A stretch of DNA of 64,000 nucleotides. Origin: an uncultured Pseudomonadales bacterium (GTDB lineage Bacteria; Patescibacteriota; Microgenomatia; UBA1400; Chazhemtobacteraceae). The first letter of the stretch is position 1, and every line of letters starts with the position of its first letter. Position numbers and translations under genes: made by a program. Shown here piece by piece: positions 1 through 64,000 of the stretch. The stretch is taken from contig CAYQZQ010000001.1 in the NCBI GenBank assembly GCA_964422035.1, positions 515,025-579,024 of the forward strand, in the 5' to 3' direction. The notes below the pieces were generated by a model. It did not search any database. It saw nothing but the letters and a program-made list of their open reading frames with translations, and had not been told where the DNA came from.

Positions 1-667
1 TGTGATGTCTATATAACCAATCATCGATGATCCTCTCTGATAGAGAATCACATCGGTGACCATCTTTAGCTTGGTATTGCTTAGCAAAGTGAACTGGATT
101 GGTTTGAAAACCTGCAGCTTGAATAGCTTTGTTCCAGGTACCAAAACCTCGACGAGCTGGCTGATATAAGTGATAAACTTCTCTTTTCATTGGAATACGA
201 CCATGTTTTTGATAAAAGTCTTTAATACCATCTAAGGCTTTTTTTCTAAAATGTGCTTGAGATTTGCGACTATTCATACCAAAACATTTCATGGAGCAGT
301 ATTTCTTGTATTTGGTACTGACCTTGTTGTGACATTTTTTATATTTACATATTGGCAAATTCTTAGTCTTGGCTGACTGGTATTTTTTAGTTTTAACTAC
401 GCGAGTTTTGTTGGTAACAGTAGCAGCGCAACTGTGAGAACAGAAGACATTTCCTGATGGCTCTACTTTGGAAGGCATGCGGGTAATTTTTTGGTCACAC
501 TCCGGATTTGAGCAAACATAAGTTTTGCTTTTTCTATGGAAGCTGTCTTGACATTTTTTGGAACAGTAATTCCTCCAACCCTTGCTTTGATTCTCTCTAA
601 CTCTGAAAAGAGGTTTTGAATATATCTGGCCGCAGTAATCACAAGTCACTTTTGTAGTAGGTCGCAT
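1..667 (-). CDS. Partial ORF (C-terminus beyond window start, not in ORF track): three FCS/TRASH-like zinc ribbons, an HNH-associated repeat and the start of an HNH-nuclease-like core
   Basis: Manual translation of the reverse complement from ATG at 665-667: MRPTTKVTCDYCGQ...YCSKKC...CSNPECDQ...FCSHSC...CKYKKCHN...YCSMKC...GRIPMKREVYHLYQPARRGFGTWNKAIQAAGF...AKDGHRCDSLSERIIDDWLYRHH. It stays open to position 1. The GFGTWNKAIQAAG segment resembles the repeat associated with HNH homing endonucleases. Confidence 0.5.
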   Translation of the reverse strand, partial: MRPTTKVTCDYCGQIYSKPLFRVRENQSKGWRNYCSKKCQDSFHRKSKTYVCSNPECDQKITRMPSKVEPSGNVFCSHSCAATVTNKTRVVKTKKYQSAKTKNLPICKYKKCHNKVSTKYKKYCSMKCFGMNSRKSQAHFRKKALDGIKDFYQKHGRIPMKREVYHLYQPARRGFGTWNKAIQAAGFQTNPVHFAKQYQAKDGHRCDSLSERIIDDWLYRHH

Positions 668-730
668 GTTTTGAACTTAAAAATAGTAAAAATAAACTGT
701 CTATGTGATAAAATGTGATCTGTTGATAAT

Positions 731-803
731 TCGGGCTGTAGTATAGTGGCAGTACAGGCCCCCGGGGCGGGTCAGGTTCCGGTTCAATTCCGGACAGCCC
801 GAC
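731..803 (+). tRNA. tRNA, probably tRNA-Pro (anticodon GGG read from loop CCGGGGC)
   Basis: Cloverleaf readable by eye: acceptor cgggctg/cagcccg, D arm gtat-agtggca-gtac, anticodon stem ggccc/gggtc, T arm tccgg-ttcaatt-ccgga, discriminator A. The 80-aa ORF 639..881 on the opposite strand overlaps it and is spurious. Confidence 0.7.
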
Positions 804-883
804 TGTTTTTACTGTACATCGGTCTTTTTTCAATCTTCTATTTCTCATTTTTGTTGACCGGTGTATAATTAATAACATCATCA

Positions 884-932
884 GGAGGGAAAGTCTGGCC
901 GGGTTAGTCCGGCCAGCTACACCTCCTTTTTT
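884..932 (+). terminator. Intrinsic terminator-like hairpin after the tRNA (ctggccgg-gttagt-ccggccag nested in ggagg/cctcc, then TTTTTT)
   Basis: Perfect 8-bp GC-rich stem at 895-916 with a T6 tract at 927-932. It overlaps the 3' end of the convergent NYN gene. Confidence 0.5.
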
Positions 933-1408
933 AATTTGTTTTTTAAGGGTGTGATAAATTCCAGATAAGGGTATAGATCGGAGTACAGTCGAGAATAAGC
1001 ACGACGATTGGGGATTAAGATCTTGGCTAGTTTGTTATTGCCAGCCAGATGATGAGCGAGGCAGTAAAAATCACCGTCACCAGTAACTATGACTGCTTGG
1101 TGATATTGCTGATAGTTGATTAGGGAGTGTAGAACCAGCTCGGCGTCAACATTGCCTTTGATCTTGGTAGTTCCGTTTTGTTTGATCTTGTAGGTGGGTT
1201 TGAAGATAAGATGAAAGCCAGCTTTTTTTAAGGATTGATATAAGCTTTGAAACTCTTTGACAAAGCCGATGAACAGATAGGCCTGATGAATGTTGTACTT
1301 ATCCTTAAGATAGGTGCGGAAGCGGAAAAAGTCTAGCGTCCAACCCTGGCTTTTGACACCACGATAAAGATTCTGACTGTCTATGAAAGCGTAGTTAATC
1401 TTGTCCAT
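917..1408 (-). CDS. NYN (LabA/PIN-like) domain protein, putative RNase
   Basis: FIDSQNLY...LFIGF...VDAELV...IVTGDGDF pattern typical of NYN domains. Confidence 0.55.
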   Translation of the reverse strand: MDKINYAFIDSQNLYRGVKSQGWTLDFFRFRTYLKDKYNIHQAYLFIGFVKEFQSLYQSLKKAGFHLIFKPTYKIKQNGTTKIKGNVDAELVLHSLINYQQYHQAVIVTGDGDFYCLAHHLAGNNKLAKILIPNRRAYSRLYSDLYPYLEFITPLKNKLKKEV

Positions 1409-1475
1409 TTCTCTTCTTCAATCAAATTTCTCTTACTCAACCTACTTTTAGATTAACCCGAAGTTAACCCTAATG

Positions 1476-1874
1476 TCAAGACTCAGTTTTGGAGGGAATA
1501 AAGTTAACCATCAGAGTTCTCTCTCGGGGGCCTGAAAACTCAAGTAAAACAATTTCTTGCCAGGTGCCCAGTTGTAGTTGGCCATTTTTTACTGGCACAG
1601 ATAAGTTGGGCCCTATCAGGGAAGCTAAGAAGTGATCTGGAAAGTGATCGGGGTCATGTGGGTGGTTAAAATCAAGATCAGGAATAAGTTTGTTAAAAAC
1701 TTTAAGGTAGTCTTGGTCAGTACCAGGATCCAGATCAGCGGTGGTAATGGCAGCGGTGGTGTGAGTAACAAAAAGATGAACTACCCCGTCTTGTGAAGGG
1801 AGTTTGCCTTCTATCTTATTGGTAATGTTAAGTACTTCCCGAGACTGGCTGGTGGCAATTTCTAGAGTCTTCAT
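1476..1874 (-). CDS. yjbQ: YjbQ/UPF0047 family protein (so-called secondary thiamine-phosphate synthase)
   Basis: 132 aa, VTHTTAAITTADLDPGTDQD...HPDH...LQLGTWQEIVLLEF matches the conserved YjbQ family. Confidence 0.6.
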   Translation of the reverse strand: MKTLEIATSQSREVLNITNKIEGKLPSQDGVVHLFVTHTTAAITTADLDPGTDQDYLKVFNKLIPDLDFNHPHDPDHFPDHFLASLIGPNLSVPVKNGQLQLGTWQEIVLLEFSGPRERTLMVNFIPSKTES

Positions 1875-2647
1875 TCTAGCTTGTCTACTTGTTTTTTGAT
1901 TAATCGTCGATAGGCGCAGTGCTCACAATCAGGATCGGCGTTAGGGATAGTATCAGAGTCTAATGTTTTTTTGGCTTCCATCAAAGCGGGCTCAACCCAG
2001 GAATCATCACCCTGATGAGAGATGATCTGAAGTTCAAATTCCAGTTTGCCGTCAAAGACTCTGTCTCCTTTTAAGCCATTAGCATAGACAAAGTAACCGA
2101 TATCAGAGACCTCAAAGTCTTTTTGGCGAAAGATCCATTGATATAGCTCTATTTGTTTTTTGTAACCCTGCTTGTATTTATCATCTAGACTGATCTCTTT
2201 GGTGGTAGAGGTGGATTTGTAGTCAACCATGTGTAGTTCTCCGCTTGAGTTTTCCCAGACATCATCGATGATGCCGCAGACTTCAAGATTGGTTGGCTCA
2301 TGCAAGACACAAGCACCTTTGTATTGATAGTAGTCGTCACGCCAGTCGGGCAGATCGGGATGTTGGAAAGGAACGGCGTCGATGTTGTATTTTTTCATTA
2401 AGACGTGAGGTTGTTGCTTTTCTCTAAGTAGATCAAACTCGTTTTTTAACAGGTGATCAACGGCGGAGTTTAAAGCCCAGCCGGGCATACTGGGCCGATC
2501 AAACCCTAGTCTTCTGTCTAGATAGAAGCAGCGGGGGCAGTCTAGGAAGCGCTCTAAACGAAAGCGGGAAAGGCGAAAGGGGTGAGAGTCGTTAGGATCA
2601 TAAAGATTTCTGGAACGCTTTTTGTAAGCCATGTATTTAGTATACAA
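1871..2647 (-). CDS. PD-(D/E)XK nuclease, Cas4/RecB-like, with 4-Cys cluster
   Basis: N-terminal CPRCFY and C-terminal CEHCAY cysteine pairs, a DYK motif and a QIELYQWIF (QxxxY) motif as in Cas4/RecB-family nucleases. 4-nt overlap with the downstream YjbQ ORF suggests an operon. Confidence 0.5.
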   Translation of the reverse strand: MYTKYMAYKKRSRNLYDPNDSHPFRLSRFRLERFLDCPRCFYLDRRLGFDRPSMPGWALNSAVDHLLKNEFDLLREKQQPHVLMKKYNIDAVPFQHPDLPDWRDDYYQYKGACVLHEPTNLEVCGIIDDVWENSSGELHMVDYKSTSTTKEISLDDKYKQGYKKQIELYQWIFRQKDFEVSDIGYFVYANGLKGDRVFDGKLEFELQIISHQGDDSWVEPALMEAKKTLDSDTIPNADPDCEHCAYRRLIKKQVDKLE

Positions 2648-2742
2648 TCTGTGAACTTAAGACCTTTAAATTATGTGTTAACCGATCATAATTTAGCCGG
2701 TCTTTGAGGAAGTTTTTGCTTTATAAGGTAAGATGAAAAAAG

Positions 2743-3426
2743 ATGCAGATAAAGAAAGCTTTTGAAAAATTGACTCCCAAGGGACTGGCAATAATTCTAG
2801 GTGTCTTTTTGGTTCCATCAATCGTTTTAAATTTCTATCTACACAAACAAAGTCAGGTCTGGCGGCAGGATATTAAGGTAGAGGGAGTAATTGATGGGGA
2901 CACCTTGGTTTTGGACGGCAAAGTAAGATTAAGACTGCGACATGCAGACGCCCCGGAACTTGAGTACTGCGGAGGGGAAGAAGCTAAACAACTATTAAGC
3001 CAGCTGGTGGAAGGGGAAAGAGTGCGGATAAGAGAGAGAATATTGGACCAGAGAGGCAGACCGCTAGCACTGGTTTATGTGGGAGATACATTAGTTAACC
3101 AGGAAATGATAGAGAGTGGCTGGGCGCGGTATCATCATGACACCTCGGACATAAAAGAACTGTTAAAAGAGGCCGGAAGCAAAGCCAAGGAAGAAAAGAG
3201 AGGTATATACGGAAAGTGCTGGGAGCAGGAGGAGAACAGTCAAAATGCAGAATGTAATATCAAGGGTAATATTGACAAAAATAACTCATCGATCAAGCGC
3301 TATTACCTGCCACATTGTGCCCATTACAAATTCACTATTATCGAAAAAGACAGAGGTGAGCAGTGGTTTTGCACTGAAGATCAAGCCCAAAAGGCAGGAT
3401 ATGTGAAAGCCAAGAGTTGTCATTAG
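2743..3426 (+). CDS. Membrane-anchored or secreted thermonuclease (SNase-like, YncB-type) with C-terminal Cys-containing NIKGNI...WFC..E.A..AGY tail
   Basis: N-terminal hydrophobic anchor. SNase core DGDTLVLDGKVRLRLRHADAPE...RGRPLALVYV...NQEMIESGWA. C-terminal CNIKGNI...RYYLPHC...EQWFCTEDQAQKAGYVKAKSC resembles the tail of Bacillus YncB-type nucleases. Confidence 0.65.
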   Translation: MQIKKAFEKLTPKGLAIILGVFLVPSIVLNFYLHKQSQVWRQDIKVEGVIDGDTLVLDGKVRLRLRHADAPELEYCGGEEAKQLLSQLVEGERVRIRERILDQRGRPLALVYVGDTLVNQEMIESGWARYHHDTSDIKELLKEAGSKAKEEKRGIYGKCWEQEENSQNAECNIKGNIDKNNSSIKRYYLPHCAHYKFTIIEKDRGEQWFCTEDQAQKAGYVKAKSCH

Positions 3427-3454
3427 CAGGTATCACTTTAAACAGGATAATATC

Positions 3455-3961
3455 TTAATTGAGGGTTTTTAAAACTAGATCGGTTGTTTGTTTTAGATCT
3501 TTTTTGGTAGTGTTGATGATTTTTTCGTCTTCTACTTGGCCGGGATCGGCATTTTTATACCATTTTTTCATCTGTTTGGATGAAATCGATTGACCTTTCT
3601 TTCTTTGCTTGTTTCTTTGGAGAGCAGTTTTTTGAGAGACTTCGAGAAAGACAAGGTCTATTTTTTTATCATTTTGATGACAGTATTTTCTAAGTTTGGT
3701 AAATAACTGACCGTTCTCGGCAACTGGTAAGATGCCTTCCAGGATAACCAGATAATTATTCTCAAGATATTTTTGGATAGCAAAGTTAAGAATCTGATTA
3801 ACCAAAAGTTTGTTATCCTCTCCAGGGACGACTTGCCAATAAAAGTAATCGGGTGATAGGACAGCTACTTTGGTAGGCAACAGTTTTTGCTGAATTGATT
3901 TGGCAACAGCTGATTTACCAGATCCAGGCCGACCACGTAATATTAATAGCTTTGATTTCAT
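3455..3961 (-). CDS. P-loop NTPase, small kinase-like (AAA_33/zeta-toxin-like fold)
   Basis: Walker A LILRGRPGSGKSAVAK, 168 aa. Confidence 0.4.
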   Translation of the reverse strand: MKSKLLILRGRPGSGKSAVAKSIQQKLLPTKVAVLSPDYFYWQVVPGEDNKLLVNQILNFAIQKYLENNYLVILEGILPVAENGQLFTKLRKYCHQNDKKIDLVFLEVSQKTALQRNKQRKKGQSISSKQMKKWYKNADPGQVEDEKIINTTKKDLKQTTDLVLKTLN

Positions 3962-4075
3962 ACTTATATCTTATCTTAAAAGATAGACAGTGATATTTTA
4001 GGATAGTTAAGAACACCATTGGTGCATTTGCCAAAAATAAGTAATTCTTATCAGACTAGACGATATAATTAGGAT

Positions 4076-4861
4076 ATGCAATTAAATACCTATAGAGATG
4101 CAGCAGTGGCTGGTCTGACCCAGGTGACGAATTATCGCAGTGAGGTTTGGGTTGGTTTTTTAAGTAAATTTTTTTCTTTGGGTGGAATAATTTTGCTTTG
4201 GATTGTTATATCTAAAGGGTCTTCTGAAGGATACAGTCTAAATTTTATAATTCCTTATTTTCTGATAGCCACTGCAAGCTCTGATTTAACAGATGCTGTT
4301 TCAACTCGTTTTACTCGCGTACTCAATGATGAGATCAAGGAAGGTACTTTAAGTTCTCATTTGCTACGACCGGTTAATCCGGCCTTGTTTCTTTATTCGC
4401 GTTTTTGGGGCAGACGCGGAGTAGTGGTGGCGACTTCTCTTCTGGCTATTCTTGGAAGTCTATTTTTTATCCCTGATTTGTCGGCAAAAAATATTTTATT
4501 TTATTTTATCTGTCTGATACTGGCCACACTGGTTTCTTTCTCGATCAATCTTTTTGTAGGAAGCTTGACTTTCTGGACGACGGAGGCGGATCACTTGCAA
4601 AACGTGGCTTCCCATATCATAAGAGTTTTTTCGGGAATTTTGATCCCGCTTTCATTTTTCCCTCTACTTTGGAAGAGAATTGTTTTTCTTTCCCCCTTGC
4701 CAGTTCTGGCTTATTTACCGGCAACTTTACTCCAGACAGGAGATTTTTCATCTTTGAGAGTACCTATCTTGGCTGCTTTTTTGTGGGCTTTGGTGCTACC
4801 CCTTTTGACTTTTAAGTTTTGGCAATTAGGAATAAGGCGCTATGAATCGGTGGGAATTTAA
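4076..4861 (+). CDS. ABC-2 type transporter permease
   Basis: 261 aa, about six hydrophobic segments. Co-directional and overlapping with the next permease, upstream of the ABC ATPase. Confidence 0.5.
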   Translation: MQLNTYRDAAVAGLTQVTNYRSEVWVGFLSKFFSLGGIILLWIVISKGSSEGYSLNFIIPYFLIATASSDLTDAVSTRFTRVLNDEIKEGTLSSHLLRPVNPALFLYSRFWGRRGVVVATSLLAILGSLFFIPDLSAKNILFYFICLILATLVSFSINLFVGSLTFWTTEADHLQNVASHIIRVFSGILIPLSFFPLLWKRIVFLSPLPVLAYLPATLLQTGDFSSLRVPILAAFLWALVLPLLTFKFWQLGIRRYESVGI

Positions 4862-5669
4862 AGAAGCTATTAAGCTTCGCTTCAAAATCAGCAAAGCCAT
4901 TTTGGCTTTTAATACCAAGCAAGCTCTGGCTTATGCATACAACAACTGGGGCGGAATGGCTTCCACGGTTACTTATATGATCACCTACTTGGCATTTTTA
5001 TCGATTATTTATGCCCGAGTGAAGAGCATCGCCGGTTACAGTTATGCCGATATGTTGATGTTCACCCTGGTGGGACAGATAAGTTTTTATACCAATTGGT
5101 TTTGGAGTTTGAACGGGATTCAGCAGATGGTAAGAGATGTTAACTCGGGACGGTTAGATTTGATTTTGAGCAAACCGCTGCCGGCTTTATGGTTTGTAAC
5201 CTTTCAGAAAGCCAATCTACCCAGTATTCTGTTTCAAAGTGTGCCGGCAATGATTCCCTTGTTAGTTTTGATAGCTAAACACGCCAGTTACCTTCCCAGC
5301 TTGAGAGCACTGTTTCTGGCCACTGTTTGTTTTATCTTGGGGGTTATTTTAATCCACTGTTTTACTTTCATCTTGGGACTGACGGTATTTTGGACCGGAC
5401 AGAATAGGGCAATGATTAATTTAGGTTATCAGTTGAGTTATTTTGGCGATACTATACCCTTTGAAGCTTATCCAAAGTCTATTGTTTGGCTGGGTCTGAC
5501 GATTGTACCCTTTTTGGCTCATATTGCTTTAACCAGCTCGTATCTGCTGGGCAAGACGGAATCTTTGAACTATCTGTTGATCGTTTTAGTAGCAGTTATT
5601 ATCTTTTTGGCTGCTAAAATTAGGCTGTGGCGGGTGGCTTTACGTCGCTACGCTTCAGCTTCATCTTAA
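4842..5669 (+). CDS. ABC-2 type transporter permease (second subunit)
   Basis: 275 aa polytopic membrane protein immediately upstream of the ATPase. Confidence 0.5.
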   Translation: MNRWEFKEAIKLRFKISKAILAFNTKQALAYAYNNWGGMASTVTYMITYLAFLSIIYARVKSIAGYSYADMLMFTLVGQISFYTNWFWSLNGIQQMVRDVNSGRLDLILSKPLPALWFVTFQKANLPSILFQSVPAMIPLLVLIAKHASYLPSLRALFLATVCFILGVILIHCFTFILGLTVFWTGQNRAMINLGYQLSYFGDTIPFEAYPKSIVWLGLTIVPFLAHIALTSSYLLGKTESLNYLLIVLVAVIIFLAAKIRLWRVALRRYASASS

Positions 5670-5683
5670 TAAATAAAAAATCT

Positions 5684-6685
5684 ATGTCTAAAATAAATAC
5701 TCTAGCTGTTGAAATCAGTGGACTAACCAAAGAGTACAAGGTACCGGTGAAGGAGAATTTCTTAAAGGATATTTTTGTACCCAACTTTGAATATTTTAGG
5801 GCAGTGACTGATCTATCATTTACCATCCAAGAGGGGGAGTCGGTGGCTTTGTTGGGACCCAACGGGGCGGGCAAGACTACTACTTTGAAGATGTTGACAG
5901 GCCTGCTATATCCCACCAAAGGAAAGATGGAAGTCTTGGGCTATACACCGACTAAACGACGATATTCGTTTCTGCGTCAGATCGCCTTGGTGATGGGGAA
6001 TAAGTCCGGGCTGTCTTGGGATCTTTCAGCCCAGCAGAGCTATGAGTTGTTTAAAACCATCTACCAGATTCCCCGGGAGAAGTATGAACAAACCGTAGAG
6101 GAGTTAACTTCTTTACTGGAGGTTGGAGAGTATCTTAATACTCCGATTAGAAATCTTTCATTGGGCCAGCGGTTAAAGTTTGAGCTTATTGGAGCTATTT
6201 TGCATTCTCCTAAATTGCTTTTTCTAGATGAGCCTACCATTGGACTGGATGTGATCAGTAAACGCAAGATAAGAGATTTTCTAAGATACTTGCATCAAGA
6301 AGAGCAGACGACCATACTCTTAACCTCGCATGAGATAGCCGACATTCAGAAAGTGTCAGACCGGGTGCTGGTGATAAACCAAGGCCAACTGGTTTATGAT
6401 GACTCTTTATCCAAGCTGGAACACTTGCATGAGGACAGAAAGTATTTGTCGGTAACTTTGAAGCAGAAAATAGATGAGGGAGAGCTTGGCAAAGTGGGCA
6501 AGATTGGAAATATTATAAAGTCAAGCGAGTATACCCAGACTATTGAGATTAAAAGAGAGGACCAGTCCAGAGCAGTCTCTTATTTGACAGAGAACTTTGA
6601 AGTAGATGATATTGATATCCAGCCGGTACCCTTGGATGAGATCATTGAGGATTTGTTTATTAAGACCAGAAAATCAATCGATTAA
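5684..6685 (+). CDS. ABC transporter ATP-binding protein (start reassigned to ATG at 5684)
   Basis: Walker A LLGPNGAGKTTTLKML, signature LSLGQRLKFEL, Walker B LLFLDEPTIGLD, H-loop TSHEI. The track ORF from 5627 has a non-conserved leader. Confidence 0.8.
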   Translation: MSKINTLAVEISGLTKEYKVPVKENFLKDIFVPNFEYFRAVTDLSFTIQEGESVALLGPNGAGKTTTLKMLTGLLYPTKGKMEVLGYTPTKRRYSFLRQIALVMGNKSGLSWDLSAQQSYELFKTIYQIPREKYEQTVEELTSLLEVGEYLNTPIRNLSLGQRLKFELIGAILHSPKLLFLDEPTIGLDVISKRKIRDFLRYLHQEEQTTILLTSHEIADIQKVSDRVLVINQGQLVYDDSLSKLEHLHEDRKYLSVTLKQKIDEGELGKVGKIGNIIKSSEYTQTIEIKREDQSRAVSYLTENFEVDDIDIQPVPLDEIIEDLFIKTRKSID

Positions 6686-6732
6686 AAGAAATTTCAGGTC
6701 CGTTTTTAAATTATCTATTATCCGACCCGAAG

Positions 6733-7923
6733 CTAGTCAGTATAGAAGATGCGATAAACTGCTCCTGAGGCATCATCAGAGACTAACAGAGAGCCATCAG
6801 ACATGGAAGTGATATCAACGGGCCTACCCCAAGATGAACCATCCTCTTTGAGCCACCCGGAAGCAAAGACTTGATAGTTGGAAGCTTGATCATCTTTAAT
6901 ATCAACCGTGGTTATTCGATAACCTATTGGAGTACTTCTATTCCAGGAACCATGTTCGGCGATAAAGACTTTGTCTTGATACGAACTGGGAAATAAATCA
7001 TGCTCATAAAAGCTTATCCCCAAAGCAGCTACGTGAGGACCAAGTTCTTGTTGAGGATCTTGGTATTGATCACAGTCAACATCTTCACCAAAATCAGGGT
7101 CTGAAATGTCAGAGCCGTGGCAGTAAGGGAAGCCGAAGTGCTGACCTATTGATGAAAGTTTATTTAACTCATCAGGAGGCTTATTGTCCCCTAACCAATC
7201 ACGACCGTTGTCGGTAAACCAAAGCGTATCAGTATCAGGATGCCAGTCAAAGCCGACGGTGTTTCTAATTCCTTGGGCAACAGTTTCAAAACCGGTGCCG
7301 TCTGGATTAAGTCGATGCAGGGCAGCATAAGGGGCATCTGGATCGCAGATATTGCAGGGGGCGCCTATGGGGACATATAACTTATCATCTGGACCAAAGG
7401 CTATGTATTTCCAACCATGGCTGGAATCAGAGGGCAGTTGATCAAAAACCAGCTGGGGCTCTGGATTGTCTGCATAAGTGGTATCGATGTCTGAGTACTT
7501 AGTTATCTTGTTGATCTGGGCGACATACAAGTCGCCATTGTATAGAGCGACTCCGTTGGGACTGTTAAGGGAGGAGTCGACGGTGATAACTTGATCTGCC
7601 ACCATATCATCATCTTCATCTACTAAAGCATAGACGTTGCCCTGATCACGAGAACCCACATAGACGATACCGTTTTGACTAATTACCAGAGAGCGAGCAC
7701 CGGGGACATCTTGAGCATAGTAGTGGATTTGGAAACCCTCAGGAAGAGAAATACCTGAAACTTGAGGGAGGTTTTGTTGATTTGAGTCTACAGCTTGATC
7801 AGTGGGAGGAGGACTGGTTTTGGGCAGTGAAACTTGGGACCTGAGAGTATAGAGATAATATGCAGCGGCAATTAGAGGCAGGGCTATTAGGGCAAATAAA
7901 AGAATTCTTTTATTTTTCATCAA
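6733..7923 (-). CDS. Soluble quinoprotein (PQQ-dependent) glucose/sorbosone dehydrogenase-like beta-propeller with N-terminal membrane anchor
   Basis: Segments such as PDGTGFETVAQGIRNTVGFDWHPDTDTLWFTDNGRDWLGDNKPPDELN and GQHFGFPYCHG match the GSDH/YliI family. Confidence 0.55.
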   Translation of the reverse strand: MMKNKRILLFALIALPLIAAAYYLYTLRSQVSLPKTSPPPTDQAVDSNQQNLPQVSGISLPEGFQIHYYAQDVPGARSLVISQNGIVYVGSRDQGNVYALVDEDDDMVADQVITVDSSLNSPNGVALYNGDLYVAQINKITKYSDIDTTYADNPEPQLVFDQLPSDSSHGWKYIAFGPDDKLYVPIGAPCNICDPDAPYAALHRLNPDGTGFETVAQGIRNTVGFDWHPDTDTLWFTDNGRDWLGDNKPPDELNKLSSIGQHFGFPYCHGSDISDPDFGEDVDCDQYQDPQQELGPHVAALGISFYEHDLFPSSYQDKVFIAEHGSWNRSTPIGYRITTVDIKDDQASNYQVFASGWLKEDGSSWGRPVDITSMSDGSLLVSDDASGAVYRIFYTD

Positions 7924-8710
7924 GGATTAGAGTTCTGCCTAAAGTTTCTATTTGGGAGATAGCTTTGTTGTAGTAAGCATTTTCGGTCTTGCCTTGAGCA
8001 TTTTTTTTCTTTTGTACTAGTTCTTTTCGTTTTTGATTAATCAGCCAAAGGACTGGATTATTGTCTTTCTCTTTTTTAGCTTGTTGAGAGAAGTCATTGG
8101 CGAGTTCTCTGCTGATCTTGTATTTACCTTGATCGATCTGGTTTTGGACGTATTCTAGAAAATACCTACCGTATTTATCGCCTTTTTTATCTTTTAGTTT
8201 GATAATTTCTTGACCCACTAAGGTGTAGATGAGGTCTTCAACTTTTTGAGGGTCTTGGAGATCTTCTTTGTTAAGCCGAGTAAGAAGAACATCAATGGTA
8301 TCAAGATCAAAGGAGTCGGCATCTTGCTTTATATCAATACTCTGCCCCTCTTTTTGGGCTTTATCTAAAACATCTTTGAATCTTTCTGAGGCTTTAGGAG
8401 CTGGTTGATCTATTTTTGGTTTTTCAGAAGCAGGTTGGTCAGGTTGTCCTTCTACTCTATTTTTGATGGGTTGGGATTGTTGGACAGGTTTTTCTGGTTT
8501 TGGTTTGGGAGGAGTTGGTGAAGGAGAAAACTCTGGAGGTGAGGCAGGTTGAGACAATGAGGAAAGCTCTTGAGGGCCTTTGGACTGAGATTGAAGTTCT
8601 TGTTGATTTTCCGAAGAAGAAGATTGAGAGGGAGTTTCAGATGTTTTTTGGTTTTTAATTCTCTGTACGGATTGCTTTAACTTGTCTTGGTCTAGATCTT
8701 TTAGTTCCAT
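7910..8710 (-). CDS. Hypothetical protein with a low-complexity P/Q/S/E-rich N-terminal half
   Basis: ORF only. No recognisable domain; compositionally biased. Confidence 0.3.
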   Translation of the reverse strand: MELKDLDQDKLKQSVQRIKNQKTSETPSQSSSSENQQELQSQSKGPQELSSLSQPASPPEFSPSPTPPKPKPEKPVQQSQPIKNRVEGQPDQPASEKPKIDQPAPKASERFKDVLDKAQKEGQSIDIKQDADSFDLDTIDVLLTRLNKEDLQDPQKVEDLIYTLVGQEIIKLKDKKGDKYGRYFLEYVQNQIDQGKYKISRELANDFSQQAKKEKDNNPVLWLINQKRKELVQKKKNAQGKTENAYYNKAISQIETLGRTLILDEK

Positions 8711-8817
8711 ATTGAAAGTTTAGCATATTAGTATCAGTTGACATTGAAAACATTATTCCAATAGAAAAGAATCTTTTTTAGATTTTTCATGGTGCGTTAA
8801 ACATACATTAAGAAAGG

Positions 8818-9399
8818 TTATTTTTCTCTTTCTAGCCAGGAGATTGCTTTGTCGACAATTTTTTCTTGTTTTCCCTCAAGACTGTTAAGCAATTGAGTGG
8901 AAAATTGATCCCAATGAGGAACTTTATCTTTACATTTGATAGTGGTGACAAGAGCTGATCTTTTAAGCCAAGGGTTGTCTGATTTAGTCCAGGTTAGAAG
9001 AATTTCTTTCTGTGGCCAGTGTTCAATTAGGTAGGGGGTAATTACTTCAGTAGCAAAAGTATCAACCAAAGACCACTCATCAAGATAAGAAGTAACTAGG
9101 CTCTTAATTTGGTGGAGGTTTAGGTTTTCAACTTTTTTAGCGGTATGGGAGAGTAAAAAGATGCCAGCCATTTTATGTTCATATATTGGACTTTGGAAGA
9201 GGCTCTCTGCAGACAGCAGAGGGTTGAATTTTTTTGTTTTATTTTTTAAGTAAAGATGGGCGACGCTTTTTCTAATCTGAGGAATGGGAAGGTCGAGCGT
9301 TTGAAAGTCCTTGCCTAATAAACGAGATCTCTTGGTGACCTTATCCACCTTATCTATTTGAGCAATTTTTTGCTTGATTAAGGGGGCTAAATTTTCCAT
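8818..9399 (-). CDS. Putative DNA alkylation repair protein (AlkD/AlkC-like HEAT-repeat fold)
   Basis: 193 aa helical protein with an NPWLKRSAL segment resembling the DNA_alkylation family. Weak. Confidence 0.35.
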   Translation of the reverse strand: MENLAPLIKQKIAQIDKVDKVTKRSRLLGKDFQTLDLPIPQIRKSVAHLYLKNKTKKFNPLLSAESLFQSPIYEHKMAGIFLLSHTAKKVENLNLHQIKSLVTSYLDEWSLVDTFATEVITPYLIEHWPQKEILLTWTKSDNPWLKRSALVTTIKCKDKVPHWDQFSTQLLNSLEGKQEKIVDKAISWLEREK

Positions 9400-9411
9400 T
9401 TAATATAATAC

Positions 9412-10581
9412 TTAGCTGCCTATTAAGTATAACTCTTCCTCAGCGCGGGTGATGCCGGTATATAACCAGCGGCGCCACTGTTGATCGTTCATCTGCTTGA
9501 AGCGCTCTTCAAACAGTATGACTTTTTGAGCTTGACTACCTTGAGCTTTGTGAACTGTTAGAGCATAACCAAAATCAAACAAATCCACATCATCTGGAAT
9601 CTTTTTGCCCTCTTTGGTGCGTGACATAGTGCTTTTGGCACCAAACTGATCCTTTAGAACCTTGCCTTGAAAGACTTGATCATCGATGTCCATCTCGATC
9701 TGGACTTTGTAAAAGATATCTTCAAAAGGTTTTATGTTTATCAAAGTGCCCAACATGCCGTTGTAGATGTTTTTTTGGTGATTGTTGCGCAGACAGATAA
9801 CCCTATCCCCTTCCATGGGCTCAATTTGTGGATCAAAGAAACGCTTTTGGCGGATAAAGTCATTTATTTTCACACGGGTATGATTGTATCCGGATAGAAC
9901 AAGAGTGTCGTCATCATACTGGGAGAGCAGGTCTTCTATTCTCTGCTGGGAATCAAATGAGGTCTGATCGATCTTTTCCACAGCTGAGCCGTATTGACCG
10001 GGTTCTATAAAGCCTTTTTTGCGAGCTTTTATTGAGAGCTTGATAATAGGATTATCTTGAGCTTGGCGATGAATTTTTTCCAGTTTTATGTTTGGATCTT
10101 CCATGAGATTAAAGTCACCATGAATGGGAGGCAGCTGACCATGGTCTCCGATGGCCAGGATAGGCAGATCAAAGGAGATAAGATCTCTGAAGATATCAAG
10201 ATTGACCATTGAGGCCTCATCAACGATGATAAGTTGAGCATCAAGCGAAGACTTTTTCTTCCAGCCAGTTACAACTCCACCTGAGCTGACTATGGGAGCG
10301 TATATATATGAATGAATAGTGCCAACAAAGTCCTGATCAAAACGAGCATCGTGTTTGCGTAGAGTAGCATCCAGAACACGGCTAGCTTTACCTGTATATG
10401 AAATTAAAGCGATTTTTAGTTTTTCATTTCTTTTATGCAACAGGCGACGCAACATGGCAGTTAAAGTAGTTTTGCCAGTACCGGCATAGCCACCTAAAGT
10501 TAGGTACTGACTTCTTTCTTTATCCTTAAGCCAAGCTAGGATAGATTTTAAAGCGGATTTTTGATCTTTTGAGAGCTTCAC
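9412..10581 (-). CDS. RecD/Dda-like SF1 DNA helicase (AAA_30 + UvrD_C_2 type), short form
   Basis: Walker A GGYAGTGKTT, Walker B LIIVDEASMV, C-terminal YALTVHKAQGSQAQKVIL motif typical of the RecD/TraA/Dda family. Confidence 0.6.
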   Translation of the reverse strand: MKLSKDQKSALKSILAWLKDKERSQYLTLGGYAGTGKTTLTAMLRRLLHKRNEKLKIALISYTGKASRVLDATLRKHDARFDQDFVGTIHSYIYAPIVSSGGVVTGWKKKSSLDAQLIIVDEASMVNLDIFRDLISFDLPILAIGDHGQLPPIHGDFNLMEDPNIKLEKIHRQAQDNPIIKLSIKARKKGFIEPGQYGSAVEKIDQTSFDSQQRIEDLLSQYDDDTLVLSGYNHTRVKINDFIRQKRFFDPQIEPMEGDRVICLRNNHQKNIYNGMLGTLINIKPFEDIFYKVQIEMDIDDQVFQGKVLKDQFGAKSTMSRTKEGKKIPDDVDLFDFGYALTVHKAQGSQAQKVILFEERFKQMNDQQWRRWLYTGITRAEEELYLIGS

Positions 10582-10679
10582 AAGAGTAAGTATAAAGGTT
10601 CAGATAAATTAAACATAGTCCGCTAAACCCTCCGTTACCTCTTTCAAAGCTCTCATTTTTTATGTGATATATTTTACTT

Positions 10680-11174
10680 ATGGCTAAACCCTACCAGAAT
10701 GCAACTTTAATCTGCATCATTCTTACAATTCTTGCAATAATCGGTTTAGTCCTTGGTATCATCTACTCTCAACCTCTTATAGCCATCTTTCTACTTCTTC
10801 CAACCTCAATCTATGAACTCTATCGCACCGAAGGGGAATCTACAAAACTAGCATCCTGGGGAATGCTTGGTTTACTTATTGCAGAAATCGCTTTTTTAAT
10901 CTTTAACATTAATCTAGACCTGGCCCAATTTCTCAATCAAAACCAGGCATACATATCTGGTTATAAAGTTCCCTTCGGAAAAATCACAGTGCTCTCCCCT
11001 ACTTTAATGGCAGTGCTTTCAATTGTTTTAATCACAAACACTAGAGGCAAGTACACACGCTGGTTAGCTGGAATCATCTTTTTTACTTCATTTGGTATCA
11101 TCTATATCCTCGACCCAAATATATTCACTCAACTCATTCGCTTAGCAATAAAAGAAGTATTCAGCTCAATCTAA
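10680..11174 (+). CDS. Hypothetical integral membrane protein (4-5 TM)
   Basis: Hydrophobic ORF only. Confidence 0.3.
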   Translation: MAKPYQNATLICIILTILAIIGLVLGIIYSQPLIAIFLLLPTSIYELYRTEGESTKLASWGMLGLLIAEIAFLIFNINLDLAQFLNQNQAYISGYKVPFGKITVLSPTLMAVLSIVLITNTRGKYTRWLAGIIFFTSFGIIYILDPNIFTQLIRLAIKEVFSSI

Positions 11175-11375
11175 CTAAATCTCTAAACAATTGATATTCT
11201 TTTGATCACAATAAGCTTCAAAAATAACAAGCTCTTGGTTTAAGTAGATAGTAATTACCCTCCCTATACTGGACGTATTCAGAAGCAAAAAAAATGAGCT
11301 TGGCTTTCCTTTTGGACATCTCACATCAATTCGAGAAATATTGTGTTAGAAAAGTATAAGCTCCCTCATTTAATA

Positions 11376-11406
11376 TCGTAGTTTTGTGTTATTTGAAAAA
11401 CTACGA
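11376..11406 (-). terminator. Possible terminator hairpin 15 nt downstream of the GmrSD stop (tcgtagtttt / aaaactacga)
   Basis: 10-bp perfect inverted repeat. The following T-tract is weak. Confidence 0.3.
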
Positions 11407-11420
11407 AATTTCTATGGCTA

Positions 11421-13148
11421 TTAATAATCCCAGACTTTGTTATATGATAATTTGGCTAGTTTTTTTTGTCTACCTAAAATGTCATGGTTTCCCCACTCAC
11501 CCCTATTATTATCTTTGATGTATTCAACTACTTTTACGGTTGATGGAATTTTAGTTTCTGACAAAATGTCGATCTTTTCATCTAAAGATTTGTTACCAGC
11601 TTTAGAGTTGATTTTTTTGTGTATTAGCACTAGATTACCTAGTTTATCTTTGTATTCTCCATGTATGTGTTTTTCAATGTCCCATTCTTCATTATAGGTT
11701 TGAGGTAGTATATGTTCCAGATTCACAACATCAAAATCGATCGTAAATTCCTCCCCGCCTTCTTGCTCATCAATTTTATTTAATAAGTATTTTAGCAAGC
11801 GTCTTTGTTTGGTTGAGTGCTTGTAGCTAATATCCATAAATTTTTCTTCAAAAGATGGATATTCAGGCTTCAAATCTTTCAATCTTTGGACCATCTTACC
11901 CAGAATGCTCTCTTTTTCACGCTTGCTAAGATTGTTGTCAATGGCTTTTTCTAACTCTATAGCAGTTTGTGAATATAATTTTTCTACCTTGTTTGCTTGC
12001 AGCTTCGAAATCGCAGAATATACGAAGGTAAATTTTTCAATTGTCTCAAAATAATGATCTATCTTGAACTCTAATTCTTCCGCATTGCGCAAGAGAGCGA
12101 GAAATATGACGTAGCATTGCTTTACTCTCATAGCATTAATGCCTAATAAGCTTCTGAAGATTTTTTTGGTTTTCTCAATTTCTTTTATTTCCCAATCGGC
12201 AGGGTTATCGGACAAGATTCTGTGATACCATCTAGATGATTTTAAAAGCTCATCTAGAAAGGCTTTTTTATCAGTTATGTTGTTTTTGATGTCTCGAAAT
12301 AAACCTTTCTTGGTTGTGTGGTTGTATTTTGAAATCCAATGATATCGAATGAAGCGAGCAATACTAGCATCTACACCTCTAACATTATCAATTATTTCCT
12401 GCCATTTTTCTTTAGCAATATCTTTTTTCCCATCTTCGGGTATAACTTCTTGAAATATTAGATTTTTCAATAAATCTGCAATGCCTAGGTCTACTCCTCT
12501 AGCATTCACTGTTTCAAAGACAATATATGCTTTGTCGTTGCTGTCGATACGTATCTCAATCACTTCCAAAGCACTTACTTTTTGATATAAGTCCTCAAGA
12601 ACTTCTTCCTTATCTTCTTGTGATTTTTTGTTAGCCATTTTGTGCTTTATCTTCTCTTTAAGGAGTTCATAAGCATCTTCTACTCTTTTTTCTTCCTCGG
12701 TATCTGCTTCCACCCACCCTCCTTCTTCTCCTGATTGGATATTTGTTTCAAAGAAATCTTTAAGTGAGTCACCGCACAAAACTCTGAAGTCTTTATCTCT
12801 GCCGGTAACGGAGACATCTGCAATCGCCTTCCTTTGGATTCCATCTGAAAGTTTAGTTAAATCATTTTCTCTAGCAATATCACGTAGGGTTGCAAAAAAT
12901 AACGTTATTGTAAGAATCCTCTGTTGACCATCAATTATATCCGAGTATCCTGTTTTTTTCTTCTCTTCTTCATTAAAAACAAACGTGCCAATAAATGGTA
13001 AAGATCGTTTGCCTGCTATTATGTCGTTCCAAAATTCATCTATATTATTTTCTTCCCAGGAATATTCACGTTGATTCCTAGGTATACGATACCTTTTACT
13101 TTCACCTAAAAGGATATCTTCAATTTTTTTCTCTTTTGCTACAAACAT
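11421..13148 (-). CDS. GmrSD-family type IV (modification-dependent) restriction endonuclease, DUF262 + DUF1524
   Basis: N-terminal YRIPRNQREYSWE and IDGQQRILTI (DGQQR hallmark of DUF262/ParB-like NTPase). C-terminal LEHILPQ...GNLVLIHKKINSKAGNKSLDEK (DUF1524 HNH-like). The gene and both flanks are conspicuously AT-rich. Confidence 0.7.
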   Translation of the reverse strand: MFVAKEKKIEDILLGESKRYRIPRNQREYSWEENNIDEFWNDIIAGKRSLPFIGTFVFNEEEKKKTGYSDIIDGQQRILTITLFFATLRDIARENDLTKLSDGIQRKAIADVSVTGRDKDFRVLCGDSLKDFFETNIQSGEEGGWVEADTEEEKRVEDAYELLKEKIKHKMANKKSQEDKEEVLEDLYQKVSALEVIEIRIDSNDKAYIVFETVNARGVDLGIADLLKNLIFQEVIPEDGKKDIAKEKWQEIIDNVRGVDASIARFIRYHWISKYNHTTKKGLFRDIKNNITDKKAFLDELLKSSRWYHRILSDNPADWEIKEIEKTKKIFRSLLGINAMRVKQCYVIFLALLRNAEELEFKIDHYFETIEKFTFVYSAISKLQANKVEKLYSQTAIELEKAIDNNLSKREKESILGKMVQRLKDLKPEYPSFEEKFMDISYKHSTKQRRLLKYLLNKIDEQEGGEEFTIDFDVVNLEHILPQTYNEEWDIEKHIHGEYKDKLGNLVLIHKKINSKAGNKSLDEKIDILSETKIPSTVKVVEYIKDNNRGEWGNHDILGRQKKLAKLSYNKVWDY

Positions 13149-13315
13149 GTTTACTTGTAATTTTTATTTCGATGGACGAGATGTTTTGAATAATTTTATA
13201 ATTGACTTAACTTAAGCTTAAAAGAATAAGCTTATATTAGATTTATTTTATATCACTTTTGTTAGATTTATAATACGAAATTTTCATACAAGCTAAAATA
13301 GTGTTTTTTTATAAT

Positions 13316-14632
13316 CTAATACCCTTCATAAAACCACTCCCAGGAGGGATCTTGCACTTCCTCAATATCACTCTCATACATCTTGTATACCTCGTCTTCT
13401 AAAACCGTCTGCCAGGTGCCCTGATAGTAGTGATACTCAACTGTATCTCCCACCCAGTTTTTGGTCTTGAATTTAACAAAGACAGTGTCAGAGTTGGCAG
13501 AAACAAGCTCGGTTAGATAGATAGTGACATCCAAAATATCAGTAAATCGGGAAGTCCACTCTTTATAGTTAGTCTTTTCCAAGTAGTGGGAAGAGAGTAA
13601 GTCAAAACCCTGCTGCATCTGACGGGTTTTAAGATAGGTATAGAAAGCCTCAACCGCCTCTTTGGGGGACTGGGAGGGATCAACATTAATCTTGGTAATG
13701 TCCTGATCGGTGAAGTTATCCCAGGAACGGTTGATGTAGGAGGAGGAGACAAAGAAGGAAGCTCCGGAAAGAGAAGTGGTATTTAAGCCAACCATGTTGC
13801 CGCACTGATCAACTAAGGGACCACCACTCATACCTTTAACCAGAGAGATGTTGGTCTGCAAGTACTCAGTGTTGGCCTCAGAGGTGGAAGGATGACGCTG
13901 GGCGGTATAGATGCCATCGGAAATGGAGACCTCACCTTCCAGCTGGGTGCCCAGAGAGTAACCGGCAGCCAGGACCGGCTCACCGAAAGTGAGAGTATGG
14001 GGAGGAGCAAATTCAAAGACCAAGTTGGGAAAACTTTTTTCTAGATGTAGGATGGCCAGATCGGCTTCTTTGTAGGCAGTGATGGAAGTAGGAGTAAGAA
14101 AGTTGCCATCAGGCAGAATGACTTTAGGACTGGGCTCACCTTCAATAACATGAAAGTTAGTTAAGACCTGATCGGGAGCAATAAAGGTACCTGAACCCTC
14201 AGAGTAGCCACCAACCACCCTAACTACAGAGCTTTTTAATTGCCGGCTAGTAACCCACTGGGAACAGAAAAACTTGTCATAACCGCCATAGCGCTCTACT
14301 AAAGCTAGGAAGCGATATTCAGTAAAGGCAAAGTAGAGAAAAATCAGACCCCAAAAGACGGTTTTGCCAAAACGGCTCCAGGAGCGGAAAGGCCAGATAA
14401 TGACTTTTAGTATCAAGCGGGCGAGAAAAGATATGAAACGAAGTAAGGACTTAAATAGATAATAAAGAGGGTAGGTAACTAGCTTAAGAGGGAAAAGATA
14501 TAAAGGAAAAAACAAACCTTTGATAAATTTAAAAAAGCGGACTTTAAGAGAAACCAGATGAGAAACTAACTTAAGCCAGTTGTAACGCAAGCGCAAGTAC
14601 AAACGACGCAGAAAAGTAGGAGCTAATAACAT
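13316..14632 (-). CDS. Membrane-anchored trypsin-like (S1/HtrA-like) serine protease with extra C-terminal domain
   Basis: N-terminal TM segments, catalytic triad context TNFHVI (His), EADLAIL (Asp), GMSGGPLV (Ser). Confidence 0.55.
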   Translation of the reverse strand: MLLAPTFLRRLYLRLRYNWLKLVSHLVSLKVRFFKFIKGLFFPLYLFPLKLVTYPLYYLFKSLLRFISFLARLILKVIIWPFRSWSRFGKTVFWGLIFLYFAFTEYRFLALVERYGGYDKFFCSQWVTSRQLKSSVVRVVGGYSEGSGTFIAPDQVLTNFHVIEGEPSPKVILPDGNFLTPTSITAYKEADLAILHLEKSFPNLVFEFAPPHTLTFGEPVLAAGYSLGTQLEGEVSISDGIYTAQRHPSTSEANTEYLQTNISLVKGMSGGPLVDQCGNMVGLNTTSLSGASFFVSSSYINRSWDNFTDQDITKINVDPSQSPKEAVEAFYTYLKTRQMQQGFDLLSSHYLEKTNYKEWTSRFTDILDVTIYLTELVSANSDTVFVKFKTKNWVGDTVEYHYYQGTWQTVLEDEVYKMYESDIEEVQDPSWEWFYEGY

Positions 14633-14657
14633 AAAGATATTATACAGGTCGGAGAAA

Positions 14658-14882
14658 TTATTCAGATAATAATATCAAGACTTTGTTGCGTGACTGATGC
14701 CCTTTATCAATAAAGACTTGGTGCTTTTTAACACCTAAATGATCTGCTATTGTCTCAATTAAAGCCTTGTTGGCCGCCCCTTTTCTAGGCGGGGCGGTAA
14801 CATAGACGGTGCAGCTACCATCAGCTTCTTCTTTGACGTGATTTCTGGATGCTGAGGGGGTAAGCTTGACTTTAAGCTTCAT
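14658..14882 (-). CDS. DUF167/YggU (UPF0235) family protein
   Basis: 74 aa, KLKVKLTPSASRN...VYVTAPPRKGAANKALIETIADHLGV matches YggU-like proteins. Confidence 0.5.
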   Translation of the reverse strand: MKLKVKLTPSASRNHVKEEADGSCTVYVTAPPRKGAANKALIETIADHLGVKKHQVFIDKGHQSRNKVLILLSE

Positions 14883-15309
14883 GGTCAGGTTTTAAACCTA
14901 AATATTTTTGCACGCCTGTATCAAAATCAGTGGTGAAGTAGTTTTTCAATTCTTTAGGCTTGACCCATTTAACTTTAACTGTTTCTTCTTGATTAAAACT
15001 TACTTGATTATCAGACTCAAGTGAAGCTGAAAGATAATGAAGGTGGACAGGAAACTGAGGATGAATGCGTTGGGAGATTTCTTGTTGCGGTTTTATTTGA
15101 TAACCAGTTTCTTCTAAGACCTCTCTTTTAACAGCAGTAAGCTGGTCTTCTCCTGGTTTGATTTTGCCACCAGGAAAAACCCATTCAAGTATAGATTGAG
15201 CTTTTTTCTCTTTTTTTCTTCTTTGGACGATGAGGACTTCTGACTTTTGATTAGTGACAATACCAAGGACAACATGAGTTAGAGATGGTTCGTGTTCAGG
15301 GTTTTTCAT
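14872..15309 (-). CDS. NUDIX hydrolase (likely start at internal Met near 15309)
   Basis: Nudix box GGKIKPGEDQLTAVKREVLEETGY. Confidence 0.65.
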   Translation of the reverse strand: MKNPEHEPSLTHVVLGIVTNQKSEVLIVQRRKKEKKAQSILEWVFPGGKIKPGEDQLTAVKREVLEETGYQIKPQQEISQRIHPQFPVHLHYLSASLESDNQVSFNQEETVKVKWVKPKELKNYFTTDFDTGVQKYLGLKPDHEA

Positions 15310-15882
15310 AAGGTTAATTCTATCAAGAGTATAATAACAGACATGAGAGGATTTCAAGGAAGACATTTAAGTGAGGAGCCTTTGGAGATAGTAAAAAAAG
15401 CAGCCAAACTACTCAAAGCAGATAGCAAAGTGCTGGACTTGGCAGTGGGAGAAGGCAGACATGCTTTGTATCTGGCAGAGAAGGGGCATTTGGTAACTGG
15501 AGTAGATGTCTCAGATGAAAGCTTTGAGAAAATTAAACAAAAAGCATCGGGGGAGATAAAGTTAATAAAAAAAGACGCCAGAGAGTTTGAAAGTGAAGAA
15601 AAGTATGATCTGGTCGTTTGCACGGGCTTATTGCACTTTTTTGAAGATAATGAAGTAGAAATGATAATAGAGAAAATGAAACAACTGACCAAACCCGGCG
15701 GCTACAACGTCTTGGCAGCCAGGATGGACCAGAACCCAAGAGGCAGTTTGTCTCACCTATTTAGTCATCAGGAAATGAAGGGATACTATACCAACTGGGA
15801 GATAATAGAGTATGAGGAAGTAGAAAAAGAAGATTATCCGGCCCGTAAAGTACAGATTGTGTTAAGCGAAAAGACAGAGTAG
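15292..15882 (+). CDS. SAM-dependent methyltransferase (TehB-like class I)
   Basis: Motif I VLDLAVGEGRHALYLAEKGHLVTGVDVS. Start probably at an internal Met. Confidence 0.55.
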   Translation: MFRVFHKVNSIKSIITDMRGFQGRHLSEEPLEIVKKAAKLLKADSKVLDLAVGEGRHALYLAEKGHLVTGVDVSDESFEKIKQKASGEIKLIKKDAREFESEEKYDLVVCTGLLHFFEDNEVEMIIEKMKQLTKPGGYNVLAARMDQNPRGSLSHLFSHQEMKGYYTNWEIIEYEEVEKEDYPARKVQIVLSEKTE

Positions 15883-15897
15883 TTTTCTAACTTACTC

Positions 15898-16257
15898 TTA
15901 AGAATCGATCAACAAATTTCGTCCTTCAACTAACCAGTCATCTATCCAGTTTTTTATATCTTGATCGGTGTGGTGATCAAAATCAACGGTTTTTTCAGCA
16001 AACCAATAGAGAAAAAGCTCAACATCTAAAGAGTGCTTGTTATTTTCCTGTCCCTTAATTTCAGCACCCAGGGCTCTACTTATGACACCTAAAAGATAGG
16101 CATCGCTGTCTTTTTTAGGAGGAGTGTTTTCCATAATGTGTCTGCCGTCTTCACCGAAAGGGTCTTTGAGATCACTAGGTGTGGTTTTATCTATCGGCTT
16201 GTTGCTGCTCCAGCGAACAACTTCATTTAAAAGTTTGATATTTTCTTTTCGGCTCAT
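15898..16257 (-). CDS. Hypothetical protein (start assumed at MSRKEN)
   Basis: ORF only. The track ORF's 5' end overlaps pyrH, so an internal start is assumed. Confidence 0.3.
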   Translation of the reverse strand: MSRKENIKLLNEVVRWSSNKPIDKTTPSDLKDPFGEDGRHIMENTPPKKDSDAYLLGVISRALGAEIKGQENNKHSLDVELFLYWFAEKTVDFDHHTDQDIKNWIDDWLVEGRNLLIDS

Positions 16258-16327
16258 AAAGATATAGTTTTTATGATGATAGGATAGCAGATCAGGCAGT
16301 TTTGGCAAGATGGTAGAATCTTTATTA

Positions 16328-17050
16328 ATGGTAAAAAGTAGTAGAGTCAAAAGAGTAATTTTGAAGTTAAGCGGGGACTTGTTTTCTGATGATGATGATC
16401 GGATTAGTTTTTCTGCTTATGATAAGGTGGCCAAGAAAATTATAAAGATAGTAGATAAGACGGAAGTTGAGATGGTAATTGTAGTAGGCGGAGGCAATAT
16501 ATTCAGAGGCCGACAAGTAAAAAAGATGCAAGTGGATAGATCAGAGGCAGATACGATGGGAATGTTAGCTACCATAATAAATGGGACGGGCTTGCGGGAA
16601 TCACTGGTGCGAAATGGTAAGCATGATAGCCGGCTGATGACGGCCATTGAGATGCCAGAAGTGGGTGAACCTTATCTGCGATTGCGAGCCAGACATCATT
16701 TACGTAAAGGCAGAGTGGTGATTATCGGTGGCGGACTTGGCAGGCCATTTTTCACCACTGATTCGGCGGTAGCTCAGTACGCGACGGAGCTTAAGTGTGA
16801 TTTGGTATTGAAAGCCAGCACGGTTGATGGTGTTTATGAAAAAGACCCCAAAAAACACCCGGAGGCCAAAAAATATGAAGAGCTTGATTTTCAAGAAGCT
16901 TTAGTGAAAGACTTGAAGATCATGGATGCAACTGCTTTTGCTATGTGTCGAGAACAAGAGCTGCCGGTAATTGTTTTTAACATTAAAGACCTGGAAAAAC
17001 TGCCTGATATGTTAAACGGAGAGCTTAAGCTGGGAACAAAGATTAAGTAG
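16328..17050 (+). CDS. pyrH: Uridylate kinase
   Basis: KRVILKLSGD...VIVVGGGNIFRG...MLATIINGTGL match UMP kinase. No frr follows it here. Confidence 0.8.
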   Translation: MVKSSRVKRVILKLSGDLFSDDDDRISFSAYDKVAKKIIKIVDKTEVEMVIVVGGGNIFRGRQVKKMQVDRSEADTMGMLATIINGTGLRESLVRNGKHDSRLMTAIEMPEVGEPYLRLRARHHLRKGRVVIIGGGLGRPFFTTDSAVAQYATELKCDLVLKASTVDGVYEKDPKKHPEAKKYEELDFQEALVKDLKIMDATAFAMCREQELPVIVFNIKDLEKLPDMLNGELKLGTKIK

Positions 17051-17296
17051 CTATATTAAAGAAAGCTTTTCTTTTCTGGAGAGGGATTTTATTTGATGCT
17101 CGCGCTTTAGGGCGCTTGAGTAGCTGCCAGCTTTTTGTTGGTAAACTAACTTGACCGGCAGTCGCCCTTTGGTGTATTTGGCCCCGTTACCAGTATTGTG
17201 TTTTTTTACTCTTTGGGTGACGTTTTTGGTAATGCCGGTATATAGAGTATTGTCAGAACATTTGATGATGTATACGTACCAGATGCTTTTGGCCAT
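17051..17296 (-). CDS. GIY-YIG nuclease superfamily protein (YhbQ/UPF0213-like)
   Basis: WYVYIIKCSDNTLYTGITKNVTQRVKKHN. Confidence 0.6.
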   Translation of the reverse strand: MAKSIWYVYIIKCSDNTLYTGITKNVTQRVKKHNTGNGAKYTKGRLPVKLVYQQKAGSYSSALKREHQIKSLSRKEKLSLI

Positions 17297-17379
17297 AGGG
17301 AGATTGTATGAGCTAGACGATTATTAGACAAGCATTCTTCAATTGACTAAAGAATCGTTATTGGTGATATGATGAAAAT

Positions 17380-17907
17380 ATGAACTTAATACTTTTGGCT
17401 GGAAACAGCCCAGAGAACGAAGAGTGGATCGAGGAGGTAGAGACGACTTTGGGAGAAAACTTTGATATTACTTATGTGCAAAGATACCAGCACTGGAATG
17501 GAAATGGTGATGTAATTGATCTTGAGGAAGAGCTTAAAAGACTAGTAGAAAACGAGGAGCAGTTAAGGCCGTATACTATTTTTGCAAAATCAGCAGGAGT
17601 GCTTTTAACCCTTAAGGGGATGAGTGAAGGAGTAATAAAACCTGAGAACAATATTTTCTGTGGAACTCCCAGAGGCTTTGCCACCAGATTAAATGCTCCT
17701 ATAGATGAGTGGATAAGTAAGTTGTCTACTCCATCTTTATTTATCCAAAACTATCATGATCCGGCCATGCACTTTGAAGACTTAAAAGAGTATTTAAAAC
17801 AAATGGGATCTAAAAACTACAAACTAGCTAGACTAGAAGGGAGCAACCATCATTATGGAGACTTGGATAAATTAAGACAGCTAACAGAAGGGTTTTTAGA
17901 GGAGTAA
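17380..17907 (+). CDS. Hypothetical protein, possibly small alpha/beta-hydrolase-like
   Basis: ORF only. Weak FAKSAGV nucleophile-elbow-like segment. Confidence 0.25.
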   Translation: MNLILLAGNSPENEEWIEEVETTLGENFDITYVQRYQHWNGNGDVIDLEEELKRLVENEEQLRPYTIFAKSAGVLLTLKGMSEGVIKPENNIFCGTPRGFATRLNAPIDEWISKLSTPSLFIQNYHDPAMHFEDLKEYLKQMGSKNYKLARLEGSNHHYGDLDKLRQLTEGFLEE

Positions 17908-17913
17908 AAAGGT

Positions 17914-18327
17914 TTATCGTTTTGGAGATTGGCGTTTGGCTCGAGCTTTAGAACCAGCAGTACCAGGTTTTCTGGTTTCTTTCATACGAGGATCTCGAGT
18001 TAGAAAGCCTTGAGTTTTTAGGATTGGTCTGAATCGCTCTGGATTGACTTTAGATAAAGCACGGGCAATACCATGGATAAAAGCACCCAGTTGACCCTTT
18101 TTACCGGAACCCTCTACCTTTACCGAGGCGGTGTATTTTTTATGGGTATTGGTAGTTATAAAAGGCTCCATGTAACGTTTTTTGTTGATTTCTCCCGGCC
18201 AGTATTCGTCGATGGGCTTACCATTGACGGTAATTGGAGACTTGCCTTCTTTGAGGCGGACTCTGGCTACGGCAGTTTTTCTTCTACCTACTGCGTAGAT
18301 ATAGTCTTTTTTCTTTTTGCTTGCCAT
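17914..18327 (-). CDS. rpsI: 30S ribosomal protein S9
   Basis: Sequence family match and position downstream of rplM. Confidence 0.85.
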   Translation of the reverse strand: MASKKKKDYIYAVGRRKTAVARVRLKEGKSPITVNGKPIDEYWPGEINKKRYMEPFITTNTHKKYTASVKVEGSGKKGQLGAFIHGIARALSKVNPERFRPILKTQGFLTRDPRMKETRKPGTAGSKARAKRQSPKR

Positions 18328-18752
18328 TATTTGCTACTGTTAATTTGTGATTGGTGTGGATGTTTGTCATCTTTGAAGATTTTAAAACGGGCTAGTCGTG
18401 GTTTTCTCATCTTGTTTTTGGGCAACATGTTTTTAACAGCTAGTTTGATGACTTCTCTGGAGTCTTTGTCCATCTTTTCTTTTAGGGTAGTTTGCTTAAA
18501 GCCGCCGGCGTAGCCGGAATGAGTGTAGTATATTTTATTTTCAAGTTTTTTCTTGGTACTGACTTGAGTGTCATCAGAGTTGATGGCAACCACGTAGTCA
18601 CCGGCGTCAAGATTGGGTGAGTAGTAGACTTTGTCTTTGCCTTGTAGAAGCTGGGCTATTTCTGAAGCAACACGGCCCAAGGTCTTGCCCTTAAGATCAA
18701 TAAGGTGCCAGCTTCTTTCAATGTCTGATGCTTTGGTTGTAGGAGTTTTCAT
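18327..18752 (-). CDS. rplM: 50S ribosomal protein L13
   Basis: Sequence family match, L13-S9 pair. Confidence 0.85.
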   Translation of the reverse strand: MKTPTTKASDIERSWHLIDLKGKTLGRVASEIAQLLQGKDKVYYSPNLDAGDYVVAINSDDTQVSTKKKLENKIYYTHSGYAGGFKQTTLKEKMDKDSREVIKLAVKNMLPKNKMRKPRLARFKIFKDDKHPHQSQINSSK

Positions 18753-18759
18753 AGATTAT

Positions 18760-19158
18760 TTATTTTGATTTCTTTTTTGATTTTTTCTTTTCCTGTTTGG
18801 GCTTGTCTACCCAGGAGATTTTAGCTACTGAGGCGTTGTCACCGGGACGCAGTCCTAGTTTTTGGATGGTGGTATGACCAGAAGTGCGATCACTTCTTTT
18901 GGCGATATCATCAACCAACTTGTTGGTAGCTTGCTTGTGATTAAGCTTTGAGTGAACTTGTCTGCGAGCATGGAGGGAACCCTTTTTTGCTTTAGTAACT
19001 AGCTTGTCGGCTAGGGGACGAATTGCCTTGGCTTTGGCAGTTGTGGTGGTGATAGATTCATTGAGAATCAAGTCACGCAAGAGACCCTTGTAAAGGGCCT
19101 TTCTCTGCTTGGTAGTGCGCCCCAGGGTTGACCCGTGGGCTCGGTGACGTTTAGGCAT
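18760..19158 (-). CDS. rplQ: 50S ribosomal protein L17
   Basis: Follows rpoA as in the alpha operon. Confidence 0.85.
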   Translation of the reverse strand: MPKRHRAHGSTLGRTTKQRKALYKGLLRDLILNESITTTTAKAKAIRPLADKLVTKAKKGSLHARRQVHSKLNHKQATNKLVDDIAKRSDRTSGHTTIQKLGLRPGDNASVAKISWVDKPKQEKKKSKKKSK

Positions 19159-19160
19159 AT

Positions 19161-20069
19161 TTATTCAAGTTCAATGTCATGTTTTTTAAGCTTTTTGAGA
19201 ACTTTGTTTACGGATTTTTCTCCGATGTTTTTAACTTCTTTAAGCTCTGCTTCGGTTGACTCTTCAAAGTCAGCTAAAGTCTGATAGCCGCCTTTTTTAA
19301 GAGCGTTAGTGATACGAGTAGGTAGCTCTAGATCTTCAACCGGCTGGGATAGAATGGCTTTAACCTCTTGGGATTGACCCTCTTCCTCTTCTTGGAAAGT
19401 TGGGTGAATGATTTGTTCGAAGTATTCGACTAAGATTGAGGCGGCTTCTTCAACTGCCTCTTGAGGAGTTACAGCTCCATTGGTCTCTACCATTAGTTTT
19501 AGTTTGTCCAGATCGGTGCGACGACCAACACGGGTGGCTTCAACCATGTAGTTAGCACTGGTAACAGGAGTGAAAACAGAGTCTAAAGCAAGAACTCCTA
19601 CTTCGTCGATGTCGCGCTCTTCTGCGGTTACGTAACCGGTGCCACGTTCTATCGTAATGGTAGCTTTAAGCTTGGCACTGTCATCGGTTAAGGTAGCTAA
19701 GTGATGATCAGGATTGGTGATTTCAAGATCAGGCTGGGTTTTAAGATCAGCAGCTGTTACTTTTTGCTTGCCAGAAACGTCTAGTTTAACAGTGGTAGGA
19801 CCTTCACCATCAAGTTTGAAGTTAACTTCTTTAATGTTAAGTAGAAGATTAACAACGTCTTCTTTCATACCGTTGATGGTAGAAAATTGATGACGGACGC
19901 CGTCGATACTAATCTGAGTTGGAGCAGCTCCAGAAAGATTAGATAACAAGACGCGGCGAAGGGCGTTACCTAAGGTGTGACCAAAGCCCTTTTCTAACGG
20001 CTCGATGTGTATCTCGGCATAGTTTTCTTTGGTAACTTCTGGGGTGAGTTTAAAGTTTGGTTTGTTCAT
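19161..20069 (-). CDS. rpoA: DNA-directed RNA polymerase subunit alpha, with C-terminal HhH domain (alpha-CTD)
   Basis: Alpha NTD motifs. C-terminal LELPTRITNALKKGGYQTLADF...NIGEKSVNKV. Confidence 0.85.
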   Translation of the reverse strand: MNKPNFKLTPEVTKENYAEIHIEPLEKGFGHTLGNALRRVLLSNLSGAAPTQISIDGVRHQFSTINGMKEDVVNLLLNIKEVNFKLDGEGPTTVKLDVSGKQKVTAADLKTQPDLEITNPDHHLATLTDDSAKLKATITIERGTGYVTAEERDIDEVGVLALDSVFTPVTSANYMVEATRVGRRTDLDKLKLMVETNGAVTPQEAVEEAASILVEYFEQIIHPTFQEEEEGQSQEVKAILSQPVEDLELPTRITNALKKGGYQTLADFEESTEAELKEVKNIGEKSVNKVLKKLKKHDIELE

Positions 20070-20111
20070 GTTTGTTTTGGCTAAAGACCAAAAGAGTTCG
20101 TCAGTTGGTTA

Positions 20112-20720
20112 TTAGCGTGAATAATATTCAATAATTAATTGTTCATCTATGTGATCAGCTATTTCCTCTCTTGAGGGTAGTGATTTGATTTTGACAAGGG
20201 TGGCTTTTCTTTGCAGCCAACTTGGATGTTGCAGTTTGTCTTCTTCTTCATGAAGCTCTTGGACAGCGGGGATGTTCATGACTTTGTCTTTAACTGTAAT
20301 AATTTCTCCTGGTTTTACCTGATATGAGGGGATGTCAACTTTTTGATCATCTACCTTGACGTGGCCATGGGAGACGAGTTGGCGAGCCATGCGTCTGGTA
20401 GGAGCCAGATTAGCTCGAAAGACAACATTATCTAGGCGAGTCTCAAGTAGTTGGAGAAGTCTAAGACCAGTGTTGGCGGGGTTTTTAAGAGCCTTTTTGT
20501 AGTAGCGCTTGAATTGTTTTTCCAGTACACCGTAGATGCGTTTTACCTTTTGCTTTTCTCGAAGCTGAACACCGTAGTCAGACATGCGACGCTGGTATTT
20601 TTTACCGTGTTGGCCTGGAGGTTGGGCGCCCTGCTTGTCTAGAGGACATTTTTTGGCATTGCACAACCTGACACCTTCGCGGCGGCAGAGTTTGTGGATT
20701 GAGCCTGTATATCTAGCCAT
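20112..20720 (-). CDS. rpsD: 30S ribosomal protein S4
   Basis: MARYTGSI...RLDNVVFR family match. Confidence 0.85.
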   Translation of the reverse strand: MARYTGSIHKLCRREGVRLCNAKKCPLDKQGAQPPGQHGKKYQRRMSDYGVQLREKQKVKRIYGVLEKQFKRYYKKALKNPANTGLRLLQLLETRLDNVVFRANLAPTRRMARQLVSHGHVKVDDQKVDIPSYQVKPGEIITVKDKVMNIPAVQELHEEEDKLQHPSWLQRKATLVKIKSLPSREEIADHIDEQLIIEYYSR

Positions 20721-20748
20721 TTGTGTATTTAAGTTTTAAATTAATAAA

Positions 20749-21165
20749 TTAGACTCGACGGGTCTTTTTAGGACGACAACCATTGTGTGGAATAGGAGTA
20801 ACGTCAGAGATTTTAATGATCTCAAGACCGGCGTTACGTAGAACCCGCAGAGCGGAGTCACGACCGGGGCCGGGACCTTTGATGAAGACTTCGACTGATT
20901 TTAGACCTTTTTCTTTAGCTTGCTTGACTGCTTCCTGAAGAGTGGTGGTGACAGCGTAAGGAGTTGACTTGCGGGTACCTTTAAAACCGACCTGACCGGT
21001 GGAGACAGAGGCAATTGTGTTGCCTTTGTCATCGGTGAAGTTGACGATGGTGTTATTGAAGGTAGCTTTGACGTACATGCGACCCTTGCTAACAGCTAGA
21101 CGAGAGCGGTTGCTCTTAGTCTGCTTTTTGCTTTTGGTTTGGTCTTGGTCTTTTTTAGTTGCCAT
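20749..21165 (-). CDS. rpsK: 30S ribosomal protein S11
   Basis: Family match, GPGPGRDSALR. Confidence 0.85.
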   Translation of the reverse strand: MATKKDQDQTKSKKQTKSNRSRLAVSKGRMYVKATFNNTIVNFTDDKGNTIASVSTGQVGFKGTRKSTPYAVTTTLQEAVKQAKEKGLKSVEVFIKGPGPGRDSALRVLRNAGLEIIKISDVTPIPHNGCRPKKTRRV

Positions 21166-21180
21166 ATTTATTTATTTGTA

Positions 21181-21618
21181 TTATTCCTTTTTTTCTTTCT
21201 TTTCAGGGCTTTCAGACTTTGGAGAGGATTTGTCGCCAACTTTTTGACGAATCTCTTTGGTCATAGCACCAACGGTCTTTCGCTTACCTCTTCTGGTACG
21301 AGCATTGGTGCGAGTGCGCTGACCTCTAACTGGTAGGCCACTTTGATGACGATCGCCTCTGTAGGAGCCGGTTCTTTTAAGCCTTTGAATGTTGTCGCGG
21401 ATTTGTTTTTTAAGATCTCCTTCGGTTGGAGTCTTGTCAATAAGATTGGCCAAAATTTGAATCTGGTCTCCTTTTAGATCCTTGGCTCTGGTATCAGGAT
21501 CGATGTTTGCCTGTTTGACTAGATTTAAAGCCTTAGAACGACCAACACCGAAGATGTCTGTTAAGGCAACTTTGATGGGTTTGTCGTTGGCTATATCGAC
21601 TCCGGCGATACGTGGCAT
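21181..21618 (-). CDS. rpsM: 30S ribosomal protein S13 with Lys-rich C-terminal extension
   Basis: MPRIAGVDI... family match. About 25 extra basic/acidic residues at the C-terminus. Confidence 0.85.
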   Translation of the reverse strand: MPRIAGVDIANDKPIKVALTDIFGVGRSKALNLVKQANIDPDTRAKDLKGDQIQILANLIDKTPTEGDLKKQIRDNIQRLKRTGSYRGDRHQSGLPVRGQRTRTNARTRRGKRKTVGAMTKEIRQKVGDKSSPKSESPEKKEKKE

Positions 21619-21640
21619 GTTTTTATATTTTTAATAATGA

Positions 21641-21754
21641 TTATCCTTGTCGTTGTTTGTGGCGGGGGTTGTCACAGATGACATAGACTACGCCTTTACG
21701 ACGGACGATTTTACAATTTTGACAGCGTTTTTTTACTGATGCTTTAACTTTCAT
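21641..21754 (-). CDS. rpmJ: 50S ribosomal protein L36 (absent from the ORF track, below length cutoff)
   Basis: Manual translation of the reverse complement: [37 protein letters not shown], a canonical L36 zinc ribbon between infA and rpsM. Confidence 0.85.
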
Positions 21755-21804
21755 AAGCGCTAAAAAATCAAGCAGAGACTGCTTGATAGTTAAATGACTG
21801 ATAA

Positions 21805-22032
21805 CTATTTATTACGATAAACTATGCGACCTTTAGAGTCGTCATAGGGGGTCATTTCGATCTCAACCTCATCTCCTGGCATGACTCTAATGCGGTACAT
21901 GCGCATCTTGCCTGAGAGGTGAGCGATTATCTTGTGACCGTCATCTAACTCGACTCGAAACTGAGTGTTGGGCAGAGCTTCAGTTACTGTGCCTTTGACT
22001 GTGGTCACTTGATTGTTTTTATTAGGTGCCAT
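21805..22032 (-). CDS. infA: Translation initiation factor IF-1
   Basis: 75 aa S1-like OB fold. Family match and position. Confidence 0.85.
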
Positions 22033-22118
22033 AGGTTTGTTTGTACGAGTTAGTATTATAGCAAAGTAAGCTAATTTTGGCCAATTTTCAGGCTGGAGCG
22101 GTTAAATTGATTTGATGA

Positions 22119-22853
22119 TTATTCGGTTAGAATTATCGGACCATCTTGAGTTATGAAGATTGTGTGCTCCACAAGGGCAGAAAGTGAGCCGTCTTTGGTG
22201 GTAATTGTCCAGTTGTCGTCAAGTAATTTAATCTTTTCTGATCCCTGAGTGTACATGGGCTCAATAGCCATGGCCTGGCCTGCTTTAAGCTCAAAATCGC
22301 TGTTTTTAGGATCAAAGTAGTTGGGGATGTAGGGGTCTTGATGAAGCTTTTTGCCGATACCGTGACCGGTTAAGTCTCGAACAGGAGTATAGCCGGAGGA
22401 GACGATGACCTCTTCAATGGCTCTACTTATATCACTTACTTTATTGCCAGCCTGGGCTTTTTTAATACCTGCAGACAATGCCTGCCAACCGGTATTGATA
22501 AATTTTTCAAGGTCTTTTTTTGGATTGCCTGCAACTACTGTAGTTGAGGTATCGGTGTGATAATTTTTGTATAAAAGACCCAGATCTATACTAACCAGAT
22601 CAGAGTCTTTAAAAGGAATTTGGGAGGGAATGCCATGAACCAGACCGTCATTAACGTTGATGCAAGTAGCGTGATGATAATCGGGGACAGTCTTAAAAGA
22701 GGCTTGACCACCAGTTTTTTTAATTAAAGTATTAGCTAGATTCTCAATTTCAACTGGAGCAACGCCGGGCTTGACGGCATCGGCTAGTTGATTTCTGATG
22801 TCGGAGAGCATTTTACCGCCCTCTTTCATTACTTTAAGTTTCTTTTTATTCAT
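22119..22853 (-). CDS. map: Methionine aminopeptidase type I
   Basis: Pita-bread fold metal ligands region, position after adk. Confidence 0.85.
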   Translation of the reverse strand: MNKKKLKVMKEGGKMLSDIRNQLADAVKPGVAPVEIENLANTLIKKTGGQASFKTVPDYHHATCINVNDGLVHGIPSQIPFKDSDLVSIDLGLLYKNYHTDTSTTVVAGNPKKDLEKFINTGWQALSAGIKKAQAGNKVSDISRAIEEVIVSSGYTPVRDLTGHGIGKKLHQDPYIPNYFDPKNSDFELKAGQAMAIEPMYTQGSEKIKLLDDNWTITTKDGSLSALVEHTIFITQDGPIILTE

Positions 22854-22919
22854 ATGTGAGTATTTTACTAGCCTGATGAGTTAAGTACAAAAAAACACCG
22901 AAAGAAAGGATAATGATCT

Positions 22920-23474
22920 TTAAGAAAGCTTTTGGACGATGTCCTGGTGAATAGTGTCAATATCAGGACTGCCATTGATTTTAAGAAGTAGATCTTTGTC
23001 TTGATAAAACTTAATTAAAGGCTTGGTTTGTCGATGATATTCTTTTAAGCGGTTTTTGATTATTTGAGGACTGTCGTCTGAGCGGTTTTCCTTTTTTGCT
23101 CGTTTTAAAAGTCTTTGAGTGGCTTCTTGATCAGTGAGGGAAAGAAAAATAACTTTTTTTATCTGGATATCGTTTTGGGTAAAAAACCAGTCCAAATGTT
23201 GGGCTTGAGAAAGATTGCGAGGAGCCCCGTCGAGAATAAAACCCTGAGAAGTAGTGAGGATTTTCTCTTCCATTAACTCCAAAATGGTATCAAAGGGGAC
23301 AAACTCACCTCTGTCCAGATATGATTTAATGGCTTCTGATTTATCGGTGTCTTTTTTGACTTGGTCTCGTAGAAGTTGGCCGGTTGAGATATGTAAGAGA
23401 TTGAATTTTTCAGCTAAAAGTTTGGCTTGGGTGCCCTTACCTGACCCGGGCGGGCCTAGAAAGATTAAATTCAT
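22920..23474 (-). CDS. adk: Adenylate kinase (start at MNLIFLGPPGSGKGT; the track ORF has 5 extra codons)
   Basis: P-loop GPPGSGKGTQ, LID region. Confidence 0.85.
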   Translation of the reverse strand: MNLIFLGPPGSGKGTQAKLLAEKFNLLHISTGQLLRDQVKKDTDKSEAIKSYLDRGEFVPFDTILELMEEKILTTSQGFILDGAPRNLSQAQHLDWFFTQNDIQIKKVIFLSLTDQEATQRLLKRAKKENRSDDSPQIIKNRLKEYHRQTKPLIKFYQDKDLLLKINGSPDIDTIHQDIVQKLS

Positions 23475-23510
23475 AAAGATAGTATACAAGGCGCAAAGAT
23501 AATTTAAAAC

Positions 23511-23570
23511 AAAAAAATCCTCCCTAGGGAAGTAAAATCACGGTGTGTGATTTCCCTGAGGGAGGTTTTT
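23511..23570. terminator. Long nested hairpin flanked by A7 on one side and T5 on the other; candidate bidirectional intrinsic terminator between the small membrane ORFs and adk
   Basis: cctccctagggaa ... ttccctgagggagg arms (13/14 bp) enclosing an inner aatcac/gtgatt hairpin. On the minus strand it is followed by TTTTTTTGTTTT. Confidence 0.55.
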
Positions 23571-23575
23571 GTCCT

Positions 23576-23845
23576 TTATGAAAAAAGCTTGCGGACGACG
23601 GGAACGGTGTCAGTGAGGTAGAAGACGAAAGAGGTAACGACTATGACGGCCCAACTAGTTTGAGAATGACCAGAGGCAAGTAAGTTGGTTATACCAATGT
23701 AAATGGCTGATACTGTTAATGCCAAACGAAGAATCTTTAAGTACCAGCATTTCTGACTGAACAGGAACTGAGGATCATATATTGATATAGCAACATAAGG
23801 GGAAATCAGTAGAATGCTGAAGATGACTGTAGGTGGGAACATCAA
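23576..23845 (-). CDS. Small hydrophobic membrane protein (89 aa, about 3 TM)
   Basis: ORF with strongly hydrophobic segments; overlaps the upstream 65-aa ORF by 4 nt. Confidence 0.4.
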   Translation of the reverse strand: MMFPPTVIFSILLISPYVAISIYDPQFLFSQKCWYLKILRLALTVSAIYIGITNLLASGHSQTSWAVIVVTSFVFYLTDTVPVVRKLFS

Positions 23846-24039
23846 TTTTCTCCTTTGGTAAATTTGGATGAGTTTTTAATCCTGGCGATAAAACAGAGTG
23901 ACAGGCCGATCAGAAAGGGAATAACTACCCAAGTTCCGATCGTGTAACCTGAAAGACTAAAGATGGTAAAAAGGGTAGAGGTGCCAAAGACAAGCGCAAG
24001 TCCTATATCTAACAACATCTTTTCCTCCTTTTGGAACAT
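23842..24039 (-). CDS. Small hydrophobic membrane protein (65 aa, 2 TM)
   Basis: ORF with two TM helices; preceded by a good promoter-like element. Confidence 0.4.
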   Translation of the reverse strand: MFQKEEKMLLDIGLALVFGTSTLFTIFSLSGYTIGTWVVIPFLIGLSLCFIARIKNSSKFTKGEN

Positions 24040-24115
24040 AGACTATCTTTTTGGCTGCTTTTTTCACAAATTAAGGTGCGAAAATAAGGCTAGATACGCT
24101 TATTTGTATGAGAGT

Positions 24116-24144
24116 AATATACTATTATATAGGATATAAGTCAA
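24116..24144 (-). promoter_or_regulatory. Sigma70-like promoter (TTGACT-17nt-TATATT) reading into the small membrane ORFs, in the secY-adk spacer
   Basis: On the minus strand: -35 ttgact (24139-24144), 17-nt spacer, -10 tatatt (24116-24121); about 75 nt upstream of the ATG at 24039. Confidence 0.45.
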
Positions 24145-24190
24145 GTCGTGCTGGAGGCTGGAAAAGATAAATATCAGGAGGGTTTTGTGT

Positions 24191-25471
24191 TTAGAGGAAC
24201 TTGTCGTAATTTCTCATAACCAGCTGGGCCTGGACATCTTTAGTAGTCTCCAGGACTACTGAAACAACGATTAGAAGACCTGTGCCCCCGATGGCTAGTG
24301 ACTGGATGTTGGTGATTTGTTGAGCTAGATTAGGCAGAATGGCAATTAAGCCCAGAAAGACAGCCCCGGCGGCGGTGATGCGGGTAAGGATGTAGGAAAG
24401 ATGTTTGGCGGTGGGTGTACCTGGCCTGACTCCGGGAATAAAACCACCATTTTTCTTTAGTTGTTCAGAGATTTTATCGGGATCAAAAACCACGGCCGTA
24501 TAGAAGAAGGTGAAAGCGACTACCAAAACAAAATAGACACCGTTATATAAGAATGAGTCGGGAGTAAATTGATTAGCAAAAAAGTAACCAAGGTTTGATA
24601 GAGCAGGATTGGCAACAGAGGTAAGAAAATTGCCCAGCATTGATGGAAGAAGCATTAGAGAGACGGCGAAGATGATGGGGATAACTCCTGCTTGATTTAA
24701 GCGCAGCGGTAGGTGACTCATCTGGCCACCGGGGGTGGATTGATTGCGGGAACGACGGGCGTACTGAACGGTAATCTCTCTTTGGGCTTGGGTTATCTTG
24801 ACGACAAAGTAAATGACAGCGATTGCCAGGGCAGCAAAAACCAATAGATTAGTAGTTTGACGAGCTTGAGTGGTGGCAGTTGTCTGAAAGAGCGAGATAG
24901 GTAAGCGACCAACGATGCCGGCGAAGATGATGATGGAGACTCCGTTGCCGATGCCGTACTCGGTGATAAGCTCACCCAGCCAAGTTAAAAGAAGGGTGCC
25001 GGTAGTGAGGGTAACAATAATGGTAATAAGCTGCAAGGGCGAGGAGATAATAGCAATACCCTGGCTTTTTAGGAGAGTGATTAAACCAAAACTTTGAATG
25101 ATAGATAGCGGGATGGTCAGCCAACGAGTATATTGATTGATTTTTTCCTGTCCGTACTGACCTTCTTCACGGAGCTTTTCAAGTTGAGGGATGACCATGG
25201 ACATCATCTGGAGAATAATGGAGGCATTGATGTAGGGATTAACACCCAAAGCCATGATGGAAAGATTAGCCAGGGTACCCCCTGAGAAAAGATCTAACAA
25301 TGAGAGAAATGCAGAGCCGGAGAAAAGTCTTTGCAGAGTAGCGTGATCGATGCCGGGAACAGGTACATGAGCAGCAAAACGAAAGATGGTAAGAATTAGA
25401 AAGGTAACCAGAAGTTGGTTGCGGAGTTTTTTTACTTTGAAAATGTTTTTTAGAGTTGCTATAACACTCAT
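24191..25471 (-). CDS. secY: Preprotein translocase subunit SecY
   Basis: 426 aa, 10 TM. Family match and position after rplO. Confidence 0.9.
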   Translation of the reverse strand: MSVIATLKNIFKVKKLRNQLLVTFLILTIFRFAAHVPVPGIDHATLQRLFSGSAFLSLLDLFSGGTLANLSIMALGVNPYINASIILQMMSMVIPQLEKLREEGQYGQEKINQYTRWLTIPLSIIQSFGLITLLKSQGIAIISSPLQLITIIVTLTTGTLLLTWLGELITEYGIGNGVSIIIFAGIVGRLPISLFQTTATTQARQTTNLLVFAALAIAVIYFVVKITQAQREITVQYARRSRNQSTPGGQMSHLPLRLNQAGVIPIIFAVSLMLLPSMLGNFLTSVANPALSNLGYFFANQFTPDSFLYNGVYFVLVVAFTFFYTAVVFDPDKISEQLKKNGGFIPGVRPGTPTAKHLSYILTRITAAGAVFLGLIAILPNLAQQITNIQSLAIGGTGLLIVVSVVLETTKDVQAQLVMRNYDKFL

Positions 25472-25475
25472 GATG

Positions 25476-25922
25476 TTATTTTACCGTTCCCTCTTGAGCT
25501 TTAACAGCGCTGGCTGCACCTTTGGAGATATTAATCTCGTCGGTGATGGTTAGCTTTTTTTCTAGTTTGCCTCGTTTGAGGATCTTGATGCCACGCTTTT
25601 TAGCTTCTTGGGCACTGAGATTAAACTCCTCAACTAGTTTTTCCACAGTTACTTTAGAGCCGGAACGCAGATTATTAAGCTGTTGAGTGTGAATTAAAAT
25701 TGGGCTTGGTTTTAAGGGCTTGAAACGTCCTTTACCACGAAGCAATGGGATGGCACGAATAAAGGGTAGTTGGCCTCCCTCAAACCACAATGGGATTTTA
25801 GAACGAGATTTTTGTCCTTTCATACCTCTGTTGGTGGTGTGACCACCTTTGCCTGAACCATAGCCGCGGCCTAGTCTTTTTTTCTTGTTTTTGGTGATTT
25901 TGGGTAGATTAGATAGATCCAT
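25476..25922 (-). CDS. rplO: 50S ribosomal protein L15
   Basis: Family match. Directly follows rpsE with no rpmD (L30) gene between. Confidence 0.85.
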   Translation of the reverse strand: MDLSNLPKITKNKKKRLGRGYGSGKGGHTTNRGMKGQKSRSKIPLWFEGGQLPFIRAIPLLRGKGRFKPLKPSPILIHTQQLNNLRSGSKVTVEKLVEEFNLSAQEAKKRGIKILKRGKLEKKLTITDEINISKGAASAVKAQEGTVK

Positions 25923-26680
25923 TATTTTTGAGGAAAGTAATTTCTGATTTCTTCAAGACCTTTTTTGCCGATACCGGAGATGTCTAGTAGTTGTTGATCA
26001 TCCATGTTAGCAATCTTGGAGGTGGTGATTTTAGCATCAGTTAGGGCATTTTCTGTTCTGGTGGAGAGTTGACTGAAGTCTTTGGCGGTTCTTTCTGCCT
26101 TTTTCTCTTCAGTTGGCTTGTCAACTTGTTTTTTAGTCTTTTTGGTTTTTTGGCTAGGCTTTTCTTGTTTTTCGTCTTGATCGATACCGGCTAGTTTTTT
26201 TCGATGAGCATGTTTTTTCTCTAGTTGTTCAATTTTCTCTAGAGCTTTCATGGTAGCAAAAACGTTGGTTAGCTTGTTGTTATTGCCAAGCATTTTGGCG
26301 ACGATGTCTTTAACTCCGGCTACTTCGACTACGGCTCTGACTGAACCACCGGCGATAACACCGGTGCCGGGAGGAGCAGGTTTAAGTAAAACTCTAGCAG
26401 CTGAGAACTCAGCGATTATAGAGTGGGGGATGGTGCCGTCTACCAGTGGTAGGTTGACCAACTTACGGGTAGCTTTACGAGAGGCTTTTTGAATGGCAGA
26501 TTTAACACCAGGTGCCTTGCCTAGACCAACACCGACTCTACCTTTGTGATCACCGAGAACAACGAGGGCAGTAAAACTGATGCGGTTGCCTCCTTTAGTT
26601 TTTTTAGAGACACGACGGATCTGAAGAACTTTTTGATCGAAGCCTTGTTGATTTTGGTTTTGATTTCTGTTGTTAGCCAC
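25922..26680 (-). CDS. rpsE: 30S ribosomal protein S5 fused to a C-terminal Lys-rich linker and an RpoA-alpha-CTD-like HhH domain
   Basis: S5 core ([22 protein letters not shown]...[21 protein letters not shown]), then [15 protein letters not shown]..., then [49 protein letters not shown]. Confidence 0.85.
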
Positions 26681-26709
26681 TTTAGTGTGTATAAATTGTA
26701 GTAATGATA

Positions 26710-27063
26710 TTAAATTTCCAGCCCTGCTTTGCGAGCAGCTTGAGTGAAAGCCTTGATACGACCGTGATAACGATAAGGACCGCGGTCTAAGACAGCTTGC
26801 TTGATACCTTCCTGTTTGGCTTGTTTGGCCAGTTTTTCACCAAGTTTTTGAGCTTTTTGGGTTTTGGTTAAATCCTTACCCTTAACATTGATGGTTGAAA
26901 GAGCTAAAAGAGTTTCTTCTGCCTGGTCATCGATCAGCTGAGCATGAAGATGTTGATTTGAACGAAAAACACTCAGGCGGGGTTTTCGAGCGGTTCCATT
27001 GATCTTGGAGCGTACTCTTGTTTTTCGTTTTTGAGCTTTGGTTTTTGTGTGATGTCTAATCAT
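26710..27063 (-). CDS. rplR: 50S ribosomal protein L18
   Basis: Family match and order. Confidence 0.85.
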   Translation of the reverse strand: MIRHHTKTKAQKRKTRVRSKINGTARKPRLSVFRSNQHLHAQLIDDQAEETLLALSTINVKGKDLTKTQKAQKLGEKLAKQAKQEGIKQAVLDRGPYRYHGRIKAFTQAARKAGLEI

Positions 27064-27065
27064 AT

Positions 27066-27629
27066 TTAAATTCCTTCCCCGGCAGCACCGACCTTAGCAG
27101 CTTTTCCAGGCTTGCGACGGACCAGTTCATCATGATAACGAATACCTTTGCCCTGGTAGGGCTCTGGAGGCCTTAGACGACGTATTTGAGCTGCTGTCTG
27201 GCCTACTAATTGTTTATCTATGCCCTTAACTGTGATGCGGTCTCTTTCTTCGACTTCAAATTCAATACCATCAGGTGCTTTAACCTCAACTGGATGAGAG
27301 AAGCCTAAAGTCATGGAAAGATCAGAACCCTGTTTCTGGACACGATATCCAGTGCCGTGCAGCTCAAGTTTTTTCTGGTAACCTTCTGAAACGCCTTGGA
27401 TCATGTTGTTGACTAGAGAACGAGTCAGGCCGTGAAGAGATTTGGTGGGCTTGAGGTTATCAGCTCTTTTGAAGATAAGCTGGTTATCTTTTTTGGTAAT
27501 GGTGATTTTAGAATCAAATTTATCTTTAAGCTCACCTTTGGGACCTTTGACGACAACTTGATTATCATCGTTTATGTCTACGGTGATTTTTTCGGGTATG
27601 GTGATGGGTTGATTTCCAATACGTGACAT
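27066..27629 (-). CDS. rplF: 50S ribosomal protein L6
   Basis: Family match and order. Confidence 0.85.
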   Translation of the reverse strand: MSRIGNQPITIPEKITVDINDDNQVVVKGPKGELKDKFDSKITITKKDNQLIFKRADNLKPTKSLHGLTRSLVNNMIQGVSEGYQKKLELHGTGYRVQKQGSDLSMTLGFSHPVEVKAPDGIEFEVEERDRITVKGIDKQLVGQTAAQIRRLRPPEPYQGKGIRYHDELVRRKPGKAAKVGAAGEGI

Positions 27630-27633
27630 AGGT

Positions 27634-28017
27634 TTACCAGATTTGACAAATTAATTCTCCGCCAAGGTTTTTCTTGCGAGCCTCTTTATCGGTCATTAGA
27701 CCTTGGGAGGTAGACAGTATTACCAAGCCACGACCGGACAGGGCGTAGGGAATCTTGTCAGAAGTAGTGTAGCGGCGCAGACCCGGTTTGGAGATAAGGG
27801 ATAGATGAGTTATTAAAGCTTGTTCGTCTAAGTAAAGAAGTTGACATTGAAGTTTGGCTGGAGTTTCGTCAATTTTTTCAATTTCGCCTATGTAGCCATG
27901 ATCGGAAAGAATCTGGGCTAGTGAGTTATTAAATTTTGAGTAAGGAAGAGTAACCTGCTTGTGTTTAGCAGCGTAGGCGTTTTTGATGATGGTAATAAAG
28001 TTAGATAGTGAGCTCAT
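27634..28017 (-). CDS. rpsH: 30S ribosomal protein S8
   Basis: Family match and order. Confidence 0.85.
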   Translation of the reverse strand: MSSLSNFITIIKNAYAAKHKQVTLPYSKFNNSLAQILSDHGYIGEIEKIDETPAKLQCQLLYLDEQALITHLSLISKPGLRRYTTSDKIPYALSGRGLVILSTSQGLMTDKEARKKNLGGELICQIW

Positions 28018-28018
28018 T

Positions 28019-28204
28019 TTATTTACTTGATTTAACTACTCCTGGTAAATGACCTTGGTGGGCAAGCTCTCGGAAACAGATTCTGCATAGGCCAAACAGT
28101 CTAATGTACCCACGAGGACGACCGCAGATATTGCAGCGGTTTATTCCCTTGGTGGGATGATCTTTAAGTCTTTCTGACTTTAGTATTTTAGATTTTTTAG
28201 CCAT
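28019..28204 (-). CDS. rpsZ: 30S ribosomal protein S14 type Z (zinc-binding, 61 aa)
   Basis: [20 protein letters not shown]. Confidence 0.85.
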
Positions 28205-28211
28205 GTTTTAG

Positions 28212-28775
28212 TTATTTATTAGTATCCTTTTCTTCTTCTTTTTCAAAAGGCATACCCAAAGCCTCCAGCAACAAACGGGCGGCATGAGGATCAGAGGTGG
28301 AGTTAGTAAGAGTAATTTCCAACCCCTGGACTTGTCCTATTTTATCATAATCAACCTCAGGAAAGACAATTTGCTCTTCTAAACCGAGGGTGTAGTTGCC
28401 CTGCCCATCGAAACTGTCAAGGCTGACACCTTGAAAGTCTTTGGTTCTGGGTAGAACGATGTTGACTAGTTTTTGTAGAAAGGCGTACATGCGATCGCCT
28501 CTTAGAGTTACTACTAGGCCAATCTTGTCACCTTCGGTAAGATCAAAGTCAGCGATAGATTTTTTGGCACGAGTAACTTTAGGATTTTGGCCAGTAATTG
28601 AAGATAGCCATTCTTTGGTTTTTTCAAACAGATCTTCGTCGTGGTGAAATTGAGGAGAACTAGTATTGATAGTAATTTTTTTAACTTTAGGAACAGCTAA
28701 AGGGCTATCTAGATCTAGCTCTTTTTGTAGTTTAGGAGTAATAACTTCTTGGAATTTTTTTCTTAATGGATTCAT
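28212..28775 (-). CDS. rplE: 50S ribosomal protein L5 (start reassigned to MNPLRKK at 28775; the track ORF runs 46 codons into rplX)
   Basis: L5 family match from MNPLRKKFQEVITPKL. The reassigned start leaves a 7-nt gap after the rplX stop. Confidence 0.8.
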   Translation of the reverse strand: MNPLRKKFQEVITPKLQKELDLDSPLAVPKVKKITINTSSPQFHHDEDLFEKTKEWLSSITGQNPKVTRAKKSIADFDLTEGDKIGLVVTLRGDRMYAFLQKLVNIVLPRTKDFQGVSLDSFDGQGNYTLGLEEQIVFPEVDYDKIGQVQGLEITLTNSTSDPHAARLLLEALGMPFEKEEEKDTNK

Positions 28776-28782
28776 ATATTTT

Positions 28783-29100
28783 TTATTTATTTTCTTTATC
28801 AATTGGCTTATCGCATTTTTTACAAACACGAACCTTGCTTTGCCCCTCACCTGAGTGGGCAATGCGAGTCGGCTTGTCACAGTTGGGGCAGACGAGTTGT
28901 ACCTTGCTGGCATGAAGAGGGCGAGAAAGGGTGACTATGCCGCCTTTTTGTTCACCTTGAGGGGGAACATGTTTTTTGTAGGTATTTAAGCCATCAACGA
29001 GAATTTTGCCTTTTTTAGTAAAGACTTTTTTAATTTCTCCGGTTCGACCTCGATCGTCACCGGTTAAAACTTTGATGGTATCTCCTTTTTTTAGATTCAT
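28783..29100 (-). CDS. rplX: 50S ribosomal protein L24 with C-terminal CxxC...CxxC zinc-ribbon extension
   Basis: KOW motif GDTIKVLTGDDRGRTGEI, then CPNCDKPTRIAHSGEGQSKVRVCKKCDKPI. Confidence 0.85.
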   Translation of the reverse strand: MNLKKGDTIKVLTGDDRGRTGEIKKVFTKKGKILVDGLNTYKKHVPPQGEQKGGIVTLSRPLHASKVQLVCPNCDKPTRIAHSGEGQSKVRVCKKCDKPIDKENK

Positions 29101-29102
29101 GG

Positions 29103-29477
29103 TTATACAACTTCAGGTGCCAGAGAGGCAATTTTGTTAAAACCAGCTTCTTTGACTTCTCTGGCAATAGGACCAAAGACGCGGGTACCAATAGGATTTT
29201 TGTTTTTTAGATCTTCTAAAATAACTGCTGCATTGTCATCAAAACGGACGTAAGTGCCATCAGGCCGAGAGGTTTCCTTTTTGGTGCGGACGATGATAGC
29301 TTTGATAACCTGACCTTTTTTGACGGTAGCATTAGGATCAGCATCAATAACAGAAGCGACAACGACATCTCCGACTCCGGCAAATCTGCGAGCGGAGCTG
29401 CCAGGAATTCCCATAACTCGAAGACGTTTAACTCCGGTATTATCAGCTGGTCTAAGAATACTTCTTAATTGAATCAT
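29103..29477 (-). CDS. rplN: 50S ribosomal protein L14
   Basis: [15 protein letters not shown] family match. Confidence 0.9.
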
Positions 29478-29713
29478 TGTTGTTGTTTTTTAATTATTTT
29501 CTTAACCTGAAAACGCTTGCGCTTACTTTTAGGCCTGATTTGTTCAATCTCGACAAGGTCTCCCTCAGAGACACCCTGCTCATCGTGAACCAGATATCTT
29601 TTACTTTTTTTAATGCGTTTTTTATATAAAGGGTGCTGCCACATGCTGTCGACTTCGACAACGGCAGATTTTTGCATTTTGGTGGACACGACTGTGCCGG
29701 TTAAGGTTTTCAT
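29474..29713 (-). CDS. rpsQ: 30S ribosomal protein S17
   Basis: Family match and order. Confidence 0.85.
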
Positions 29714-29714
29714 A

Positions 29715-29903
29715 TTATTCTTTTAGTTGTAATTGTCTAATTTCTGTTAGGATTTGAGCTATTTGTTTTTTTAAAGGCCTGTGAGCGTTAGTGTTGGTTT
29801 GCTCGCCGGCTTTGATGTCCAGTTTGGTAATGGCCAGCTTTTTTCTCAGCTTAGTGAGTTTGTTCTGCAGTTTTTTTATGGAATCGGTTTTTTTAGTAGC
29901 CAT
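29715..29903 (-). CDS. rpmC: 50S ribosomal protein L29
   Basis: 62 aa helical; order between rplP and rpsQ. Confidence 0.8.
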   Translation of the reverse strand: MATKKTDSIKKLQNKLTKLRKKLAITKLDIKAGEQTNTNAHRPLKKQIAQILTEIRQLQLKE

Positions 29904-30307
29904 TAGCGAGATACAAATTTAGTATTAACTGGTAACTTGTGGCTGGCGCGTCTTAGAGCTTCTCTGGCTGTCTCCTCATCAACACCGGCCATTTCGATTA
30001 AAATACGGCCTGGTTTAACTACAGCAACATATTTTTCAATGTCACCCTTACCACCACCCATGCGAGCACCGGAAGAGCGAGCTGTAACCGGCTTGTGGGG
30101 AAAGATGCGGATAAATATTTTACCAGCTCTTTTAGTATAGTGGGCAATTGAACGACGAGCAGCCTCGATTTGTCGTGAGGTAACCCAGTCGCGAGAGGTG
30201 GCTTTGAGGCCAAAATCTCCGTATGACAGGCGGTGACCACGTTGAGCCATTCCTTTCATTTTGCCTCTAAATTCTTTTCGGTATTTGCGTTTTTTTGGTT
30301 GTAGCAT
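29903..30307 (-). CDS. rplP: 50S ribosomal protein L16
   Basis: Family match and order. Confidence 0.9.
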
Positions 30308-30308
30308 T

Positions 30309-30959
30309 TTAGGTTGTTTGTTTTTCGCCTTTGTAAATCCAGACTTTGACCCCTACATAACCGGAGCGGGTCAGAGCTGGCACTTGAGCATAATCAATAT
30401 CAGCACGTAAAGTTGAAGTAGGCATTTTACCACGATCATATTTTTCTACACGAGAAATTTCAGCACCACTAATTCTGCCTGAGAAAACTACTTTGATGCC
30501 TTTGGCGCCGGAACTCATAACCTTTTCCATGGCTTGATCTTTAGCTCGGCGGTGTGGATAGCGACGCTCAAGCTGGTGGGCAATCCTTTCAGCAACAAGC
30601 TTGGCAGAAAGTTCGGGATTGTTTACTTCAATAGGATGAATTTGAACGGCTATTTGTTCGTCTTTGTTTTTGTTGACCATCTTGTGTAACTCTTTTTTAA
30701 GTCTTTCTATGTTAGAGCCACCCTTGCCGATAACAACACCTGGCCTGGCGATGTGAAGATAGATATCGACGGTATTGATGGAGCGTTTTATTTCAACACG
30801 AGTAAGTCCAGCCAGTCGTAGTTCACCTTCTAGATATTGGCGTAGTTTGTAGTCTTCTGCAACTAGTTTTTTGTAGCGGCCTGGATCTGCGTACCATAGG
30901 GAGTCCCAGTCATAGAGGACGCCTGTTCGATAGCCGGTTGGATTTACTTTTTGTCCCAT
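30309..30959 (-). CDS. rpsC: 30S ribosomal protein S3
   Basis: [11 protein letters not shown]... family match. Confidence 0.9.
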
Positions 30960-30992
30960 TTTTTTATGTAATATTAATAGTTAATTAGGTGA

Positions 30993-31535
30993 TTACTCAC
31001 TTTTTGATTTTTGATCAGGTAATCTGGTTTGTTTGTTAGGCTGACGGGCAGCTGGCTTGGTACTGGGAGATTGAGGAGTTTTTTTAGGAGCAGAAGTTTT
31101 CTTGTCTCTGGTTAGGTCGGCGAGATCGGGCTTGGGCGGCTTAGCCTGTTCAATGGTGGTTTCTTTTGGTTTTTGGCTTTTTGGCATAGTTGCTTTTTGA
31201 GGAGTTTCAAGCTTAACAATTAGGTGGGAAGAGCGCTTGGCATAAGGCTTGGCTCGACCACGGGCAGCGGCTCTCCATCTTTTGGAGTAGCGCATGGAAG
31301 CTTGATTGACGATGATTTCACTAAATGAAAGTTTATTTGGCTGAAGCTTGAAGTTGTGGGCAGCGTTAGCGATAGCTTGTTTAATTGTCTTTTGCAAGTG
31401 AGAAGCAGCAGAGTGGTTTAAGTAGCCTAGTTTAACTACAGCTTCTTGAGGATTAAGGTCCTTGATGGCTTCAACCATAAAGCGCATTTTTTTGGGTGTA
31501 ACTGGTAAGTTTTTTTGTGTAGCTATAACAATCAT
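30993..31535 (-). CDS. rplV: 50S ribosomal protein L22 with about 70-aa low-complexity P/K/T-rich C-terminal extension
   Basis: L22 core, then ...PKSQKPKETTIEQAKPPKPD...KKTPQSPSTKPAARQPNKQ. Confidence 0.8.
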   Translation of the reverse strand: MIVIATQKNLPVTPKKMRFMVEAIKDLNPQEAVVKLGYLNHSAASHLQKTIKQAIANAAHNFKLQPNKLSFSEIIVNQASMRYSKRWRAAARGRAKPYAKRSSHLIVKLETPQKATMPKSQKPKETTIEQAKPPKPDLADLTRDKKTSAPKKTPQSPSTKPAARQPNKQTRLPDQKSKSE

Positions 31536-31539
31536 GTTT

Positions 31540-31824
31540 TTAAGTTTTGCTGATAATTCGTTTAGTCATCTTGCCGTGGCCGCGGAATGTACGGGTATGA
31601 GAAAACTCGCCTAGGCGGTGACCAACCATGGCTTCTGTAACGAAAACTTCAAGAAAGTCTCGGCCGTTGTGAACCAAAAAAGTGTAGCCAACAAATTCGG
31701 GAGGAATTTGGCTGTTTCTAGCCCAGGTTTTAATTGGATCTTTACGATTAGCCTTTTTTTGAGCCATTACCTTATCATAAAGTTTTTGGTCTATATATGG
31801 TCCTTTTTTATTTGATCTACCCAT
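31540..31824 (-). CDS. rpsS: 30S ribosomal protein S19
   Basis: Family match and order. Confidence 0.9.
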
Positions 31825-31827
31825 GTT

Positions 31828-32670
31828 TTATTTCTTTTTAATACGACGGTCTTTAATAATTTTTTTATCTGAATACTTATTGCGCTTTCTGGTCTTTTTA
31901 CCCAGAGTCTTTTTACCCCAAGGACTCTTAGGAGAAGGCATACCAATTCCAGATCGACCTTCACCACCACCGTGAGGATGGCTATCAGGGTGTTGGGCTA
32001 CTCCGCGGACTGATGGTCTCCAACCCATGAGTCGTTTGCGTCCAGCTTTACCAATCTGGCGATTTTTATGATCAATGTTGCTGACTTGACCAATGGTCGC
32101 CATGCATTTGGCATTGAATTTCCTTAATTCTCCGGAAGGAAGCTTTACGGTTACTGATTTTCCTTCTTTGTCCTGAATTAAGGCTGCTACTCCAGCGGAG
32201 CGAACCATTTGACCACCTTTACCGGGGGTTATCTCTAAGTTGTGGATAGGGGTGCCAACAGGTACTTTACCCAGCGGTATAGTATTACCAGGTTCTACTT
32301 CCAGCTGTTTGTCACGACTAGAGAGAATTGTCTGGCCAACTTTGAGTTTGTCAGGAGCTAGAATATAACGACGAACTCCATTTCTGTATTTAACAAGTGC
32401 AATATTTGCGGAGCGGTTAGGGTCGTATTCGAGACTCTCGACTTGAGCAGGGATGTCTAATAAGTCGCGCTTAAAATCAATCTTACGATAGAAACGCTTG
32501 TGACGACCACCGCGGTGACGCACAGTTATTTTACCAGAATTGTTGCGTCCAGCATAGTTTTTATTGGTACTACGCAGTTTTTTAGGTGGTTTTGATTCAC
32601 CTAAATCATTAACAGCCTTGACTTGATGTCTTTGGCCTGGTGTATTTGGTTTTTTTCTTTTCAGAGCCAT
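31828..32670 (-). CDS. rplB: 50S ribosomal protein L2
   Basis: Family match, GGGEGRSGIG region. Confidence 0.9.
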   Translation of the reverse strand: MALKRKKPNTPGQRHQVKAVNDLGESKPPKKLRSTNKNYAGRNNSGKITVRHRGGRHKRFYRKIDFKRDLLDIPAQVESLEYDPNRSANIALVKYRNGVRRYILAPDKLKVGQTILSSRDKQLEVEPGNTIPLGKVPVGTPIHNLEITPGKGGQMVRSAGVAALIQDKEGKSVTVKLPSGELRKFNAKCMATIGQVSNIDHKNRQIGKAGRKRLMGWRPSVRGVAQHPDSHPHGGGEGRSGIGMPSPKSPWGKKTLGKKTRKRNKYSDKKIIKDRRIKKK

Positions 32671-32672
32671 GT

Positions 32673-32954
32673 TTAGCCTTCAAAATAGCTAATTGATTGC
32701 TTGTCTTTTAGTTGAACAACAGCTTTTTTCTTTTTGGGTGTAGTTCTGCGGCGGCCGGTACGACCGGAACGAGAAGTTGTGGGTTTGAGGGTTGAGGTGG
32801 TAATTTTAACAACTTCAACATCAAAGAGGTTCTGAACAGCATTTTTAATTTGGTCTTTGTTAGCTTTGTAATCAACCAAGAAGGTGTAGCGATTGAAGTC
32901 TTTGACTTGTTTTAAGCTTTTCTCGGTGATGTGAGCTTTTTTTATGATAGACAT
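32673..32954 (-). CDS. rplW: 50S ribosomal protein L23
   Basis: Family match and order. Confidence 0.85.
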   Translation of the reverse strand: MSIIKKAHITEKSLKQVKDFNRYTFLVDYKANKDQIKNAVQNLFDVEVVKITTSTLKPTTSRSGRTGRRRTTPKKKKAVVQLKDKQSISYFEG

Positions 32955-32955
32955 G

Positions 32956-33585
32956 TTATTTTGCTAGCCACTCGCCTAGCGGCTTGAGGGCTTTTTGATC
33001 AATAATTAAATGTTTAGTCTTTAAAAGATCGTGTATGTTGGTGTGGTCAAAACGAGCAACAATTAAATTTGGAATGTTGCGGGCTGAAAGCTCTAAGCCT
33101 GGATATTGTTCAGCCACTACTATTAAAGTGTTATCATGGGCTTTGACTTTATCAAGAAGTGAAGCTAGTTTTTTGGTTTTTGGCTTAAGCTTGTCCAAAC
33201 CTTTGATGACTGTTATTTTGTGATTGTCAGCTAGGAAAGAGAAAGCTCCGCGAAAACTTGCTTTTCTCATTTTCTTATTCATCTTTTTGCGCTTTGGCTT
33301 TACACCCTTAGGACCATGGGCTACTCCACCTCCAACGAAAATGGGGGCTGATTGAGCTCCGTGTCGGGCTCTTCCAGTACCTTTTTGCTGGTACCATTTG
33401 GATTTGGTGAGACTAACTTCGCCACGGGTTTGAACTTTACTAGTGTGCTGTGCTTGATTTTTTTTGTAAACGTGAATTGCTTGGGCCATAAGCTGAGGAT
33501 CTACTTGAGCTCCAAAAACAGGCTTAGGTAGACTAACCTTCTTTTCTTGCTTCTTGCCGGTGTGGTTATATAAATTAGCTTTCAT
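32956..33585 (-). CDS. rplD: 50S ribosomal protein L4
   Basis: Family match and order. Confidence 0.85.
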   Translation of the reverse strand: MKANLYNHTGKKQEKKVSLPKPVFGAQVDPQLMAQAIHVYKKNQAQHTSKVQTRGEVSLTKSKWYQQKGTGRARHGAQSAPIFVGGGVAHGPKGVKPKRKKMNKKMRKASFRGAFSFLADNHKITVIKGLDKLKPKTKKLASLLDKVKAHDNTLIVVAEQYPGLELSARNIPNLIVARFDHTNIHDLLKTKHLIIDQKALKPLGEWLAK

Positions 33586-33586
33586 G

Positions 33587-34234
33587 TTAGTCTTGTTTTG
33601 TCTTTTGAGTAATAGTGAGAGTGACTAGTTGATTGCGAGAACCAGGAACAGGACCTGAAACCCAGATTTGGTTATTATCTAAATCAATTTTTAAAACTTT
33701 AAGATTGGTAACCGTCTTATTTTCGCTACCCATGCGGCCAGGCATTTTTTTACCAGGCAAAACGCGTCCTGGAGTTGTAGTTCTGCCGATTGAACCACCG
33801 TGACGTTGTCTTGTTTGACCATGTGTTCTGGCAGCTCCTTTGAAGTTGTGTCGTTTTATAACTCCAGCAAACCCCTTTCCTTTTGAGATAGCGGTGGCGT
33901 TGATGGTGTCTTTCTCTGAGATGATATCGGCAATTGGCAAATCGTCGCCTACTTTTAGATCTTCAATCTCTTTTTCATCTTGTAGTTTTATTTCCCTTAA
34001 CCATTGAGGCTCTTTTTTAAGTTTAAGTTTTTTTAAGTGACCGTTCAAAGACTTGCCACTTGGCTTGTTTTTTTGGCCGATGGCCACTTGAACTGCACTA
34101 TAGCCGTCATTATCGGTATTTTTAAGTTGTGAGATGGTCTGTTTGGGGATGTCTAAAACTGTTACAGGAGTCCTTTTACCTTCTGGAAAGGATTGGGTCA
34201 TATGTGATTTGGTAGTAAAGATTTGTTTTAACAT
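33587..34234 (-). CDS. rplC: 50S ribosomal protein L3
   Basis: Family match and order. Confidence 0.9.
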   Translation of the reverse strand: MLKQIFTTKSHMTQSFPEGKRTPVTVLDIPKQTISQLKNTDNDGYSAVQVAIGQKNKPSGKSLNGHLKKLKLKKEPQWLREIKLQDEKEIEDLKVGDDLPIADIISEKDTINATAISKGKGFAGVIKRHNFKGAARTHGQTRQRHGGSIGRTTTPGRVLPGKKMPGRMGSENKTVTNLKVLKIDLDNNQIWVSGPVPGSRNQLVTLTITQKTKQD

Positions 34235-34241
34235 TTTATTT

Positions 34242-34271
34242 TCAATAAAAAAGCCCCGAAATACGGGGCTT
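34242..34271 (-). promoter_or_regulatory. Terminator/attenuator-like hairpin (aagccccg-tattt-cggggctt, then TTTTTTATTG on the minus strand) between rpsJ and rplC
   Basis: Perfect 8-bp GC-rich stem at 34250-34270 with a U-tract reading toward rplC; lies only about 10 nt upstream of the rplC ATG. Confidence 0.5.
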
Positions 34272-34343
34272 GCTTCTCCGTATTTGTAAGCTGTCTATGT
34301 AAATGTCTGGCCTGGCAGGCTGCAAGATACCATCAAATATATT

Positions 34344-34664
34344 TTACATTTTAATTTCGATGCCTACACCAGCAGGTAACTCAAGGTGCATTAGTGAGTC
34401 GATGGTCTTGCTGGTTGGCGAAAGAATGTCGATGAGTCTTTTGTGAGTTAGAATCTCAAAATGCTCTCGGGCATCCTTATCTGTGTGAGGACTGGTGGTG
34501 ACGACGATCTCTTTGCGCTTGGTAGGCAAAGGAACCGGCCCAGAAACCCTAGCTCCTGTTGAAAGAGCGGTTTGCAAGATCTTACCGGCAGCTTCATCAA
34601 TGACGCGATGGTCAAATGATTTTAGCCGGACTCTAATGCGTTGCTGATCTTTTTTAGTAGGCAT
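34344..34664 (-). CDS. rpsJ: 30S ribosomal protein S10 (start reassigned to [11 protein letters not shown]; the track ORF's 11 extra codons cover a leader hairpin)
   Basis: S10 family match from [22 protein letters not shown]. Confidence 0.85.
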
Positions 34665-34744
34665 ATAAATGTGCGGGCAAATTTTCAGGGCGGCCAAAGA
34701 GGTCGCCCTGAAGAACTAATTTTCTTGGCTAATAGACCTTGTGA

Positions 34745-35920
<1,176 letters not shown>

Positions 35921-35967
35921 GTTTATAGTTATTAATTTTTAATTTGTTTGTACAAATGTATATTTTA

Positions 35968-38112
35968 TCATTTTTTGCCAGAATCTCCAGTTTGAGAGTC
36001 TATTAATTGTTGTGTGATGTTGTCTGGAACTATATCGTAGGAGTGAGGCTCCATGTAGTGATGGGCGCGCCCTTTGGTTAATGAACGCAATGAAGTAGTG
36101 TATCGAGACATTTCTGAGAGGGGGATTAGGCAGGTAATAACCCTGGCATTACCTCGCTGAACATTGCTTAAGATGTGTGCTCTTCTTGAAGAAAGATCTC
36201 CGATAACATCACCCATGAATTCCTGAGGTGTGGTTACCTCCATTTTCATGATAGGTTCAAGCAAAACTGGTTTGGCGCTTCGGACTGCGCTTTGAAGTGC
36301 TTCAGAGCCAGCGATTTTGAAGGCAACTTCTGAAGAGTCAACGTCATGGTAAGAACCATCATATAGTTCTACCTGAAGATCAGTTAGGGGATAGCCTGCC
36401 AGAATACCATTGTCTTCTGCTTCGGTAACACCCTTTTCTACTGGGTTAATAAATTCTCTAGGGATTGCTCCTCCGGTAATCTTGTTCTCAAACTTACGTC
36501 CTTCACCGCGAGGTAAAGGCTTGATTCGAATCAAGCAGTGACCATATTGACCGCGACCTCCTGATTGGCGGATGTATTTTCCTTCACCTTCAGCAGGACT
36601 GGTAATAGTTTCCTTATAAGCAACTTGGGGCTGGCCGGTGTTGGCTTCGATACTAAACTCTCGTTTGAGACGATCTACTAGAATCTCGAGGTGTAGCTCG
36701 CCCATTCCTGAAATGAGAGTTTGGCCAGTGTCAGGATCGGATTTTATTTGAAAAGTAGGATCTTCATCGGAAAGTCGTCTTAAAGCAGAACCTAGTTTTT
36801 CCTGATCTGATTTTGTTTTTGGTTCAATAGCTAGAGAAATGACTGGGTCAGGGAAAGAAATGGTTTCCAAAATAACTGGTTGTTCGGGATCACAAAGCGT
36901 ATCACCAGTACTAGAATCGGATAATCCAACAGCGGCAACAATCTCACCAGCACGAGCTGTATCAATTTGCTCTCGACTATTTGCATGCATTAAAAGTAAT
37001 CGTCCTAAGCGCTCTTTGTTTCCTTTTGAAGAATTATAGATGTATGAACCTGACTCGATGGTACCAGAATAAACACGCAGATAAGTTAGGCGGCCAACGT
37101 GAGGGTCTGTTTGAATCTTGAAAGCAAGAGCAGTAACTGGACCTTCTGTGTCAGCTTGGCGGATAATTTCTTTTTCTGTCCCGGGTTTTACACCTTTGAC
37201 AGGAGGCACATCTAGAGGGCTTGGTAGAAAGTCAATTATGGCATCTAGAAGAGGTTGAACGCCTTTGCTGCGCAAAGCTGATCCGGGGAATACCGGGACC
37301 AGGTCATTTGCAATTGTAGCTTTTCTAAGAACTTTTTTAAGCCCAGAAATATCAGGCTCTGTTCCATTAAGATATTTTTCCATTAACTGGTCATCTCTCT
37401 CTACTATTTGCTCGATGAGTTGAGAGCGATATTTTTTGATTTTGTCTTGATCAAGATTTTCAGGAACCTCATCGGTCACTTCATATTCTGTGCCAGTATC
37501 ATCCTCAGGATTCCAAATTATAGCTTTTTGCTCTAAGAGTAGATACATACCTTTAAAAGAGTCCTCTACGCCAATGGGTAAGGCCATAACGGCAGTATTA
37601 GCACCGAGTTTTTGGTGGACATCTTCAATGGTGTCGTGAAAATCAGCACCAAGAGAATCCATTTTGTTGACCATGGCGATTCGAGGAACATTATATTTGT
37701 CAGCCTGTCTCCAGACTGTTTCGGTTTGAGATTGAACTCCGGAACTTGCATCAAGTATTACGACACCACCATCAAGAACTCTTAAAGACCGCTCAACTTC
37801 AGCAGTGAAGTCAACGTGTCCGGGAGTGTCGATGATGTTAATACGATGTTTATCTTGATGTAAAGCAGTGTCTGAAGCCGGAGACCAGAAGGTAGTAGTA
37901 GCAGCAGACATAATGGTGATTCCACGCTCTTTCTCTTGCTCCATCCAGTCCATTTGAGTATCACCCTCATCAATATTGCCGATTTTGTATGTTTTACCGG
38001 TGTAGTAAAGAATTCTTTCTGTAGTGGTAGTCTTACCAGCATCGATGTGAGCAATAATTCCAATGTTTCTTAGTTTTTTTAGTGGTAGTATTTCTTGTCT
38101 TTTTTCTGCCAT
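35968..38112 (-). CDS. fusA: Elongation factor G
   Basis: AHIDAGKTTTTERIL..., 714 aa; family match and order. Confidence 0.95.
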   Translation of the reverse strand: MAEKRQEILPLKKLRNIGIIAHIDAGKTTTTERILYYTGKTYKIGNIDEGDTQMDWMEQEKERGITIMSAATTTFWSPASDTALHQDKHRINIIDTPGHVDFTAEVERSLRVLDGGVVILDASSGVQSQTETVWRQADKYNVPRIAMVNKMDSLGADFHDTIEDVHQKLGANTAVMALPIGVEDSFKGMYLLLEQKAIIWNPEDDTGTEYEVTDEVPENLDQDKIKKYRSQLIEQIVERDDQLMEKYLNGTEPDISGLKKVLRKATIANDLVPVFPGSALRSKGVQPLLDAIIDFLPSPLDVPPVKGVKPGTEKEIIRQADTEGPVTALAFKIQTDPHVGRLTYLRVYSGTIESGSYIYNSSKGNKERLGRLLLMHANSREQIDTARAGEIVAAVGLSDSSTGDTLCDPEQPVILETISFPDPVISLAIEPKTKSDQEKLGSALRRLSDEDPTFQIKSDPDTGQTLISGMGELHLEILVDRLKREFSIEANTGQPQVAYKETITSPAEGEGKYIRQSGGRGQYGHCLIRIKPLPRGEGRKFENKITGGAIPREFINPVEKGVTEAEDNGILAGYPLTDLQVELYDGSYHDVDSSEVAFKIAGSEALQSAVRSAKPVLLEPIMKMEVTTPQEFMGDVIGDLSSRRAHILSNVQRGNARVITCLIPLSEMSRYTTSLRSLTKGRAHHYMEPHSYDIVPDNITQQLIDSQTGDSGKK

Positions 38113-38284
38113 ATGTATTTATTTAATGGATAAACAGTAAAAAACTGCCTCGAAAAGAAGCAGTTTGACTGCCAATTTTGACTAGATTATTATTTTAGCA
38201 CAACTTAAGGCCAGAGGGCAAAGAATAGTACTTAATTTATTTTTTCATAAGTTCAGGCTCGACTTTAGTTAAGTGAAGTATTCT

Positions 38285-38761
38285 TTACCAACGAAAGTGT
38301 GCAAAAGCTTTATTAGCTTCAGCCTGTTTGTGAGTGTCTTCTCTTCTTTTAATGGCTGCACCCTGATTATTGTAGGCATCCATTATTTCTGCTGAAAGTT
38401 TGTCTGAATAGGTGTGGTGGTCTTTTTGATTTCGATTACGAGCAGCATTTACTAACCAACGAATGGCTAAAGAGTTGCGTCGAGGACCTTTAACTGAAGT
38501 TGGAATTTGGTAGGCGGCCCCTCCAACTCTTCTAGTTCTTACCTCAACTTGAGGTTTGATGTTTTCTATCGCTTGTCTAAATACTTCTAAAGGATCTTTT
38601 TTTATCTTTTTTTCGATTTGGTCGAAAGCTTTATAAACGTGTTTGCGTGATACTGCTTTTTTACCATCAACCATAGAGCGGTTTACCAGCTTGGCTACTA
38701 GTTTATTTTCATATACTGGATCTTCTTTGATTTTTCGTTTTGGAGCTTGTTTAGAACGCAT
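38285..38761 (-). CDS. rpsG: 30S ribosomal protein S7
   Basis: Family match and order. Confidence 0.9.
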
Positions 38762-38785
38762 TGTAAATTGAATTAATTAAACTTA

Positions 38786-39280
38786 TTAAGCTGATTCAGT
38801 GGGAGTTTCTGACTCGGTACTTGCTTCAGATTCTTCTTCACCAGCAATTGGAGCTTCTCCACTTGCAGCTACTCCGCCTTGGCGGGTGCCGTATTTGGAT
38901 CTGGCTTGCTTTCTTCCTTCTACGCCAGCACAGTCATATACACCTCTTATGATGTGGTATTTAACTCCTGGAAGATCTTTGACTCGTCCTCCGCGAACTA
39001 AGACAACTGAGTGCTCAGCAAGGTTATGACCCTCTCCTGGAATGTAGGCGGTAACTTCCTGTTTATTTGAAAGTCTCACCCTGGCTATTTTTCTTAAAGC
39101 AGAGTTTGGTTTTTTAGGAGTCATTGTTTTAACTTGCAAGCAAACACCTCTTTTTTGAGGATTAGTTGTTTTGGTAATTTTTCTCTTTTTGGCATTGAAA
39201 GACTTACGCAATGCCGCTGCTTTTACCTTTTTCTTCTTGGGTCTACGTCCTTTACGGACTAATTGATTAATGGTTGGCAT
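38786..39280 (-). CDS. rpsL: 30S ribosomal protein S12 with basic N-terminal insertion and acidic C-terminal tail
   Basis: [11 protein letters not shown] ... [10 protein letters not shown]...[16 protein letters not shown]... family match, plus about 30 extra acidic/Ser/Thr residues at the C-terminus. Confidence 0.85.
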
Positions 39281-39300
39281 ATCAGTCTAATTTTATCATT

Positions 39301-42300
39301 TTAAACATTTAGTAACAAGTCAGGATTAATCTTTGCTCTTTCGGGGGTTGTGGGAATAAGTCGACCAATGATTACGTTTTCTTTTAAACCAAGAAGTGGG
39401 TCTATCTTGCCAGCAAGAGAGGTTTCAGTTAGTACTTTGGTAGTATTTTGGAATGAGGCGGCTGAAAGCCAAGACTCTGTGTATAAGGATGTTTGTATCA
39501 ATCCTAAAATCATTATAGAGGCAGTAGCCGGCTCTCCCCCTTCGGCCAGTACAGCTTCATTAGCAGCTTGGAAGCGGCCTTTGTTGACTATCTGGCCTGG
39601 TAATAAGTCGGTATCTCCGGGATCCTCAATCTTTACCTTATTGCTCATCTGGTTAACTACAACCTCAAAGTGCTTGTCATTGATTGCAATACCCTGATTT
39701 TCATAGACGTTCTGCACCTCTTTAATCAAATATTTTTGTGCTTCTGTAACGCCCTTTACTTTTAGGATTTGCTCTATGTCAATATGTCCTGTAGCAAGGG
39801 GTTGGCCGGCAGGCACAATTTGCTCATCTTCAACTTTTAGATCTGCAGTAAGAGGAATTGTGTAGTTGAACTGTTTATCTTTATCGCCCATAGTGGGAGT
39901 AATAGTAATCTTGTAGCCATTTTCGCTTTCTTTAACTTTGACTTTACCTGCAACTTCAGCAATGGGGGAAAGGTTTTTGGGTGTTCTTACTTCAAGTAAC
40001 TCTGTTACACGAGGAAGTCCTTGAGTAACATCGAGACCGACGACACCGGCTTTGTGTTTAGTACGCATAGTTAGCTGAGTGCCTGGCTCACCAATTGATT
40101 GAGCAGCTAAAATTCCAACAGGGTCACCGATTTCAGTTAATTGCCTGTCGGCAAAGTTCCAACCGTAGCAGTGGATACAAAGACCTATTTTGGAGTTACA
40201 ACTGAGAGGTGAGCGTACTTCAATTTCTTCTATGCCAGCTTCAACTAGCTGATCACGCATTTCTTCTGTTATAAGCTCATTTTTGCCAATGATTTGTTTT
40301 TTAGTTTCAGGGTGCATGACTCTCTTTAAAGTAAAGCGGCCCAAGATGCGATCGCCGAATTTTTCTTTTCGCTCTCCTTCAATTGCCACAGTAAGACCCT
40401 TGTCTGTCCCGCAATCTTCTTCTCGAATAATGGCATCGTGAGAGGCGTCTACGAGTCGGCGGGTCAGATAACCGGCATCAGCAGTTTTGAGAGCTGTGTC
40501 GATTAATCCTTTACGAGACCCACGAATTGAATTTACGTATTCAAAAATTGACAAACCTTCTCTAAAATTAGATTTGACTGGCAACTCTACAATATTGCCC
40601 AAAGGATCAACAACTAATCCTCTCATGGCTGACAACTGCTTAATGGTGTCACGAGTAATACGGCCCATTCCAGTATCAATGATCAATCTAATAGGGTTGC
40701 CAGGCCTGAAAGATTCCCAAGTTCTATCTGCTACTTGATCTGTAATATCCATCCAAACTTCATTAGACAAACGTCTTCGTTCTGAATTTGTGATAAGGCC
40801 TTGAGTGTAGTTTTGTTCAATTTGGGCGACTTTTTCATTTCCTTCTTGAATAATTTGATCTTTCTTTTCATAGATTTCATTGTCGGGAATGGCAAATGAA
40901 AGCCCTGATATCGTTCCAGCCCAGAAACTAAGTCGTTTAATATCATCAATTAATTCTACGACTCTCTGATTAGGGAGTTCTTTTATTGCTTTGTCAAAAA
41001 AATCTTTTATATCATCGTTGGTAATTGTCTGGTTAATGAATCCAAATTCGGAAGGTAAAACATCGTTAAATATAATTCTTCCCGGAGTTGTAACAATAAT
41101 TTCGTGGTTTAATCTCATCTTAACCGGGTGTCTTAGGTGAAGATGTTGAGTTCTGTAAGCAAGAAGGACTTCGTTTTGATTTGCATATATATGTTCTTCA
41201 TCTGGTTTTTGACCTTCTTTAATCATGGTCATATAATATGTTCCGATCGACATTTCTTTTTTAGCTGGAATAGAAATTGGCTTACCGGTAGCTGGTTTTA
41301 GTAAGTTCTGGGAAGGCATCATCTGGTTTTTAGCTTCTTCAATAGATTGTTTGGTGAGTGGTACGTGAACAGCCATTTGATCTCCATCAAAATCTGCGTT
41401 GAAACCATCACAAACTGCAGGGTGTAACCTGATTGCAGAACCTTCAATTAAAACAGGCTTGAAAGCTAAGATCGATAGTTTATGCAGGGTTGGAGCTCGA
41501 TTTAGTAAAACAGGATGATCTTTTGTAACGTCTTCGAGAATGTCGTAAACTTCCGGAACTTGTCTTTCAATTAAAGTCTTGGCGGACTTAACATTAGGAG
41601 CGAGTCCGTTAGCTATTAGCCGATGCATAACAAAAGGTTTAAACATCTCAAGAGCCATGTCTTTTGGAAGTCCACATTGATCAAGTTCGAGCTCTGGACC
41701 GACAACAATTACTGATCTTCCTGAATAATCAACTCGTTTTCCAAGCAAATTACGACGGAAACGACCTTGTTTTCCCTTAAGCATTTCTGATAATGACTTC
41801 AGTTTGCGACGACGAGACCTGCGTGAAGATCTTGACTGAGGTTTGTCAATTAATGCGTCAACAGACTCTTGAAGCATTCTTTTTTCATTTCGTAATATTA
41901 TTTCTGGAGCTCCAAGGTTTAGTAAATGTTTAAGACGATTATTGCGATTAATAACTCGACGATACAAGTCATTTAAGTCTGATGTAGCGAATCTGCCACC
42001 TGATAGTTGAACCATAGGTCTAAGTTCGGGTGGAATTACGGGAAGTGCTTTCAAAATCATCCACTCAGGTATAACATCAGACTTTAGGAAACCTACTACT
42101 ACTTTAAGTCTTTTTGTGGCTTTCTTACGCTTTGTTTTTGAGCCATCCTTAATTAGTTTTCTCAATTTACTAGCAAGATCGCGTAGATCAACTTTTTTAA
42201 CTGCTTCAAGAACTGCTTCTGCACCCATGCCAACTTTTAAGAAATCACTAGCTTCATAATCCACTAGTTTTAAGTACTCATCCTCTGCTAAGACTTTATT

Positions 42301-43023
42301 TATTTCAATGCTTTTAATCAAGGAAATTAGAGCCTCATATATTTCATCGGTAGCTTCGATTTCTGCTATCATTTTTTCTCGAGATGAGGCTACCTCTTTC
42401 TTAGTTTCTAACTTGGTTTCCTCGATCTTTACATGTCTTTGGTCTTTATTTTTGATTTCTTTACGAAGATTTTTTACCTTCTTTTTACCTTTTTCCTTAA
42501 TTTCTTCAATCTTTTCTTCACTTTTTTCTTTAATGCTCTCTTTTTTGTCTTTAGATATTTCTTCTAACTTTTTTAGTGCTATTTTTCTTTTATCTTCATC
42601 AACATCGATAACAAGATACCTTGAAAAATAAATTACTGATGCAAGTTTTTTAGGTGAAACATTTAATAAAAGTGATAATTTAGACGGTGATCCCCTAAAA
42701 TACCAAACATGAATAACGGGAGCAGCTAATTCAATGTGCCCCATTCTTTCTCTTCTTACTCTTTTTCTTGTAATTTCTACCCCACACTTATCGCAAACAA
42801 TCCCTTTATAACGAACTCCTTTATATTTTCCACAGTAACACTCCCAATCTTTTGTGGGACCAAATATCCTTTCACAAAAAAGTCCATCTTTTTCTGGACG
42901 CAATGTTCTGTAGTTTATAGTTTCAGGTTCGGTTACTTCACCATGCGACCAGCTCCTCATTTCTTCAGAAGAAGCGAGTTTAAGTTGTAAGCCTTGGAAA
43001 TCAGATAAGTTTCTTAGGTTCAT
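39301..43023 (-). CDS. rpoC: DNA-directed RNA polymerase subunit beta prime
   Basis: 1240 aa; zinc-binding CYCGKYKGVRYKGIVCDKCGVEI, NADFDGDQMAVH catalytic motif. Confidence 0.95.
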   Translation of the reverse strand: MNLRNLSDFQGLQLKLASSEEMRSWSHGEVTEPETINYRTLRPEKDGLFCERIFGPTKDWECYCGKYKGVRYKGIVCDKCGVEITRKRVRRERMGHIELAAPVIHVWYFRGSPSKLSLLLNVSPKKLASVIYFSRYLVIDVDEDKRKIALKKLEEISKDKKESIKEKSEEKIEEIKEKGKKKVKNLRKEIKNKDQRHVKIEETKLETKKEVASSREKMIAEIEATDEIYEALISLIKSIEINKVLAEDEYLKLVDYEASDFLKVGMGAEAVLEAVKKVDLRDLASKLRKLIKDGSKTKRKKATKRLKVVVGFLKSDVIPEWMILKALPVIPPELRPMVQLSGGRFATSDLNDLYRRVINRNNRLKHLLNLGAPEIILRNEKRMLQESVDALIDKPQSRSSRRSRRRKLKSLSEMLKGKQGRFRRNLLGKRVDYSGRSVIVVGPELELDQCGLPKDMALEMFKPFVMHRLIANGLAPNVKSAKTLIERQVPEVYDILEDVTKDHPVLLNRAPTLHKLSILAFKPVLIEGSAIRLHPAVCDGFNADFDGDQMAVHVPLTKQSIEEAKNQMMPSQNLLKPATGKPISIPAKKEMSIGTYYMTMIKEGQKPDEEHIYANQNEVLLAYRTQHLHLRHPVKMRLNHEIIVTTPGRIIFNDVLPSEFGFINQTITNDDIKDFFDKAIKELPNQRVVELIDDIKRLSFWAGTISGLSFAIPDNEIYEKKDQIIQEGNEKVAQIEQNYTQGLITNSERRRLSNEVWMDITDQVADRTWESFRPGNPIRLIIDTGMGRITRDTIKQLSAMRGLVVDPLGNIVELPVKSNFREGLSIFEYVNSIRGSRKGLIDTALKTADAGYLTRRLVDASHDAIIREEDCGTDKGLTVAIEGERKEKFGDRILGRFTLKRVMHPETKKQIIGKNELITEEMRDQLVEAGIEEIEVRSPLSCNSKIGLCIHCYGWNFADRQLTEIGDPVGILAAQSIGEPGTQLTMRTKHKAGVVGLDVTQGLPRVTELLEVRTPKNLSPIAEVAGKVKVKESENGYKITITPTMGDKDKQFNYTIPLTADLKVEDEQIVPAGQPLATGHIDIEQILKVKGVTEAQKYLIKEVQNVYENQGIAINDKHFEVVVNQMSNKVKIEDPGDTDLLPGQIVNKGRFQAANEAVLAEGGEPATASIMILGLIQTSLYTESWLSAASFQNTTKVLTETSLAGKIDPLLGLKENVIIGRLIPTTPERAKINPDLLLNV

Positions 43024-43038
43024 TATTTGGATTAAGTA

Positions 43039-46000
43039 TTAATTATTGTTTTCATCATCTTTGCTTTTCTCAAGATCTTGATCTTTATCCTCATCTTCTT
43101 CAATAACATTCAATGAAGCGTGGCTTGGGGCTTTTTCTTCTTCAGATTTTTCTTCTGATTCATTCTTTTCATCATCAGATATTAAAACGGCGGGGTCTAC
43201 TTTTAACCCTAAACTGTTGAGTTCTTTTATTAGAACACGGAATGATTCAGGAACTGTTGCTTCCGGAATTTCTTCTCCTTTAACAATTGATTCGAAAGCT
43301 CTAGACCTACCTATTACATCATCTGATTTGATAGTTAGCATCTCTTGTAGAGTATGAGCAGCTTTGTGTCCTTCTAGTGCCCAGACTTCCATCTCACCCA
43401 ACCTTTGTCCACCCATTTGAGCTTTTCCGCCAAGTGGTTGTTGAGTCACTAATGAATATGGCCCCGTTGATCTAGCGTGGGTCTTGTCTTCCACCATATG
43501 TATCAATTTAAGAATGTATGTAATTCCTACAGCAGTTTCTTCTTCAAAAGGTTCCCCCGTGCGCCCGTCAATTAAACGAACCTTTCCAGAAGCTGGCAAA
43601 TTTGCTTTTTCCATCTCCTCGACAATTTTTTCCTCAGTTATTTTTTCGAATACTGGAGCCGCAACTTTATAGTTCAACTTTTCGGCTGTCCAACCCAATT
43701 GAGCTTCTAATAGCTGTCCCAGATTCATTCTAGCTAGGACTGATAAAAATGAAATAATTACATCCACAGATCTTCCGTTTGAAAGTCTTGGCATGTCTGC
43801 CTCAGGAACAACCTTGGAAATAACGCCTTTATTCCCGTGTCTTCCTGCTAATTTATCTCCGACTTTAATCTTTCTTAATTGTGCTACTTTTACATTAATT
43901 TGCTTTATAACTCCTGGATCAAGTTCATCTCCTTCCTCTCTTTCTAAAACTTGCACCTCGATGACAGTTCCCCTCTCACCATGGGGTACTCTCAATGAAG
44001 TATCTCTTACCTCCCTAGCTTTTTCTCCAAAGATTGCTCTGAGCAATCTTTCTTCTGCTGAAAGCTCAGTTTCTCCTTTAGGGGCTATTTTTCCTACGAG
44101 AATATCATTTGGTCCTACCTGAGAACCAATTGCGACAACACCTTCTTCAGTTAGATTTCTAAGGTCTGACTCTGAAACATTTGGAATATCTCGTGTTAAT
44201 TCTTCTGGCCCAAGTTTTGTGTCCATAACCTGAGCTTCATATTCATTGATGTGTATTGAAGAAAGCAGGTCTTCTTTTACAAGTCTATCTGATACGATTA
44301 TCGCGTCTTCGTAGCCTAATCCTTCAAAATTAGTATATGCAATGAGAAGATTTTGACCTAATGCCAACTCACCTTCTTCAGTTGCTGGTCCATCAATAAT
44401 TATTTCTCTTTTTTTGATTTCGTCACCCACCTTAACAAGTGGTTTCTGTGAAAAGCTAGTAGATTGAGAGCTTCTATAAAAACTCTTGAGATGATAGGTT
44501 TCATTTTTACCTTTTACCGTAATTCCTCTATGTGGACTTTGTTTTGCCACTTTTTTTAATTCTTCTTGATGCTCATCTTTAACTTGAACTGTAATTTTGT
44601 CAGAATCAGATTCTACAACTTTACCGTCAAATCTTGCTCTCACAACCCAATCCATTGATTGTGCGATTTCAGTTTCAATTCCTGTTCCAACCAGAGGTGC
44701 TTCTGGTTTAATTAAAGGTACTGCCTGGCATTGCATGTGACTTCCCATAAGCGCTCTGGTTCCATCATCGTGTTGTAAAAAAGGTATTAACGAAGCAGAA
44801 GTACCCACTACTTGTCTTGGTACTAAATCGATTAGTTGAATTTTTGTCGCATCTACTTCCATAAAACGACCTTTGTATCTTGCTGGCACCCAATCTTGAT
44901 CAATAAAGCCATCTTTTCTAGAGATGTCAGCATGTGTAATATAAAAATCTTCTTCATCATCGGCTGTCAAATATACTATTTCATCAGTAATTCTCATCTT
45001 AGTTTCTCCATCTTTTTCGATCTCTTCCACTTTGTAGTATGGCGCCTCAATAAATCCATATTCGTTGATGCGAGCATATAAAGCTAAGTAAGTCACCAAT
45101 CCAATGTTTGGTCCCTCTGGAGACCTAATTGGACAAATTCTTGAATACTGAGAAGCATGTATGTCTCGCATTGAAAAAGAAGCTCTTTCTCTCGAAACTC
45201 CTCCCGTACCCATGACAGTAACTCTGCGAGCATTATCTATCTCGGACAAAGGATTAACTTGGTCCAAAATTGAACTTAAACGATTTCTTCTAAAGAATTC
45301 TGAGACTGTTGCAATAACTGGCCTTGGGTTTACCAAACGTCCAGGAGTTAGTGGCCGATCCTTTTTGGCAAGGCTCATTTTTTCACGAATAGATCTTTCC
45401 AGCCTCAATAAACCAATCCTAAATGGACCTTGTTGTACAAGCTCTCCAACTCTTCTGATGCGTCGGTTTCCCAGGTGATCAATGTCATCCGTTTTTCCTT
45501 CGCCATTTTGCAATTTTATTAGGTACCTTAAGGATGCAATTAAGTCTTCTTTTCTTAATACTGTATTGTCTCGCTCAACAGAACTCTTGATGTTTAATTT
45601 TTTATTTGTTTTATATCTACCCACTAAACCTAAGTCATATCTTCTTGGATCGAAGAATGTTTGATACATAAGCTCTTTTGCATTCTCTAAAACTGCTGGT
45701 TCCCCAGGCCTGATCTTTTGATAGAATTCTAACAAAGCTTCTTTTTGATTATTCGTGGAATCCTTTAATAAAGAAGCCTCAATATATTGATGCTCCTCAT
45801 CTTTATCGACATCTTTAAAAAGTTTTCTAATGTCGTCATCGGTTTCATATCCCATTGCTCGCAATAAAGTAGCTACTGAGAATTTTCGATTTCTATCTAT
45901 TCTGACACTAATATAGTCACGTCTGTTTACAGTTATTTCTAACCAGGACCCTCGAAGTGGTCTGATTTCCGCTATGTGAAGATCTCTACCAGATTTAGCA

Positions 46001-46443
46001 TCTAGTTCCCCTGTAAAAAATACGCCTGGAGACCGAACAAGTTGATGTATTATAACTCTTTCTACTCCATTAATAATGAAGGTTCCCCTTGAAGTCATCT
46101 GGGGAATATCTCCTAAGAAAACTTCTTGGGTTTTTGTTTGTGATGTCTCAACGTCTGTTAAAGTTGTTTCTACGTATAATGGCGCATCGTAAGTTAAATT
46201 TTTCTTTAAACATTCCTCAGGAGTATATTCAAGTTCACCAAAATAGTGATTACCAAAGCTAAGAGTATATTGCTCTTCTGTAAAATCTTTAATTGTTCCC
46301 ACCTCAATCAAAGATTGTTTTATGCCCTCATTAAGAAAATAATCATATGATTTTTTCTGAGTTTGAGCCAAATTTAATGTCGGCAAATTGTGGTCTGTTC
46401 TTCCCCAATTAACTCTTTTTTTGTCTTTTTTATCAGTCTTCAT
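43039..46443 (-). CDS. rpoB: DNA-directed RNA polymerase subunit beta
   Basis: 1134 aa; conserved beta regions. No rplKAJL upstream. Confidence 0.95.
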   Translation of the reverse strand: MKTDKKDKKRVNWGRTDHNLPTLNLAQTQKKSYDYFLNEGIKQSLIEVGTIKDFTEEQYTLSFGNHYFGELEYTPEECLKKNLTYDAPLYVETTLTDVETSQTKTQEVFLGDIPQMTSRGTFIINGVERVIIHQLVRSPGVFFTGELDAKSGRDLHIAEIRPLRGSWLEITVNRRDYISVRIDRNRKFSVATLLRAMGYETDDDIRKLFKDVDKDEEHQYIEASLLKDSTNNQKEALLEFYQKIRPGEPAVLENAKELMYQTFFDPRRYDLGLVGRYKTNKKLNIKSSVERDNTVLRKEDLIASLRYLIKLQNGEGKTDDIDHLGNRRIRRVGELVQQGPFRIGLLRLERSIREKMSLAKKDRPLTPGRLVNPRPVIATVSEFFRRNRLSSILDQVNPLSEIDNARRVTVMGTGGVSRERASFSMRDIHASQYSRICPIRSPEGPNIGLVTYLALYARINEYGFIEAPYYKVEEIEKDGETKMRITDEIVYLTADDEEDFYITHADISRKDGFIDQDWVPARYKGRFMEVDATKIQLIDLVPRQVVGTSASLIPFLQHDDGTRALMGSHMQCQAVPLIKPEAPLVGTGIETEIAQSMDWVVRARFDGKVVESDSDKITVQVKDEHQEELKKVAKQSPHRGITVKGKNETYHLKSFYRSSQSTSFSQKPLVKVGDEIKKREIIIDGPATEEGELALGQNLLIAYTNFEGLGYEDAIIVSDRLVKEDLLSSIHINEYEAQVMDTKLGPEELTRDIPNVSESDLRNLTEEGVVAIGSQVGPNDILVGKIAPKGETELSAEERLLRAIFGEKAREVRDTSLRVPHGERGTVIEVQVLEREEGDELDPGVIKQINVKVAQLRKIKVGDKLAGRHGNKGVISKVVPEADMPRLSNGRSVDVIISFLSVLARMNLGQLLEAQLGWTAEKLNYKVAAPVFEKITEEKIVEEMEKANLPASGKVRLIDGRTGEPFEEETAVGITYILKLIHMVEDKTHARSTGPYSLVTQQPLGGKAQMGGQRLGEMEVWALEGHKAAHTLQEMLTIKSDDVIGRSRAFESIVKGEEIPEATVPESFRVLIKELNSLGLKVDPAVLISDDEKNESEEKSEEEKAPSHASLNVIEEDEDKDQDLEKSKDDENNN

Positions 46444-46567
46444 TAAAAAATAGAAATAACTAAAATTCAGGCAGGTGAATTAAACGCAAAAAATAACACT
46501 CCCCAAAAGGAGGCTTTTTACAATGTGGTCAAGTTTAACAATGCTATTGCAGTATGTCAAGAGCTTG

Positions 46568-47572
46568 TTATCTAAGATAAAATTGAACGTTCTCATTGTG
46601 CTCTTGGATAGTTTTAGCATAATGTATTTGACCATTTGTGTCATGTAAATAAAACCAGTAAGGCGTTTGAGTTGGATTGTAAGCTGCTTTTATGCTCGAA
46701 ATTGAAGGATTGGCTATTGGACTTGGCGGCAGTCCTGGCTGATTATATGTATTGTATGGTGAGTCGATATTAATATCTTCCCGAGTAATATTATTTGGCC
46801 ACCAATTACAAGTCAAAACCTTACACTCACGATTAGCAATAATATATTGTACCGAAGCGTCAACCTGAAGAGGCCAGTCGTTTTGAAGTCTTTTATAGAG
46901 TATTCCTCCAACAACTGAGCGTTCTTTGTCATTTGCAGCTTCACGCTCTATTAAAGATGCCAGTACTAGAGACTCTCGGTCGGAGAGAGTAGTATTATTA
47001 GACAGTTTTGAAGTACGATTCTGATAGTTTTCCAATAGTTGAGCAAGAATTTCTTCACTCGATGCATCGAGTGGAATAGCATATGTGTCCGGATATAGTC
47101 TACCTTCATACTCTGTGCTGATACTTAAAAATTCGTTAGGGTCGAAGTTGTATTCAGGATTATTTTCACTCAACTCATTAATGATTTCTTGCGTGTATTG
47201 TTCTCTTCTCCAACCTTCAAGTAAAGTTATCCACCTATCAGAAGTGCCCTTGGTCAGCCTTATAATGATTTCTTTAAGAGGAAGTTTTGGTGAAAGCCTA
47301 TATTGGCCTGCTTGAAGTGATCTGCTCAAGCCTGACAAGGCAACTTGAATTTTAAATGCGGGAACTGACCTTATTAATTTCTTCTCTTTTAACTTCTTCG
47401 CTATTTGATCTAAAGACTCCCCTTTCTGAATGCTTAAAGTTACCATTTGATTACCATTGCGAACAACAGGTCTTGATTGAATTTTAAACCAAATTATTCC
47501 TGAAAGGAAAGATAGAAAAGCAATAATGATAAGCGATGAGATGCCCTTGGTTATATAGCTATAATTCGACAT
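46568..47572 (-). CDS. mltG: Endolytic murein transglycosylase MltG (YceG-like), start reassigned to MSNYSYI
   Basis: N-terminal TM, then the YceG family pattern (LIRS...GQYRLSPKLPLKEII...GWRREQ..). Confidence 0.7.
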   Translation of the reverse strand: MSNYSYITKGISSLIIIAFLSFLSGIIWFKIQSRPVVRNGNQMVTLSIQKGESLDQIAKKLKEKKLIRSVPAFKIQVALSGLSRSLQAGQYRLSPKLPLKEIIIRLTKGTSDRWITLLEGWRREQYTQEIINELSENNPEYNFDPNEFLSISTEYEGRLYPDTYAIPLDASSEEILAQLLENYQNRTSKLSNNTTLSDRESLVLASLIEREAANDKERSVVGGILYKRLQNDWPLQVDASVQYIIANRECKVLTCNWWPNNITREDINIDSPYNTYNQPGLPPSPIANPSISSIKAAYNPTQTPYWFYLHDTNGQIHYAKTIQEHNENVQFYLR

Positions 47573-47573
47573 T

Positions 47574-47777
47574 TCAAACTTCTTCAAAAAGCGCCCTTCT
47601 GTAAGTTTTTTCTTTTGTGTTGTACATAAATATCCTTCCACATTTACATGTTACTTTTTCGTGATTTTTTACTTTAGATTTTTTCTTTTGGCCTTGTTTA
47701 AGTGGAGTACCACAACCAACACACTTGCCTTTTGATAATAGCCACGCCTGTATGGGAGCTATAATATTTTTAAACAT
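47574..47777 (-). CDS. Small zinc-ribbon protein (CxxC...CxC)
   Basis: 67 aa, CVGCGTPL ... CKCGRIF. Sits in the ruvX-mltG spacer. Confidence 0.35.
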   Translation of the reverse strand: MFKNIIAPIQAWLLSKGKCVGCGTPLKQGQKKKSKVKNHEKVTCKCGRIFMYNTKEKTYRRALFEEV

Positions 47778-47781
47778 AATT

Positions 47782-48174
47782 TTATTGTATCAGATCGTCA
47801 ATGAAGTTTTGTAAAATAACTGCTGCTGAAATTTGATGGATTTTTTTTGAATTTTTCTTTGAATTTATAATTTCATCTTTTGCTCTAGCACTGGTTTTGT
47901 CTTCATTTACATATATAACTGGCGTTTCCATGTCTTTTTGAATTGCTTTACCTAGTTGTTTTGAATACTTATGAACATCTCCCCTTTTAGGGAGACCTAT
48001 TATAATTTTTTCAGGATTGTATTTATTGATTATTTGTATAATTTTTTCAAGTTGTTGACTAAAACCTAATCCTTGTATGGTAGTTAATCCTTCTGAAAAT
48101 TTTCCATAATGTGATACTGCTATCCCCGCATGCTTGAGCCCAGGATCGATACACAGAAATTTTATTTTTGTCAT
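47782..48174 (-). CDS. ruvX: Holliday-junction resolvase-like RNase YqgF/RuvX
   Basis: FLCIDPGLKHAGIAVS... RNase H-like fold signature; conserved position next to mltG. Confidence 0.75.
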   Translation of the reverse strand: MTKIKFLCIDPGLKHAGIAVSHYGKFSEGLTTIQGLGFSQQLEKIIQIINKYNPEKIIIGLPKRGDVHKYSKQLGKAIQKDMETPVIYVNEDKTSARAKDEIINSKKNSKKIHQISAAVILQNFIDDLIQ

Positions 48175-48899
48175 TTTGAAACTAATTTTGCTGTTACAAC
48201 TAAGCGCCTGGTTTTAAGTCCTGGAGGCACACAAGTGATTAGTTTAAGATTTTTAGAGTCATATTTTTGTCTTAGTACCCATAGATCATCGGGGAAAACT
48301 TCTTGTTTCTCAATGACTTGGTATGTATAAACAACATTGTCGTAGTTTAAAAATATCTCATCACCATTTTCCAATTTTGGCAAAAGAGAGAAAATTGCCA
48401 GATAGTTATTTGGGTCATAAAACTGTGGAAGTATTGAGTGACCAAAAATAACAGGACTGCCCAGTTCTCCTGGTAATGCAGTATCAGGGTAATGAACTAA
48501 TCCCTCATTAAGATTCTCTCCTCCAATGATTACTCTTGCTTGATCGATTTTTAATTTGGGAATTGCAAGTTGGTATTTACTAGAGTCTAAATTGCTTGAG
48601 CTTTTACTTCTGTCTTGAGGGAACCAATTTTGAGGCCTAGTATAGTCATATTCTCCAACAACCTTGGGCTTTGGAGATTGTTGAGAAGTGCCTACTACAG
48701 GAGAGATCAGTCCAGATTGTTTGTTGTTTAACTGAAAAGAATTAATTTGTAACTCGTAAGACACGATCGGCCATATAACAAAAGCTATTAATAACAGGCC
48801 GACGACTGAAATCAGTGTAGGCAAAACCTGTATGTGAAAAGGTTTTAAAGAATTTTTAAAAGTATCAAGGCTGGCCTTGTGGTATACATAGAGTGGCAT
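48171..48899 (-). CDS. Sortase family transpeptidase
   Basis: N-terminal TM; GELGSPVIFGHS (His), LITCVPP (TLxTC Cys), RRLVVTAKLV (Arg). Confidence 0.7.
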   Translation of the reverse strand: MPLYVYHKASLDTFKNSLKPFHIQVLPTLISVVGLLLIAFVIWPIVSYELQINSFQLNNKQSGLISPVVGTSQQSPKPKVVGEYDYTRPQNWFPQDRSKSSSNLDSSKYQLAIPKLKIDQARVIIGGENLNEGLVHYPDTALPGELGSPVIFGHSILPQFYDPNNYLAIFSLLPKLENGDEIFLNYDNVVYTYQVIEKQEVFPDDLWVLRQKYDSKNLKLITCVPPGLKTRRLVVTAKLVSK

Positions 48900-48900
48900 C

Positions 48901-51036
48901 TTAAATTGGTTCTATAGTTATGTTAATCTTTTCAGCTCGTGGGGGCATGTATCTTCTTAGTATCGGCAAATTTGGAGATATGATTAGCTGACTTCGCTTA
49001 TAGCCGGCAATGTTTTCTAAAAGCCTCCTGGTTTCTCTTGCTGACATTTTTTTCATTTGTTCTTGATAGTCTGCAATAGGTACATCAGGTGTTAGTTGGG
49101 CTTCAATTTTGACATCCGCAGTGAGGGAGTTGTCTTGAGAGTTTAAAGCTATAAACTCGGTTGTTGTGTCTTCCAATCTTAATTTCCAACCAGGAGGAAT
49201 GTCATCTCTGATTTTATTTTTCAAAAGGTTAACCATGTCTTCGTCTTTATATGTAAGCAGGGTAAATTCAGCCTTTAGATTCAGACTCAAATTATCAGCA
49301 GGGTCTCCAGCCTCAACACTGTATTGAGCATCTGTAATTTCTGGACTTGATATAGGAACTGTGTTTTGCCCATCCTTTTGAGTCTTATTTAGTTTCTCCT
49401 TAGATTGACTGATAATCTCCTCAGTGACATTTTTTAACAATCTATCAAGATCCTCTTGGTTGGGAGATTTAACGGTTTCAGAATATCCCCCGGAAAAATC
49501 ATCATTTGCTTTAGCTAAAACTGATGTTTTAGGATATGTGTCAACACTTAACTCTGTTCCTGAACTAATATTTCCCTCTTCACCAACTTGTTCTGCTGTA
49601 ACTGATGTCGTGCTTTGACCAGGAACCAGAGTTGTAATTTCGCTTTCATCAGTTGAAGCAGTTTGTGAAGCAATTTCAACTTCCTCGTCTAGAGTGTACT
49701 CTATGTTATTGCTAGTAGCTAGGATGGCTCCTTTTTCAATAACCTTAGAAGAGTTTGTCTTGTTGTACAAAACAACTTGACCTTTTGCGGGATTTCCAAT
49801 TAAAGTTTCTCCTGTAGTAGAGATTTCTCCTTGGCCCTCTAGAGAAATTGATTGTTGGCCTGCCTTTAACGTGGAATTGCCACTCCCTTGATCTGAAATA
49901 TCTATAGTTAATCTTTTAGTAACTTTCTCTGGCTCTACAAAAACTTTTATATTTGCTGTTAAAAACTGCATGTAAATAATTAAGGTTCCTATTCCCATTA
50001 ACAATAAAATGATTAAGGGGGCAAGTATTTTCCAAGTTTTTGAAATATTTGTTTTAGGAAAAGAAAAGTTTACTGAAGGTCTTTTAAAATTTTTGATCTT
50101 ATTAACTAAAATAGATGAGTAAGTTTTTATGCCTTTTCTATCTTGGGTGTCTTTTATTTTTTTTACTTCATCATCAGGTTCACTTTCTTGGTCTTGGTGT
50201 GAAGACTTTGTAATATCGTCCGAGATAAAACTGTTCTGTTTGTGTTTTGTGTTAGATTTGTTTTTATCTTTTTTAATTTTTTTGTCGCTGATCTTTATCC
50301 CCATAGATTTTGCTGCTTCGATACCTCCCGCTAACGCAACTGATTGAATGGTTAATTGAGAATCTGGTTGCTCTACTTTAGGAAGGTGTATAAAGGGTAG
50401 TTTTTCTTGCCAGGGGTATGATGAAAGTTGCTGCTCAGCGTCTGACTCAGATCCATTAATTATTAATATGCGTGACGGTAGTTGTTTGACGTCAATTCTT
50501 GCCAACGCCTCTTCAACATCCTGACCCAGATCTTCACTTCTTCCCACCTCTTGCCTTCCTATGACACGGCCAAGTTTAATCACTACAACATTTACTTTTG
50601 TATCATTTAGTTCTAAGAGGATAAGGCTTGGAGGAATACCTTCACTGATTTTAAGTTGTTGAATAATGGCTTCTGTTATAACAACAAATCCTACAGCCTC
50701 AATTTCAAGCTTCTTTGTAATATCTTTAATTTTGGGCTGAATAGATAAGGCAATTTTTTTTCCTTTTACCCAAGCCTCTGGTAGTCCGAAAATTGCTTTA
50801 TCGGGTTCAGAACTTAAACCTTTCAATGCAGAACCTAAAGACTTGTCAACAGCTAGCAACAATGATTCGTCATCTCTCCAACTTTCAACTGAACCATAGT
50901 TGATAATCTTAGGTTGGTTGTCGACAATCTGCCAGACTGCAGTTTTTACCCTAGATTCTTGAATTTCAATTGCAAGAAACTTTTCGGGTGACATCTCGTC
51001 TTTGTTGTTCTTTTTTAGAATATTGTTTATTTCCAT
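48901..51036 (-). CDS. 711-aa bitopic membrane protein: cytoplasmic N-domain with weak FtsA/PilM actin-like resemblance, single TM near residue 330, large extracellular S/T/E-rich domain
   Basis: LAIEIQESRVKTAVWQIVDNQPKII and LILLELNDTKVNVVVIKLGRVIGRQEV resemble the phosphate-1/2 segments of actin-like ATPases (degenerate). TM WKILAPLIILLLMGIGTLIIYMQFL. No LPXTG motif. Confidence 0.35.
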   Translation of the reverse strand: MEINNILKKNNKDEMSPEKFLAIEIQESRVKTAVWQIVDNQPKIINYGSVESWRDDESLLLAVDKSLGSALKGLSSEPDKAIFGLPEAWVKGKKIALSIQPKIKDITKKLEIEAVGFVVITEAIIQQLKISEGIPPSLILLELNDTKVNVVVIKLGRVIGRQEVGRSEDLGQDVEEALARIDVKQLPSRILIINGSESDAEQQLSSYPWQEKLPFIHLPKVEQPDSQLTIQSVALAGGIEAAKSMGIKISDKKIKKDKNKSNTKHKQNSFISDDITKSSHQDQESEPDDEVKKIKDTQDRKGIKTYSSILVNKIKNFKRPSVNFSFPKTNISKTWKILAPLIILLLMGIGTLIIYMQFLTANIKVFVEPEKVTKRLTIDISDQGSGNSTLKAGQQSISLEGQGEISTTGETLIGNPAKGQVVLYNKTNSSKVIEKGAILATSNNIEYTLDEEVEIASQTASTDESEITTLVPGQSTTSVTAEQVGEEGNISSGTELSVDTYPKTSVLAKANDDFSGGYSETVKSPNQEDLDRLLKNVTEEIISQSKEKLNKTQKDGQNTVPISSPEITDAQYSVEAGDPADNLSLNLKAEFTLLTYKDEDMVNLLKNKIRDDIPPGWKLRLEDTTTEFIALNSQDNSLTADVKIEAQLTPDVPIADYQEQMKKMSARETRRLLENIAGYKRSQLIISPNLPILRRYMPPRAEKINITIEPI

Positions 51037-51065
51037 TATCTTAGTTTATTACAATGGAGGGCAGT

Positions 51066-52919
51066 TTAAACCAATTTTGCATAAATCCTTTGTATACCCT
51101 TACCCACTGATGTCTGTTTATATATTTTAATATGTCCGATATCTCCTGTACTAGAGACATGAGGTCCGTTGCATACCTCAAGGCTAAAGTCTCTAATGCT
51201 ATATACTTTGACTTCTTGCTGATTGTATCTTTCTTTAAAAAAGGCAAGTGCATTTTTTTCTAGTGCTTCCTCTAAGGTCATTTGAGAAAATTCAACCTGT
51301 AAGTCTTCATCAATTTTTTTATTTACGATTTTCTCAACTTCCCTTAATTCTTCATCACTAATTTTTTGGGAATGCGTGAAATCAAATCGGAGTCTTTCTT
51401 TTGTAATATTTGAACCTGTTTGTTTGACTTGCTCTCCCAAGACCTTCCTTAGTGCTTTGTGAACAAGGTGTGTAGCAGTGTGATATTTCGTGGTTGTCTC
51501 TGAATGATCAGCTAACCCCCCCTTAAACATTCCCTTACTTGCAGAGCGAGATTTTTCTGCATGATTTTGAATTAATTTTTCAAACTTTTTTTTGTCAAGA
51601 TTTACCCCCTTGCGAGCCAATAAGTTGCTGGTGATTTCGAAGGGTAAGCCGTGGGATTGATAGAGATCAAATGCTTTTTGTTCGTCAATTTTGGAGAATT
51701 TTAGTTTTTCAAGTTCTCTTAAACCTCTTTCTAAAGTTTTTGAAAATTTATTTAGCTCCGAATCAATAGTGTCCTTAATTATTGTTTTCTTTGTTTCTAA
51801 ATAATCATAGTCCTGCTTGTATATATCTACTACTGTTTCTACCAAAGAAGCCAATTGCTTGGAAGCTGGGTTATCTGTTAGGTGATACATTGACATCGAG
51901 GCGTTTCTTAACAGGCGTCGAAGAATATAACCTTGTTGCTTGTTGGAAGGGCGGACTCCTTGCCCAATCATAAACGTTGAGGCTTTAATGTGGTCAGCTA
52001 TAGCTTGAAAATCAGCTTTATTATTGGACGTGTATTCTTCATTAGTTAATATTTTAAGTTTGTTTATAATCGGCTGAAATAAATCAGTTCTAAACATATC
52101 GGGAGTATCTTGTTTGGCAGCTAAGAGTCGCTCAAGACCTCCTCCAAAATCGACGTTGGGGTGTTTTAATTTTTCAAAAGTGCCATCTTTGTTTTTTTTA
52201 TATTGCATAAAAACTGAATTGCCGATTTCAAAAAATCTTCCGCAGTCACAGTTGGGATGACAATGTGGGCCATATTTTGAGTCATGCTCGACTTGATCAA
52301 ATTCAAAAAAGACTTCGGAGTCTGGTCCTCCAGGCTCTTGAGGGGGCATGTTTTCTGGTACTCCCTGCCTACTCCACCAGTTTTTTTGAGCATCATAAAA
52401 GAATATGCGTGCGTTTTTTTTGAGACCACTGCTTTTTGCTTCTTCTCCATCTTGTGTGACAGCTTTTATGCCAACATCAGAGAATAAATTTTTCCAAATA
52501 CTTACTGACTCTTCGTCTTTAGAGATATTATTTTGTGAAGAACCAGAAAAAACAGAGACATAGAGTCTCTCTGGTGAGAGCTTAATCTCTTGAATAAGAA
52601 AATCCCAAAACCACGATAGTTGTTGTGCCTTAAAGTAATCTCCGAGCGACCAATTTCCTAGCATTTCAAAGAATGTTGTATGTCTATCATCTCCTACTTC
52701 ATCAATGTCTTCAGCTCTAAAAGAAGGCTGCGAGTTGACTAAGCGGACTCCTTGGGGGTGCTTTTGTCCTAGAAGATAGGGAACAAGGGGTTGCATTCCA
52801 GAACCGGTGAACAGGGTGGTGGGGTCTTCCTGAGGAACAAGAGAAGCAGGGGAGATAATGACGTGGTCTTTGGATTTAAAATAATTTAGATATTTTTGCC
52901 TTAATTCTTGACCAGTCAT
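51066..52919 (-). CDS. alaS: Alanine--tRNA ligase, short form lacking the C-Ala domain
   Basis: Catalytic-core match (DPTTLFTGSGMQP..., HTTFFEMLGNWSLGDYF) and editing-domain HTATHLVH...CNGPHV. 617 aa versus the usual about 870. Confidence 0.85.
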   Translation of the reverse strand: MTGQELRQKYLNYFKSKDHVIISPASLVPQEDPTTLFTGSGMQPLVPYLLGQKHPQGVRLVNSQPSFRAEDIDEVGDDRHTTFFEMLGNWSLGDYFKAQQLSWFWDFLIQEIKLSPERLYVSVFSGSSQNNISKDEESVSIWKNLFSDVGIKAVTQDGEEAKSSGLKKNARIFFYDAQKNWWSRQGVPENMPPQEPGGPDSEVFFEFDQVEHDSKYGPHCHPNCDCGRFFEIGNSVFMQYKKNKDGTFEKLKHPNVDFGGGLERLLAAKQDTPDMFRTDLFQPIINKLKILTNEEYTSNNKADFQAIADHIKASTFMIGQGVRPSNKQQGYILRRLLRNASMSMYHLTDNPASKQLASLVETVVDIYKQDYDYLETKKTIIKDTIDSELNKFSKTLERGLRELEKLKFSKIDEQKAFDLYQSHGLPFEITSNLLARKGVNLDKKKFEKLIQNHAEKSRSASKGMFKGGLADHSETTTKYHTATHLVHKALRKVLGEQVKQTGSNITKERLRFDFTHSQKISDEELREVEKIVNKKIDEDLQVEFSQMTLEEALEKNALAFFKERYNQQEVKVYSIRDFSLEVCNGPHVSSTGDIGHIKIYKQTSVGKGIQRIYAKLV

Positions 52920-52960
52920 AATGATTAATTATACTGGCCTTGATAGAAAATCCAAAATGA

Positions 52961-53272
52961 TTAGTTTCTTAGTGGTTGTCCATTTTTAGTGAAAGAAGAT
53001 AAATTTGAATTTGAATTGTTTCTTTTGAGCTTGTTAAGAACTGTCTTTTTGGGTTTTTCAACCTCTTGATGTCTATTTTCTGAAAAAACTTCTTTTAGGT
53101 TGGGATCAAGATCTTTGGCTAGTTTTTTTGCTTCTTTGTAAAGCTCCCTAGACACTTCTCTTCCTCTTTGGGTTCCTAGTAGTAAGGCAGCTACAGCACC
53201 CACCGCAGCTCCAGTAAAAAAGGAGGACAAGGAGTTCTCTTGATGATAATACTTATTATTTTTCTGTGACAT
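52961..53272 (-). CDS. YtxH-like (DUF948-family) small protein
   Basis: GAAVGAVAALLLGTQRGREVSREL, a YtxH-type motif. Confidence 0.45.
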   Translation of the reverse strand: MSQKNNKYYHQENSLSSFFTGAAVGAVAALLLGTQRGREVSRELYKEAKKLAKDLDPNLKEVFSENRHQEVEKPKKTVLNKLKRNNSNSNLSSFTKNGQPLRN

Positions 53273-53543
53273 AGGTATCCTTGTTCTTCTTTTCAAAAAA
53301 AGTTCGAATTACTTCAACTAGATTAATACCTTGCTTAACACCTGTTATTATATTATTTAAGCTTTGTCCGGGATTCCCAAGTTTATGGATCAGTAATTCT
53401 ATTTCGTCGATAACCTCGTTAGTTCTTTGGATGGTTTTTCTTAATTCTTTAAGTAACAAGATTATCTGAATACCGACAAAGGTAAGTACGCCGGTTATCA
53501 GCACAATGACTACTATTAAAAGGGCTTGATTAAATGTGAACAT
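53256..53543 (-). CDS. DUF948-like small membrane protein
   Basis: N-terminal TM plus coiled-coil; 95 aa. Confidence 0.4.
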   Translation of the reverse strand: MFTFNQALLIVVIVLITGVLTFVGIQIILLLKELRKTIQRTNEVIDEIELLIHKLGNPGQSLNNIITGVKQGINLVEVIRTFFEKKNKDTYVTEK

Positions 53544-53584
53544 ACCTGCAGTTTGTCATATATTTGGTAATTTTTAAAGTATCA

Positions 53585-54217
53585 TTATGAAGACACGATA
53601 GTTATAGGGATTGTTTTTTTATTGGTCCTAGAAAATCGATTAGTAGATTTGATTTCAAGCTCGTACTCACCAGGAGAGAGGTTGATCTGGGTAAAGAATA
53701 TGCCGGAAGAGTCAGGTTTAATATGAGTATTTTGATTAATCATTATTGATGAATCAGGAGAGGTTTTACCTTCGATAATTACAGGTGAAACAATAACAGA
53801 ATTAGCTTCAGGTTGAGTAATGCTTAGGGGTGGAGGAACAACAAGTGCTCTATATTGAAAAGCTAAATATCCAAAGAAGGCAATTATTCCTGTAGCTACC
53901 AACTTCCAGCCCGTTGATGAAATTATTGAAGATTTTTGCTTAATGTTAGAGGTAGATTCTTTTTCTAATGTTGTATTTTTAGTAGAAGAGTAATCTCTAC
54001 GAAAAACAGCGATCAACTCCTCAGGGGGAACATCGACTTGAATAGCATAGTTTCTTATAAACCCTTTTACAAAAGTTGGAGGGGGCAGCTTTTGAAATTT
54101 ATCGTTCTCTAGCGCCTTGATGTATCTGGCTTCAATCCTAGTTGCCTGAGCGATATCTTGAATAGAAAGTTTTTTCTCTTTGCGTGCAGAAGTTAGGATT
54201 TCCCCAAGAGATTTCAT
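53585..54217 (-). CDS. rodZ: RodZ-like cytoskeleton protein (XRE-type HTH + TM + C-terminal beta domain)
   Basis: LGEILTSARKEKKLSIQDIAQATRIEARYIKALEND HTH, TM at about residue 105. Confidence 0.6.
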   Translation of the reverse strand: MKSLGEILTSARKEKKLSIQDIAQATRIEARYIKALENDKFQKLPPPTFVKGFIRNYAIQVDVPPEELIAVFRRDYSSTKNTTLEKESTSNIKQKSSIISSTGWKLVATGIIAFFGYLAFQYRALVVPPPLSITQPEANSVIVSPVIIEGKTSPDSSIMINQNTHIKPDSSGIFFTQINLSPGEYELEIKSTNRFSRTNKKTIPITIVSS

Positions 54218-54220
54218 TTT

Positions 54221-56344
54221 TTACTCTTCTTCTACTTCGTTTAAAATTTCGTCTGCTGAATCAATTAAGACATCGCGCGGTTTGCTTCCGTCTGGAGGAG
54301 TAACAATGCCAGCTCTTTGTAGTTGATCTAAGATGCGAGCAGCTCTTGCATAACCAATTGAAAGGCGTCTCTGGAAAAGAGAGGCTGAGGCTTTATCGTG
54401 TTGCACACTAAGCTTAACGGCATCATCAAATAATTCATCTACATCTTCAAGTGGTTCTCCTTCTATGCTAGTAGGGGCACTTGAAGAGTGGGTTTCAGTA
54501 ACTTCCTCCTCGTACTCAGGTTTTTCTGAATGCTTTTTAAGGTAATCAATTACTTCTTTGGTTTCACTATCGGAAACAAATGTGCCCTGAATTCTGCGTG
54601 GTTTGGCTTGGTCAGGAGGAATATACAACATGTCACCTTTGCCTAACAATTTTTCAGCTCCAGGAGTATCAATGATAACTCTAGAGTCAACCATAGAAGT
54701 CACATTAAAGGCGATACGACAAGGGATATTTGCTTTGATTAAGCCAGTGATTACATCTGTAGATGGCCTTTGAGTAGATAATATTAGATGTATACCTACA
54801 GCTCGTGCCATTTGAGCAAGTCTAGTAATTGTATCTTCAACTTCGGACGTGTTGTAAAGCATGATATCAGCCAGTTCGTCAATAAAGATAACGATGTAAG
54901 GCATTGCTTGAAAGCCAGATAGTTGATTGTATGCAGCAATATTTCTTACCTTAACTTCTGAGAACAATTTATATCTTCTTTCCATTTCCTGAAGGGCCCA
55001 TTTCAATGAAGCTACCACTTTTTCTGGGTCGATTATCACGGGAGTAAGAAGATGGGGAATTCCGTTGTACTGAGTTAATTCTACTCGTTTGGGATCAACT
55101 AATATGAGTTTTACTTCTGAGGGTGAGGTTCTGTAAAGGATTGAGGAAATAAATGAGTTAATACAAACGGACTTACCCGAGCCCGTAGCACCGGCAATTA
55201 AGACGTGGGGCATTTTGGTTATATCAACTACAACTGGCTCACCGGAAACATTTAACCCCAAACCAACAACTAGTTTTGAATCGGATTCCTTCATGGGTTG
55301 AGAAACAAGCATTCGCTTTAAAGATACATTTTCAGCAGAACGATTGGGGACTTCTATGCCAACAAGATTTCTGCCAGGAATGGGAGCTTCTATTCTTATC
55401 TGACCAGTGGGAGCTGATAGAGCCAGGGCAAGGTCGTTTTGGAGATTAGTTACTTTTGATAGCTTGGTTCCAATTGCAAGTTCGATGGCATATTGTGTTA
55501 CGGCTGGACCAAGATTTACTTCAACCACCCGGGCTTCAATACCGAACGATTCAAGCGTTTTTTCAATAATATCGGCATTCTTTTTTATATCACCGCGATC
55601 GGCTTGACCTGTTTTTACATCCTCTAATAAGTCCAGTGAAGGTGCTTGCCACTGTTGATTGCTATCAGCCGAAGGTTGATTCCTGACAACTTGATTTTCC
55701 AGGTCTGTTGATTCATCTTCTTTATTGATATCTTTCTGTTTTTTTGTGTCAGCGGATTTATCTAATGATTCAGATTTTGAACTTGGAGTCATGCCACCAA
55801 CCTTCAATTGTCTTTTGGAAAGGATTTTTGATGTTTTGGGTTTAGGTACATTTTGACCAGCTTTTTGAATGAATTTTAAAGTATCTTTGATAAAAACAAC
55901 CATATCTTCCAGTGATGTCTCAAAGAATATAATCAGGCCTATTAACGTGCCTGAAAAAAAGAACAAGTATGTTCCAGGAGAGGTTATAAGAGATTTAAAG
56001 GATATGAAGACTTGAGAGCCAATTTCACCAGACTGAAATAAAGTTATTAAAGATAATAAGATAATTAGTGCTCCAAGAAAAATATGAGGCTTCGCTGCTT
56101 CTAACTTTACTTTGGTGATAACCAATCCTCCCAATATAAAAATAAAGGGTAGTCCTATCAATCCCCAACCAAAAAGATGGGAGCCTAGTTGGTATATTTT
56201 GGAAAGTATTGGTCCTTGTTGCGAAAAAGAGATTGAGACTAGCCCACCTAGAGTAATAAGACTGACGGCAGCTATCGACCTTAGAGAGTCTTTCTTTAAT
56301 TTAAGTTTAAAAGGTTTAGTGCGTCTTCCGCGCTTTCGAGCCAT
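54221..56344 (-). CDS. ftsK: DNA translocase FtsK/SpoIIIE
   Basis: N-terminal TMs; motor domain HVLIAGATGSGKSVCIN, IVIFIDELAD; C-terminal gamma-like domain. Confidence 0.9.
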   Translation of the reverse strand: MARKRGRRTKPFKLKLKKDSLRSIAAVSLITLGGLVSISFSQQGPILSKIYQLGSHLFGWGLIGLPFIFILGGLVITKVKLEAAKPHIFLGALIILLSLITLFQSGEIGSQVFISFKSLITSPGTYLFFFSGTLIGLIIFFETSLEDMVVFIKDTLKFIQKAGQNVPKPKTSKILSKRQLKVGGMTPSSKSESLDKSADTKKQKDINKEDESTDLENQVVRNQPSADSNQQWQAPSLDLLEDVKTGQADRGDIKKNADIIEKTLESFGIEARVVEVNLGPAVTQYAIELAIGTKLSKVTNLQNDLALALSAPTGQIRIEAPIPGRNLVGIEVPNRSAENVSLKRMLVSQPMKESDSKLVVGLGLNVSGEPVVVDITKMPHVLIAGATGSGKSVCINSFISSILYRTSPSEVKLILVDPKRVELTQYNGIPHLLTPVIIDPEKVVASLKWALQEMERRYKLFSEVKVRNIAAYNQLSGFQAMPYIVIFIDELADIMLYNTSEVEDTITRLAQMARAVGIHLILSTQRPSTDVITGLIKANIPCRIAFNVTSMVDSRVIIDTPGAEKLLGKGDMLYIPPDQAKPRRIQGTFVSDSETKEVIDYLKKHSEKPEYEEEVTETHSSSAPTSIEGEPLEDVDELFDDAVKLSVQHDKASASLFQRRLSIGYARAARILDQLQRAGIVTPPDGSKPRDVLIDSADEILNEVEEE

Positions 56345-56385
56345 AAGCAGGCAATAAGTTTTTTATAGTAAGACTATTATATCGT

Positions 56386-58044
56386 CTATGCTTCAACTAC
56401 AACAGGGATAATAAGTGGGTTTCTTTCTGTTTTTTGATAGATAAAGTTATCAAGACGATCTTGTATTTTATTTCGAATAAATCCCCAGTCAGTGACTTGG
56501 CCTTTGTGTTTTTCTAAGGCTTTTTTGACTTGATCTTTAATTTCATCGATAAGATCTTCAGACTCTTTGACATAGACAAATCCTCTGGAAACTATCTCGA
56601 TGTCTCCTGTAATCTGTCCTGTGCTGTGATCTACGGGGATGATGGCTACAACTATGCCCTCTTCAGACATTACTTGCCTGTCTCTAAGAACTACCTTACC
56701 CACATCGCCAATACCCAAGCCATCAACATAAATGTTTCTTAATCTTGTTGTATTACCAAGCTTAACTTGTCGGTCTTTTAAGATAATTTCTTGTCCATCT
56801 TTGGGTAAAAGAGTTTTATCTTCAGAGTAGCCTAGATCTTGTACCATCTTTTTGTAGGCGTATTGGTGTCTAATCTGTCCTCCAATTGGGAAGAAGTATT
56901 TAGGCTTGGTTAACCTGGCTAATAATTTTAGCTCACCTCTATAGCCGTGGCCTGAAACGTGCAGTTGGTTAGTTATATCGCTGTATATGACCTCAACACC
57001 TTGTCGAGTTAAGGTGTCAATTAAAGAGTAGACACCTGACTCATTCCCTGGAATAGCGTCTGATGAAATAACTACTTTGTCACCTTCTTTAAGTTTGACG
57101 TTTCTGTGCTCTCCTGCAGCGGCTCTTTGCATAGATGAACCTTCCTGTCCTTGAGATCCTGCAATCATTAAAGCGACTTGACTATCTTTAAAGTTTTTTA
57201 TTTTGTGACGATCGATTAACATGTTTTTAGGTATGTTGACATAACCTTCTTCTGCAGCAATTTTTAAGTTAGTTTCTACGCTGCGCCCAACTAGGGCAAT
57301 TTTACGCCCTGCAGAAGCGGCTGCCTCAATGGCCATGCCGAATCGAGCAACAGAAGAACTCATGGTGGTAACAATAAATTTCCCTTTGGTTGTTCTAAGT
57401 TCTTTTTGAAAGGTTTCTTTGATAAGTTTTTCGGGCTGAGTAAAGCCTGCTTTCTCGACGCGAAGACAGTCTGACAAGAGAAGATCAATTCCTGCACTAC
57501 CTACTTGAGCAATTTTATTGAGGTCTGGTGGTTTTCCATCAGGAGGAGTTAGATCAAATTTAAAGTCAGTACCGTGATACACGGTTCCGGCGGGTGTCTC
57601 GATAAGAAAATGTTTACAATCAGGAATCGAGTGGGTTACGTGGATGGGTGTTATGGAGAAGGGTCCAAGTTGGATTTTATTTTTTATAAGCTTAAATGGA
57701 TTATGTAATCCGTATTCTTGTACATTGTTTTTGGCTAGAGCAATAGTTAGTTGTGAACCATATATGGGAAGATCCTTTTCAAGTCTAGGTAAAACGTATG
57801 GCAGTCCACCCATGTGATCTTGATGACCATGAGTTAGAACAATGCCGTGCAGTTTTTTGTTTGATTTTTCTATGTACGATATGTCAGGGATAAGGACGTC
57901 TACTCCTAGCATGCTTTCCGTTGGGAAACCAATGCCGCAGTCTACGGCAATTTGATGTTCTCCATATTCATAGATGAACATGTTTTTGTTAACTTGACCA
58001 TTTCCACCTAGTGGAATGATTTTGAGTGATTTTGATGAATTCAT
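56386..58044 (-). CDS. rnj: Ribonuclease J (beta-CASP metallo-beta-lactamase)
   Basis: HGIVLTHGHQDHMGGLPYVL and the beta-CASP region; 552 aa. Confidence 0.85.
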   Translation of the reverse strand: MNSSKSLKIIPLGGNGQVNKNMFIYEYGEHQIAVDCGIGFPTESMLGVDVLIPDISYIEKSNKKLHGIVLTHGHQDHMGGLPYVLPRLEKDLPIYGSQLTIALAKNNVQEYGLHNPFKLIKNKIQLGPFSITPIHVTHSIPDCKHFLIETPAGTVYHGTDFKFDLTPPDGKPPDLNKIAQVGSAGIDLLLSDCLRVEKAGFTQPEKLIKETFQKELRTTKGKFIVTTMSSSVARFGMAIEAAASAGRKIALVGRSVETNLKIAAEEGYVNIPKNMLIDRHKIKNFKDSQVALMIAGSQGQEGSSMQRAAAGEHRNVKLKEGDKVVISSDAIPGNESGVYSLIDTLTRQGVEVIYSDITNQLHVSGHGYRGELKLLARLTKPKYFFPIGGQIRHQYAYKKMVQDLGYSEDKTLLPKDGQEIILKDRQVKLGNTTRLRNIYVDGLGIGDVGKVVLRDRQVMSEEGIVVAIIPVDHSTGQITGDIEIVSRGFVYVKESEDLIDEIKDQVKKALEKHKGQVTDWGFIRNKIQDRLDNFIYQKTERNPLIIPVVVEA

Positions 58045-58063
58045 ATTTTTTGTAATTTATTAA

Positions 58064-59134
58064 TTAATTTTTTGGTAAAAAGTTTTGAAGATTTTGTTGA
58101 GTAATGTGCACAGATTCAGCCTTGTTTTCAACGATCATGCGCGCTGTTTTTCTAGCGATTCCCTGCAGGCTTCTCTTTAAGGTTCTTATTCCTGCGTCAT
58201 AGCCTAATGGGCGTACAATTTGCGGCCATAATTGGTCATCAATGGTTAATTGCTGACTAGTTAGACCTGCATCTTCTATTACTTGGGGGAACAGGTAGTC
58301 TTGAGCTATGTGCATTTTTTCCTCATCTGTATAAGAGGGCATTCTGATGGGCTCCAGCCTGTCCTGCACAGCAGTGGCAATATTGGTGGTATTGTTGCCG
58401 GTAGCAATGAAGATGATTTCAGAGAGATCAATTGGATAGTCTATGTAATGATCAATAAAATTAGAGTTTTGTTCCTGATCTAACAGTTCAACTAAAACTC
58501 CCATTATGTCATCTCGATTTTTTTCAGTTATTCTATCAATCTCATCTAGAAGAATAATCGAGTTCTTTGCCTGTGTTTGAGCTAAAGATTTAACGATATA
58601 TCCTGGCTCAGACTCTAGATGAAGGCTTGACTGCCCCCTTAGGTCTTTGGCTGAACCTAGCCCTCCAAAAGGTATACGCGCCATTGGCCTGTCTAAAGCT
58701 TCAGATAGGGCACGAGCAAAGGTTGTTTTTCCGGTTCCTACAAGACCCACCAAGAATATGGTGGGGGCCTTAGCTACGCCTTGATTGCGAGATAGGCGGA
58801 GCTTGAGAACCGACATATATTCAAGGATGCGGTCTTTTACATCTTGCATACCGTAATGATGCTTGTCCAAAGTTTGCTGTATTTTTGTAATATCAATTGG
58901 TTTTTGAACTCTTTTGTTCCAGGGCAGTTTTGTAATCCAGTCGATGTAATGACGGGCTGTCTCGTATTCTTTGCTATAGTAATCACTGTTTTCCATGCGC
59001 TGAAGGCGGTCTGTCATTCTTTTTGCTTTATTTTCGAGATCTGGGGGCAATGTAGTCTGCTCAATCTTTTGATTAAGATTGATAACATCTTGATTAGGCG
59101 ACTTGCTAGAAGGGTGGTTGGCAGGCTGATCCAT
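58064..59134 (-). CDS. Lon-type AAA+ ATPase module without N-domain or S16 protease domain
   Basis: YIDWITKLPWNKR, DHYGMQDVKDRILEYMSV, Walker A LVGLVGTGKTT, Walker B ILLDEIDRI, AGIRTLKRSLQGIARKTARMIV; all collinear with the Lon AAA+ module. The ORF stops right after the alpha-helical lid and no protease domain follows. Confidence 0.6.
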   Translation of the reverse strand: MDQPANHPSSKSPNQDVINLNQKIEQTTLPPDLENKAKRMTDRLQRMENSDYYSKEYETARHYIDWITKLPWNKRVQKPIDITKIQQTLDKHHYGMQDVKDRILEYMSVLKLRLSRNQGVAKAPTIFLVGLVGTGKTTFARALSEALDRPMARIPFGGLGSAKDLRGQSSLHLESEPGYIVKSLAQTQAKNSIILLDEIDRITEKNRDDIMGVLVELLDQEQNSNFIDHYIDYPIDLSEIIFIATGNNTTNIATAVQDRLEPIRMPSYTDEEKMHIAQDYLFPQVIEDAGLTSQQLTIDDQLWPQIVRPLGYDAGIRTLKRSLQGIARKTARMIVENKAESVHITQQNLQNFLPKN

Positions 59135-59151
59135 AGACTCAGTATAAACGG

Positions 59152-61284
59152 TTAGCGATGGTCTTGAAAGCGTTTCGCTCGTTTTGAAGAGGACTTGTCT
59201 TCTTTTTGCTTATCACTTTTCATTGTTAAGTTGATGCGATCCTTGTCATCAATTTCAGTTACCTTGACTTCAACTTTCTCCCCTTCTTTGACAACACTTC
59301 TAGGATCTTTTACAAACTCATCACTCATCTCAGACACATGAACTAATCCTTCTTGTCCGGGCAGTACTTCTACAAAAGCTCCGAAGTCAAGAATGTTTTT
59401 TACGGTGCCAGTATAAGTTTTACCAACCTCTACTTCAGCAGTTAGGTTTTCAACATATTCTTTGGCTTTTTCAACCTTTTTGGCATCAACGCCTGAAATA
59501 TTAACTAGTCCTTTTTCATCAGCATCTTCTACGTTAACTTCAACATCGAAGTCTTCTTGAATTTGTCGAATCATTTTTCCACCAGGCCCAATCACGGTGC
59601 CTATTTTTTTGGCGGGAATAACTAAGTTAACAACTCTAGGCGCGTACTGATTTATATCAGTACGAGGCTCGGACAGAGCTTTGTTCATTTCTTTAAGAAT
59701 GTGCAATCTGCCTTTTTTAGCATCTTGTAAAGCATCACCTAAGAATTTAGGGGTAACGTTTAGTTTTTTTACATCCATTTGAATTGCTGTAATACCATCT
59801 TGAGTTCCAGCTACTTTGAAGTCCATGTCTCCCATGAAATCTTCAACGCCAAGAATATCAGTAAGTAAAACAGTCTCATCATCTTCGCTAACAGCACCCA
59901 TGGCAATTCCTGCAACAGGTTTTTTAATAGGCACTCCAGCATCCATCAAGGAGAGAGATGAGCCGCAGACGGCTGCTTGTGAGGTCGAGCCGTTGGACGA
60001 CATTATCTCTGAGACAACCCTAATTGTGTAAGGGAAGTCATTTTCGTCAGGAATTACAGGCATCATAGCTCTTTCTGCTAATGAGCCGTGGCCGATTTCT
60101 CTTCGTGAGGGCCAAGCTAGACGACCTGATTCCCCGGTTGAAAACGGAGGCATGTTGTAATGATGAATATATCTTTTAGTCGATTCTCCTTCCATTGTTT
60201 CCATTAATTGTTCGTGAGCGGGGGAGGCTAAAGTTGTAATAGACAAAGCATGAGTTAGTCCGCGCTTGAACTGTACAGAGCCATGAGTTCTCGGTAGCAA
60301 ACCTGTTTCAATTTCAATGTTGCGAATATCTTGAGGCTTTCTACCATCTGGACGAAGTTGTTCTTTGACAATTTTTTGTCGAATACTGTTTTTAAGAAGT
60401 TTAAATAGAGTATTGTCGATTTCCTTTTTATCAAGATCTTCATGTTCTTGAGATATAGCTCTAACAACGTCTCCTATGCTTCTGCCTTTGTGAGTAGCCC
60501 ATTCAGTTGCTAATTTGTCAAAATCATCAACGTGTTTGTTAATCACTTCTTCAATTTCTGAGTCATCTTGCTCTGGTGAACTGAAAGAGATCTTTTCAGT
60601 ACCAACTTTATCAACAAGATCTTTTATGGCTGAAATTATTTTTTGATTTTCCTGATGGGCAAACTCTAAAGCTTCTGCTAGTTTTTCTTCACCGACCTCT
60701 TTGGCGCCGGCTTCTATCATGGTGAGAGATTCTTTGGTGCCACTGACGATTAGGTCAAGATCAGATTCTTTCATCTGCTTGTTGCTTGGATTTGATTGAA
60801 GCTCTCCGTCAACTATCCCCACACGAACTGCTCCGACAGGACCATTGAATGGGGTGGAAGCGATAGAAGCTGCTGCTGAAGCTGCAATTGCTGAAAGAAT
60901 TTCTGGCTCATTTTCACCATCCACTGATAGAGGAGTGATAATGATTTGAAGATCTCCTCGATAACTTTTGGGAAATACAGGTCGTAGTGTTCGATCTATT
61001 AAGCGAGCAGTCAAAAAGTCCTCATCAGATGGACGACCTTCTCTTTTAACAAAACGGGAAGACTTAATTATTCCTCCAGCATACAATTTAGGCCTGTAGT
61101 CTACTGTAAGAGGTAAAAAGTCTAGTCCTTCTTTGGGTGGATTATCGTTTAGTGTTGCTAGAACCAGTGTGTCTCCGCAAAGAGCTGTAACAGCTGCTGT
61201 TGCTTGGGGAGCAAACCGTCCCGTTTCTAGTTCAATAGTAATATCTCCCTTTAAGGAGATAGTGGTTTTTTTTATAGATGTCAT
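59152..61284 (-). CDS. pnp: Polynucleotide phosphorylase (start reassigned to MTSIKKTT)
   Basis: Two RNase PH domains plus C-terminal KH and S1 (GKTYTGTVKNILDFGAFVEV). Confidence 0.9.
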   Translation of the reverse strand: MTSIKKTTISLKGDITIELETGRFAPQATAAVTALCGDTLVLATLNDNPPKEGLDFLPLTVDYRPKLYAGGIIKSSRFVKREGRPSDEDFLTARLIDRTLRPVFPKSYRGDLQIIITPLSVDGENEPEILSAIAASAAASIASTPFNGPVGAVRVGIVDGELQSNPSNKQMKESDLDLIVSGTKESLTMIEAGAKEVGEEKLAEALEFAHQENQKIISAIKDLVDKVGTEKISFSSPEQDDSEIEEVINKHVDDFDKLATEWATHKGRSIGDVVRAISQEHEDLDKKEIDNTLFKLLKNSIRQKIVKEQLRPDGRKPQDIRNIEIETGLLPRTHGSVQFKRGLTHALSITTLASPAHEQLMETMEGESTKRYIHHYNMPPFSTGESGRLAWPSRREIGHGSLAERAMMPVIPDENDFPYTIRVVSEIMSSNGSTSQAAVCGSSLSLMDAGVPIKKPVAGIAMGAVSEDDETVLLTDILGVEDFMGDMDFKVAGTQDGITAIQMDVKKLNVTPKFLGDALQDAKKGRLHILKEMNKALSEPRTDINQYAPRVVNLVIPAKKIGTVIGPGGKMIRQIQEDFDVEVNVEDADEKGLVNISGVDAKKVEKAKEYVENLTAEVEVGKTYTGTVKNILDFGAFVEVLPGQEGLVHVSEMSDEFVKDPRSVVKEGEKVEVKVTEIDDKDRINLTMKSDKQKEDKSSSKRAKRFQDHR

Positions 61285-61397
61285 ATCTTTTTTGGAGAGA
61301 GATTCAAGTGGTTGAGAAGTCGGGGGTGGAAACATTTTATTTGCACTCCTGATTCCTCAACCAGATATTTGGGCTCCCTATGTAAATTTGATAATTA

Positions 61398-61865
61398 TTA
61401 TTTTAAAATTTCTTCTTTAATTTCTTGCAGGCCTTTTTTGCCGATACCATCGATTTCTAAAATCTCATCTTCAGAAAGCTTTGATAGCTTGTCAACAGTT
61501 ATATTTGCATTTTGAAGAGCGTTTTCGGTTCGTGTAGACAATTCTTTAAAATCATTAATTGATGATTTTTCTTGAGTTTCTGCGTTTGATTTGATTTTTG
61601 TTTGTCTGATATCAAGTTCTCTAACAAGATCCTGATATGCTTTTGGGTTTGATTGACCCAAGTAGTTAAGCAATCTGCGTCTTTTGCCAACTATTTTAAT
61701 CAAACCTCTTCGGGAATGGTTATCTTTAGGGTGTCCCTCAAGATGATCAGTTAAATCTCTTAGCTGGTAAGTAAGCAAGGCAATTTGGACCTGAGGAGAT
61801 CCGGTGTCTCCTTTGCTTGTAGCATAACTGTCGATAATTTCTTGTTTTCGTTTTTTGTCTAACAT
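61398..61865 (-). CDS. rpsO: 30S ribosomal protein S15 fused to a C-terminal RpoA-alpha-CTD-like HhH domain (start at MLDKKRKQ)
   Basis: S15 core GDTGSPQVQIALLTYQLRDLTDHLEGHPKDNHSRRGLIKIVGKRRRLLNYL, then ...[51 protein letters not shown]. Confidence 0.85.
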   Translation of the reverse strand: MLDKKRKQEIIDSYATSKGDTGSPQVQIALLTYQLRDLTDHLEGHPKDNHSRRGLIKIVGKRRRLLNYLGQSNPKAYQDLVRELDIRQTKIKSNAETQEKSSINDFKELSTRTENALQNANITVDKLSKLSEDEILEIDGIGKKGLQEIKEEILK

Positions 61866-61934
61866 AAATGGGTGTTGAAATCTCAACAAGACTGTATTTT
61901 AGCAGAAAAGGCTTGGAGAGTAAAAGATAAAAGG

Positions 61935-62825
61935 CTAATTGCGCTGTGAATCACTGTGATAAATTTTAGGTTTTTGCCAATCTGAAGGAACGTCTTCGTC
62001 TGAAAAATCAGATTTTTGTGTGGACAAATCGGGGTGTGGCTTAGGTTCTTGAAAAGAAGGCTGTTCTTCAAAAAAAGGAGGCTTATTAGAAGAGGTTAGC
62101 TGGTTAACTTGAGCATTATTTTCAAGTAAGTAAGCAGCGATTTTGAATGTTTGAGGAGTTATGTGAGGGGATTTAAATTGATCAGTATTATCGAGCATGC
62201 GTTGGTATAAGATGGTGGCAGTTGATTGAGAAATTTTCAATTTAAATTTTTTAAGGAGATAAGAGATTGCTTCGGAAATTCCGGTGCTACGAGCATTAAG
62301 GTCAAGTGTAGGAAATTCAAGTTCTTCATTGTCTTGATGGATATTGATAAGAGTAGATTTGTCGATGAATTCTTTTTCTTGGGAGTATAGTTTACCTAGT
62401 TCTGATAAAGATTTTATGCCAATAGTGATAACTAAGTCTGCCTGTGCCCCAGAAAACGAGTATTCTACCTGTTTGGGGTCAAGTGGTTGCCCTTCTTTGG
62501 CAGGCTTGATCATTAAGTTAAATACTTGTTTATCTTTATTAATATCATATGAAACATGGCCAACAGATTCTGCTTTGTATGGAAAAGAGATTATTAAATT
62601 TTGGTTGCCAACTTGTTGTTGAATCTCTTCCGCTCCCGGAAGTTGAGAGTCAATCTTTGAAGAACAACCAATTGTTGATTTTTTATCGGCCTTTTTTAAG
62701 CTTGAATGGAGGGCTAAGCCTGCTGCAATTAAGTCTGCACTTGGCTTTGGTGGTAGAAGCACTAAAACAGTTGAGGAAGATTTGAGCAGTTCTTGAAAAC
62801 TATCGACTTTATTTTGTCCAAACAT
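61935..62825 (-). CDS. DHH/DHHA1 phosphoesterase-like (NrnA-like) protein with degenerate catalytic motifs
   Basis: VLVLLPPKPSADLIAAGLALHSSLKK aligns to NrnA motif I-II but DxD is replaced by SAD. NIHQDN sits where DHH is expected. A conserved DHH-family gene is known next to infB-rbfA in other bacteria. Confidence 0.35.
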   Translation of the reverse strand: MFGQNKVDSFQELLKSSSTVLVLLPPKPSADLIAAGLALHSSLKKADKKSTIGCSSKIDSQLPGAEEIQQQVGNQNLIISFPYKAESVGHVSYDINKDKQVFNLMIKPAKEGQPLDPKQVEYSFSGAQADLVITIGIKSLSELGKLYSQEKEFIDKSTLINIHQDNEELEFPTLDLNARSTGISEAISYLLKKFKLKISQSTATILYQRMLDNTDQFKSPHITPQTFKIAAYLLENNAQVNQLTSSNKPPFFEEQPSFQEPKPHPDLSTQKSDFSDEDVPSDWQKPKIYHSDSQRN

Positions 62826-64000
62826 TATTTAGATCTGATTTTATATGAGATAATAACATCCCCGGATTTTATGTCAAGCTCTGGTTTACAAATAAGCCCA
62901 AACTCATCGCCTTTTTTGACCATTTTTACGTCTTGGTCGCCTTGCTTTAGTGAAATAATGATCGATCCTTTTTCTGTGCCCTCAACTTTTATTTTATCTT
63001 GGTAGCGAATTGCTCCTGATGATATTTTTCCACCGATTACTTGATAATCATTGTAATCAAAAATCTTAATAACATCAGCTTTTCCATTTACGACCTCTTC
63101 TTTTTGGGGACTGGATTCTGACTCAATTAATTGTTTTACTTTTTTTAGAAGATCATAGATTGATTTATAAGTGAATATTGGAATTTCTTCAATATCAGCC
63201 AGTTGCTTAGCAGACCTGTTGGGTTGAACTCTGAAGCCTAAAATTGTTGCGTTGCCTGTTTGGGCTTGCATGATATCTGACTCTGTAATACTACCGGTAC
63301 TGGCGGATATTAGTTGAGTCTCTTTGGGAAGACTAGATGATATAGCTTCCAAAGATCCTAAAAAATCAGTTTTTAATATTATGTTAATTTTATCTTCTTG
63401 AGGAGAACCCACATCAATGTCTGACTTGCTAGATTCTAGCAAGTCCTTGAATTCGTCGACTGATTCCTTTTGAGTAACTAGGCTTCCAGCCGGAGGTACT
63501 TTTTGAAAGCCGAGTATTTGTGCAGGAGAAGAAGGACCAAGTTTGGAAACTTGATCTGCTTTCCAGTCTAATAATGACTTAACTTTGCCGTTGATTTGCT
63601 CTGAATTAATTCCTACAATAGCGGAGACTTCTTGGTTTTTTTCAATAGAACCATTTTTAATAATCAAAGTGGCCAGAGGTCCGCTGCGCTTATCTAGTTG
63701 AGATTCAACAACTATAGCTTCAAGAATGGCTTGCGGGTCAGCTTTTAGCTCTTGAAGTTCTGATAATACCAACAATGTCTCAAGTAATTCATCTAAGTTT
63801 TTATTTTTGAGGGCAGAAATTTCCACGACGGGAACATCTCCTCCAAAACCTTCAACCAAAACTTCTTCTTCGGCAAGTTGTGTCTTTATTTTTTGTATAT
63901 CGACATCAGGTAAGTCAACTTTATTTATAGCAACTATGTAAGGAATACCTGCTTGTTTTATGTGGGTAATGGATTCTTTTGTTTGTGGTTGTACCCCATC
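62825..64000 (-). CDS. infB: Translation initiation factor IF-2, C-terminal part (open to window end)
   Basis: Frame stays open to position 64000: DGVQPQTKESITHIKQAGIPYIVAINKVDLP... (G domain), continuing into IF2 domains II-IV. The track ORF's start at 63859 is an internal TTG. Confidence 0.9.
   Translation of the reverse strand, partial: DGVQPQTKESITHIKQAGIPYIVAINKVDLPDVDIQKIKTQLAEEEVLVEGFGGDVPVVEISALKNKNLDELLETLLVLSELQELKADPQAILEAIVVESQLDKRSGPLATLIIKNGSIEKNQEVSAIVGINSEQINGKVKSLLDWKADQVSKLGPSSPAQILGFQKVPPAGSLVTQKESVDEFKDLLESSKSDIDVGSPQEDKINIILKTDFLGSLEAISSSLPKETQLISASTGSITESDIMQAQTGNATILGFRVQPNRSAKQLADIEEIPIFTYKSIYDLLKKVKQLIESESSPQKEEVVNGKADVIKIFDYNDYQVIGGKISSGAIRYQDKIKVEGTEKGSIIISLKQGDQDVKMVKKGDEFGLICKPELDIKSGDVIISYKIRSK

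Follow-up and report, generated by a model that had tools for sequence, protein, structure and literature searches.

What remains of Lon when only its ATPase is encoded, and what might such a protein do? In the 64-kb stretch of DNA analysed here (the window), a 356-aa open reading frame with an ATG start, lonAAA, lies between the genes for PNPase (pnp) and RNase J (rnj) and resembles only the central part of Lon (Table 1). Every Lon protease contains an A domain with a P domain after it (PMC9569914). An initial annotation had left two options for this gene, a decayed lon or a bona fide protease-less Lon-type ATPase serving as an unfoldase or chaperone, possibly together with another protease or with RNase J or PNPase.

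Table 1. Features of lonAAA and its immediate neighbours, in window coordinates; 188/188 refers to sequences of the short family.
Feature	Coordinates	Strand	Basis or remark
lonAAA gene, 356-aa standalone LonA-type AAA+ ATPase	58064..59134	(-)	stop codon 58064-58066
N-terminal three-helix bundle (residues 15-69), equivalent to LonA NTD-3H, with YIDW	58928..59092	(-)	AF2 helices 15-26, 31-46, 53-69
Walker A GLVGTGKTT (residues 130-138)	58721..58747	(-)	G, G, K, T invariant, 188/188
Pore loop 1 GQSSLHLESEPG (residues 167-178)	58601..58636	(-)	alignment with LonA
Walker B ILLDEID (residues 194-200)	58535..58555	(-)	D197, E198 188/188
Pore loop 2 region RITEKNRDD (residues 201-209)	58508..58534	(-)	extent as in EcLonA (PMC9569914)
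Sensor-1 Asn247 (EcLon N473)	58394..58396	(-)	188/188; role from PMC9569914
Arg finger D258-R259 (EcLon R484)	58358..58363	(-)	188/188
Lon-type lid, alpha subdomain, PF22667 (residues 288-340)	58115..58273	(-)	Pfam
Sensor-2 R317 in AGIRTLKR	58184-58192	(-)	R317 188/188
pnp (PNPase), upstream context	59152..61335	(-)	17-nt spacer
rnj (RNase J), downstream context	56386..58044	(-)	19-nt spacer, ATG at 58044

Pfam analysis of lonAAA identified an AAA domain (PF00004, residues 127-262) and the Lon_lid domain alone. Residues 16-343 correspond to positions 254-573 of the 795-position TIGR00763 'lon' model, with a score of 318.9 bits that falls below the curated equivalog cutoff of 608 bits because both ends of the model are missing; the score for NF008053 was 235 bits, against a cutoff of 891. 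The best matches among solved structures were all LonA proteins, from B. subtilis (3m6a, 1.8e-70), human (LONP1), M. taiwanensis and E. coli. Collinearity with LonA extends over residues ~254-580 of the latter, at 35-38% identity, and covers the three-helix bundle, the LonA-spaced AAA+ module and the Lon lid of a LonA-type A domain; the ORF ends three residues past the Lon alignment. An AF2 model (pLDDT 88.9) gave Foldseek TM-scores of 0.80-0.86 against LonA and LONP1 chains. The first reading of this ORF as the Lon AAA+ region only, with a YIDWITKLPW segment (residues 63-72), Walker motifs and an AGIRTLKR lid helix (residues 314-321), therefore agrees with Pfam, TIGR00763, the structure matches and the positions of the motifs.

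The remaining parts of Lon were searched for across the 64-kb window. A tblastn search with the E. coli Lon P-domain (residues 581-784) gave no match, a six-frame regex search for the S16 catalytic motifs PKDGPSAG and GGxKEK found neither, and tblastn with E. coli Lon residues 1-310 detected no Lon N-domain outside lonAAA, its sole match (E. coli Lon residues 254-306) being part of the lonAAA ORF itself. The absence of both S16 and the Lon N-domain, as claimed initially, is thus borne out for the whole window. In comparison with LonA, lonAAA shares the three-helix bundle, AAA+ fold, spacing between Walker A and Walker B, Lon_lid, sensor-1, Arg finger and sensor-2, but lacks the defining LAN domain, the long coiled-coil helical region and the S16 Ser-Lys peptidase domain, and differs in sequence by a replaced pore-loop-1 motif, the loss of the pore-loop-2 aromatic residue and a change from GPPG to GLVG in Walker A. 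Near-identical boundaries were chosen for 6n2i, an engineered E. coli Lon AAA+ protein (344-aa chain, 338 residues modelled), in which chain residues 13-339 align to lonAAA residues 19-353 with a TM-score of 0.83/0.88. The natural protein is therefore essentially this laboratory construct, except that 6n2i is an artificial truncation with canonical pore loops, whereas lonAAA is a natural standalone protein in which the pore loops are altered.

A length below that of LonA and a TIGR00763 score under the cutoff could also be signs of a lon pseudogene in decay, or of a protease domain masked by a frameshift from sequencing or assembly. The initial annotation had proposed that relatives be inspected for the same truncated architecture, and this architecture recurs among them. 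From a search of 5.8 billion proteins, the best 120 matches were inspected: these are 329-375 aa in length, with one of 455 aa, and all feature AAA, most feature Lon_lid and none (0/120) features Lon_C. These 120 proteins come from Patescibacteria (for example, Collierbacteria and 'Patescibacteria group'), and database labels for lonAAA homologues include 'AAA family ATPase', 'Lon protease' and 'ATP-dependent Lon protease'. More than 170 homologues of 340-400 aa share the end point of lonAAA at 38-75% identity, while a search of 50%-identity representatives recovered further short forms, at identities down to 38%, some of which have low-complexity N- or C-terminal tails and none of which has a protease domain.

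A scan of GTDB species representatives revealed two well-separated groups, consisting of 57 Patescibacteria loci (38-57% identity) and 23 LonA loci (35-42%), the latter being full-length proteins from other phyla, one of which (L071) is cut by a contig end. The 57 loci are labelled Shapiro-, Ames-, Levy-, Woese-, Davies-, Gottesman-, Roizman-, Pace- and Nomurabacteria, WWE3 and Saccharibacteria, where some of the MAG labels are clearly wrong. All 57 ORFs stop 0-8 aa past the lid, and no match to an E. coli-like Lon N- or P-domain was found within ±10 kb of any of them, which amounts to about 0.95 Mb of scanned flanks. A P-domain match (52-65% identity) was obtained for every LonA control whose contig runs past the AAA+ module.

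This distribution bears directly on decay and artefact. A frameshift is implausible because the stop position is common to the relatives and rnj starts 19 nt on (not 20 nt, as first counted), and no remnant of an S16 domain was found in any frame of the window. That over 170 independent sequences, 38-75% identical, share this end point, and that the catalytic residues are invariant, further argues against either form of this explanation. The 'decayed lon' option falls in the same way, given that the truncation is shared by the best 120 homologues and the 57 loci and that the ATPase residues are invariant. The conservation data refute the pseudogene or artefact reading, to which we accord next to no probability.

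To place the short proteins relative to LonA, a neighbour-joining tree was constructed from 330 AAA+ columns. They formed a single clade with respect to 49 LonA proteins in 49 of 50 bootstraps, in a tree whose LonA sample is modest and contains no identified Patescibacteria LonA. Mean column entropies are equal (1.61 bits for the short family and 1.59 bits for LonA), which points to purifying selection on the short family that is as strong as on LonA. The protein from the window has the hallmarks of this family: its length lies within ~340-400 aa, it ends at the lid, it groups with the short clade and it carries the E/D-A/S-E-P-G pore-loop base as E174-S-E176-P-G. It is also closer to the short family (41-75% identity) than to LonA (about 40% or less). 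Judged by its sequence, lonAAA is an intact member of a widespread, conserved and monophyletic Patescibacteria family derived from LonA. The option of a bona fide protease-less Lon-type ATPase is therefore the one that stands, given the recurring architecture, the invariant catalytic residues and an overall conservation on a par with LonA.

The ATPase site is complete. Lys136, Asp197, Glu198, Asn247, Arg259 and Arg317 are each invariant in all 188 short-family sequences, which provides the residue set of a catalytically competent AAA+ protein of the HCLR clade: Walker A and B, sensor-1, a trans-acting Arg finger and sensor-2 (residue roles and the extent of EcLonA pore loop 2 follow PMC9569914). 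Walker A Lys and Walker B Asp are separated by 61 positions, the same as in LonA and EcLon, and the GPPG of LonA Walker A is GLVG in the short family. We infer that lonAAA hydrolyses ATP and oligomerises, since an invariant trans-acting Arg finger makes sense only in an oligomer, where it would complete active sites between subunits. LonC (Lon-like-Ms of Meiothermus taiwanensis) is a comparable derivative of Lon that does without one of Lon's two activities. The loss is the converse one, as LonC has kept its protease and has a degenerate, non-hydrolysing ATPase, whereas lonAAA has no protease but an intact ATPase site. PMC9569914 makes mention of the LonC subfamily.

The three-helix bundle has been retained as well. 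In Lon, this NTD-3H forms an axial entry above the pore (PMC7239648), and Tyr63 and Trp66 of lonAAA are equivalent to Lon Y294 and W297. Among 70 diverse short members, the Y294-equivalent is Tyr or Phe in every case (70/70) and the W297-equivalent is Trp in 58. At R306, K308, K310 and K311, which make up a DNA-binding patch in E. coli Lon, neither the short family nor LonA as a whole shows conservation, and these columns are therefore uninformative.

The pore loops are a different matter, as determined for 70 diverse, non-redundant short members, with the Tyr398 column also compared with 82 LonA proteins. Pore loop 1 reads RGHRRTY(I/V)G(S/A)(M/L)PG in LonA and RGQSSLHLESEPG in lonAAA, where the Tyr-aliphatic-Gly of LonA is replaced by His-Leu-Glu (H172, L173 and E174). 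Across the family, this shift is from RRTY(I/V)G to S(R/K)xxx(E/D). The Tyr398 column is Tyr in 82/82 LonA proteins, but in the short members it is Phe (13), His (12), Ser (9), Tyr (8), Asn (5) and others, such that only 21 of the 70 are aromatic and Ser, Asn, Arg, Glu, Asp and Gln are all accepted. It is the most variable column of pore loop 1, with an entropy of 3.39 bits (0.00 bits in LonA), and the mean entropy of the whole loop is 1.78 bits in the short family compared with 0.61 bits in LonA. Other columns have changed in a directed manner: Arg395 is replaced by Ser in 59/70 members, the motif Gly (G400) by Glu or Asp (E/D174), again in 59/70, and Met402 by Glu (E176) in 66/70, and the charge of the loop shifts from about +2 in LonA to -1 or -2. 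In pore loop 2, the aromatic residue at LonA position 432 is lost and RGDP becomes RADI as the family consensus. In Lon, Tyr398 and Ile399 intercalate with and grip the translocating substrate, and the I399A mutation impairs degradation but has little effect on the ATPase (PMC7239648). Because pore loop 1 is relaxed and these Lon residues grip the substrate, it is the very link between ATP hydrolysis and threading, as far as the alignment can indicate, that has been freed from constraint.

An intact ATPase site, together with a pore loop 1 that has lost its constraint and reversed its charge, leads us to favour, with somewhat better than even confidence, a role for lonAAA as an ATPase, ring-shaped or spiral, that acts on partner proteins by remodelling, holding or releasing them, with neither canonical processive threading nor degradation. 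This level of confidence applies to the reading as a whole, and its mechanistic detail is held with less. Relative to LonA, the family has lost the N-terminal substrate-recognition domain and the S16 peptidase while keeping the three-helix bundle and the AAA+ module. The subunits would assemble into an oligomer, ring or spiral in form, whose active sites lie between subunits, and would hydrolyse ATP, and the ATP cycle would drive the remodelling, holding or release of a partner protein at the axial face, where the three-helix bundle and the acidic pore loops lie, with no processive threading of polypeptide into a protease chamber. The protein is probably no longer a degradation machine. Several observations run counter to this proposal. 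About 30% of the diverse members retain Phe or Tyr at the pore-loop position, and the conserved LHL at His172 may still allow some gripping of substrate. When separated from the P-domain ring, AAA+ fragments of LonA are poor at forming oligomers. The neighbouring genes are mostly not those of chaperones, with groES-groEL adjacent at just six loci and divergently transcribed.

The same residues could instead belong to a canonical protease-independent unfoldase or disaggregase that threads its substrates in the manner of ClpB, or of ClpX alone, with His/Leu or other residues doing the work of Tyr. An intact ATPase machinery, as this would require, is present, and in the subgroup closest to lonAAA, His172 is flanked by Leu and the LHL(E) sequence is conserved. 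The equivalents of R396 and E458 (the latter as Asp), which support the pore loop in Lon, are also kept in the short family. Such a machine is nevertheless unlikely, given that no column varies more than that of the Tyr, which accepts polar and charged residues of both signs, and that the Gly of the aromatic-hydrophobic-Gly motif is acidic in 59/70 members. The description of lonAAA as an 'unfoldase' is doubtful for this reason, as the Tyr-aliphatic-Gly motif with which Lon grips its substrate (PMC7239648) has been lost and is now the most variable position of the family.

Degradation could also persist in trans, if the ATPase docked on a peptidase from another gene (ClpP, a standalone S16 domain or another) and fed it substrates. 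Separate ATPase and peptidase genes operate in ClpX/ClpP and HslU/HslV, which belong to the same HCLR clade, and the three-helix entry portal, the ATPase site and, in some members, an aromatic pore-loop residue have been kept. ClpX and HslU are likewise single-module ATPases with no fused peptidase, although lonAAA matches their models only weakly. They feature aromatic pore loops and dedicated docking elements, and are usually encoded beside their peptidase. In lonAAA and its loci, by contrast, we saw no aromatic pore-loop motif, docking elements or adjacent peptidase gene: the LonA alignment shows no obvious IGF/L-type docking loop insertion, constraint on the protein is weakest in pore loop 1, the pore-loop-2 aromatic residue has gone too, no S16 domain is encoded in the 64-kb window or in the approximately 0.95 Mb of flanks, and no protease partner gene was found within ±10 kb at any of the 57 loci. 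Saccharibacteria offer one fully annotated and genetically tractable genome, that of S. epibionticum, which encodes ClpP, a ClpC-like ATPase and FtsH (PMC10633639). Its only match to Lon_C (PF05362) is a weak one in ComM, although the genome apparently also lacks lonAAA, as no Lon-AAA-like entry was found in its annotation or Tn-seq data (PMC10633639). A split Lon is therefore improbable in our judgement. Because the gene is absent from S. epibionticum, the Tn-seq data provide no essentiality or fitness value for the lonAAA family. We found no paper that describes a Lon without its protease or that discusses Lon in the CPR.

The genomic context was then considered as a guide to function. The gene order in the window is infB-x-rpsO-pnp-lonAAA-rnj-ftsK-HTH-...-alaS. 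No terminator-like site is present in either of the spacers that separate lonAAA from pnp and rnj, and these three genes are very probably co-transcribed here, with lonAAA as a housekeeping gene. Close relatives have the same block with udg or an unrelated reverse-strand gene between lonAAA and rnj. Across the 57 loci, rnj lies downstream of lonAAA at 41 of 52 informative loci, pnp upstream at 33/52 and udg downstream at 20/52, while both pnp and rnj flank the gene at 30 of 47 informative loci. For two distant members, whose contigs are short, the next gene is rnj or an overlapping udg. About 10 loci have another context, which includes glycosyltransferases, an ABC-type ATPase, a TraG-like gene or groES-groEL, and at three of the six loci where lonAAA diverges from groES-groEL, an RNaseH-like gene is on the opposite side. 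Most neighbours of lonAAA are genes for RNA decay, DNA repair or cell division. The (pnp)-lonAAA-(udg)-rnj-ftsK association is thus frequent and old, although neither exclusive nor universal, and it is compatible with inherited housekeeping synteny.

This context is the basis for considering lonAAA as an accessory ATPase of an RNA degradosome that remodels or regulates RNase J, PNPase or both, or their RNP substrates. Its position between pnp and rnj in the source genome, with spacers of 17 and 19 nt, fits such a role, as does the retention of rnj and pnp as neighbours in lineages whose lonAAA proteins have diverged to about 40% identity. However, the rpsO-pnp...rnj-ftsK arrangement resembles inherited housekeeping synteny, lonAAA is often split from rnj by udg or unrelated genes, about 10 loci lie in quite different surroundings (groESL, the RNaseH-like gene or glycosyltransferases), and the conserved acidic pore residues speak against passage of RNA through the pore. 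In addition, S. epibionticum has a pnp-hypothetical-rnj-ftsK block without lonAAA (PMC10633639). We therefore regard a degradosome ATPase as hardly probable. The link to RNase J and PNPase that the initial annotation suggested holds as a frequent association, but not as a universal one; udg or other genes often intervene, so that the link is no more than suggestive. A combined version, in which a non-proteolytic, non-threading motor with an acidic pore is co-expressed with RNase J and PNPase and serves as the ATP-driven remodelling subunit of a minimal machine for RNA decay or RNP turnover, possibly in Lon-free genomes, would be a long shot.

Two further candidates were rejected. Control of lonAAA by heat shock (HrcA/CIRCE) was considered, but no CIRCE-like element (≤4 mismatches) was found in the window, next to related lonAAA genes or in the divergent spacers between groES and lonAAA. 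A few CIRCE-like matches do occur elsewhere, far from lonAAA. A role as an anti-phage defence ATPase was also dismissed: PADLOC matches (IetA, PDC-M37B and others) were generic to the AAA core, at ≤39 bits, and the context is a housekeeping one.

Collectively, the lonAAA family is real and conserved, and apparently unstudied, and the function that we propose for it is a hypothesis drawn from its residues and gene context. Lon is classed as a fused ATPase-protease (PMC9569914), a definition that is contradicted by a clade consisting of the motor only. In one of the largest bacterial radiations, the Lon ATPase has probably been put to a use other than proteolysis, and the family constitutes a natural experiment in the abilities of a Lon AAA+ ring that has no protease. 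Recognition of these proteins corrects a widespread mis-annotation in the CPR and affects the reconstruction of proteostasis in minimal CPR genomes, where 'Lon protease' labels overstate proteolytic capacity.

Among the proteins matched by the product of lonAAA, the standalone LonA-type AAA+ ATPase gene, some are very long (for example 1675 aa): P0121 and similar representatives have a single S16 domain preceded by Lon-type AAA+ modules in tandem, from two to four of them. P0121 itself features three Lon-type AAA+ modules, and the pore loop of every one is aromatic (SRAYWVGS, for instance). Against the lonAAA query, these tandem-module proteins outscore single-module Lon. The homologue P0031 (455 aa) continues beyond the normal end (...NIKEFF) into a C-terminal extension of approximately 100 aa of unrelated Gly/Arg/Ala-rich sequence. 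This is the single such case among the top 120 lonAAA homologues, and the extension is probably due to contig chimerism or loss of the stop codon.

Six Patescibacteria loci that are more distantly related (L025, L036, L044, L050, L051 and L057) carry groES-groEL adjacent to and divergent from lonAAA, and a conserved promoter-like motif, TTTGTCAA ... TGCTAA, lies directly 5' of lonAAA; the region of note in these loci spans ∼100–250 nt upstream of the gene. No CIRCE element was found in any of the six. Three of them (L036, L044 and L057) also feature a convergent RNaseH-like gene (PF04308) downstream. A typical Patescibacteria gene order and the CPR-specific lonAAA also occur in many metagenome-assembled records that bear the title 'uncultured Gammaproteobacteria' or 'uncultured Pseudomonadales', as well as in a single record under the title 'Candidatus Methanoperedens'. 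Such titles, which look like mislabels or mis-binned contigs, are attached to L009, L017–L019, L021, L022, L025–L034 and other loci, L030 included.

Three further genes of the window have features of their own.

Coordinates of three further genes in the window
Gene product	Window position	Strand	Feature
711-aa protein	48901-51036	-	weak Baseplate_J-like match, PF04865, 4.3e-7
Ribosomal protein S15	61398-61889	-	PF00312 at residues 15-95
296-aa protein	61935-62825	-	flanked by infB and rpsO

The PF04865 hit is the sole Pfam match of the 711-aa protein. A gene of similar size (720–734 aa, no Pfam match on record) follows alaS in the related loci L001 and L003, which suggests that the 711-aa gene is a conserved part of the chromosome and not of a prophage. 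The 296-aa protein, which has no Pfam match, is encoded in the usual bacterial place of rbfA and truB; the position of its gene is kept in most related loci, and its sequence is weakly conserved (23–38% identity). In the neighbouring S15 protein, an RNA-polymerase alpha-CTD-like helix-hairpin-helix domain (PF03118, E 1.2e-9) occupies C-terminal residues 108–160. The S15 of the window, with its added alpha-CTD-like domain, appears to be a fusion protein. The S15 proteins of the relatives L001 and L003 are only 95–96 aa long, and L001 carries the alpha-CTD-like domain on NusA, not on S15.
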